This document shows, one piece after another, positions 1 to 64,000 of a stretch of 64,000 bases of DNA. The first letter of the stretch is position 1. Each line of letters begins with the position of its first letter. The position numbers and the translations under genes are program-made. The notes below the pieces were generated by a model. The model did no database searches, was not told the DNA's origin, and saw nothing but the letters and a program-made list of their open reading frames with translations. Source of the DNA: Alphaproteobacteria bacterium (GTDB lineage Bacteria; Pseudomonadota; Alphaproteobacteria; SHVP01). The DNA lies in contig JAYOEZ010000005.1 of assembly GCA_038116985.1 (NCBI GenBank), forward strand, positions 12,758-76,757. The letters run 5' to 3'.

Positions 1-902
<902 letters not shown>

Positions 903-906
<4 letters not shown>

Positions 907-1814
907 CCGGCTTTTCTGACTCGGCGGCTGGTCGCGAGCCAGACGCCGGCGAAGATGAGCGCGATGCCGACGAGGTGATAGACCTCGAACGGCTCCGACA
1001 GAAAGACGACGCCGCCGAGCGCGCCCCACATCGGCATCAGGTACTGCAACTGGATGCCGCGGGTCGCGCCGACCGCGCCGATGCCTGCGTTCCAGAAGGC
1101 ATAGGCGATGAGCGCCGGGAAGATCGCGATGTAGCCGATCTGCCAGGCGATGTCGGTCGTGACGGCAAAGGTCCTCCCGTGCGCCAGGTCCCAGGCGTAG
1201 AAGGCGGCGAGCAGCGGCATGCTGATCACCATCATGACCATCAGAAAGGGCAGCCCGTCGAGGCCCTGCGGCTTGAAGCGTAGCGAGAGCGTGTAGAGCG
1301 CCCAGGCGCTGATCGCAGGCAGCATGAGGAGGTCGCCGGGGTTGAACGACAGAGTCTGCAGAACGGCGAGATCCCCCTGTATCACGATCGCAGTGATACC
1401 GGCGAAGGCGACGATCATGCCGACGAAAGTGCGCAGGCCGAATCCTTCGCGGAACAGGATGAAGGCGAGTACGACGGTGAGGACCGGCGTGCCGCCGTTG
1501 ATCAGCGACGCGTTGACCGCGGTAGTGAACTGCACGGCCGAAGTTAGGAACAGGTTGAACGTCGGTACGCCGAGCAGCGCGAGGGAAACGACGATCTTCC
1601 AGTTCTGCCGCACGACAGGCCACTGGCGGATCAGTCCGGGTAGCGCGAAGGGCGTCACCGCAAGCAAGGCAATGCTGACTCGCCAGAAGGTCAGGGAGAA
1701 CGGCGACACTTGCTGCACCGCGACGCGCGCGACGATGTTGTTGCCGGACCAGAACAGGGTCGCGAGCAGCAACATCGCGTAGGGGATGAAAGCGGCGTCC
1801 TTGAAACGTGTCAT
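903..1814 (-). CDS. DMT/EamA family transporter (copy 4 of tandem array)
   Basis: LFWSGN, FWR, GDLLML motifs; ~10 hydrophobic segments; ATG at 1814 overlaps upstream stop (ATGA). Confidence 0.9.
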
Positions 1815-2740
1815 GTACGGGTTGGCTCCGCTGCGGGCCGGCGGACGTTCTGCGCGAGATAGATTCCGGCGAAGATCAGACCGATGCTGATGCCGTGGAA
1901 CCACGACAGCCGTTCGCCGAGGAAGAGGACGGCGAGGATGCCCGAGAAGATCGGGGAAAGGTAGTTGAAGACGTTGGCGCGCGTCGCGCCGAGCCGAGCG
2001 ACGCCATGGTTGAAGAACGCAAAGGCGACGACGGAGGCGAACACGCCGAGATAAACGATGCCGGCGAGGTTGCCGAGCGTCGGGGCGGCAACCTCGCCGG
2101 CCGCAACTTCGAGCAGGTAAAGCGGCACGATTCCGATCCAGCCGACGATCATCACGCCGAGCAGCATGCCCATCGGATCGACGCCGCGCGGCATCGTGCG
2201 CAGGCCGACCGAGTAGACGACCCAGGCCGCGACGGCGAGCAGCGCGATGAGATCGCCCGTATTGAACTCGAGACGCGCGAGGGCGCCGAGATCGCCATGC
2301 GAGATGACCACTGCGACGCCCGCGAAGGCGACGATCATCCCGAGGACAGCGCGCGACGTCACGGTTTCGCGAAATACGAGCCACGTGGCCGCGGCGCTGA
2401 GCGCCGGAATCGCCGAGGTGATCAGCGTGGCGTGGATTGCCGTCGTGTGCTGCACCGCGTGGTAGATGAAGCTGTTGAACCCGGTGACGCCGGCAACCGC
2501 CACGATCAGGAACAACCACGGCCTTTCGAGGTAGCGGCGACGGTCGCGCCACAGGGCGGGTGCGGCGAAAGGCGCGAGCACCAGAATGCCGACCAGCCAA
2601 CGCCAGAACGCAAGGTTCATCGGCGGCATGACGTCGGCCGCGCCGCGCGCGAACACGCTGTTGCCGGACCAGAAGACGAAGCACAGCGTCATCAGGAGGT
2701 AGGGCGAGGTGAGGATCGCGCGCCAGCCCCGCGAGTTCAT
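1811..2740 (-). CDS. DMT/EamA family transporter (copy 3)
   Basis: FWSGN, LAFWRW, GDLIAL, LGERL; ATGA coupling to neighbours. Confidence 0.9.
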   Translation of the reverse strand: MNSRGWRAILTSPYLLMTLCFVFWSGNSVFARGAADVMPPMNLAFWRWLVGILVLAPFAAPALWRDRRRYLERPWLFLIVAVAGVTGFNSFIYHAVQHTTAIHATLITSAIPALSAAATWLVFRETVTSRAVLGMIVAFAGVAVVISHGDLGALARLEFNTGDLIALLAVAAWVVYSVGLRTMPRGVDPMGMLLGVMIVGWIGIVPLYLLEVAAGEVAAPTLGNLAGIVYLGVFASVVAFAFFNHGVARLGATRANVFNYLSPIFSGILAVLFLGERLSWFHGISIGLIFAGIYLAQNVRRPAAEPTRT

Positions 2741-3654
2741 GTCACGGGCCCCTTGGGCACGCGACGTGTCGTGGTCGCGAGATAAATGCCGAGGAAAACG
2801 AGAAGGACGCCCGCGTGATAGGGCTGCACCGATTCGCCGAGGGCCACGATCGCCAGCGTGCCGCCGAAGACAGGATTCAGGTAGGTGAACTGACTGGCGA
2901 TGTTGGCGCCGACCATCGACACGCCGCGCGCCCACATGATGTAGGAAAACACCGAGGAGAACGCCGCAAGATAGAGGATGCCGACCACATTTGGCAGGGA
3001 GACGACCATGCGGCCGCCCGACGCGACCTCCCACAGGTAGACCGGCAGCAACATGACGATGCCGAGGATGACGATGGCGAGCAGCAAACCCTCCGGTCTG
3101 ATTCCGGGTGGCAGGCGGCCAAGCAGAATCGAATAGCCGGCCCAGCAGAACACCGCACAGAAGACCAACAGGTCGCCCTTGTTGAGCGACAGCGTCGCCA
3201 GGCTGCCGAAATCGCCGCGCGCGATGATCACGAGTACGCCGAGAAATCCGAAAACGAGCCCTACGATCAGCCGCGTACTCGCGCCCTCGCGCAGCAACAG
3301 CCACGACAACGTCACGGTGACGACGGGAATGACCGCGAGGATCAGTGTCGCGTTCAGCGCGATGGTGTGCTGCACGCCGACGTAGATGAGCGTGTTGAAG
3401 GCGGCGATGGCGATGGCCCCGAGGGCGAGGACGATGCGCCATTGCTGCCGCAGCATTGCCCGTTGCGCGATCATGGGACGCAATCCGAGCGGCAGCAGCA
3501 TCACGAAGGCGGCGATCCAGCGCCAGAACGACAGCGCGACCGGCGGCACCTCGCCCACGGTGGCACGCGCCACCACGACGTTGCCGGCTCCCGACAGCAT
3601 AACCAGCGTCAGCAGGACATAAGGGTTGAAGAAGATGGCGAGAGCGCGCTGCAC
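2737..3654 (-). CDS. DMT/EamA family transporter (copy 2)
   Basis: PPVALSFWRW, GDLLVF, YLNPVFG; GTG start at 3654 inferred. Confidence 0.88.
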   Translation of the reverse strand: MQRALAIFFNPYVLLTLVMLSGAGNVVVARATVGEVPPVALSFWRWIAAFVMLLPLGLRPMIAQRAMLRQQWRIVLALGAIAIAAFNTLIYVGVQHTIALNATLILAVIPVVTVTLSWLLLREGASTRLIVGLVFGFLGVLVIIARGDFGSLATLSLNKGDLLVFCAVFCWAGYSILLGRLPPGIRPEGLLLAIVILGIVMLLPVYLWEVASGGRMVVSLPNVVGILYLAAFSSVFSYIMWARGVSMVGANIASQFTYLNPVFGGTLAIVALGESVQPYHAGVLLVFLGIYLATTTRRVPKGPVT

Positions 3655-3662
3655 GATCGACC

Positions 3663-4568
3663 TCAGGCGCGCCGCTGCGAGGTCGCGAGCGCGATACCGC
3701 CGAAGATCAGGACGATCCCTGCAGCGTGATAGCCGCGAAAGGCTTCGCCGAGAAAGGCGACCGCCATCAGGCTGGAGAAGATCGGCGTGAGGTAGACGAA
3801 CTGAGTCGCCGTGCGCACGCCGATGGAGCCGACAGCCCAGTTGTACATGGTGAACGAAACCGCGGTCGCCATGACGCCGACATAGAGGATCGCGCTGACC
3901 GCCGATGCGGTCGGTGCGAAGCCGATCCCGCGGCTCAGTTCCCAGGTATAGAACGGCGCGATGGCGGCGAGCGCGACGACGTTGATCGCGAACATGAAGC
4001 CGACAGGGTTCAGCCCCTTGGCAAGGTCGCGCAGCAGCATGGAGTAGAAGACAAAGCCGGCGGTTGCGATCAGCATCATGAGATCGCCGGGGACCAACGA
4101 CAGGTGAAGCAACACGTCGATATCGCCGCGCACGACCGTCACGACCACACCAAGAAACCCCACGACCAATCCAAGGAACAGGCGCAGGCCAACACCCTCG
4201 CGATGAAACACACCGGTCAGCGCCACCACCGCAACGGGCGCGGTGGTGATGATGAGGGACGCGTTGATCGCCGTGGTCGTCTGGACGCCGAGATAAAGGA
4301 ATCCGTTGTAGACGGCGATCCCGAACGTCCCCATCGCCAGGATGCGCAACCACTGGCCGGTATATTGGTCGCGCTGGCGCCAGAGCGGCGGCAGTCCGAA
4401 CGGGATCATCACGACGACCGCGGCGACGAAGCGCCAGAAGGTCAGCGCGATCGGCGGCACCTCGGCGATCACTGCGCGACCCACGACGGGATTTGCCGCG
4501 GCAATGGCCATGGCCAGCGTCAACACGGCGATGGCCCAAGGGCGGCTGATCGCGGCCCGATCCAACAT
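3663..4568 (-). CDS. DMT/EamA family transporter (copy 1)
   Basis: PPIALTFWRF, GDLMML, YLTPIFS, LGE motifs. Confidence 0.9.
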   Translation of the reverse strand: MLDRAAISRPWAIAVLTLAMAIAAANPVVGRAVIAEVPPIALTFWRFVAAVVVMIPFGLPPLWRQRDQYTGQWLRILAMGTFGIAVYNGFLYLGVQTTTAINASLIITTAPVAVVALTGVFHREGVGLRLFLGLVVGFLGVVVTVVRGDIDVLLHLSLVPGDLMMLIATAGFVFYSMLLRDLAKGLNPVGFMFAINVVALAAIAPFYTWELSRGIGFAPTASAVSAILYVGVMATAVSFTMYNWAVGSIGVRTATQFVYLTPIFSSLMAVAFLGEAFRGYHAAGIVLIFGGIALATSQRRA

Positions 4569-4633
4569 CGATATCTCTGGGTTCCCGAAAAGAGGGGCGA
4601 CTCTAGGCGCGCGGCAAGGGCCTTAGCAAATAG

Positions 4634-7345
4634 TTAGTGACCCTTACGCAACGCTTTGAGTTTATAGAGCGCTTCGAGCGCCTCGCGCGGCGACAGTTCG
4701 TCGGGCGACAATGAGTCCACAGCTTCCCGCAGCGCGTCCGTCTCGGCGGGGGACTGCGCGTCGTCCTGGTTCATGGCCGCGGCGAACAACGGCAGGTCGT
4801 CGGCCAGTCGCGTGACCGCGCTGCCCTGTTCGCTCGCCTCGAGCGCCTTGAGAATTTCGCCGGCCCGCTTGATGACGACGTCGGGGAGACCGGCGAGCTT
4901 CGCCACCGCGATGCCGTAGGACCGATCGGCGGCGCCGGCGATCACCTCATGCAGGAAGACGATATCGCCTTCCCATTCCTTGATCCGCATGGTGTGCGGC
5001 GACAACCGGGTCAGCTTGTTCGCGAGGATCGTGAGCTCGTGATAGTGCGTCGCGAACAGGGAACGGCACAGGTTCACGTCATGCAGATGCTCGATCGCGG
5101 CCCAGGCGATGGATAGCCCGTCGAAGGTCGCCGTACCGCGACCGATCTCGTCGAGGATCACCAGCGAGCGCTCCGTTGCGCGATTGAGAATTGCCGCGGT
5201 CTCGACCATTTCGACCATGAAGGTCGAGCGGCCGCGGGCGAGATCGTCCGCGGCGCCGACGCGACTGAACAGGCGATCAACGACGCCGATGTGCGCCCGA
5301 GCCGCCGGGACGAAGGCACCCATCTGCGCAAGGACGACAATCAGCGCGTTCTGGCGCAGGAAGGTGCTCTTGCCCACCATGTTGGGCCCGGTCACCAGCC
5401 ACACCCGGCCGTCGTCGCCGAGATCGCAGTCGTTGGCGACGAAGCCGGACTCGTTGGCCCGGCGCAGCGCGTCCTCGACGACCGGGTGCCGTCCGTCCTC
5501 GATCAGAAAGGCGCGGCCATCGTCGACAACAGGTCGGACGTAACCGCGCGATGCCGCCAGCTCGGCGAGCCCGGCTGCGACGTCGAGGGCTGCCAGCGAG
5601 GCTGCCGCAGCGTTGATTTCCTGTGCCCGCGCCAGAACCTCCTCGGCGAGGCGGTCGAACAGCGCCTGCTCCATGGCCAGGGCGCGGTCGGCCGCGCTGG
5701 AAATCTTGCCTTCGAGGTCGCCGAGTTCGGTCGTCGTGTAGCGCACCGCGCTCGCCAGCGTCTGGCGGTGGATGTAGCGCTGTCGAATCTCTTCGGGAAG
5801 TTCCTTGGTGAGCTTGTCGGCGTGCGTGGGCGTCACCTCGATGAAGTAGCCGAGGACGTTGTTGTGCTTCACCTTGAGCGTAGCGATGCCGGTTTCCTCG
5901 GCGTAGCGCGCTTGCAGCGCCGCCGTATGCCGCCGGCTTTCGTCGCGCAGCGTGCGAACCTCGTCGAGTTCACTGTCGTAGCCCCTGGCAATGAAACCGC
6001 CGTCGCGCGCTAGGTGCGGCAGATCGTCAGCCAGCGCTGAGGCAAGGTCGTCGGTCAGGGCGCGATGGCCAGTCAGCGGTACACGCAACGCTTCGAGGGG
6101 CGGCAACGCCGCCTGTGCCGCCAGCGCGACGTACAGCGCCTCCGCGGCGACCAGCCCATCACGCACGGCAGCGAGATCGCGCGGACCGCCGCGCTGCAGC
6201 GACAGGCGCGTCAGGGCGCGCGCGATGTCGGGCGCCGCGTGAAGACGTTCACGCAAGGTTTCACGCAGGTCCGGCTCGTCAACGAAGACCTGTACAAGAT
6301 CCTGGCGTTCGCGAATCGCGGCAACGTCGGTCGACGGCGCGGACAGCCGATCGGCGAGGAGCCGCGCGCCGGCGCCCGTCACCGTCCTGTCGATGACCGA
6401 CAGAAGACTGCCGTCGCGTTCGCCGGACAGGGTGCGCACCAGTTCAAGATTGCGCCGGGTCGCCGCATCGACCGACAGCAGGCCGGCATCGCGCACCGCG
6501 GCAGGCGGGCGCAGCGCCGGCAGCTTGCCGCGCTGCGTCAGCTCGACATAGTCGAAGACGGTGCCGAGCGCCGCAATCTCGGCGCGGGAGAATTCACCGT
6601 AGGCATCGAGACTGGCAACCCCGTAGTGGGCGGCGAGACGCCGTTCTGCGTTGCTCGTATCGAGGCTGCCGCGCGGTAACGGCGTCACCACCGCCTGCCA
6701 GTCACGCAGCGCCGCATCGACGGCCGCCTCGCCAAGAAGCGCGTCGGGAACCAGAATCTCTCCGGGATCGAGCCGCGCCAGCGCGGGCTCGAGTCCGCCA
6801 TCGTCGACGGGCTGGGCGCGGAACTCACCGGTCGAAAGATCGAGCCAGGCGAGCGCCGCGCCGGTACCGGTCCTGGCCAGCGCCGCGAGATAGGTATGGC
6901 GACGGGCATCGAGCAGCGTGTCTTCGGTCAGCGTGCCGGGCGTGACGAGACGTACGACATCGCGCGCAACCACCGACTTGCTGCCGCGTTTCTTGGCTTC
7001 GGCGGGGTCTTCGGTCTGCTCGCAGACCGCAACCTTGAACTTCTGGCGGATCAGGCGTGACAGATAGGTTTCGGCGGCGTGGACAGGAACGCCGCACATC
7101 GGGATGTCCTCGCCCGCATGCTTGCCGCGCTTGGTCAGCGTGATGTTGAGCGCCGCGGACGCCTTGACCGCATCGTCGAAGAACAATTCGTAGAAATCGC
7201 CCATTCGGTAGAACAGCAGGTACTCGGGGTAGGCCTCCTTGATGGAGAGGTACTGCGCCATCATCGGCGTCACAGCCGCGTCCTTTTCAGGCGCTGTCGC
7301 AGGCGCAGATTCCTTGGGATCGGTAGACGTTTCGGCGAGAGCCAT
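4634..7345 (-). CDS. mutS: DNA mismatch repair protein MutS
   Basis: [20 protein letters not shown], GPNMx[23 protein letters not shown]. Confidence 0.98.
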
Positions 7346-7380
7346 GATGACGGCACGTTAGCACAGGGGCCGGGCCGCGA

Positions 7381-8898
7381 TCAGGGGAGCAACATGCCCC
7401 GCATCGCATAGAACAGGAAGGCCGAGAGGAGGGCCGCAGCAGGCACGGTCACGACCCAGGCAGCGGCGATGGCGAAGACGTGGCGCCGCCGGACGAGCCG
7501 GCGCTTTCGTTCCTTCTTGAGCGTCTTCAGTTCGTTGTTCGTCAGGACAATTCCGGCCGCAGCAGCTTCGTTCAAGCCGTCCGCGACCTCGGCCGACGGC
7601 GGCGCCGCAATCGGGCTGCGGCGATTGACGACGATCTCGCGCAGGAATCCGACGCCGAAGATCGCGCCGAGCGCGATGTGGGTCGAGGACACCGGGAGAC
7701 CGAGCGCGGAAGCGATGAGTACGGTGATGGCGGCGGAGAGGGCGACGCAGAAAGCCCGTGAACGATCAAGCTTGGTGATCTTCTCGCCGACGACGCGGAT
7801 GAGCTTGGGACCGTACAGCCCGAGCCCGGCGGCAATGCCGAGCGCGCCCACGACCATGACCCAGAAGGGGACGGAAGCCGTGGTCAGAATCTCGCCGGTC
7901 GAAACGGCCGTGACCACGGCGGCGAGCGGACCAATCGCATTGGCGACGTCGTTGGCGCCATGTGCGAACGACAGCAGCGCTGCGGCAAATATCAGCGGGA
8001 TTGTGAAGAGGTTGCTCACCGAGCGACGGCGATTTTCCATGCCGACCGACGCACGAGACACGAAGTGGCGCACGACGACGTAGGCGACGATGTAGGTCGC
8101 GACGCCGACGACGATGACCGTGGTGGTGTCGGTCGAGATGAGGCGCTTGAGGCCCTTCACCACGAGATACATCGAGAAGGCGGACGCCATGATGGCGACG
8201 AGGATCGGCACCCATCGTCGCGCGGCCGCGATCTTGTCTTCCTTGTAGATGATGAGGAACTTGATCACGGCGAGAAAGGCAGCCGCGATGACGCCGCCGA
8301 GGACCGGCGAAATGACCCAGCTGGCGGCGATGGACGCCATGGTGTCCCATTGCACGGCCTGTAGCCCTTCGGCCGCTATGCCGGCGCCCAAGACGCCGCC
8401 GACGATCGAATGCGTGGTCGACACCGGCGCGCCCAGAAAGGTCGCTATGTTGATCCAGATCGCGGCGGCAAACAGGGCCGACATCATCGCCCACACGAAC
8501 ACGTCCGTCGAAGGCATGTCGCCGACGTCGATGATTCCCTTGGAGATCGTCCTGACCACGTCGCCGCCGGCGATGATGGCGCCCGCCGCTTCGAAGATGC
8601 CGGCGATGATCAAGGCGCCCACCATGGTCAGCGCACCCGACCCCACGGCGGCGCCGACGTTGTTGGCGACATCGTTGGCGCCGATGTTGAGCGCCATGTA
8701 GCCGCCGATCACCGCCGCGGCGATGATCATGATATTGCCTTCGGTGCTGCCGGTCTGGATGAAGGCGAAGCCGAGAACCGCGAGCAGGAAGGCGAAGCCC
8801 AGCCCGAGGTTGAAGTTCTCGCGCCCGACGCGGTAACGCGCCTTCTCAAGGCGCGTGAACTTCTTGAGATCCTTGTCGAGCGTGCTCTTGACCGACAT
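7381..8898 (-). CDS. pit: Inorganic phosphate transporter, PiT family
   Basis: Two GANDVAN signatures, PVSTTH/PVSSTH; GGAGG RBS before ATG 8898. Confidence 0.93.
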   Translation of the reverse strand: MSVKSTLDKDLKKFTRLEKARYRVGRENFNLGLGFAFLLAVLGFAFIQTGSTEGNIMIIAAAVIGGYMALNIGANDVANNVGAAVGSGALTMVGALIIAGIFEAAGAIIAGGDVVRTISKGIIDVGDMPSTDVFVWAMMSALFAAAIWINIATFLGAPVSTTHSIVGGVLGAGIAAEGLQAVQWDTMASIAASWVISPVLGGVIAAAFLAVIKFLIIYKEDKIAAARRWVPILVAIMASAFSMYLVVKGLKRLISTDTTTVIVVGVATYIVAYVVVRHFVSRASVGMENRRRSVSNLFTIPLIFAAALLSFAHGANDVANAIGPLAAVVTAVSTGEILTTASVPFWVMVVGALGIAAGLGLYGPKLIRVVGEKITKLDRSRAFCVALSAAITVLIASALGLPVSSTHIALGAIFGVGFLREIVVNRRSPIAAPPSAEVADGLNEAAAAGIVLTNNELKTLKKERKRRLVRRRHVFAIAAAWVVTVPAAALLSAFLFYAMRGMLLP

Positions 8899-8935
8899 GC
8901 CCCCTCCCAAGGACCTGCGAGACCCGGGGCAGACT

Positions 8936-8964
8936 ATGACGGTGTTATGACAGTTTTGTTACAG
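8936..8964 (-). promoter_or_regulatory. Triple PHO box (PhoB site) upstream of pit
   Basis: Minus strand CTGTAAC-AAAA-CTGTCAT-AACA-CCGTCAT: three heptamers at 11-bp period matching CTGTCAT consensus. Confidence 0.8.
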
Positions 8965-8978
8965 ATGAAACAAAACGG

Positions 8979-9797
8979 TCATGAATCCGGCATCTCGGTG
9001 GGCGTGGTGAAAATGCACGACAGGCCGCCGTCCACCGGCAGACTGACACCGGTGATGTAGGCCGCCTCGTCGGAGGCGAGAAAGACCGCCGCACGGGCGA
9101 TATCCCAGCCCTCGCCCATTCGGCCCATCGGCACCATGGCGTGGCGCTGGGCGACGACGGCGTCCCAGTCGCCGGGATAGGCGTCCTTGAAGGTGTGCAC
9201 GAGGGGCGTGTCGATCAGGCCCGGCTGGATGCAGTTGGCGCGGATGCCCTTGCGGGCGTACTGCATGGCGACGTTCTGGGTGAACTGCTTCACCGCGCCC
9301 TTCGCCGTGTTGTAGACGACGCTGGGGAAGCCGGCATAGCGCTCGGCCGAGATCGACGAAATGTTGGTGACGACACCGCGGCCCTGCTTCTCCATCACCG
9401 GCAGCACGTGCTTGCAGGTCAGGAACATCGACTTGACGTTGACGTCCATGAGGCGGTCCCAGCGCTCCTCGGACAATTCGACGGGACCGCCGATCTCGGT
9501 GACGCCGAGGTTGTTGTGCAGGATGTCGACCGAGCCGAAAGCGTCGATGCAGGCCGCGACCGCCGCCTCGACCTGGCCCGAATCGGTGGCGTCGCAGACA
9601 TGCGCGCTACAGACGTTGCCTTCCTCGGCGATCATTTGAGCGGTTTCGGCGACCGCGTCGGCACTGATGTCGACAGCGAGGACCCTGGCGCCCTCCCGCG
9701 CATAGAGAATCGCCGCCGCCTTGCCGTTGCCGAGTCCGGGTCCGATCGACCCTGCACCGATCACGAGGGCAACGCGATCCTTTAGCCGTGCGGCCAT
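8979..9797 (-). CDS. SDR family NAD(P)-dependent oxidoreductase
   Basis: GAGSIGPGLGNG, NNLG, YxxxK (YNTAK), PGLIDTP, VDGG. Confidence 0.92.
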   Translation of the reverse strand: MAARLKDRVALVIGAGSIGPGLGNGKAAAILYAREGARVLAVDISADAVAETAQMIAEEGNVCSAHVCDATDSGQVEAAVAACIDAFGSVDILHNNLGVTEIGGPVELSEERWDRLMDVNVKSMFLTCKHVLPVMEKQGRGVVTNISSISAERYAGFPSVVYNTAKGAVKQFTQNVAMQYARKGIRANCIQPGLIDTPLVHTFKDAYPGDWDAVVAQRHAMVPMGRMGEGWDIARAAVFLASDEAAYITGVSLPVDGGLSCIFTTPTEMPDS

Positions 9798-9799
9798 GC

Positions 9800-10582
9800 C
9801 TAGGCCCGCGTGTCGCCGCGTTCGAAATAGTCGTGGTACTTCTCCGGCACGTTCTCCATGGCCAGAACCATGAACACGTCGGTGGTGCCGAACTGCCGGT
9901 CGATCACCGCGCCATCGCCGCACACCCCTCCCAGCCGCAGGTAGGCGCGGATCAGCGGCGGCACCTGCTTGATCGCCTGGCGCGGGCTGATCTTGTCTTT
10001 CGGGAACAGGTCCATCTTCATGTATTGATCGGGCAACGCTTTGACGCGCAGGTCGGGCGGCGCCATGTGGAAATGGTAGAGATAGGAGAGGGGTAACGCG
10101 ATCGCATCGGTGTCGGTGCCCGGGAAGCTGGCGCAGCCGAAAATACGTTCGATGTTGTTGTCGCGGTAGTAGTGCGCGAGCCCGCGCCACAGCAGTTCGA
10201 TGGTGCGCTGGTTGCGGTACTCGGCATGGACGCAGGAACGACCGATCTCACAGGCATTGCGGTCGCCGAAGCGGGCAACGAAGGCGTCGATGTCGTATTC
10301 GCTCGACGAATAGTAGCCGCCATGCGCCTCCGCATCGGCGCGCTGCATCATCCGGTAGGTGCCAACGATCTGATGGTCCTCGGGACGTTCGCGATCGATC
10401 ACCAGCATGTGGTCGCAGATGGCGTCGAAGCGGTCGAAGTCACGACCGGCGGCACGCATCTCGGGCGTCGGCTCGGCTGCCATCTCCTCGTAGAAGACCT
10501 GGTAGCGCAGACGCTGCGCTGCGGCGATGTCCGCGGGGTCGCGGGTCAGCCGGATCTCGAATCGCCCATCGGCTGAAAGCAC
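9800..10582 (-). CDS. olsB: GNAT N-acyltransferase, OlsB-like (L-ornithine N-acyltransferase)
   Basis: AAQRLRYQVFYEE, DRFDAICDH, EIGRSCVH, PPLIRAYLRLG, DRQFGTTD. Confidence 0.8.
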   Translation of the reverse strand: MLSADGRFEIRLTRDPADIAAAQRLRYQVFYEEMAAEPTPEMRAAGRDFDRFDAICDHMLVIDRERPEDHQIVGTYRMMQRADAEAHGGYYSSSEYDIDAFVARFGDRNACEIGRSCVHAEYRNQRTIELLWRGLAHYYRDNNIERIFGCASFPGTDTDAIALPLSYLYHFHMAPPDLRVKALPDQYMKMDLFPKDKISPRQAIKQVPPLIRAYLRLGGVCGDGAVIDRQFGTTDVFMVLAMENVPEKYHDYFERGDTRA

Positions 10583-10659
10583 GTCATGCCTCGATCGTTG
10601 CGCGCCTCTGCGGGCGCTGTCGTGACACAGGTAGTGCAGACAAAGCGATTGCGCAAACG

Positions 10660-10686
10660 AAACGGGCTGCCAAAGGCAGCCCGTTT
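10660..10686. terminator. Stem-loop terminator downstream of small secreted protein gene
   Basis: AAACGGGCTGCC-AAA-GGCAGCCCGTTT perfect 12-bp inverted repeat. Confidence 0.75.
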
Positions 10687-10705
10687 GCGCAGAAAAGGAG
10701 GTAAC

Positions 10706-10876
10706 TTAGCCCTTCTTGTCCTGCTCCACCGGCTTGCTCTGCAGCGGCGCGGTCTGCGCCGTCGTCATCTGCTTTTCGCTCGCGGTGTGGAAGAAGCCGC
10801 CGCACTCGGCGAAAGCCGGGCCCGCAAAAGCGACGACGCCGGCGACGAGTGCAACCATGCTCACTTTGCGCATCAT
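10706..10876 (-). CDS. Small (56 aa) secreted protein, not in ORF track
   Basis: MMRKVSMVALVAGVVAFAGPAFA|ECGGFFHTASEKQMTTAQTAPLQSKPVEQDKKG; AGGAGG RBS, signal peptide ending AFA, downstream terminator. Confidence 0.75.
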   Translation of the reverse strand: MMRKVSMVALVAGVVAFAGPAFAECGGFFHTASEKQMTTAQTAPLQSKPVEQDKKG

Positions 10877-10935
10877 ACCCTCCTGGGTGGTTCGCCCCCC
10901 GACTCTAGGGGCCCCGGGGGGTGCGAATCAAACTG

Positions 10936-11460
10936 TCAGGCCCGTTTCGCGGCCTCGATCACATCAATGTAAGCGATGTTTGCGGCGGCGCCGAAGCATA
11001 CGAAGAGAACCTGCGTGATCCGCGGATGCCGGCGCAGCCCATCCGAGACTTCGCGCACGGCGATTTCAGTGGCAGCTCTTAGCGGATAGCCGTAGATGCC
11101 GGTGCTGATGGCCGGAAACGCGATCGAGGCGAGGTCGTGTTGCGCCGCAAGATCCATGACGTTGCGGTAGCAACTGGCGAGCAGCGCCGGCTCGCCCTGT
11201 TCGCCGCCACGCCACACCGGGCCGACGGTGTGGATGACGAAGCGCGCCCGCAGGTCGTAGCCCGCGGTGATCCGGGCCTCACCCGTCGGACAGCCGCCGA
11301 TGGTGCGGCATGCTGCGAGCAGCGCCGGACCGGCCGCGTGGTGGATGGCACCGTCGACCCCGCCACCGCCCAGCAGCGTTTCGTTGGCGGCGTTGACGAT
11401 CGCGTCGACGGCCTGATGGGTGATGTCGCCTTCGACGACGGCGATGCGTTCCCAGGGCAT
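10936..11460 (-). CDS. Macro domain O-acetyl-ADP-ribose deacetylase (YmdB-like)
   Basis: [41 protein letters not shown]. Confidence 0.93.
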
Positions 11461-11535
11461 GGCGCGAGCGTAGCGAGGCGGCATGGCGCGCGGCAACGCT
11501 TGACGCACCGAATCCGATCCCCGAGGTTCCCGACC

Positions 11536-12282
11536 ATGGCCAATCTCTCGCCTTGCCCGATCTGCGATTCGACCGCGCAGGAACCGTTCGCTGAGAAGAA
11601 CGGCTGCGCCATCGTGCGCTGCGCCTGCGGCTTCGCCTTTCAGTCGCCGCTGCCAGAGGCCGAGGAGACCCAAGCGCTCTACGACGACGCCTACGGCGGC
11701 ACCACCGAGGGCTATTTCGGCAAGGTCGACAAGAAGATGCGGCGCTCGCGCGGCCGCGCTCAACGGCTACGCAAGATCAAACCTGCTCCCGGCGCGCGCT
11801 TTCTCGACGTCGGCGCGAGCGGCGGCTTCATGCTGGAGGCGGCGCGTGAGGCAGGGTTCGACGTGCAGGGCGTGGAACTCGATCCGCGCTCGGTCGCATA
11901 CGCGAAGTCGCACTATCCCCTGTGCGCAATCCATCACGGCACGATCGAGGGGTTTCTCGGCACTGCGCCCGAAGCCGCGTCGGGTTTCGACATGATCTAC
12001 TGCGCCGAGGTGATCGAGCACGTACCCGACGTGAACGGCTTTGTCGCTGCGATCGTCGCACTGATGAAGCCTGACGGACGGCTGTATCTGACTACGCCCG
12101 ACATCGGCCACTGGCGTCGGCCCAGGGACATCCAGCAATGGGATGCGTTCGACCCACCGGCGCATTGCCTCTACTTCGATCGGGATTCGCTGTCGCGACT
12201 TCTGGCCAAGCACGGTTTGCGGATCGTCCGGCGCGATCTCGCACTCAAGCCGGGGCTCAAGGTCCTGGTCTCAAGAATCTAG
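11536..12282 (+). CDS. Class I SAM-dependent methyltransferase with N-terminal Cys (Zn-ribbon) motif
   Basis: CPIC...[24 protein letters not shown]. Confidence 0.85.
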
Positions 12283-14072
12283 TTGTCGCCGTCCTTCGCC
12301 CACCACGACTCGAGCACGAAGCCGTAGGTCGGGATCACGTCGGGCCGAGCGAATTTGTCCCAATAGGCGAGGCGGTCGACGCCCGAATGGTACAGCGGCA
12401 CGACGTAGTGGCCGGCGAGGAGCACGCGGTCGAGCGCACGCATCGCGGCGACCAGCGCATCGCGGTCGCGCGAGCCGGTGACCTTTTCGATCAGGCCGTC
12501 TACGGCGGCGCTCTGGATGCCGATGTAGTTGCGCGTACCGTCCTGTTCGGCCGCGGCCGAACCCCAGTAGTGCGCCTGCTCGTTGCCCGGCGACAGGGTG
12601 ATGCGCCAGGTGTGGATGATGATGTCATAGTCGTAGGTCTGGCGGCGGAACTCGAACTGCGCGGTGTCGACAGTGCGCACGTTGGCTTTGACCCCGAGAC
12701 GTTCGAGGTTGCGCGCATAGGCGAGCGCGATGCGCTCGTTCTCGGGAAACACCAGCAGGATTTCGAAAGTTAGCGGCGTGCCGTCGGACTGGCGCACCAT
12801 GACGCCGTCGCGCACGGCCCAGCCAGCGTCACGCAGGAGCTTCAACGCCGCGCGCAGGTTGCGGCGGATGTTGCCCGACCCGTCGGTCGTGGGCAGAGGC
12901 GCGAGCGGCTCGAACGCGGCATCCGGGATTTGTCCACGCCAGGGTTCGAGCAAGGCCAGCTCTGCGGGAGACGGCGCGCCCGCGGCGGCCAGCTCGGAGT
13001 TGGCGAAGAAACTCTGCGTGCGCTGGTAGGCGCCATGCAGCAGGTTGGCGTTGATCCATTCGAAATCGAAGGCGTAGCCGAGCGCTTCGCGCACGCGCGC
13101 GTCGGCGAAGATCTCGCGGCGCGTGTTGAAGACGAAGGCGCGCATTCCGGCGGGCCGCTGGTTGGCGAGTTCCTCGCGCTTGACGCGGCCGTCGTTGGCA
13201 GCGGGAAAGTCGTAGCCGGTCGCCCACTGCGTCGCCGAGCCTTCATAGCGGAAGTCGAAGGCGCCTGTCTTGAACGCCTCGAACAGGACGTTGCCGTCGC
13301 GGAAGTACTCGTAGCGGATGGTGTCGAAGTTGTCCTGGCCGCGGTTGATCGGCAGGTCCTTCGCCCAGTAGTCGTCGGCGCGTTCGTAGACGATGCTGCG
13401 CCCGGGATCGACCTCGGCGACGCGGTAGGGGCCGGACGCGAGCGGCGGCTCGAAGGTCGTTTCGTCGAACGTATGAGCGCTGTAGTAGGCCTTGGAGATG
13501 ATCGGCATCAGACCCATGAGCAGCGGCAGCTCGCGGTCGGCCTGCGCCGGGTCGAAGGCGAAGCGCACGCCGCGCTCGCCGACGCGTTCTGCCTTGAGCA
13601 CGCGGGCGTAGAACAGCCGCATGTTGGCGCGCCCCTGATCGCGCAGCGTTTCCCAGGAGAAGATCACGTCATCGACGGTGATGGGCGAGCCGTCATGGAA
13701 ACGCGCTTCGGGGCGCAGGGTGAACTCTACCCAGCTGCGGTCCTCGGGCGTCTCGACGGTTTCGGCGATGAGGCCGTACAACGAGAAGGGCTCGTCCCAC
13801 GCACGCTTGAGCAGCGTATCGAACGCGTGATGCCGACCGGCGGCGGCGTTGCCCTTGAGAATGAAGGGATTGAGCGAATCGAAGGTGCCCTGCAGGCCGC
13901 GGCGCAGCGACCCGCCCTTGGGCGCATCCGGATTGACGTAGTCAAGGTGGTCGAAGCCTGGCGGATACTTCGGCGCGCCGTGCATCGCGATGCCATGCAT
14001 CGGCTCGGCCGCCGCCGCACCCACAAAGGCGAGCGCCAGCAGGCAGACGAGCGCGACGCGCGACAGGCTCAA
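12279..14072 (-). CDS. ABC transporter extracellular solute-binding protein, family 5 (YejA-like)
   Basis: Signal peptide, HGIAMHGAPKY, YVNPDAPKGG, GTFDSLNPF, ARFHDG, SGPY. Confidence 0.92.
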   Translation of the reverse strand: MSLSRVALVCLLALAFVGAAAAEPMHGIAMHGAPKYPPGFDHLDYVNPDAPKGGSLRRGLQGTFDSLNPFILKGNAAAGRHHAFDTLLKRAWDEPFSLYGLIAETVETPEDRSWVEFTLRPEARFHDGSPITVDDVIFSWETLRDQGRANMRLFYARVLKAERVGERGVRFAFDPAQADRELPLLMGLMPIISKAYYSAHTFDETTFEPPLASGPYRVAEVDPGRSIVYERADDYWAKDLPINRGQDNFDTIRYEYFRDGNVLFEAFKTGAFDFRYEGSATQWATGYDFPAANDGRVKREELANQRPAGMRAFVFNTRREIFADARVREALGYAFDFEWINANLLHGAYQRTQSFFANSELAAAGAPSPAELALLEPWRGQIPDAAFEPLAPLPTTDGSGNIRRNLRAALKLLRDAGWAVRDGVMVRQSDGTPLTFEILLVFPENERIALAYARNLERLGVKANVRTVDTAQFEFRRQTYDYDIIIHTWRITLSPGNEQAHYWGSAAAEQDGTRNYIGIQSAAVDGLIEKVTGSRDRDALVAAMRALDRVLLAGHYVVPLYHSGVDRLAYWDKFARPDVIPTYGFVLESWWAKDGDN

Positions 14073-14079
14073 TGTGCGA

Positions 14080-14757
14080 TCAGCTCCCGAACAGCAGTTC
14101 GTGGTTCATGCCGAGGAAGGCTGTGATCGCGGCAAACACCCAGATGCCGATGACGAAAGGCACCGCGTGGTTCAGCGACCGCGTCATCTGGCCCTCGACC
14201 TCGGGCGAGGAGCCTTCGCTCATCAGCCTGGCAAAGGCCGAGCCGAACGGCGTGAAGGTCACGCGGATGCCGACCCCGCAGCACACGGCGCCCGCGAACA
14301 GCAGGATCTTGATCGGCAGCCATTCGGTTTCGTAGGGACCGGCCCCGGCGAGCGAGGTGATCGCCGGGATCGCCAGCGCAAGAATGAAGGCATAGCGCAG
14401 ATAGAGATCGAGCCGGGTCAGCCGCTTCGCCGCGTCGGTGCCTTCGCGGTGGTGAATCTGCCAGACCATGTAGACCCACGCCGCGGCGGCGATCCACACG
14501 ATGTAGAGCCAGATACCGTCGATCGGCGAGTAGCCGAGGTTCGCCGCGAGCGTCGCGCCGACCGGGAAGGTGAGAATCAGCATGTAGCGCGGAATCATGT
14601 CGATCCACGCCAGCACCTTGAGCAGCGTCGCGCGCGTCTGCGGACTGTACTTCGGATTGACCACAAGGCGCGCCGAGTAGAACACGCCAAGGTCGGCGCC
14701 GACCCAGTAAACGAACGTGATGACGTGCAACAGCTTGAAGAGGTCCTGCCATTCCAT
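14080..14757 (-). CDS. Uncharacterised multi-pass membrane protein (paralog 3 of 3; HemJ/CopD/DUF2269-like motifs)
   Basis: HVITFVYWVGADLGVFY, WLPIK, CGVGIR, EGSSPE shared with two neighbours. Confidence 0.85.
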   Translation of the reverse strand: MEWQDLFKLLHVITFVYWVGADLGVFYSARLVVNPKYSPQTRATLLKVLAWIDMIPRYMLILTFPVGATLAANLGYSPIDGIWLYIVWIAAAAWVYMVWQIHHREGTDAAKRLTRLDLYLRYAFILALAIPAITSLAGAGPYETEWLPIKILLFAGAVCCGVGIRVTFTPFGSAFARLMSEGSSPEVEGQMTRSLNHAVPFVIGIWVFAAITAFLGMNHELLFGS

Positions 14758-14766
14758 CGCCGCCTC

Positions 14767-15435
14767 CTACAGGTTCGGTTGGGCGATGCCGAGCAGCGAC
14801 ATCACGACGAGGCCGGCCCAGAGGGACAGCACCCAGGGTTTCACGCGAATCACAGGCACCCGCAGCGCCGCTTCGGTTTCGGGCGTCGAGCCTTCCGCCA
14901 TGAAGCGACCGAAGGCCATGCCGAAATTGGCGAAGGTAAAGCGGATGCCAAGGCCGCAGACCAGGATGAAGGCGAACAGAAGCACCTTCAGTGCGAGCCA
15001 GTTCGAGGCGAACGGTTCGCCGTTGGCGAACGAGGCGATGGCGGCGATTGTCAGCACCGCGATCAGCACGATGCGGATCCAAAGATCGATGTTCGAATAG
15101 GTCTTGCCCAGGGGCGTGCCGCGCTGCGAGGCGGCGCCGACCGAGATCAGGAGCCAGATGCCCGCAAGAGCCCAAGGCAACGCGAGCCAGCCGCCGTCGA
15201 TCGGCGAAAGACCCTTGCCCGCCGCCAGCATCAAGCCAACCGGCAGCATCATGATCGAGGCAACCGACGGGAAGAAGTTGACGAAGCTGAGTACACGCAC
15301 GATGGCGCCGCGGGTCTCCGGCGAATTCTCGGGTTTGATGATCTGCAGCGACGAATAGAAGACGCTGATGTCCGCGCCCAGCCAGTAAACCAGCAGGACG
15401 ACGTGGACCATGATCCAGAGGGTTTGTGGGTCCAT
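14767..15435 (-). CDS. Uncharacterised multi-pass membrane protein (paralog 2 of 3)
   Basis: HVVLLVYWLGADISVFY, WLALK, CGLGIR, EGSTPE. Confidence 0.85.
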   Translation of the reverse strand: MDPQTLWIMVHVVLLVYWLGADISVFYSSLQIIKPENSPETRGAIVRVLSFVNFFPSVASIMMLPVGLMLAAGKGLSPIDGGWLALPWALAGIWLLISVGAASQRGTPLGKTYSNIDLWIRIVLIAVLTIAAIASFANGEPFASNWLALKVLLFAFILVCGLGIRFTFANFGMAFGRFMAEGSTPETEAALRVPVIRVKPWVLSLWAGLVVMSLLGIAQPNL

Positions 15436-15517
15436 GACGATTGGGTCCTTCAGGGGGCTCGCAAGGTTGGGGCCGCACGAATGCTAGCGGGCGGCCATGA
15501 CACGGTCCAACGAGCGG

Positions 15518-16195
15518 TTAGAATCCGGGCTTCCAGGTGCCGATGAACGCGGCCAGCGCGACCAGCACCCAGATGCCCTTGACGAAATTGCGCGAACGCT
15601 TGGCGGCAGCATTGAGCCTGGCCTCGCGCTCGGGCGTGGAGCCCTCTGCCTTGATCTCGGCGAAGGCCTCGACGTAGGGCTTGATCGACACGCGGATGCC
15701 GATGCCGCAGCCGATCGTGGCGGCGAAGATCAACAGCTTGAGTGCGACGAAGTTCTGGGTGATGGGCTCGTTCTCGATGAACGACCAGATTGCGATGACG
15801 ACGAAGGTGATCATCAACGCCCAGCGCAAACGCAGATCGAACTTGGCCCAGGGCGCCTTTTTTGCAGCGTCCTTTTCGAGGTGCAGCCACCACACCAGCA
15901 CCAACCATGCCGCGCCGAAAATCCAAAAGGCGATAAGCCAGGTCGACGAAATGGTCAGATAGCCGTGGATCGCAGCGACCGAGAACCCGGTCGGGACCAT
16001 GAGCACCATCGTCGTCTTGGGCGCCATGTCGATGTCGCCGGTGATGCGCGCGAGCAGGGTGCGCGTCGGCACGTCGTACTTGGGATTGTTGCGGAAGAAG
16101 CTCGTGTAGAAGACGCCGATGTCGCCGCCGAGCCAGTAGACGAACAACAGCAAGTGCACCCAGATGATCAGGCTTTGCCAGAAATCGAGATCCAT
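15518..16195 (-). CDS. Uncharacterised multi-pass membrane protein (paralog 1 of 3)
   Basis: HLLLFVYWLGGDIGVFY, FVALK, CGIGIR, EGSTPE; GGAGG RBS before ATG 16195. Confidence 0.85.
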   Translation of the reverse strand: MDLDFWQSLIIWVHLLLFVYWLGGDIGVFYTSFFRNNPKYDVPTRTLLARITGDIDMAPKTTMVLMVPTGFSVAAIHGYLTISSTWLIAFWIFGAAWLVLVWWLHLEKDAAKKAPWAKFDLRLRWALMITFVVIAIWSFIENEPITQNFVALKLLIFAATIGCGIGIRVSIKPYVEAFAEIKAEGSTPEREARLNAAAKRSRNFVKGIWVLVALAAFIGTWKPGF

Positions 16196-16263
16196 GAACC
16201 CCTCCCCGCGTAAATAGCGATTCTGTTTAGCAGAAAAACCGGAAAAGGGCGCGAGTTTGGGGC

Positions 16264-17148
16264 TTACGACCGCTGCGCGAGTCGGCGGTAGCTGAGCGCT
16301 TCTGGGATGTGCAGGCGGCGGACGGTATCGGCGCCGTCCAGGTCGGCCAGCGTGCGCGCAACGCGCAGCACGCGGTGGTAGGCCCGCGCCGAGAGCTTCA
16401 TGGCGTCGACCGCGTCGGAAAGGAGTTGCGCGCCCGGGGCGTCGGGGGATGCGACCTGCATCAGCAGGTCGCCGTCGGCCTCGGCGTTGGTGCGCACGAT
16501 GCGGCCGTTGACGTGACCCTTGTAGCGTTCCGTCTGCAGCGTGCGGGCCGCGGCGACGCGCGCGGCGACCTCGGCCGAGCCTTCCGCCGGCGGCGGCAGC
16601 GACAGATCGGCCGCGACGACGGGCGGCACCTCGATATGCAGGTCGATGCGGTCGAACATCGGGCCGGAGATGCGCGCCTGATAGGCGCCAGCGCAATGGG
16701 GCGCGCGGTTGCAGGCGAGACCGGCGTCGCCCAGGTGGCCGCAGCGGCACGGATTCATCGCCGCGACGAGTTGCACGCGCGCCGGATAGGTCACGTGCGT
16801 GTTGGCGCGTGCGATGGTGACGCTGCCGGTCTCCAGCGGCTGGCGCAGCGATTCCAGAACCTGGCCGTTGAACTCGGGCAACTCGTCTAGGAACAGCACG
16901 CCGAGGTGGGCGAGCGTGACCTCGCCCGGGCGCGCCTTGGTGCCGCCGCCGACCATCGCGGGCTGCGAGGCGTTGTGGTGAGGATCGCGAAACGGGCGGC
17001 GGCGTGTGAGGCGGCCGTCCTTGATGAGGCCTGCGACCGAGGCGACCATCGACACCTCCAGCGTTTCGCGTGCGTCCAGGGGCGGCAGCAGGCCGGGCAG
17101 CCGCGCCGCCAGCATCGACTTGCCCGAGCCGGGTGGGCCGGTCATCAG
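16264..17148 (-). pseudogene. comM: comM/yifB Mg-chelatase-like AAA+ ATPase, 3' half (interrupted gene)
   Basis: LMTGPPGSGKS Walker A, RPFRDPHH, LFLDELPEF, AAMNPCRCG, RVARTLADL. Confidence 0.92.
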
Positions 17149-17427
17149 CCCGTGGTGGTCGTCAAGACCCCTGACGACGCCCCCTAGCGAGGCAGGCGGC
17201 CAAAAACAGATACGAGGCGGCTTTCGGAAGAGAAGACGCTGCAACGATCATGTTCGTCTTCCGTCTGAGGTGCGGTAGTTCGTCTGACGCGACTAGACCT
17301 CCTGGCTTCCCGCCCCCGCCCGGTCTCACAACTCACCAAAAGGGGCATTTCAGGAACGCCGCGCCGAGCTTCGAAAGCAATTTGCCAAGGTACTTTCTTC
17401 AGCGAACGGCGTCGGACCATGAAAGGG

Positions 17428-17868
17428 CTAGTCCTCTTCGGGGCCCTCCGTTTCCACTAATTTCTCGAGAGTTACGTGCGCTGCACTAGCTTGCTTGCAG
17501 AGCTTCAGGACTTGGCGGCTAGCAGGATTGGCCACGACAACGACCAACTTCTTCACCTTTGCCTCCGCAACAACCCAATAGTCGCTTGTGTCATAGGACT
17601 TCGCGAACAGCGAGGTCGTGTACTCCTGCGAAAACTTGGTTGCGGTCATCCACACCTTGTCAGTTGAAGGAAGGCGGGCCTCTTTGAAAGGGCTAATCCT
17701 TGCAAACGTCTCTGGTGAAACGTCTTTCACACGGTCCCAGACATCAAACGGTATTAGCAGGCGGCCACTTTCGAGGAGGCCAATAATGGTGTCCCAGACA
17801 ATGTTCGAAGCACCGGCGAGCGACAGCAGTGTCGTCGCATCGATGACGTATTTCTGAGACTTGCTCAC
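17428..17868 (-). CDS. DUF4411-like PIN-fold protein
   Basis: YVID N-terminal strand, W...G.L, D-x-W-VVA, late Cys; GTGA coupling to upstream peptidase. Confidence 0.7.
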   Translation of the reverse strand: MSKSQKYVIDATTLLSLAGASNIVWDTIIGLLESGRLLIPFDVWDRVKDVSPETFARISPFKEARLPSTDKVWMTATKFSQEYTTSLFAKSYDTSDYWVVAEAKVKKLVVVVANPASRQVLKLCKQASAAHVTLEKLVETEGPEED

Positions 17869-19022
17869 CTGTCCCGCATTTTGTCGATGCGGTTTTCCAT
17901 GGCCGTGCGCACTTCGTTGGCTTGATCAGGCTTGAGCTTCGTCAGACTGAACAGCTGTAACGGGGTGAGCAGCCCGCGATCCGCCGCAACTAGGGCGGCA
18001 TTTGCGGCAAATACCCCAAGCTGTGCGAGCTTTCGATCTGCAGCAGAAGACCGACCAAAGCGCGGCGGTTCTGGGAACTGGCCATCCGAGAACTGAGAAA
18101 TCCAATCGCTTCGAAAACCATCGTCGACGAACGACAGTTGTTCGAGGCGGATCGCAAGCGCGTCCTGAGTCACCTGCAAGCGCTCAGCCATCTTAGCTAA
18201 TGCGGTGTTCCGTCGAGCGCGTATCCGCACATCAGCAGTGAAAACCGCTTTGACAAGATCGCTCGGCATCAAGAAGGACGCGGCAAAGGCGTTACAGAAG
18301 ACTTCGGTGCGGTTCAGCGATCGAGTGAAGTCGGAAATGCCCGTTTGCCTCAGCAGGACGTGGCCGAGCTCGTGGACAAGCGTAAACGCTCGTGCGCCGC
18401 CTGAGTGTTCTTGGGTGTTAAAGACGATTGTAGGAGGTTGTTCAGGCTCGAAGAGACAGAACCCTCGGCTATCCTCTAGGGGATAGCTACGGGCAAGAAC
18501 AACGATGCCCCGCCTTTCGATCTCGTAGCGTAGAAGCTGAAGAAAATTTGGTGCACCTCGCCCGATCTGGTCATCCGTCGTGATGCCAAGCAGCTTCCTA
18601 ATCGATGAGGCGGCCTCAGCGGGATCCTGCTCCAGAGACAAATCCGGGAGGTTCTCGACTACCCACGAGGTGAGGATGTCTGGGTCATCCTCGATTAGTT
18701 CTGCTAGAGCCGCTTGAAGGCGCTTGGCCTCAAAGATTGCCTTCGTGGCCTTGGGACCAAGTTTCGCCGGTGCACCCCTCCTAGTTCGAAAATCGGGGAT
18801 GCTAAGCAGAGCTTCGGGCGGGGTCTGCGTGTAACCAAAAACCAGCGATGGAACGGAAAGGACATCTGCGAACTTTTTTACTAGACCGTAGGGAGGCGGC
18901 TCATCATTGCGCTCAATGCGCTGGGGCTCAGCCTTTACCAACTTGGCAAGCCCACTGATGCTAAACCCTCGGTTCTCCCGAAGCTCCTTGAGGACAGTTC
19001 CGTTGATGTTGACTGTGGTCAT
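17865..19022 (-). CDS. XRE-HTH + ImmA/IrrE family zinc metallopeptidase (also C-terminal part of a 725-aa fusion ORF)
   Basis: INGTVLKELRENRGFS HTH, PDFR linker, RAFTLVHELGH (HExxH), EVFCNAFAASFLMP. Confidence 0.88.
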   Translation of the reverse strand: MTTVNINGTVLKELRENRGFSISGLAKLVKAEPQRIERNDEPPPYGLVKKFADVLSVPSLVFGYTQTPPEALLSIPDFRTRRGAPAKLGPKATKAIFEAKRLQAALAELIEDDPDILTSWVVENLPDLSLEQDPAEAASSIRKLLGITTDDQIGRGAPNFLQLLRYEIERRGIVVLARSYPLEDSRGFCLFEPEQPPTIVFNTQEHSGGARAFTLVHELGHVLLRQTGISDFTRSLNRTEVFCNAFAASFLMPSDLVKAVFTADVRIRARRNTALAKMAERLQVTQDALAIRLEQLSFVDDGFRSDWISQFSDGQFPEPPRFGRSSAADRKLAQLGVFAANAALVAADRGLLTPLQLFSLTKLKPDQANEVRTAMENRIDKMRDR

Positions 19023-20042
19023 GTCGCGGCCCCCATGTCTTTCCCCCACATAGGGGGCACCTCCACGTTTTCCCTTGGTCACGCGGGTCATCGTGGAGCC
19101 GCACTTCGGGCATTTGGCGAGCCCAGCGAGGATGCTTCGAACCTCTTTTCCAGAGTGACGGCCCCTTGCGGACCCGCGCACTGCGCTCAACGTTTGGACG
19201 GTCTCGTAGGTCTCAGGGTCAACAATGGCCGGGTAATAGCCGGTGACAGGCTCAAGCGGGAGGCGAGAACGCCGCGCACCATCGTACACCAACTCGTGGG
19301 GAACGAAGGTTCCGACAACGGCCGGATTTGACAGCAACCGAACCACTGAGGACCGGTGCCACCGCAATCCCGTACCAAACGTGGCGACGCACTGCCTATT
19401 TAGCCTTTCAACAATGGAGTGCGCCCCAGCGCCAGAACGAGCGAGGTCGAAGACCTTGCGGACCACGGCCGCTCGCTCCTCCAAGACACGCCACCGCTTC
19501 TTCGCAGATAGTTCGAGCCAAGCGGGTCCTCTAGCCGTTATTGGGCGCACGTGAGCCTCGCGACGCATTTTTGCCCACGCTGCTTTGAGGCGCCGTGACT
19601 TGGTCTCACTCTCCTCATTTGCACGCATGGAGACGATGAACGCTGTGAGAAACCCAATCGGATTGTCGAGGTCCGCCTCGGTATATCGCTTACCATCAAC
19701 AAGGGTGACAACGGTAATACCCTCGGCGCAGATGTTCTCGAGCCCCCTCATGGCATGCCGTGGAACCAGACGACTGAGCCGGTCCAAGCTTTCGACGAGT
19801 AGGAAAGACCCCCTGGGCACTAGCCCCTCGCGAACCGCTGCCAGGAAGTCTCCGAGCCGGCCGCTATCAGCATTGGCTCCTCTAAACGCCGACACGCCCA
19901 AATCTCTGAACGTGAGCGCCGTGTCCAAGTCAAGATCGTGCTTCCGCGCGTAATCTGCGGCGAGTTCGGTTTGCCTGCGGAAGGAGTCTCCCGACATCTG
20001 TTCGGGGGTCGAGAACCTAAGGTAGGAAAAGGCTTTCGCCAT
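19023..20042 (-). CDS. Large serine recombinase, C-terminally truncated and read through in frame into the HTH-peptidase
   Basis: YLRFST catalytic Ser, DLGVSAF, VESLDRLSR, EESETKSRR, YPAIVD, only first CxxC (CPKC) of the Zn ribbon; no stop before 19022. Confidence 0.88.
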
Positions 20043-20100
20043 GGCACGAAACTCCAAGTTTTGTTGCTGCTCTAGTGGCACCTAATGGGTCTCGAGTTCC

Positions 20101-43753: not shown

Positions 43754-44349
43754 TCGTCCGTCTCGCGGTTCAGGCTGACGGTGCTGGCAGCTTCGGTGGC
43801 GAAGGCAGCAAGACACTGGCCTGTCGATAACGCCGTGTCGGTGCCACGGGCCTCGACATAACGCACTTCGTTGTCGTCCGGCCCCGTCGTCTCGTAGAGG
43901 TAAACGTGCGCGACGCAGGCGGTGTTCTTGTAGAGCCACAACTCGCCCGGCGGCTCGTTGCGCAGGATCATCGGCGCGCCCATCAGGTCGGCGAGTTCGC
44001 TACGCCCCAGGCCGACAAGACGCGCGGGATCGATGGTTTCGATTGCCGGTTCGGCGGCTTCCGCGGTCTCGCTCTCCTGCACCGGCGCAGGTTCGCGCCG
44101 CGTGGTATCGCGCGCCGTCTGCTTGGGCGGTGCGGTTCGTTCCTCCGGTCGCGGCGCCAGGGGCGCGAGGGACGTATTGGCGGCTTCGCGCTCCAGGACA
44201 GGCGAGGGCGCTGCCGACGGCGCCGTGCGCGGCGCGTCAGCGCGATCTTCGTGAAGCACGCCAGCAATGCGTGCGCGTTCGTCCACCGGTGCGCCGCAGG
44301 CGGCCAGCGCCAGCACCCCGCAAACCAACAGCAGGCGGATCGGCTCCAT
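43750..44349 (-). CDS. Hypothetical lipoprotein
   Basis: Lipobox LAAC, Pro/Ala linker, LVG...MG.P...R.E....WLY....C domain. Confidence 0.75.
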   Translation of the reverse strand: MEPIRLLLVCGVLALAACGAPVDERARIAGVLHEDRADAPRTAPSAAPSPVLEREAANTSLAPLAPRPEERTAPPKQTARDTTRREPAPVQESETAEAAEPAIETIDPARLVGLGRSELADLMGAPMILRNEPPGELWLYKNTACVAHVYLYETTGPDDNEVRYVEARGTDTALSTGQCLAAFATEAASTVSLNRETDD

Positions 44350-44363
44350 CGTGGCGGCGCGCC

Positions 44364-45041
44364 TCAAGCGGCGCGCAATCCCTTGAAGATATGGATCATC
44401 GCAACCGGCGCGATGATCGGCGCGAAGAAGTTGACGATCGGAATGGTGAACATGAAGGCGACGAACGCTCCAGCAATCAGGATTCGGCCGCGCTCGCGGC
44501 GGCGCAAGGCTTTTGCCGAATTAATGTCTGTATATCTGTGGGCTACGGCCTCAAAGTATTCCCGTCCCATAAGATAACCATTCAAGAGCCAGTAAACCAA
44601 GAAACCTATGCCGAAGATGAGGGCCAGGAACAGGTAGGGGCCCAGCATGATCAGGTTCAACACCAGCATGACGGCCAAGAAACGCAACCCGACATATATT
44701 TCCTGACCGATCGGAAGGTCCTTCCCCGGCGGATCGTGCGGATAGTGTTCGCGCTCGACGGCTTCGAGAATCTCACCCATGAAGAACGTGGTGATCACCA
44801 TGGTGGCGACCGCCGGTGAGAACAGCCAGAGCGACAGCAGAAAAATCACGGACCCGGCAGCGCCGGAAATCCAGCCGGAGAACCAAAGGTCGTAGGTGAC
44901 CCACACATACTCGACCGCCGCCCCCGCCAGAAAGCCGACCAGCACGATCACAATGACCGTGATAATGAAGCTTTTGACGAACACTTTGCGAAACGACGGT
45001 TCCGGCAACTGGGCGATGGCTCTTGCGAAGGCGCTGATCAT
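44364..45041 (-). CDS. EI24/CysZ-like membrane protein
   Basis: EAVEREHYP, NGYLMGREYFE, IPIVNFFAP. Confidence 0.88.
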   Translation of the reverse strand: MISAFARAIAQLPEPSFRKVFVKSFIITVIVIVLVGFLAGAAVEYVWVTYDLWFSGWISGAAGSVIFLLSLWLFSPAVATMVITTFFMGEILEAVEREHYPHDPPGKDLPIGQEIYVGLRFLAVMLVLNLIMLGPYLFLALIFGIGFLVYWLLNGYLMGREYFEAVAHRYTDINSAKALRRRERGRILIAGAFVAFMFTIPIVNFFAPIIAPVAMIHIFKGLRAA

Positions 45042-45160
45042 GGCTGGTCCTTGCGCGGCGGTGGACTCGAGGCGGCGCTTTGTTGCCCGCAGGCGCGGTC
45101 TATCTATACTGCGGCGACCGTTATCATTCCAGTCACAGTACGTTTCCCAAGGGGGCCGCT

Positions 45161-46156
45161 CTGAGTTCCGACACGCTTGACGCCGTTTGCATCGGCAACG
45201 CCATCGTCGATGTCTTTAGTTCGATCGAACCCGATTTCCTGACCCGTCATGATCTGGTCCCTGGGTCGATGAATCTGATCGACGAAGCCCGTGCGGAAAC
45301 GCTCTACGGGGAGATGGGGCCGGGACGCGAAGTTTCCGGCGGGTCCGCCGGCAACACCGCTGCCGGCATCGCGTCTCTGGGCGGTTCCGTCGGCTTCATC
45401 GGCAAGGTTCGCGAGGACGAACTCGGCAAGGTCTTCACGCACGACATGCGCGCCGCAGGCGTCGAGTTCACGACGAGCCATCTCGTCGGCGGACCGGCAA
45501 CGGCCCGCAGCCTGATCCTGGTAACGCCGGACGCGCAGCGCACGATGAACACCTTTCTCGGCGCCTGCGTCGAGCTGGGTCCGGACGATCTCGACGAGGA
45601 CATGATCGCCCGCGCTCAGGTGACCTACATGGAAGGCTATCTGTGGGATCCGCCGCTGGCGAAAGACGCCTTCCGTCGCGCGATTCAGATCGCCCACGGC
45701 GCCGGTCGCAAGACCGCTCTGACGTTGTCGGATTCGTTTTGCGTCGACCGGTTCCGCAACGAGTTTCTTCAGTTGCTCGACGGCGAGATCGACATTCTTT
45801 TTGCCAACGAGGACGAACTGAAGTCTCTTTACCAGGTCGACGATTTCGACGATGCGTTGCAGCGGGTTCAGGGGCACTGCGAGATCGCCGCGCTGACGCG
45901 AAGCGAAAAGGGCTCTGTGATCGTGCGCGGCAACGAGGTCCATGTCATCGACGCCGCGCCGGTGCAAAGGGTGATAGACACGACAGGCGCCGGCGATCTC
46001 TATGCTTCCGGGTTTCTCTACGGTCTGGCCCGCGGCTACGACCTGAAGACCTGCGGAACGCTCGCCGGCCTCGCGGCGGCGGAGATCATCTCCCACTTCG
46101 GCGCGCGGCCCGAAGTCTCGCTCAAGAAGCTGGCCAATGAGCGGCTCGACGCCTGA
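45161..46156 (+). CDS. PfkB-family adenosine kinase; probable CTG start
   Basis: IGNAIVD, GGSAGNT, RTMNTFLGA, EGYLWD, FANE, DTTGAGD. Confidence 0.92.
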   Translation: MSSDTLDAVCIGNAIVDVFSSIEPDFLTRHDLVPGSMNLIDEARAETLYGEMGPGREVSGGSAGNTAAGIASLGGSVGFIGKVREDELGKVFTHDMRAAGVEFTTSHLVGGPATARSLILVTPDAQRTMNTFLGACVELGPDDLDEDMIARAQVTYMEGYLWDPPLAKDAFRRAIQIAHGAGRKTALTLSDSFCVDRFRNEFLQLLDGEIDILFANEDELKSLYQVDDFDDALQRVQGHCEIAALTRSEKGSVIVRGNEVHVIDAAPVQRVIDTTGAGDLYASGFLYGLARGYDLKTCGTLAGLAAAEIISHFGARPEVSLKKLANERLDA

Positions 46157-46195
46157 TAGCCGCGTCATGCGGGACGCAATGAAGGCATTCGTTCG

Positions 46196-47863
46196 ATGAC
46201 CCGCGCCCGTCTGATCTCGGGCATCATTCTCTACGTCTACGTTGCGACGCATCTGATCAATCACGCCTTGGGAATCGTTTCGCTAGAAGCGATGGAGGCA
46301 GGCCGCGAGGTTTTTCTCGCCATCTGGCGAAACTGGATTGGCTCGATCGTCCTCTACGGCGCCCTGCTGACGCACGTTGTCCTGGTTCTCTGGTCGCTCT
46401 ACGCCCGCCGCACGTTGCTGCGGATGCCGGTGCGCGAAGTATTCCAGGTACTCTTCGGACTTGTGCTGCCCGCCGTTCTGATGGAGCACATCATCGGCAC
46501 CCGCGGCTTGCACATCATGGCGGACGTCAACGATACCTACGCCTACGTGCTGGGAACCCTGTGGATCAGCCAACCTGACAAAGGCGCGCTTCAGGCTTTG
46601 GCGCTGGTGCTCGCATGGGCGCACGGCACGATGGGACTCTATTTTTGGCTCAGGCTGAAGCCGTGGTTCCCGCGGATCGTCGCCTGGCTCTATACCGTCG
46701 TCATTGTGCTGCCGGTATTGGCGCTCGTCGGCCTTGCCGATGCCGGGCGCGAACTGGCGCGGCTGCTTGAAGACGATACTCTTGCCGAACAGATCATCGG
46801 CGCCATCAACCTGCCATCCGACGAGGCAGCAGCCATGGCAGGTTCAGTCCTTGACTGGAGCCTGATCGGCTACGCCGCGTTGATCGGTCTGGTCGTTGTC
46901 GCCCGATTCGCACGATGGCTGGTGCAGCTCCGCGCGACGATGGTGACCATCTCGTATCCAGACGGCCGCTCGATCTCCGTCGAGCCCGGTACAAGCATTC
47001 TCGATGCCAGCCGGCGCCTCGGGTTTCCTCACGCATCGGTGTGCGGCGGGCGCGGCCGCTGTTCGACATGCCGGATACACATTAGCGAGGGCCGCGAGGA
47101 GTTGCCTCCCCTGTCCTCTGCAGAATCCCGTGTCCTGCAGCGGGTCGGTGCCTCCGAGGCGACACGGCTGGCGTGCCAGCTGAGACCGACCAGCAACGTG
47201 GCTGTGACCCCGCTATTGGCGGCCGACGCAACCGCGCGTGAGGGCCATCGCCAATCCTCGATCAGCCAGGGCGCGGAAAAGGACGTGGCCATTCTGTTCG
47301 CCGACATCCGCTCCTTCACGAGCTTCTCCGAAAAGAAGCTGCCCTATGACGTGGTCTTCGTGCTCAATCAGTACTTCCGCACCATGGGGTCGGCCGTCGA
47401 GCAATCCGGCGGCCAGCTCGACAAATTCATCGGCGATGGCGTCATGGCGTTGTTCGGGATCGAGACGAACGCGGCGGAAGGATGCCGGTCGGCGCTGCGT
47501 GCCGCGCGGCAGATGGCGCGGGGCTTGAACCAGTTGAACGAAGACCTCAAGAGCGACTTGCCCGAACCGTTGCGGATCGGGATCGGCATCCATGTCGGCA
47601 GCGTCATCGTCGGCGACATGGGTTACGCGCAGGCGCGCTCCGTAACCGCGATCGGCGATCCGGTGAACACGGCCAGCCGCCTAGAGGCCTTGAACAAGGA
47701 TCTCGGCTCCCAGCTCGTGGTCAGCGCCGACGTCGCGCGTCATGCCGGCTACGGCATGTCCGAGTTTCGGAGCCAGGAGGTGTCCATTCGCGGCCGCGAA
47801 GAGATGATGCAGGTCTTCGCCATCGACGACGCCGCCGAGTTGAAGGAAATGGTGCCGGCCTAG
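46196..47863 (+). CDS. Adenylate/guanylate cyclase with His-containing membrane domain and 2Fe-2S ferredoxin (CyaC-like)
   Basis: HLINH/H in TM helices, CGGRGRCSTC...RLACQ, FADIRSFT, DKFIGDGVM, NTASRLE. Confidence 0.92.
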   Translation: MTRARLISGIILYVYVATHLINHALGIVSLEAMEAGREVFLAIWRNWIGSIVLYGALLTHVVLVLWSLYARRTLLRMPVREVFQVLFGLVLPAVLMEHIIGTRGLHIMADVNDTYAYVLGTLWISQPDKGALQALALVLAWAHGTMGLYFWLRLKPWFPRIVAWLYTVVIVLPVLALVGLADAGRELARLLEDDTLAEQIIGAINLPSDEAAAMAGSVLDWSLIGYAALIGLVVVARFARWLVQLRATMVTISYPDGRSISVEPGTSILDASRRLGFPHASVCGGRGRCSTCRIHISEGREELPPLSSAESRVLQRVGASEATRLACQLRPTSNVAVTPLLAADATAREGHRQSSISQGAEKDVAILFADIRSFTSFSEKKLPYDVVFVLNQYFRTMGSAVEQSGGQLDKFIGDGVMALFGIETNAAEGCRSALRAARQMARGLNQLNEDLKSDLPEPLRIGIGIHVGSVIVGDMGYAQARSVTAIGDPVNTASRLEALNKDLGSQLVVSADVARHAGYGMSEFRSQEVSIRGREEMMQVFAIDDAAELKEMVPA

Positions 47864-48537
47864 GCCTTGTCGCCGTATTTCTCGCGCAACGACGCCATGA
47901 AGTTTTCCCGCGTCTTTTCCATTTCATCGAACGCCGCCGCGAAGACCGTGGCAGACCGCGCGTAGTCCCAATACGGCGTCAGGCGCGGATGGCCGCGCCG
48001 CAGGTCGTCATCACTGAAATGCCGCAAGATGCTCGGCAGGTACCATAGCGCCGGTACCAGCGCGCAGTCGGCCAGAACTATTGATTCGCCGAGGCACCAT
48101 GGTCCCGGCGCGATGGCGCGGTCGACATGGCCCAGCCCCGCGCGTACGCGCTCGAGCTGTGTCTCGATGAAATCGGTGTCTCGGTGCGCGAGCCTGATTT
48201 GCGGCGTCAGCGCATGAACCGGCGCAAGAACATAGAGATCGACCAGCCGGGAGAGCAGGCGCGACCGCGCGCGCGTCGATGCATCCACGGGCAACAGCGG
48301 CGGATCGGGATACCTGTCTTCAAGGTATTCGCAGATCACCTCCGATTCATAGAGGAGGACATCGCCGTCCTCGATGAACGGAATCTTGCCGAGCGGGGCG
48401 CGCGCGCGGTTGGGGTCCGAAGCGACGTCCGCCGGCCCGATGATCACGTCGAGATCGATTCCTTTAGCGAGCGCGGCGAACCAGACGCGACAAAAGTAGG
48501 GCGATAGAGGCGTGCCGTAGAGGCGAACACCAGTCAT
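47860..48537 (-). CDS. Glutathione S-transferase family protein
   Basis: SPYF, PLGKIP, ESEVICEYLED, LAD. Confidence 0.9.
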   Translation of the reverse strand: MTGVRLYGTPLSPYFCRVWFAALAKGIDLDVIIGPADVASDPNRARAPLGKIPFIEDGDVLLYESEVICEYLEDRYPDPPLLPVDASTRARSRLLSRLVDLYVLAPVHALTPQIRLAHRDTDFIETQLERVRAGLGHVDRAIAPGPWCLGESIVLADCALVPALWYLPSILRHFSDDDLRRGHPRLTPYWDYARSATVFAAAFDEMEKTRENFMASLREKYGDKA

Positions 48538-48543
48538 GAAAGA

Positions 48544-48912
48544 TCAGCTCTGCTTGTTGAGCAGGCCCGTCCCGAGTGTTTCACCAGCCAGGATATGAAC
48601 ATGGAAATGCGGCACGAGCTGGTGCGAATCTGGCCCATGGTTGGCGATCAGCCGATAGCCGGTTTCACCAACACCAAGATCGCGGGCGATCTTTCCAACC
48701 GCGCGAAAGAAGGCGTTCATTTCGGCGTCGCTCGCCTGGGCGCTGAAGTCGTCCATCGAGACATAGGCGCCCTTGGGTATGACGAGCACATGCACCTTGG
48801 TCTGCGGCGCGATGTCGTTGAACGCAAGAACATGTTCGTCCTCGTAGACCTTGTCACACGGCAGTTCGCCGCGAAGGATCTTGGCGAACACGTTGTCGTT
48901 GTCGTAGCTCAT
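48544..48912 (-). CDS. Histidine triad (HIT/HinT) nucleotide-binding protein
   Basis: YD.DNVFAKILRGE, HVLVIPK, VPHFHVH. Confidence 0.95.
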   Translation of the reverse strand: MSYDNDNVFAKILRGELPCDKVYEDEHVLAFNDIAPQTKVHVLVIPKGAYVSMDDFSAQASDAEMNAFFRAVGKIARDLGVGETGYRLIANHGPDSHQLVPHFHVHILAGETLGTGLLNKQS

Positions 48913-48923
48913 CGCGCCCTCAA

Positions 48924-49268
48924 CTAGTCGATCGTCTTTTGCTTTCGCGCCGCCTTTTCGGCGATACCCGACGTGCCCTCGCGACGCGCTAGCTCAGCGA
49001 AGACCTGTCCCGGCGTAATGTCCATTCTCGCCCACAAGACCATCAGCGAGAACAGGAGATCGGCGCTCTCGTAAATGACCTGACCGCGGTCCTTGTCGGC
49101 CGCAGCAACGACGGTCTCGACGGCTTCCTCGCCAACCTTCTCCGCGATCTTGTTGCGGCCCTTGGCAAACATGCGCGCAACGTATGATTCCTTGGGGTCT
49201 GCGTCGCGGCGCTGTTCGATCACGGCGAACACGCGCTCCAGAACCTCGCTGCTGTCGGTAGCTGTCAT
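48924..49268 (-). CDS. hisE: Phosphoribosyl-ATP pyrophosphatase
   Basis: SYVA, KVGEEAVE, ESADLL, RREG.SG. Confidence 0.95.
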   Translation of the reverse strand: MTATDSSEVLERVFAVIEQRRDADPKESYVARMFAKGRNKIAEKVGEEAVETVVAAADKDRGQVIYESADLLFSLMVLWARMDITPGQVFAELARREGTSGIAEKAARKQKTID

Positions 49269-49324
49269 GGAGTCGTACTTCCTCGTTGAACCCAGCGAAG
49301 GCGTAACAGATTCTGATGGCTGCG

Positions 49325-50236
49325 TCATGACCGGGCGCGCAACACGCCGCTTGCCAGCGCAACGCCGCAACACACCGCGATCACGCCGGCCCAGGCCAGC
49401 AGCGGCGGCAGTTCGCCCAACGCCGGCACCGCGACGATGGTGGCGATCACCGGCGTGAGCGCGCTGAACGCCGCCGCGTTGGACGCGCCGAGGCGGCTGA
49501 CCGCCATGCCATAGGCCGCCATGGCAAAGAGGCCAGAGCCGAGGCCCTGGGCCACCACCTGCACAGCGATGTCGCGCCATGGCACGTCGAAGCGCACGTC
49601 GCCGTCGATCAACCCAACCGGAACAAGGACAATGACCGATCCGATGCCGACGATTGCAGCCGCCTGCCAGGCATCGAGTCCGGAGCCGCGCAGGGCGATC
49701 GTATACGCCGCCCACATCGCCGCCGCGCACAGGAAGAGCAGGTGGCCGCGCCATTCGCCGGGATCACCCGTGAACAGGCTGTCGCCGCCGACGGCGAGGC
49801 CACCGACGATGATCAGCGCAAAGCCCAGCAGTCGCCACCGGCCCAGCTTCCCTCCCAGCAGGGTGACAGCGAGGATCGCAGCGAACAGCGGCATCGTGCC
49901 CGGCAGCAACGCGCCAACGTCGGAGACCGGGGCGAAACGCGTCCCCGTGCTGGCGATCAGGAAATAGGGCGCGCCGGCGCCGGCGACGATCACCACCACG
50001 CGCCATGGATTGAGCCGCCGCCACTGCAGACGGAACAGCAGGGGAAAGAGGATCAAGGCCGGCGGCAGTGTGCGGATGATGGCGATCTCGACCGGTGTGA
50101 AACCGCCGGTCACACCGGCACGCGTCGCCACGATCCAGCCGCCCCAGATCGTCGCTGCGGTCAGTCCCGCGAGCGTCCCGAACACGACCGGCGCGACGCC
50201 GGCATGCGCCGACGCGCCGCTGCGAAAGTCAGTCAC
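49325..50236 (-). CDS. DMT/EamA family transporter inside his cluster
   Basis: Multiple TM segments, WGGW, PGTMPLF, LGE. Confidence 0.87.
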
Positions 50237-51005
50237 GGACCGGTACGCCGGCCCGTTTCATGTACGCCTTGGTTTCGCCGATCGAATGTTCACCGAAATG
50301 GAAGATCGATGCAGCCAGCACCGCGGTCGCATGGCCGTCGCGCACGCCTTCGACCATATGTTCGAGCGTGCCGACCCCGCCTGAAGCGATCACCGGAATC
50401 GTCACCGCGTCGGCCACCGCGCGGGTCAGCTCTATGTCGAAGCCCTGTTTAGTGCCATCGCGGTCCATCGAGGTCAGCAGAATTTCGCCCGCACCGTAAT
50501 CGGCCATTCGCCTAGCCCATTCGACAGCGTCGATCCCCGTCGGATTGCGCCCGCCATGGGTGAAGACCTCGAACTGCCAGTTGCGTCCAGCTGCATTTCC
50601 CGGATTCCGTTTGGCATCGATCGCGACAACGATGCACTGGCTGCCGAACTTCTCGGCTGCCTGGCGCACGAAGTCCGGATCCTTCACCGCCGCGGTGTTG
50701 ATCGACACCTTGTCGGCGCCGGCCAGCAACAGCTTGCGGATATCCTCCAGGGTGCGGACTCCGCCGCCCACTGTCAGCGGCATGAAGCACTGCTCGGCCG
50801 TGCGCGCGACGACGTCGAAGATCGTGTCGCGGTTCTCGTGGCTGGCCGTAATGTCGAGAAAGCACAGTTCGTCCGCGCCCTGTTCGTCGTAGATGCGCGC
50901 CTGTTCGACCGGATCGCCGGCATCGCGCAGGTCCACGAAGTTAACGCCCTTGACGACGCGGCCGTCCTTCACGTCGAGACAGGGAATGATGCGTGCCTTG
51001 AGCAT
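50229..51005 (-). CDS. hisF: Imidazole glycerol phosphate synthase cyclase subunit
   Basis: [34 protein letters not shown]. Confidence 0.98.
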
Positions 51006-51007
51006 GC

Positions 51008-51730
51008 TCAGGCCGCCACCGCCAGCGCCTCGCGCGGCTCCAGCGTGCCCTCATAGAGCGCACGGCCGATGATGACGCCGGAAACACCCCGGGCCTCGCA
51101 GGCCTTGAGCGCGGCGATGTCTTCGAGCGTCGAAACGCCGCCCGAGGCAATCACCGGAACCGAGACGGCATCTGCGACCTCGAGGGTCGCCTCTACGTTG
51201 ACGCCGGTCAGTACGCCGTCGCGGTCGATATCGGTGTGGATGATCGCGGCGACGCCAGCGTCGGCGAAGCTCTTGGCGAGATCCACTGCCGTCATCTCCG
51301 ACACTTCGGCCCAGCCCTCGACGGCGACCTTGCCGCCTTTGGCGTCGATGCCGACGGCGATCCGGCCTGGAAACTTGCGCGCCGCAGTGCGCACCAGGTC
51401 AGGGTCGCGCACGGCAACCGTACCGAGCACGACACGCGACACGCCACGGTCCAACCATTGTTGAACGGTCTGCAGATCGCGGATGCCGCCGCCGAGCTGC
51501 ACCGGTAGATCGGTGGCATCGAGGATACGTGACACGGCGTCGCCGTTGACCGGCTTGCCAGCGAAGGCGCCGTTGAGGTCGACGACATGAATCCACTCGA
51601 ACCCGAAATTGGCGAACGCCTTCGCTTGACCGCCGGGATCGTCGTTGTAGACGGTTGCGTCTTCCATCTTGCCGAGCTTGAGCCGGACGCAAGCGCCGTC
51701 CTTGAGGTCGATCGCGGGGTACAGAATCAC
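51008..51730 (-). CDS. hisA: ProFAR isomerase
   Basis: [32 protein letters not shown]. Confidence 0.97.
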
Positions 51731-52251
51731 GGGGCCAGGTCCTTGGTGTAGTAGAAACCGCGAATGAACCGACCGTCGACGAGCGCATAGTTCGGCTTCA
51801 CGCCCCAGCGCTCGAAACCGGCGTTTTCGTAGAGCGTGATCGCGTTGGTTTGCGTTTCGCGCACGTCGAGACTGATCTGGCGGAAGCCGAGCTCCCGGGC
51901 GTGGCGCTCGAACTCGGCCAGCATGCCCCTCGCCAGGCCGTGTCCGCGTGCCCATGGCGCAACGAAGAAGCTGTTGAGCGTAACGTTGTGGGCGCCGGCT
52001 TCGTTGTTCGGCGCCGGTTTCACCATCTGCGCAGTACCCGACAGGGTGCCGTTGTAGCGCCCGACGAGAAGCTCGCGTTCCGGCACCAGCAATACGCCGC
52101 GCCAGAATGCCTCGAGGCGCTCGCGCGGCGGCGGGTTAATCCAGTCGAACCCGATCCCGACTTCGATCGCCTGTTCGGTAGCCTCACAGATCTCTTCGAG
52201 ATCGCTCTCGTCGAATTCCAGCAGCCACTCCACCTGCGTCGTGTGCATCAT
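51727..52251 (-). CDS. GNAT family N-acetyltransferase
   Basis: [26 protein letters not shown]. Confidence 0.9.
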
Positions 52252-52895
52252 GGTCTCCATGCCAGGAAGTTCGCGATCAGACGCAGACCGGTCTCCTGAC
52301 TCTTTTCGGGGTGAAACTGCGTGCCCACTAGATTGTCCCGACCAATCACGGCAGTTATCGCCCCACCATAGTCCGTCTCGGCAAGAACGTGGGCCCCCTC
52401 CTGCGCGCAAAATGCGAAGGAATGGACGAAGTAGGCGTGCGCGCCGGTCTCGATCCCGGCCAGGACCGGATGGGCGTGTCGCACGGTCAGCTGGTTCCAG
52501 CCCATGTGCGGCACGGGCCGGCCCGGCGCCGGCGTCAGCGCCGCGACCTCGCCGGGTATCCAGTCGAACCCGTCGTGGGCGCCATGTTCGAGCCCGCGTG
52601 TTGCCATCAACTGCATGCCGACACAGATCCCCAGGAACGGTCGGCCCCGGCCGATGACCGCATCCTCGAGTGCCTCACGCATTCCGGCCAGTGCTTCCAC
52701 GCCTGCTCGACAGTCGGCAAACGCTCCGACACCCGGCAACACGACCCGGTCGGCAGTCGCGACGACTTCCGGCGACGCCGTCACCACGATCTCGTCGGCC
52801 GTGCCGCCCTCGCGGGCCGCGCGCTCGAACGCTTTCGCCGCCGACCGCAGATTGCCCGACCCGTAGTCGACGATCGCCGTGGTCACGTCGCCCAT
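52248..52895 (-). CDS. hisH: Imidazole glycerol phosphate synthase glutaminase subunit
   Basis: DYGSGNL, PGVGAF, GICVGMQ, QFHPEKS. Confidence 0.97.
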
Positions 52896-53293
52896 CTTTC
52901 GCGTGGCAGCAATGCGCCCGTCGGCGTCACCTCGATCTCACGGAAGAACGCGCGCTCGGCATCGGCGAGGTTGCGTCCCGAGACCATGCCGACCTCGCGC
53001 CAGCCGCGCCGCGACAGCCGCCAACGCCGGAGATTGTTCCCTTCGAAGGCGACCGCCAGCGTAAGCACGACCTCCAGGACGCTTCCCGCCAGCGGCGTGA
53101 TAGCGCCGGACTCGACCAGCGCGGAGAACGCAAGCATCGAGACGAGAATCGCGAGCGCCACCAGCCACAGGCCGCGAAACAACGGCCAGATGAACGGCAG
53201 GAACAGCGCCGGCCAGCAGAACCCGTCCTTGATAAACAATAGGTCCGCTTCGCCCGCCGCCTCGGGGCCCTGGTATACGGTGTAGAGCCGCAT
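52883..53293 (-). CDS. DUF2628 membrane protein
   Basis: YTV, KDGF.W.A, EGN.LRRW.L..RG, AE..FF. Confidence 0.85.
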
Positions 53294-53304
53294 GCCGCCC
53301 CGAA

Positions 53305-53904
53305 TCAGAGGGATCCGCCGAGCACGCCTTTGGTCGAGGGCACCGACTGTGCCTGGCGTGGGTCGACGGCGATCGCCTCGCGCAGCGCGCGGGCGAGGCC
53401 TTTGTAGCAAGACTCGGCGATATGATGGCTGTTGCGGCCGTAAAGATTCTCGACATGCAGCGTGATGCCGGCGCCTTGGGCAAAGGCCTGGAACCATTCG
53501 CGGAACAGCTCGGTATCCATCTCGCCCAGTTTCGACGTCGGGAAGCTGACGTTCCAGACGAGGTACGGCCGGTTCGAACAATCCAGCGTCACCCGCGTCA
53601 GGGTCTCGTCGAAGGGGATGAAGGCCGCGCCGTAGCGAACGATCCCAGCCCTGTCGCCAAGGGCCTTGGAGACCGCCTCGCCGATCACGATTCCGCAGTC
53701 CTCTGTCACATGATGGAAATCGATGTGGGTGTCGCCCTGCGCCTTGAGATCTAGGTCGATCAGTGCGTGCCGCGACAGTTGCTCCATCATGTGATCGAGG
53801 AAGCCGACGCCGGTCGTGACGTCGTACACGCCACTGCCGTCCAGATTGACGGTGGCGGAAATGCCGGTTTCCTTGGTCTTTCTCTCTACGGTGGCCTGGC
53901 GCAT
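53305..53904 (-). CDS. hisB: Imidazoleglycerol-phosphate dehydratase
   Basis: [31 protein letters not shown]. Confidence 0.97.
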
Positions 53905-53985
53905 GGGCCGCTCCTCGGTTGGAGGCCTGAGTTCAGCGCGGCGCCCGTATAGCAGGATTGACGGGCGCCCGCCACCTGCGCCGCC

Positions 53986-54013
53986 CTTGACCGGCGGGCG
54001 CAAATCCTTACAT
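53986..54013 (+). promoter_or_regulatory. RpoH (sigma32) promoter of hslVU
   Basis: CTTG-N17-CTTACAT, same architecture as the dnaK promoter. Confidence 0.7.
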
Positions 54014-54057
54014 GTCGGCCCTTCGGCCCACCCCGCCTGCGGCAAAGGAAATCAGCC

Positions 54058-54606
54058 ATGGCACCTGAAGCGACCCCGTCCTGGCACGGCACGACGATCC
54101 TGTCGGTGCGCAAGGGCGGCAAGGCGGTGATCGCCGGCGACGGCCAGGTATCGGTCGGCCAGACGGTGATGAAGGCCAGCGCCCGCAAGGTGCGCCGTCT
54201 CGCCGACGGCGGCGTGATCGTCGGTTTCGCCGGCGCAACGGCCGACGCCTTCACGCTTTTCGAGCGGCTCGAGGGCAAACTGGAAAAACACGGCGGTCAG
54301 TTGGAACGCGCCTGCGTCGAGCTCGCCAAGGATTGGCGCACCGACCGGTATTTGCGCCGTCTGGAAGCCATGATGGCGGTGGCCAACGAAAACGTCAGCC
54401 TAGTCCTGACCGGATCCGGCGACGTGCTGGAGCCCGACGACGGGCTGATCGGTATCGGATCGGGCGGCAACTACGCGCTGGCGGCGGCGCGAGCCCTGGT
54501 CGACCGCGATGACATGGACGCCGAGGCGATCGCGCGCAAGGCGATGAAGATCGCCGCCGAGATCTGCGTCTACACGAACGAAAACGTCATCATCGAGAGC
54601 GTGTGA
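54058..54606 (+). CDS. hslV: ATP-dependent protease subunit HslV
   Basis: [27 protein letters not shown]. Confidence 0.98.
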
Positions 54607-54609
54607 CGC

Positions 54610-55920
54610 ATGGCGGCATTCAGTCCACGCGAAATCGTTTCCGAACTCGACCGCCACATCATCGGCCAGAAGGACGCCAAGCGCGCCGTCGCCATCGCGC
54701 TGCGCAACCGCTGGCGGCGCCAGCAGCTCCCTGAAGAGCTGCGCGAGGAGATTCTTCCGAAGAACATCCTGATGATCGGCCCGACCGGCGTCGGCAAGAC
54801 AGAAATCTCGCGCCGCCTCGCCAAGCTGGCCAACGCGCCCTTCTTGAAGGTCGAAGCAACCAAGTTCACCGAGGTCGGCTATGTCGGCCGCGACGTCGAG
54901 CAGATCGTTCGCGATCTGGTCGAGATCGCCATCACGATGGTGCGCAGCCAGAAACGCGACGAGGTGAAGGCGCGGGCACAACTCGCCGCCGAAGAGCGCG
55001 TCCTTGACGCGCTGGTCGGCGACAACGCCAGCGAATCTACTCGCCAGACGTTCCGCAAGAAGCTGCGCGAAGGCGAACTCGACGACAAGGAAATCGAGAT
55101 CGACGTGCAGCAGTCCGGCGGCGCAGGCATGCCGACGTTCGACATACCCGGCATGCCCGGCGCGCAAATGGGCATGATCAATCTCAACGACATGCTGGGC
55201 AAAGCCTTCGGGCAACGCAGCAAGCCCAAACGCATGAAGGTCGTCGAGTCCTACGACATCCTGATGGAAGAGGAGAGCGACAAGCTCCTAGACCAGGAAA
55301 AGCTGATCAAGGAAGCGATCGAACGCGTCGAGCAGGACGGTATCGTGTTTCTCGACGAGATCGACAAGATCACCGCGCGTCAGGAACGCTCCGGCGCCGA
55401 CGTCAGCCGCGAGGGCGTGCAGCGCGACCTCCTGCCGCTGATCGAGGGCACGCAGGTCGCGACCAAGCACGGCACCGTGCGCACCGATTTCATCCTCTTC
55501 GTCGCTTCCGGCGCCTTTCAGCTGGCCAAACCGTCGGATCTGCTGCCCGAGCTACAGGGCCGCTTGCCGATCCGGGTCGAGTTGCAGGCGCTGAGCCGCG
55601 AAGATTTCAAGCGCATCCTGACCGAGCCCGAGGCCAGCCTGATCAAGCAGTACACCGCGCTGATCGGCACCGAGGACGTCACACTCGACTTCACCGAGGA
55701 CGCCATCGACGAGATCGCCAGCGTAGCGGCCGAAGTCAACGCCACGGTCGAGAACATCGGCGCACGCAGGCTGCACACGGTGATGGAGCGCCTTCTGGAC
55801 GAGATCAGCTACACCGCCACCGACAAGCCCGGCGAGTCGATCACGATCGACGCAGCCTACGTGCGCGAGCGTGTGACGGACCTCGCCAAGGACTCTGACC
55901 TTTCGAAGTTCATTCTGTAG
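54610..55920 (+). CDS. hslU: ATP-dependent protease ATPase HslU
   Basis: [33 protein letters not shown]. Confidence 0.98.
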
Positions 55921-56269
55921 CGCCATCCAGTCGCTGCAGCAGCGCATCGAGCGCCGGCTCGTCAAGGTCGCCGATCCTGTCGGCCAGTTTATTTGAAAGT
56001 TCCGTCGCCTTCGGCGACAGCCCCGCCGTGTCGACCACGACCTTCGGGTGCGAGATGCGGGCGAGGCGCTCGATCTCCTCGGCCTCGTCCCAGATGATGT
56101 TGAAGTAGCCGCAGATCTGGCGCACCAGAACGGGCGTCGGCCGGCCACGCTTGCCGTGCTCCAAGGCCGAAAGATAAGCCTCGGAAATCTGCAGATCGGC
56201 CGCCATCTTCTTGAGCGTGACGCCATGCTGGCGGCGCAACGCACGCACCCGTTCGCCGAACGGCGTCAT
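55910..56269 (-). CDS. XRE family HTH protein
   Basis: [25 protein letters not shown]. Confidence 0.9.
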
Positions 56270-56865
56270 CTCTTCCGCCGTAGCAAAACGTAGAGCGCCC
56301 CGTCGCCACCGTGACGCCGCGCCGCCGGCTGCCAGGTGATGACGTGGACGGCCATCGGCGGCAGCGCCAACCAGCGCGGCACCTGTTCGCGCAGCACGCC
56401 GCGCTCGCGTTCAGGCATGAATCCAGGTTCGTCGTCCGGTCGAGTCGAGCCTTTCCCGGTGATCACAAGGACGCAGCGTTTCCCCGACGCCGCGCTGGTC
56501 GTGACGAAGCCTTCAAGTGCATCGCGCGCCTGCGCCTGCGTCATGCCGTGCAAGTCGATCCGACCGTCGAGATCGATCTGGCCGCGGCGCAGACGTTGCT
56601 GTGTGCGCCGGTCGGTACCGGCGCCAGCGCTCGGCCGAACCGCTTCGACACGGCGCGCAGGCGCGGCCTGGCGCACAGCGGGGTCGACGGGAGAAGCCTT
56701 GATCGGGGATGGCTCGTCGGTCTCCGGCACGTCTGCATCGATCGTCGCCCGACGGCGGACCGCTGGGTCCAGAACGCGCGCATCCTTCGTGACGGCGGCC
56801 CACAGGTCGCGCTCCTCCGGCGTCAATGTTCTTCCGGCCGGCCCCGATGGTTTGCGCCGCGCCAT
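56266..56865 (-). CDS. Smr/MutS2 domain protein
   Basis: IDLHG, LVITGKG, HGG.GALYV. Confidence 0.93.
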   Translation of the reverse strand: MARRKPSGPAGRTLTPEERDLWAAVTKDARVLDPAVRRRATIDADVPETDEPSPIKASPVDPAVRQAAPARRVEAVRPSAGAGTDRRTQQRLRRGQIDLDGRIDLHGMTQAQARDALEGFVTTSAASGKRCVLVITGKGSTRPDDEPGFMPERERGVLREQVPRWLALPPMAVHVITWQPAARRHGGDGALYVLLRRKR

Positions 56866-56867
56866 GA

Positions 56868-58103
56868 CTAGTCCTCGCCGCGGGCCCGGCGTTCGAGCAG
56901 CGCGCGCGGCAACAGTGCGAAATAGCGGCCGGCCTCCTGCATTCGCCCGGCCAGGTCAGCCGCTTCTTCGCCCGTGCCCCAATAGACGTCGCCACGGACG
57001 ATCCCCTTGATGGCACCACCGGTGTCCTGTGTGATCAGCAACCGCCGGAAATGAAGCGGATCGCCGGACGCCTCCTGTGCGTCGGTGGTCACCGTGTCGA
57101 GCCACACCGGAATGCCGAGCGGCAACCAACCGCGATCGATCGCAAGTGAGCGGCGGGCCGTCAGCGCCACGCCCTGGCTGCCGATCGGCGCATCGCCGTC
57201 GAGTCTCCGGAAGAAGATGTACGATGCGTTCTCGTTCATGAGGTCGGCGGCGCCCGCCGGATTGTCGGCAAGCCAGCGGCGGATGCTTTGCATCGACACG
57301 TCCTCGCGCGCCAGTTCGTTGCGCGCCACCAGGCTGCGCCCGATAGCGTGATAGACATGGCCGTTGGTCCCGGCGTAACCGAGGCGCACGGTCGAGCCGT
57401 CCGTCATACGGACCACGCCCGATCCCTGGATGTGGAGGAAGAACGCATCGACGGGGTCGTCGACCCACAAAAGCACCTCGGCTCGTTCCGCCAGCGCACC
57501 GGCCTCGATCTCGGCGCGCGTTTCTGCAGGGCGCAGCCGGTTGCCGCTGACCCGGCCGACGATTCGCTGGCCCTTGAGCTCGTCGCGGAACTCGCCGAGA
57601 TCGACGCTCACGTAGTCGGCCGGCGGTGCGTAGATCGGAACCTGAAACGGGCCCGCGCGCACGGGGTGCCCCTGAAGCTCGGGCTCGTAGTAGCCCGTGA
57701 ACAGGCCGACATCGTCGCCGTTGTTGCGGATCGATGCTGGCCGGAACCAGGTCTGGAAGAAGGCGCGAGCCGTACCGGCGTCAGAAGACGCATCGGCCAA
57801 GGCGGCCTCGCATGCCGGTCGCCAGTCGGCCGCGGTGCCGAACGCGGGATCGCCCATGGCGCGGTCGTCCGGCAAACGGACAAGGCGCGCGCAGGACGTG
57901 CGGAACGCGGCCAGCGCTGCCGACTGGTCGTCGTCTTCCCATCCCGCAAGCGCCCGTTCGACGCTTAGGCGTTCGACGAAGACGAAGGTGACGAGTTCAA
58001 GTTTGTCGGGCAACGGCTTGGGCGGAAACAGTGCGAAGGCGACCAGGGCGGCGGCGAGCATCGCTGCCGTCCCAAGCAGGACCCATAATCGGCCTGAAAT
58101 CAA
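56868..58103 (-). CDS. mltA: Murein transglycosylase A
   Basis: FTGYYEP, IQGSG, SYIFF, QDTGGAIKG..RGD. Confidence 0.94.
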   Translation of the reverse strand: MISGRLWVLLGTAAMLAAALVAFALFPPKPLPDKLELVTFVFVERLSVERALAGWEDDDQSAALAAFRTSCARLVRLPDDRAMGDPAFGTAADWRPACEAALADASSDAGTARAFFQTWFRPASIRNNGDDVGLFTGYYEPELQGHPVRAGPFQVPIYAPPADYVSVDLGEFRDELKGQRIVGRVSGNRLRPAETRAEIEAGALAERAEVLLWVDDPVDAFFLHIQGSGVVRMTDGSTVRLGYAGTNGHVYHAIGRSLVARNELAREDVSMQSIRRWLADNPAGAADLMNENASYIFFRRLDGDAPIGSQGVALTARRSLAIDRGWLPLGIPVWLDTVTTDAQEASGDPLHFRRLLITQDTGGAIKGIVRGDVYWGTGEEAADLAGRMQEAGRYFALLPRALLERRARGED

Positions 58104-58780
58104 TTCTCGCTGCGGGTCGCGATCAGCTTCCAGTTCGGGTCGGACGACCGCACATCGCGGGCAAAGGTCCAGAAATCAGTTATGTTCTGAACGACCCGGG
58201 GATCGCCGGACACGACATCGCCTTCCTTGTCGCGCGTCACATTGACGAGCTCCGCCATGAACTTGACCGTCACTTCGGCCATGCGCCCGACGGCGCGCGC
58301 CTCGACGATTTCACCCGACTTGATAGCGACGAGCGTCGTCTCGAGCGATTCGCCCCGACTTTCGCGGTCGGCGATGGCGCGTTGGAAGTTGGAATAGACA
58401 TCGTCATCCAGCAGCGCACGCAGCGTATCGGTGTCGCCCGAGGCAAACGAAGCCAGCACCATGTCGTAGGCCGTCCGGGCACCTGAGATGAACTCGTTGG
58501 CATCGAAGCTCGGGTCGATGGCGCGAATCTCCCGGACACCCGTACCTGTGTCGTCGGATGCCGGTTCGGCTTCGCGCGCCGGTTCCGCGCCACGCTGTCG
58601 GTCCGGAAGCGAGACAACATTGTCGTCCTCGTCCTGGCGTGTGCGGCTGTGCGCGAAGGTCTTGGCAGGCGGCCGCTCATTGCCCGTCCTGCGGCCCAGC
58701 ACGCTGCGCAAGCGCAGGATGATGAACACCGCGAGAACGGCAAAGAAAATGATTTCGAGAAACTGGATATTTTCGCCCAT
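58100..58780 (-). CDS. Tim44/TimA family adaptor
   Basis: LRSVLGRRTG.E, GAR.AY, WTFAR, PNW.L. Confidence 0.93.
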   Translation of the reverse strand: MGENIQFLEIIFFAVLAVFIILRLRSVLGRRTGNERPPAKTFAHSRTRQDEDDNVVSLPDRQRGAEPAREAEPASDDTGTGVREIRAIDPSFDANEFISGARTAYDMVLASFASGDTDTLRALLDDDVYSNFQRAIADRESRGESLETTLVAIKSGEIVEARAVGRMAEVTVKFMAELVNVTRDKEGDVVSGDPRVVQNITDFWTFARDVRSSDPNWKLIATRSEN

Positions 58781-58901
58781 GCCCGCGTCCCGACGCGCAG
58801 AAAACTGCCGACGTTTCCTCGCCAGACCGTTGCGCTACAGTAGCCCCATGCCCGGCACGAGTCCAACGAGGTGGCACGCGCCGTACGCCTTGCCCATATA
58901 A

Positions 58902-59426
58902 GTGGGGAGCGCACGGAGGAATCGCAAAGCTTTGTTCGGACTCTTTCTTCTTCTTGCCTTCATCGGCGTTCCGGCCGCTGAAATCGCCCTTTTCATCGTC
59001 GTCGGCGGCGAAATCGGCGTCTGGCCGACGATCGGGCTGATCATCTTGACCGCCGTCGGTGGCAGCATGTTGATCCGCCACCAGGGCATGCGCACCTTGC
59101 TGAGCGCGCGCGAAACCCTGGCCCGCCAGGAACTGCCGCTGCAGGAAGCCTTCGATGGAATCTGCCTTGTCGCCGCCGGTTTTCTGCTGCTGACGCCCGG
59201 ATTCATGACCGATTCGATCGGTCTGCTGCTGTTGGTGCCACCGTTTCGCACCCTGATCAGGGGGCCAATCATCCGGCGCATGAACGTGCACGTGGCGACC
59301 GGGTTTGGTCCGCGGCCACCCGGGGGGAGCGGGCCCATCATCGACGGCGACTTCCACGAGATCCGACCTGACCCAGACCCGCCTTCCGGCGGACCCGGCC
59401 ACCTTCCCCCACGCAGCGGCTCCTGA
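58902..59426 (+). CDS. fxsA: FxsA family protein; start uncertain
   Basis: EIALFI.VG, LLLTPGF.TD..G. Confidence 0.9.
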   Translation: MGSARRNRKALFGLFLLLAFIGVPAAEIALFIVVGGEIGVWPTIGLIILTAVGGSMLIRHQGMRTLLSARETLARQELPLQEAFDGICLVAAGFLLLTPGFMTDSIGLLLLVPPFRTLIRGPIIRRMNVHVATGFGPRPPGGSGPIIDGDFHEIRPDPDPPSGGPGHLPPRSGS

Positions 59427-59502
59427 TCCCGGCCCACAACCTTGTGAAGGGCCGTCTGTCATGGTAGCCACGGCGCGCCGCCAATTCAGGGAGTGAACAC
59501 CT

Positions 59503-60000
59503 ATGGCCGACAGCGACGGCGCCGCCCCGCAATCCGCAGAGCAAGGCGCGAGCCCGCGTATCGGATTGCTCGCGCAATACCTCAAGGACTGCTCCTACGA
59601 GAACCCGGGCGCGCCGATGAGCCTCGCCAAGGACCTGCCGGCACCCAAGATCGACGTCAGCATGGACGTACAGGTGCAGCCCATGGGCCAGAATCGGTAC
59701 GAGGTGGCGTTGCGGACGACGGCCGAGGCCAAGCGCGACGGCGAAACGGCGTTTGTGGCCGAAGTCGTCTTCGCCGGCGTATTCGAGATGTTCAACGTAC
59801 CCGAGCCGCAAGTGCAGGCCGTTTGCCTTGTCGAATGCCCGAGGTTGCTGTTCCCGTTCGCGCGCCGCGTCCTGTCCGACATCACGCGCGATGGCGGCTT
59901 CCCGCCCATTCTTCTCGATCCGGTCGACTTCGCCGCGCTGTTCGAACGCCAGCAGGCGGAAGGCGCCCAGGCCAGCCCCATGCCGGGAAGCGTCAACTAA
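59503..60000 (+). CDS. secB: Protein-export chaperone SecB
   Basis: QYLKD.SYENP, CPRLLFPFAR, GGFPP..LDPVDF. Confidence 0.96.
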   Translation: MADSDGAAPQSAEQGASPRIGLLAQYLKDCSYENPGAPMSLAKDLPAPKIDVSMDVQVQPMGQNRYEVALRTTAEAKRDGETAFVAEVVFAGVFEMFNVPEPQVQAVCLVECPRLLFPFARRVLSDITRDGGFPPILLDPVDFAALFERQQAEGAQASPMPGSVN

Positions 60001-60001
60001 C

Positions 60002-60685
60002 TCAGTTCACGCGCCAGATCGACTCGTTGATCTTTTCCAGGAAAGCCGCATGCGCGGCGAGCTCTTCCGGACTCGGCGCAAAGGTGCGCTCGGGCCACGT
60101 CTTGGCGGGCACCGCGTCGAATGTCGCTACATCGAGATCCACCGCGAGACCGAGCGTCGGTTGGCGCCCGCCGATCAGTTCGAGATAGACCTCGGCGAGA
60201 AGTTCGGCATCGAGCAACGCACCATGCTTCGTACGCGCCGAGGCATCGACGTTAAATCGGCGGCACAGCGCGTCGAGGCTTGCCTGGGCGCCGGGATACT
60301 TGCGCCGCGCCACGGAAACGGTGTCGACCACGTTTTCCACGCTCAACGTTGGACGATGTAGCAGGGACAGCTCCATGTTGATGAAGCCCATGTCGAAGCT
60401 CGCGTTATGGGCGACGATGGTGGCGTCGCCGACGAACTCGAGGAAATCGTCGACGACATCGGCGAAGCGCGGCTGCTTCGCGAGGAATTCCTCGCTCAGG
60501 CCGTGCACCCGAAAGGCATCGCCCGGCATATAGCGGTCCGGATTGAGGTAGCGCTGCCAGGTACGGCCGGTCGCGACGTGATTGACGAGTTCGACGCAGC
60601 CGATCTCGACAACGCGGTGGCCTTCTTCGGGCGACAGGCCTGTGGTTTCGGTGTCGAGGACGATTTCGCGCTCGGGGTCGTTCAT
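60002..60685 (-). CDS. dnaQ: DNA polymerase III epsilon subunit
   Basis: LDTETTG, HNASFD, HGALLDAELLA. Confidence 0.97.
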   Translation of the reverse strand: MNDPEREIVLDTETTGLSPEEGHRVVEIGCVELVNHVATGRTWQRYLNPDRYMPGDAFRVHGLSEEFLAKQPRFADVVDDFLEFVGDATIVAHNASFDMGFINMELSLLHRPTLSVENVVDTVSVARRKYPGAQASLDALCRRFNVDASARTKHGALLDAELLAEVYLELIGGRQPTLGLAVDLDVATFDAVPAKTWPERTFAPSPEELAAHAAFLEKINESIWRVN

Positions 60686-61305
60686 TTGGTTGGACCGTGC
60701 TCCGGCTGCGGGTTGTCCGCCAGCATTGTGATGGCGTCGCGAATCGCATTCAAGGTTACGCGACGCCCAAGACCCGTCGGCGCGATGAAATCGGCGCGGC
60801 GGCGTTTCTCGGAGTCGGGCACCTGTTGTTTGAGAATCGCCGTGAACTTCTCCTCGGTCATGCCGGGGCGGGCAAGAACGCGTGCCCGCTGGATGAAGGC
60901 CGGGGCGGTAACGACCAGCACCGCGTCACACTGATCTTCACCGCCCGTTTCATAGAGCAACGGGATGTCGAAGACGACAAGCGGCAAGCGGCGCGCCCGC
61001 GCGAGTTTCAGGAACCGGTCTCGCGCATGGCGCACGCGCGGATGCAGGATCGCCTCCAGCCGTCGCAATTCGTCGGGTTGCCCGAAGACGCGATCACCCA
61101 GCGCCTTGCGGTCGACCGCGCCGTCGCGCACGACCCCCGGGAACGCCTCGGCGATGGCAGCGACGGCGGCGCCACCTGTGGCCATCAGCGCGTGTACGGC
61201 GGCATCCGCGTCGAATACAGGAACACCGAGCCGGCGGAACATCTTCGCCGCCTCGCTCTTGCCCATGCCGATCGACCCGGTCAGGCCGAGAATCCTCGTG
61301 ACCAT
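60682..61305 (-). CDS. coaE: Dephospho-CoA kinase
   Basis: GLTGSIGMGKS, DIPLLYE. Confidence 0.96.
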   Translation of the reverse strand: MVTRILGLTGSIGMGKSEAAKMFRRLGVPVFDADAAVHALMATGGAAVAAIAEAFPGVVRDGAVDRKALGDRVFGQPDELRRLEAILHPRVRHARDRFLKLARARRLPLVVFDIPLLYETGGEDQCDAVLVVTAPAFIQRARVLARPGMTEEKFTAILKQQVPDSEKRRRADFIAPTGLGRRVTLNAIRDAITMLADNPQPEHGPTK

Positions 61306-61308
61306 CCG

Positions 61309-62142
61309 CTAGCCGAGAACGTAGGCCCGAAGCGCGTCGTCGACCTCGGGATCGATCCCAAACCAGGCGCGAAAGCCGGGCCGGCCCTGATGGAGCAACA
61401 TGCCGATGCCGTCGACGATCGGATTGCCGCGCGCCTTGGCCGCCGCCAGAAGCGGCGTTTCGAGCGGCGCATACACGATGTCATTCACCACGGCGTTCCC
61501 GGGTAGCGCGCCAAGATCCAGGTCAAGCGGCGGATGACCGGTCATGCCAAGGGCGGTTGCGTTCACCAGCAGCGTGGCATCCTCGAGGGAGGTGCCGCGA
61601 GTGTCCCAGTCCATTGCGCGGGCGCCGACCGCTGCGGCCAGTTCCTCGGCGCGGCTCTTCGTGCGATTGACGATTCGCACCTCCGGCGCCCCGGCATCGG
61701 CCAGCGCAACGGCAATGGCTTTCGCGGCGCCGCCGGCACCGACGATGACGGCCGGACCCGTATTGGCCCGAAAGCCGGGGGCGCCCGCCTTGAGGTTTTC
61801 GAGGAATCCGAAGCCGTCGGTATTGCTGCCTGTGGTCCGTCCACCATCGTCGATGGTGATGGTATTCACCGCGCCAACCCGCTGCGCCACATCGTCGACC
61901 GTGTCGAGGAGCGGCATCACCGCCTCCTTGTGCGGAATCGTCACGTTGGCGCCAGCAAAGCCGAGCGAGACAAGCCCCTCGATCGCCGCGTCCAGGCGTT
62001 CCGGCGCTACCGCTAGCGGCACATAGGCGCCATCGATTCCGTGCTTCTCCAGCCAGTATCCATGCAGCCGGGGCGACCTGGAGTGGCCCACCGGCCAACC
62101 CATGACGCCGGCGATCCGCGCGTTCCCGCTCAGCGCGTTCAT
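61309..62142 (-). CDS. aroE: Shikimate dehydrogenase
   Basis: HSRSP, NVTIPHK, NTDG, GAGGAA, NRT. Confidence 0.96.
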   Translation of the reverse strand: MNALSGNARIAGVMGWPVGHSRSPRLHGYWLEKHGIDGAYVPLAVAPERLDAAIEGLVSLGFAGANVTIPHKEAVMPLLDTVDDVAQRVGAVNTITIDDGGRTTGSNTDGFGFLENLKAGAPGFRANTGPAVIVGAGGAAKAIAVALADAGAPEVRIVNRTKSRAEELAAAVGARAMDWDTRGTSLEDATLLVNATALGMTGHPPLDLDLGALPGNAVVNDIVYAPLETPLLAAAKARGNPIVDGIGMLLHQGRPGFRAWFGIDPEVDDALRAYVLG

Positions 62143-62741
62143 GCCGCCAGCTCGCCGTGTCCGCGCAGGAAATCAAGCAGAGCCAGCAAGGGAAGACCGA
62201 GAACCGCAAAGAAGTCGCCACTGATCTTGGCAAACAACTGCACGCCACGGCCCTCAACCTGATAGGCACCGACCGAACTCAGGACCTCGTCACCGGTCGC
62301 ATCGAGGTAGTCGTCGACAAAACGCTCGCTCAGGTCGCGCATCGTCAGTCGCGGGTAGGCCAGATCTCGCCAGATGATGACACCATCCTTGGCGATCGCA
62401 GCAGCTGTCCAGAGGGTGTGCATCTTGCCTGACAGCGCCATGAGTTGTTGCCTTGCCGCAGCGCGATCTGACGGTTTGTCGAACCACGCGCCCTCGCATT
62501 CCAGGATTTGATCCGCCCCGATCACCAGTGCACCGGGCAGCGATGGCGACACGCGGTGAGCCTTGAGATCCGCCAGGGCCTGGGCCGCTTCCCCTGGTGA
62601 CGCATGGTCGGCCAACATCGCCTCCTTGACGGATTCCTCGTCGACGCGCGCCGGAACGATTTCGAAAGTGACCCCCGCGTTGCGCAGCATTATCGCGCGT
62701 GTCGCGCTACCTGAGGCCAGGACGATTGGCGCTGTGTTCAT
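62139..62741 (-). CDS. maf: Maf family nucleotide pyrophosphatase
   Basis: LASGS, GADQ, KP, GAYQ.EG, GLPL. Confidence 0.93.
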   Translation of the reverse strand: MNTAPIVLASGSATRAIMLRNAGVTFEIVPARVDEESVKEAMLADHASPGEAAQALADLKAHRVSPSLPGALVIGADQILECEGAWFDKPSDRAAARQQLMALSGKMHTLWTAAAIAKDGVIIWRDLAYPRLTMRDLSERFVDDYLDATGDEVLSSVGAYQVEGRGVQLFAKISGDFFAVLGLPLLALLDFLRGHGELAA

Positions 62742-63562
62742 CCTGCTGTGCGCTCCCAGTTCGCGTGAAGCCGCATAACTGCTGCAGCCGTCTCTTCGAT
62801 AGATCTGCCGGTGACGTCAATCACGGGCCAGCCGTGCCGGGTGAATAGCCGTCTTGCCGCGGCAATTTCCTTCTTTATCTCATCTTCGTCGGCGTAGGGC
62901 GTATCGGCGTTTTCGTTCAGCAACAGAAGACGACTGCGTCGCAACTCGACGAGCCGTTTGACGCTGTTGATCAATCCGATCACGAGCGGCGCTTTCAATC
63001 GCTCGAGTTCGTCAGGCGTTGGTGCGCCCGATACCAGCGGCACGTTGGCGGCTTTTACCCCGCGATTTGCGAGGTACATACACGTCGGCGTCTTGGACGT
63101 TCGCGAAACGCCGACCAGAACGACATCTGCTTCATGAATCGTCTCAAGCGACTGCCCATCGTCATGCGCTAGGCAGAAGTGCATCGCATCGATCCGCTGA
63201 AAATACTCCTCATCGAGCGTGTGCTGGCGCCCCGGCTGATTCTTGGCCTCGGTATGTAAGAAGTCGCGCAACGTCGCGATCGTGGGATCGAGTACATCGA
63301 CGCATGGTGTTTCCAGACTGCGGCATGCATTGATCAGATCGCGGCGAAGATTGGCATCGACCAGCGTGAACAGAACAATTCCCGGCGATTGCTGTATGCC
63401 GTCGATAACCATCTGGAGCTGTGCCGAACTACGCACCATCGTCCAGATGAACTCTTCCGGCTCATAGCCCTCGAACTGGGTGATCGCCGCCCGCGCAAGC
63501 ATCTGCAGCGTTTCGCCAGTAGCGTCGGAAACCAGGTGAAGGTTGAAAGTTTGCTCGGTCAT
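62738..63562 (-). CDS. ppsR: Pyruvate, water/phosphate dikinase regulatory protein (PSRP/DUF299)
   Basis: VSDATGET, HDDG, GVSRTSKTPT, SIEETA. Confidence 0.94.
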   Translation of the reverse strand: MTEQTFNLHLVSDATGETLQMLARAAITQFEGYEPEEFIWTMVRSSAQLQMVIDGIQQSPGIVLFTLVDANLRRDLINACRSLETPCVDVLDPTIATLRDFLHTEAKNQPGRQHTLDEEYFQRIDAMHFCLAHDDGQSLETIHEADVVLVGVSRTSKTPTCMYLANRGVKAANVPLVSGAPTPDELERLKAPLVIGLINSVKRLVELRRSRLLLLNENADTPYADEDEIKKEIAAARRLFTRHGWPVIDVTGRSIEETAAAVMRLHANWERTAG

Positions 63563-63569
63563 GGGCCCG

Positions 63570-63935
63570 GGAAAGGCTGTGCACAATTGGGTCGAAAAGA
63601 TGGGACAAGTGACGGAAGCTGGCGATTGCCCCGTTCCACCCCCGGTGCAATGAATCTCGCCAAGGCGGATACCCTCGGCGGGAAAACTTCATCAAGCCCG
63701 ATGCATGGTGGGGATGAAATGTTCCGCATCCCTTCTATTCGCAACATCCACATGATTCACAGGGTGAGAAAACCGCAGTAGGCTTCGCTCCTCATACTGC
63801 TGTCCGCTTATCCGCAGCCCACGGAGACGATCTGTGATTCACAGGTGCAATAGGCAGACCAGCAATAATCCCCATCATCATGACCCCCAACTACAACATC
63901 TATAGATTCTCTTACTTATATATATAAAAACAAAG
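63570..63935. other. Chromosomal replication origin (oriC)
   Basis: PSRP-hemE intergenic position typical of Alphaproteobacteria; DnaA-like boxes TGATTCACA (63753, 63835), TTATCCGCA (63808), ACATCCACA (63744), TCATCCCCA (minus, 63709), TAATCCCCA (63866); AT-rich tract 63901-63930; four GANTC sites. Confidence 0.85.
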
Positions 63936-63968
63936 GGAAGGTTCCTGTGGTCCGGTTATCGCCTCGTC

Positions 63969-64000
63969 ATGAGTGAAAAGAAGTTCCTGCGCGCCTTGGC
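63969..64000 (+). CDS. hemE: Probable start of uroporphyrinogen decarboxylase (truncated by window edge)
   Basis: MSEKKFLRAL..; mainly synteny with oriC/ppsR-maf-aroE-coaE-dnaQ. Confidence 0.6.
   Translation, partial: MSEKKFLRAL

Follow-up and report, generated by a model that had tools for sequence, protein, structure and literature searches.

Why would a single reading frame carry, one after the other, part of a large serine recombinase (LSR), a helix-turn-helix (HTH) domain and a zinc peptidase? In the window, by which we mean the whole 64,000-nucleotide stretch of alphaproteobacterial DNA analysed here, such a frame runs from position 20042 to 17865 on the minus strand, with its ATG at 20042 and its TGA stop at 17867-17865, and encodes 725 amino acids; the stop-free frame described in an earlier, sequence-only reading of this DNA thus holds, coordinates and all. 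That reading offered two explanations, an internal deletion that stayed in frame by chance or a genuine chimeric recombinase that would be a new system. Our results favour the former: a one-off deletion very probably joined the integrase of a genomic island to an antitoxin gene, leaving a 2,961-bp remnant in the gene comM.

Pfam places a Resolvase domain (PF00239) at aa 4-162 of the fusion (E 1.6e-16), a Recombinase domain (PF07508) at aa 188-284 (E 1.2e-12) and Peptidase_M78 (PF06114) at aa 509-633 (E 1.3e-16), with a HELGH motif at aa 557. Two matches below their cut-offs lie in between: Zn_ribbon_recom at aa 304-331, where just the first 26 of the 58 profile positions are matched (25.0 bits, cut-off 25.3), and HTH_31 at aa 348-398 (22.8 bits, cut-off 27). 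The proposed order of serine recombinase, half zinc ribbon, XRE HTH and M78 peptidase is therefore the one that Pfam returns, and a 2.2-kb open frame with such domain matches is far beyond chance. A GTG at 20081, which would give 738 aa, is disfavoured as the start, the ATG being the start in relatives. The frame is composed as follows:

19047..20042, minus strand: LSR fragment, fusion aa 1-332 (Pfam, homologue searches, alignment)
19023..19046, minus strand: eight junction codons, GERHGGRD, ahead of the column in which stand-alone relatives start
17865..19022, minus strand: RmrA-like part, fusion aa 341-725 plus stop, combining XRE HTH and M78 (ImmA/IrrE) zinc peptidase (HELGH)

Is the join real? 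The genome is a draft (157 contigs, 88.5% complete), and faulty assembly or binning, or a stop or frameshift concealed by sequencing error, could have made one frame of two genes that are really separate. However, the junction (19022-19049) is bridged without mismatch by per-run contigs in three of four sequencing runs (X1, 18777-20187; X2, 18676-19306; X3, 18856-19236), separate assemblies that cross the 19020-19060 interval in doubt, showing 0 differences and free of indels, joints and loose ends, although all four runs belong to one study, may include the source sample and are available as contigs and not as raw reads. In the fourth run (X4), the contigs leave 19014-19168 uncovered and have no bearing either way. 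X1 contigs also link the insert to comM on both sides, one contig spans attR, and a false join driven by a repeat would break contigs at the very place that these contigs bridge. We thus give an artefact next to no credence.

The integrase half retains the catalytic domain, the alpha-E helix, the recombinase domain and the first half of the zinc ribbon. Y7, R9, S11 and D87-R88-x-S90-R91 fall in invariant columns of a 10-sequence alignment, of 74 columns with at least 95% conservation among 115 homologues the fragment keeps 73, and the nearest integrase relative among the matches listed is 59% identical. The fragment is modelled with pLDDT 84-98 in most ten-residue blocks of aa 1-290, two blocks being lower; this whole-fusion fold was built from a mixed alignment (A4) and is relied on for aa 1-345 only, its C-terminal half having suffered (pLDDT 27-81) from the alignment of integrase tails onto it. 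Such an undecayed fragment would fit a recent deletion and also continued selection on the fragment. Its ribbon remnant holds C311 and C314 only, so that the four-cysteine zinc ribbon of an LSR is incomplete where relatives have the second pair, and the sequence for the coiled-coil motif and the C-terminal tail is absent from the fusion. Nine LSR relatives run on past the break, and relatives of 500-590 aa do so for about 170-250 residues, in agreement with the claimed loss of the second cysteine pair and the coiled coil.

Could such a fragment still be at work? We can picture an evolved chimeric recombinase in which the XRE HTH replaces recognition by the zinc ribbon and coiled coil, and in which the M78 peptidase gates recombination on phage or DNA damage. 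In small serine recombinases, a C-terminal HTH does accompany the catalytic domain, and the fusion itself has an uninterrupted frame and shows no decay in its catalytic and recombinase domains. Moreover, an integrase deprived of its coiled coil alone is described, in the available text of PMC5499577, as keeping weak, promiscuous activity, which would also speak for a chimera. The same text places the coiled coil within the zinc ribbon domain and has efficient attP x attB recombination depend on it, and that of PMC3152356 reports that phiC31 integrase activity requires the four-cysteine zinc motif, cysteine mutants being unfolded. The engineered integrases that these sources describe, phiC31 hInt V371S-UGA without the zinc finger (PMC3152356) and Listeria LI Int-deltaCC without the coiled coil (PMC5499577), resemble the fusion in keeping the catalytic and recombinase domains whilst losing C-terminal DNA-recognition parts; unlike these laboratory products, the fusion is a natural truncation in which an unrelated protein replaces the lost part.

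The anatomy of the junction argues against a chimera by design. Across nine aligned relatives, LSR likeness ends at ...CPKCGSTMTRVTKGKRGGAPYV(332), i.e. at V332, between the two cysteine pairs, and beyond this point the relatives read ...LVCTKAKAGAGCxYRAV and then about 150 residues more; the join halves a zinc site inside a folded domain instead of falling at a domain boundary. On the other side, M341 aligns exactly with the start methionine in five of eight stand-alone HTH-M78 relatives, GERHGGRD lying outside those proteins, and a G-run resembling a Shine-Dalgarno site stands 7 nt before ATG 19022, inside the junction codons, where the anti-SD duplex (-8.4 kcal/mol) is the strongest among four starts tested. 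The eight codons look like the old 5' leader of the antitoxin gene, and a linker made of that gene's own leader, Shine-Dalgarno site and ATG intact, counts against an evolved chimera. We also considered an out-of-frame integrase continuation past V332, and dropped it: the other two frames of the leader have, by eye, no convincing likeness to the CTKAKAGAGC segment.

Judged by its sequence, the C-terminal half is a complete RmrA-like protein. Its 37 listed relatives measure 315-411 aa, and the best four stand-alone ones (380-411 aa) span 94-98% of it; 13 PADLOC RmrA models match the fusion (best E 2.4e-19, aa 351-641), and the H, E and H of the HELGH motif are invariant in 40 sequences. Folded alone, this half reaches pLDDT 88.3 and pTM 0.88, and its fold matches include CapP and IrrE, with PDB 7t5t and 7t5u (CapH/CapP) among them; PDB 9vzy_A also matches (E 2e-15). 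The spr1629-family repressor/antitoxin model of NCBIfam (NF052239) scores 55 bits, below its cut-off of 335, and marks a distant relative only. Directly downstream, and co-oriented, we find a small gene whose GTG start overlaps the TGA of the fusion by 4 bases:

17428..17868, minus strand: DUF4411/PIN-like putative toxin, 146 aa (Pfam PF14367, Atlas, alignment, complex model)
17344..17360, minus strand: terminator-like hairpin and T-run after the DUF4411-like gene (consensus scan, pattern match only)

The assignment of the 146-aa protein is built from several indications. PF14367 matches it below the gathering cut-off (20.8 bits, cut-off 23.5; E 3.5e-4), its nearest Atlas clusters are DUF4411/PIN (0.91, 155 shared features), and D10, E82 and D96 are invariant in an alignment with two true DUF4411 proteins, both from the loci of HTH-M78 relatives and the only two relatives aligned because, among 400 sampled genomes of the phylum, the query matched just the window's own genome. 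NCBIfam and PADLOC searches gave no match for it. Two loci of relatives were examined, and in both a DUF4411 gene (PF14367 E 1.8e-43 and 3.3e-16) likewise comes after a stand-alone HTH-M78 gene, of 382 or 384 aa. A complex model of antitoxin and toxin scores 0.78 against 0.08 for the best control, with at least 89% of contacts agreeing between runs and a partner pLDDT of at least 88; of 80 solved complexes 58 came up to this mark, as did 2 of 110 mismatched pairs, counts that hold just roughly because small custom alignments were used. Antitoxin residues 342-345 lie at the modelled interface, so that neutralisation by the fusion may be less effective. The C-terminal half and the 146-aa protein are thus predicted, from sequence and modelling, to be a RosmerTA-like toxin-antitoxin module.

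RosmerTA consists of the Zn-peptidase antitoxin RmrA and the toxin RmrT (10.1101/2022.05.11.491447; PMC10440598), and the available text of PMC5499597 reports DUF4411.1 genes downstream of fused HTH-DUF955 genes. With RosmerTA and the 'three-component' HTH-DUF955 + DUF4411 toxin-antitoxin arrangement (PMC5499597), the module shares a single unit of ~385 aa that begins with an XRE HTH and includes an M78 peptidase with HExxH, and a small toxin gene that comes next with an overlapping start. It differs from these systems in that the antitoxin frame stands behind 340 foreign residues and that the toxin matches DUF4411 only below the Pfam cut-off. Neutralisation and anti-phage defence by the module are putative, by likeness to RosmerTA. 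That the C-terminal half is a complete member of a family working with a downstream toxin is one more point against a chimeric recombinase. ImmR/ImmA and CapH/CapP likewise couple this M78 peptidase fold to an XRE HTH, and pairs of these types occur in mobile elements and defence operons; there, repressor and peptidase are separate proteins that control neighbouring genes, whereas in the fusion they form one chain. In a Bacillus subtilis conjugative transposon, ImmA is reported to cleave ImmR and so allow integrase expression (PMC10440598, available text). Nothing seen here points to control of the recombinase by the M78/HTH part.

If the fusion were an established architecture, one would look for diverged copies of it, as the earlier reading proposed, and no second fusion appeared in protein, plasmid, phage or relatives' genome searches. 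The 119 listed non-self matches from 5.8 billion proteins are all LSRs of 402-591 aa covering 42-56% of the query, none with PF06114, and the best 150 of 15,003 matches among 1.84 billion representatives are single stretches ending at or before aa 381; a very distant fusion with both halves weak could fall outside these best 120 or 150 matches listed. The C-terminal half, searched against proteins of 675-2000 aa, found itself only. No place covering 80% of the fusion occurred in 117 plasmid or 176 phage records, no match across both halves in 60 relatives' genomes, and no match of any kind in seven same-genus or 16 same-family genomes; nothing usable came from Atlas when it was queried with the whole fusion, and the literature searched (supplements aside) held no description of a serine recombinase fused with Peptidase_M78. 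Each half, then, has stand-alone relatives only. With a single known occurrence, a halved zinc site and an insert that holds nothing else to mobilise, we consider an evolved chimeric recombinase highly improbable, and the new system raised by the earlier reading finds no backing. We also sought the parent element, and exact 30-mers from each side of the junction had 0 matches in metagenome_contigs; as this parent was not found, the deletion rests on anatomy and not on direct sight.

Where, then, did the integrase half come from? The insert interrupts the competence gene comM at its Walker A codons, between the following features:

20110..20820, minus strand: 5' part of comM/yifB (PF13541, ChlI, E 8.7e-36; PF01078 profile positions 1-27)
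20108..20109, minus strand: attL crossover (both junctions compared with relatives' intact comM)
20043..20107, minus strand: insert-derived leader from attL to the integrase ATG (GC 0.51 over 20043-20103)
17147..17148, minus strand: attR crossover, same CT core (both junctions compared with relatives' intact comM)
16264..17146, minus strand: 3' part of comM from Walker A GPPGSGKS on (PF01078 positions 22-204, E 4.3e-80; PF13335)

The core dinucleotide is most likely CT in the sense of comM, a choice drawn from the alignment of the junctions, and the two cores lie 2,961 bp apart. The 5' comM frame ends ...GGHNLLL at a TAG supplied by the insert (20103-20101), and the 3' part includes Mg_chelatase_C and is 78-88% identical to comM of the same genus, where the gene is intact (open frames of 508-601 aa in four genomes) and its halves are contiguous in five loci. 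Over the insert, GC drops to ~0.56 from ~0.71, and the insert genes have a GC3 of 0.61-0.66 where comM has 0.89. An inverted repeat (17191-17205 / 20114-20128) was rejected as att half-sites because its arms are asymmetric about the crossover, and a scan of 17000-21000 for sigma-70-like promoters, uninformative for a GC-rich organism, returned 0 sites. Magnesium chelatase homologues are reported as the targets of 12.4% of predicted site-specific LSRs (PMC10083194, available text), and the sr1WO recombinase of phage WO integrates into magnesium chelatase (PMC9203015).

Related islands show what such an insert can look like. Integrase relatives adjoin a split comM in five of six loci tested, and in G032, G049, G061 and G062 the break in comM coincides with the one here in Pfam terms (positions 22-26), the inserts measuring 26.6, 41.0, 14.2 and 18.8 kb, respectively. 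The three integrases annotated (G032, G061 and G062) have 511-544 aa and a full zinc ribbon, whilst the G049 island has its M78 gene as a unit of its own, beside an equally separate HTH gene and some 33 kb away from the integrase; the earlier reading had linked a one-off deletion to absence of the fusion from other genomes combined with a full-length integrase and a separate peptidase gene in relatives. The G049 HTH and M78 genes stand beside Prok-E2/multiubiquitin genes. The insert studied here resembles LSR islands and prophages in comM/yifB in its split Walker A, att-like junctions, integrase beside one junction and foreign GC; unlike LSR comM islands, it has only 2,961 bp with a toxin-antitoxin pair as sole cargo, and an integrase without the second zinc-ribbon half and the coiled coil. 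The break between cysteine pairs within a folded domain, a linker resembling the 5' leader of the downstream gene and an insert of 3 kb where related comM islands have 14-41 kb all lend weight to the deletion that the earlier reading preferred.

We posit that an LSR-carrying island inserted into comM, with the HTH-M78 antitoxin gene near its other end, and that a later deletion ran from the zinc-ribbon codons of the integrase (after V332) to 24 nt upstream of the HTH-M78 start codon. It would have removed at least ~0.55 kb, the 3' end of the integrase, and probably many kb. Perhaps the ancestral element was already minimal, an LSR and a toxin-antitoxin pair in about 3.5-4 kb, and its loss was confined to the 3' end of the integrase and a short spacer: mobile elements often have integrase genes and HTH/ImmA regulators side by side, and PMC10440598, as above, reports ImmA cleavage of ImmR in one of them. 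Yet the four related comM inserts measured are of 14-41 kb, the one with an M78 gene keeps it far from the integrase, and the module here lies at the att end opposite the integrase, so that we find a minimal ancestor improbable.

In the deletion that we favour, integrase fragment, antitoxin leader and whole antitoxin became one 725-aa frame because the join happened to fall in frame. With half of its zinc site and its coiled coil lost, the recombinase would be unable to recognise or synapse att sites; thus disabled, it would leave the remnant stuck and comM split. The RosmerTA-like pair would have lost its own promoter and depend for transcription on the integrase leader or on read-through out of comM, the antitoxin being made as a fusion of ~80 kDa and probably also as a protein of ~42 kDa from its own Shine-Dalgarno site and ATG 19022. 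The words 'immobilised' and 'under the integrase promoter' in the earlier description are accordingly ones that we, too, can only infer. The pair may also explain why the remnant persists. Did addiction fix the in-frame join? As the antitoxin promoter was lost, only cells still making antitoxin would have survived, and the pair would now lock the disruption of comM; this is perhaps an unlikely turn of events, and still likelier than a working chimera, be it a recombinase steered by HTH/M78 or an antitoxin re-regulated by an oligomerising, DNA-binding integrase fragment, which we hold to be very doubtful.

Were the fusion active, it would represent a new means of aiming or gating a serine recombinase, but nothing found suggests activity. 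The locus rather stands as a caution: where a multi-domain architecture is known from a single case, is joined within a folded domain and has a downstream gene's leader for a linker, it bears the marks of a deletion rather than those of a new system. It also offers a natural example of an LSR island decaying in its comM hotspot, of a RosmerTA-like HTH-M78/DUF4411 pair as the last surviving cargo, and of a competence gene that would be permanently split.

The 725-aa fusion protein (P0001) is encoded by a real, in-frame ORF on the minus strand, in which Pfam recovers the recombinase, half zinc ribbon, HTH and M78 peptidase proposed in the sequence-only reading. Its N half is a fragment of a large serine recombinase (LSR) and its C half is antitoxin-like, followed by an overlapping toxin-like gene:

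Fusion ORF P0001, ATG at 20042 to TGA at 17867-17865, minus strand, 725 aa
Resolvase (Pfam), P0001 aa 4-162
Recombinase (Pfam), P0001 aa 188-284
Zn_ribbon_recom (Pfam), P0001 aa 304-331, profile positions 1-26 of 58 only
Eight junction codons, GERHGGRD, 19046-19023, minus strand, between aa 332 and M341
HTH_31 (Pfam), P0001 aa 348-398
Peptidase_M78 (Pfam), P0001 aa 509-633, with HELGH at aa 557
146-aa ORF, 17868-17428, minus strand, GTG start overlapping the fusion stop by four bases

Two readings had been offered for this protein, an in-frame internal deletion or a genuine chimeric recombinase. When P0001 is aligned with nine LSRs (full-alignment identity 41-47%, local-match identity 53-59%), the likeness reaches ...CPKCGSTMTRVTKGKRGGAPYV(332) and none is seen beyond. 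Past this point all nine relatives carry a second Cys pair (...LVCTKAKAGAGCxY...) and ~150 further residues, so that the break halves the zinc site; as had been noticed, that pair is missing from the fusion, with C311 and C314 the sole cysteines of the ribbon remnant. On the other side, the antitoxin ORF is complete and joined in frame with its leader. The M341 codon (at 19022) occupies the exact column of the start Met in 5/8 aligned stand-alone HTH-M78 proteins, with the GERHGGRD codons falling upstream of these proteins. A G-run lies 7 nt before this ATG, within the preceding 20 nt, and these 20 nt pair at -8.4 kcal/mol with a generic anti-Shine-Dalgarno string; none of the other three starts tested pairs as strongly, and the value lies among the best-pairing 7% of the 2,158 windows along the ORF. 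Given the shared start column and the Shine-Dalgarno-like pairing, the linker appears to be the antitoxin gene's 5' leader, still in place.

The sequence-only reading had suggested a search for independent, diverged copies; none came to light in the proteins, plasmids, phages and 60 relatives' genomes searched. The whole protein matched 582 proteins at E<=0.001 among 8,000 scored candidates, and the 119 listed non-self matches are all LSRs (402-591 aa, query coverage 42-56%, identity at most 59%) without PF06114. HMMER, run exhaustively against 1.84 billion representatives, returned 15,003 matches, and the best 150 are single stretches ending at query residue 381 or earlier; such large searches list best matches, and might therefore miss a fusion that is only remotely related in each half. 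The C half alone retrieved 37 stand-alone proteins of 315-411 aa (the best four at 94-98% coverage and 30-34% identity), and among longer proteins (675-2000 aa) P0001 itself was the sole match. Query coverage of at least 80% occurred in none of 117 matching plasmid or 176 matching phage records, no match spanned both halves across the 60 genomes, and 0/7 same-genus and 0/16 same-family genomes gave any match at all. The fusion is single-copy in its own assembly.

A false join at the junction is unlikely. Four estuary-metagenome runs of one study (X1-X4) hold the stretch, and per-run contigs of X1, X2 and X3 cross 19022-19049 without difference, although the source sample may be among these runs, which are thus not independent replication. 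In X1, contigs further connect the insert with comM on either side; the per-run contigs were free of reported indels, joints and loose ends, and the only variant seen (18195, X2) is synonymous. With a halved zinc site, a leader-like linker and no second copy in what was searched, the in-frame deletion is the supported reading, and the chimeric recombinase found no support.

The integrase fragment itself appears undecayed: it retains 73/74 columns conserved at 95% or more in 115 relatives, equal to intact relatives (median 0.987), which fits a recent deletion, with selection on the fragment also possible. Most ten-residue blocks of aa 1-290 are modelled at pLDDT 84-98, with two lower blocks, whilst block means fall to 52-76 over aa 290-345, with residues 320-325 below 50, values drawn from a mixed alignment. 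In phiC31 integrase, both activity and high-affinity binding are reported to require the four-Cys zinc motif; mutation of the Cys residues unfolds the protein, and a truncated form without the motif binds DNA only weakly (PMC3152356). The coiled coil is described as lying within the zinc ribbon domain and as being needed for attP x attB recombination to proceed efficiently (PMC5499577). By analogy with these requirements, the fusion has probably lost its recombinase function.

The insert splits the competence gene comM/yifB, the two halves of which form its flanks. GC drops from ~0.71 to ~0.56 between ~17150 and ~20150, and GC3 is 0.89 in comM vs 0.61-0.66 in the three insert ORFs. The comM 5' part ends at ...GGHNLLL, with a TAG stop supplied by the insert, and the 3' part restarts at ...MTGPPGSGKS. 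Same-genus genomes keep comM whole (open frames of 508-601 aa in four; both halves contiguous at five loci). Compared with intact comM, the att-like junctions enclose 2,961 bp of foreign DNA between CT at 20109-20108 and CT at 17148-17147, CT being the putative crossover dinucleotide. The own assembly (88.5% complete) has no second PF01078 gene. The reading frame of the 3' part extends without a stop 26 codons into the insert (17162-17244, minus strand), back to a TTG at 17244; production of a truncated ComM without its N-terminal domain is conceivable.

Two further features were seen nearby. Adjoining comM, a DUF1848 gene (20827-21696, plus strand) is matched at both ends by PF08902 and contains in-frame TAA (21112-21114) and TGA (21346-21348) stops without a frameshift; the aligned parts at three same-genus loci are stop-free, with R at the second stop position in one (L012). 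Either two nonsense changes made a pseudogene or these are sequencing errors. The minus-strand stretch 14080-16189 carries a tandem array of three paralogous ORFs (222-225 aa). They have an N-terminal ...VYWxGxDxxVFY motif in common, have the look of membrane proteins and match no Pfam family at E<=1e-3.

Relatives of this integrase are found at split comM genes too, in larger islands. An integrase relative adjoins a comM fragment in 5/6 loci tested, and comM is split at Pfam positions 22-26, as here, in four relatives' genomes, its parts separated by 26.6 kb (G032), 41.0 kb (G049), 14.2 kb (G061) and 18.8 kb (G062). We annotated the G032, G061 and G062 islands, and G049 only around an M78 match. 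In the three annotated islands the integrase measures 511-544 aa and its zinc ribbon is complete. Published work likewise marks comM as a preferred site for LSRs: of the predicted site-specific LSRs, 12.4% are reported to target magnesium chelatase homologues (PMC10083194), and the sr1WO recombinases of phage WO to direct integration into magnesium chelatase (PMC9203015). Cargo in G032 (L024/L025, G032:C1:2955500-2983500: Fic/DOC, deaminases, DUF4238, SRAP) and G062 (L027, G062:C7:40800-60600: Prim-Pol/D5 helicase, a dCTP-deaminase-like gene), with many ORFs lacking a Pfam family, looks like defence-island content rather than prophages. In the 41-kb G049 island, whose integrase is related to that of P0001, HTH (131 aa) and M78 (314 aa) are encoded separately, next to Prok-E2/multiubiquitin genes (L028 5077-8890, G049:C16) and ~33 kb from the integrase; the two genes recall a regulator pair of the CapH/CapP kind attached to a ubiquitin-like defence operon.

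The C half matched 13 RmrA models in PADLOC (best E 2.4e-19) as well as capP, and the NCBIfam spr1629 antitoxin model far under cut-off. PDB 9vzy_A, a 393-aa HTH protein, matches P0001 aa 348-639 (E 2e-15). When the C half is modelled by itself, with 39 relatives, pLDDT is 88.3 and pTM 0.88, and CapP (7t5t) and IrrE (3dte) are the best fold matches. The 146-aa ORF matches DUF4411 at E 3.5e-4, under the Pfam cut-off, and Atlas places it nearest DUF4411/PIN clusters (0.91). At both loci examined in relatives (L005 and L007), a stand-alone HTH-M78 gene (382 or 384 aa) precedes a bona fide DUF4411 gene (E 1.8e-43 and 3.3e-16), the start of which overlaps the HTH-M78 stop in L005; D10, E82 and D96 are common to the 146-aa protein and both DUF4411 proteins. 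After the L005 pair, an ORF at 3298-3819 (G029) has an N-terminus that, on visual reading, resembles a type I restriction R subunit.

Modelled as a complex, the C half and the 146-aa protein scored 0.78 vs 0.08 for the best control, a mark reached in 58/80 solved complexes and 2/110 mismatched pairs (approximate counts here, given that our own small alignments were used). Runs showed at least 89% contact agreement, with partner pLDDT at least 88, and the model supports a predicted binding between the two. The predicted interface takes in P0001 residues 342-345, at the N-terminal end of the antitoxin, which is one reason why an internally initiated 42-kDa form would be expected to matter. The arrangement is that described for HTH-DUF955 plus DUF4411.1 (PMC5499597) and for RosmerTA, presented in its source as a Zn-peptidase antitoxin with varied toxins in anti-phage defence (preprint 10.1101/2022.05.11.491447, PMC10440598).

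We read the insert as decayed but of known kinds, namely an LSR island targeting comM and a RosmerTA-like HTH-M78/DUF4411 pair, and the 'new architecture' of the 725-aa protein is most likely an accident. We posit that an LSR island integrated into comM, and that a deletion then removed the 3' end of the integrase, any cargo and the antitoxin promoter. The element would no longer be able to excise, and its toxin-antitoxin pair would now be expressed from the integrase leader or via comM read-through, with antitoxin produced both within the fusion and by initiation at the internal start. The persistence of this remnant may be due to toxin-antitoxin addiction.
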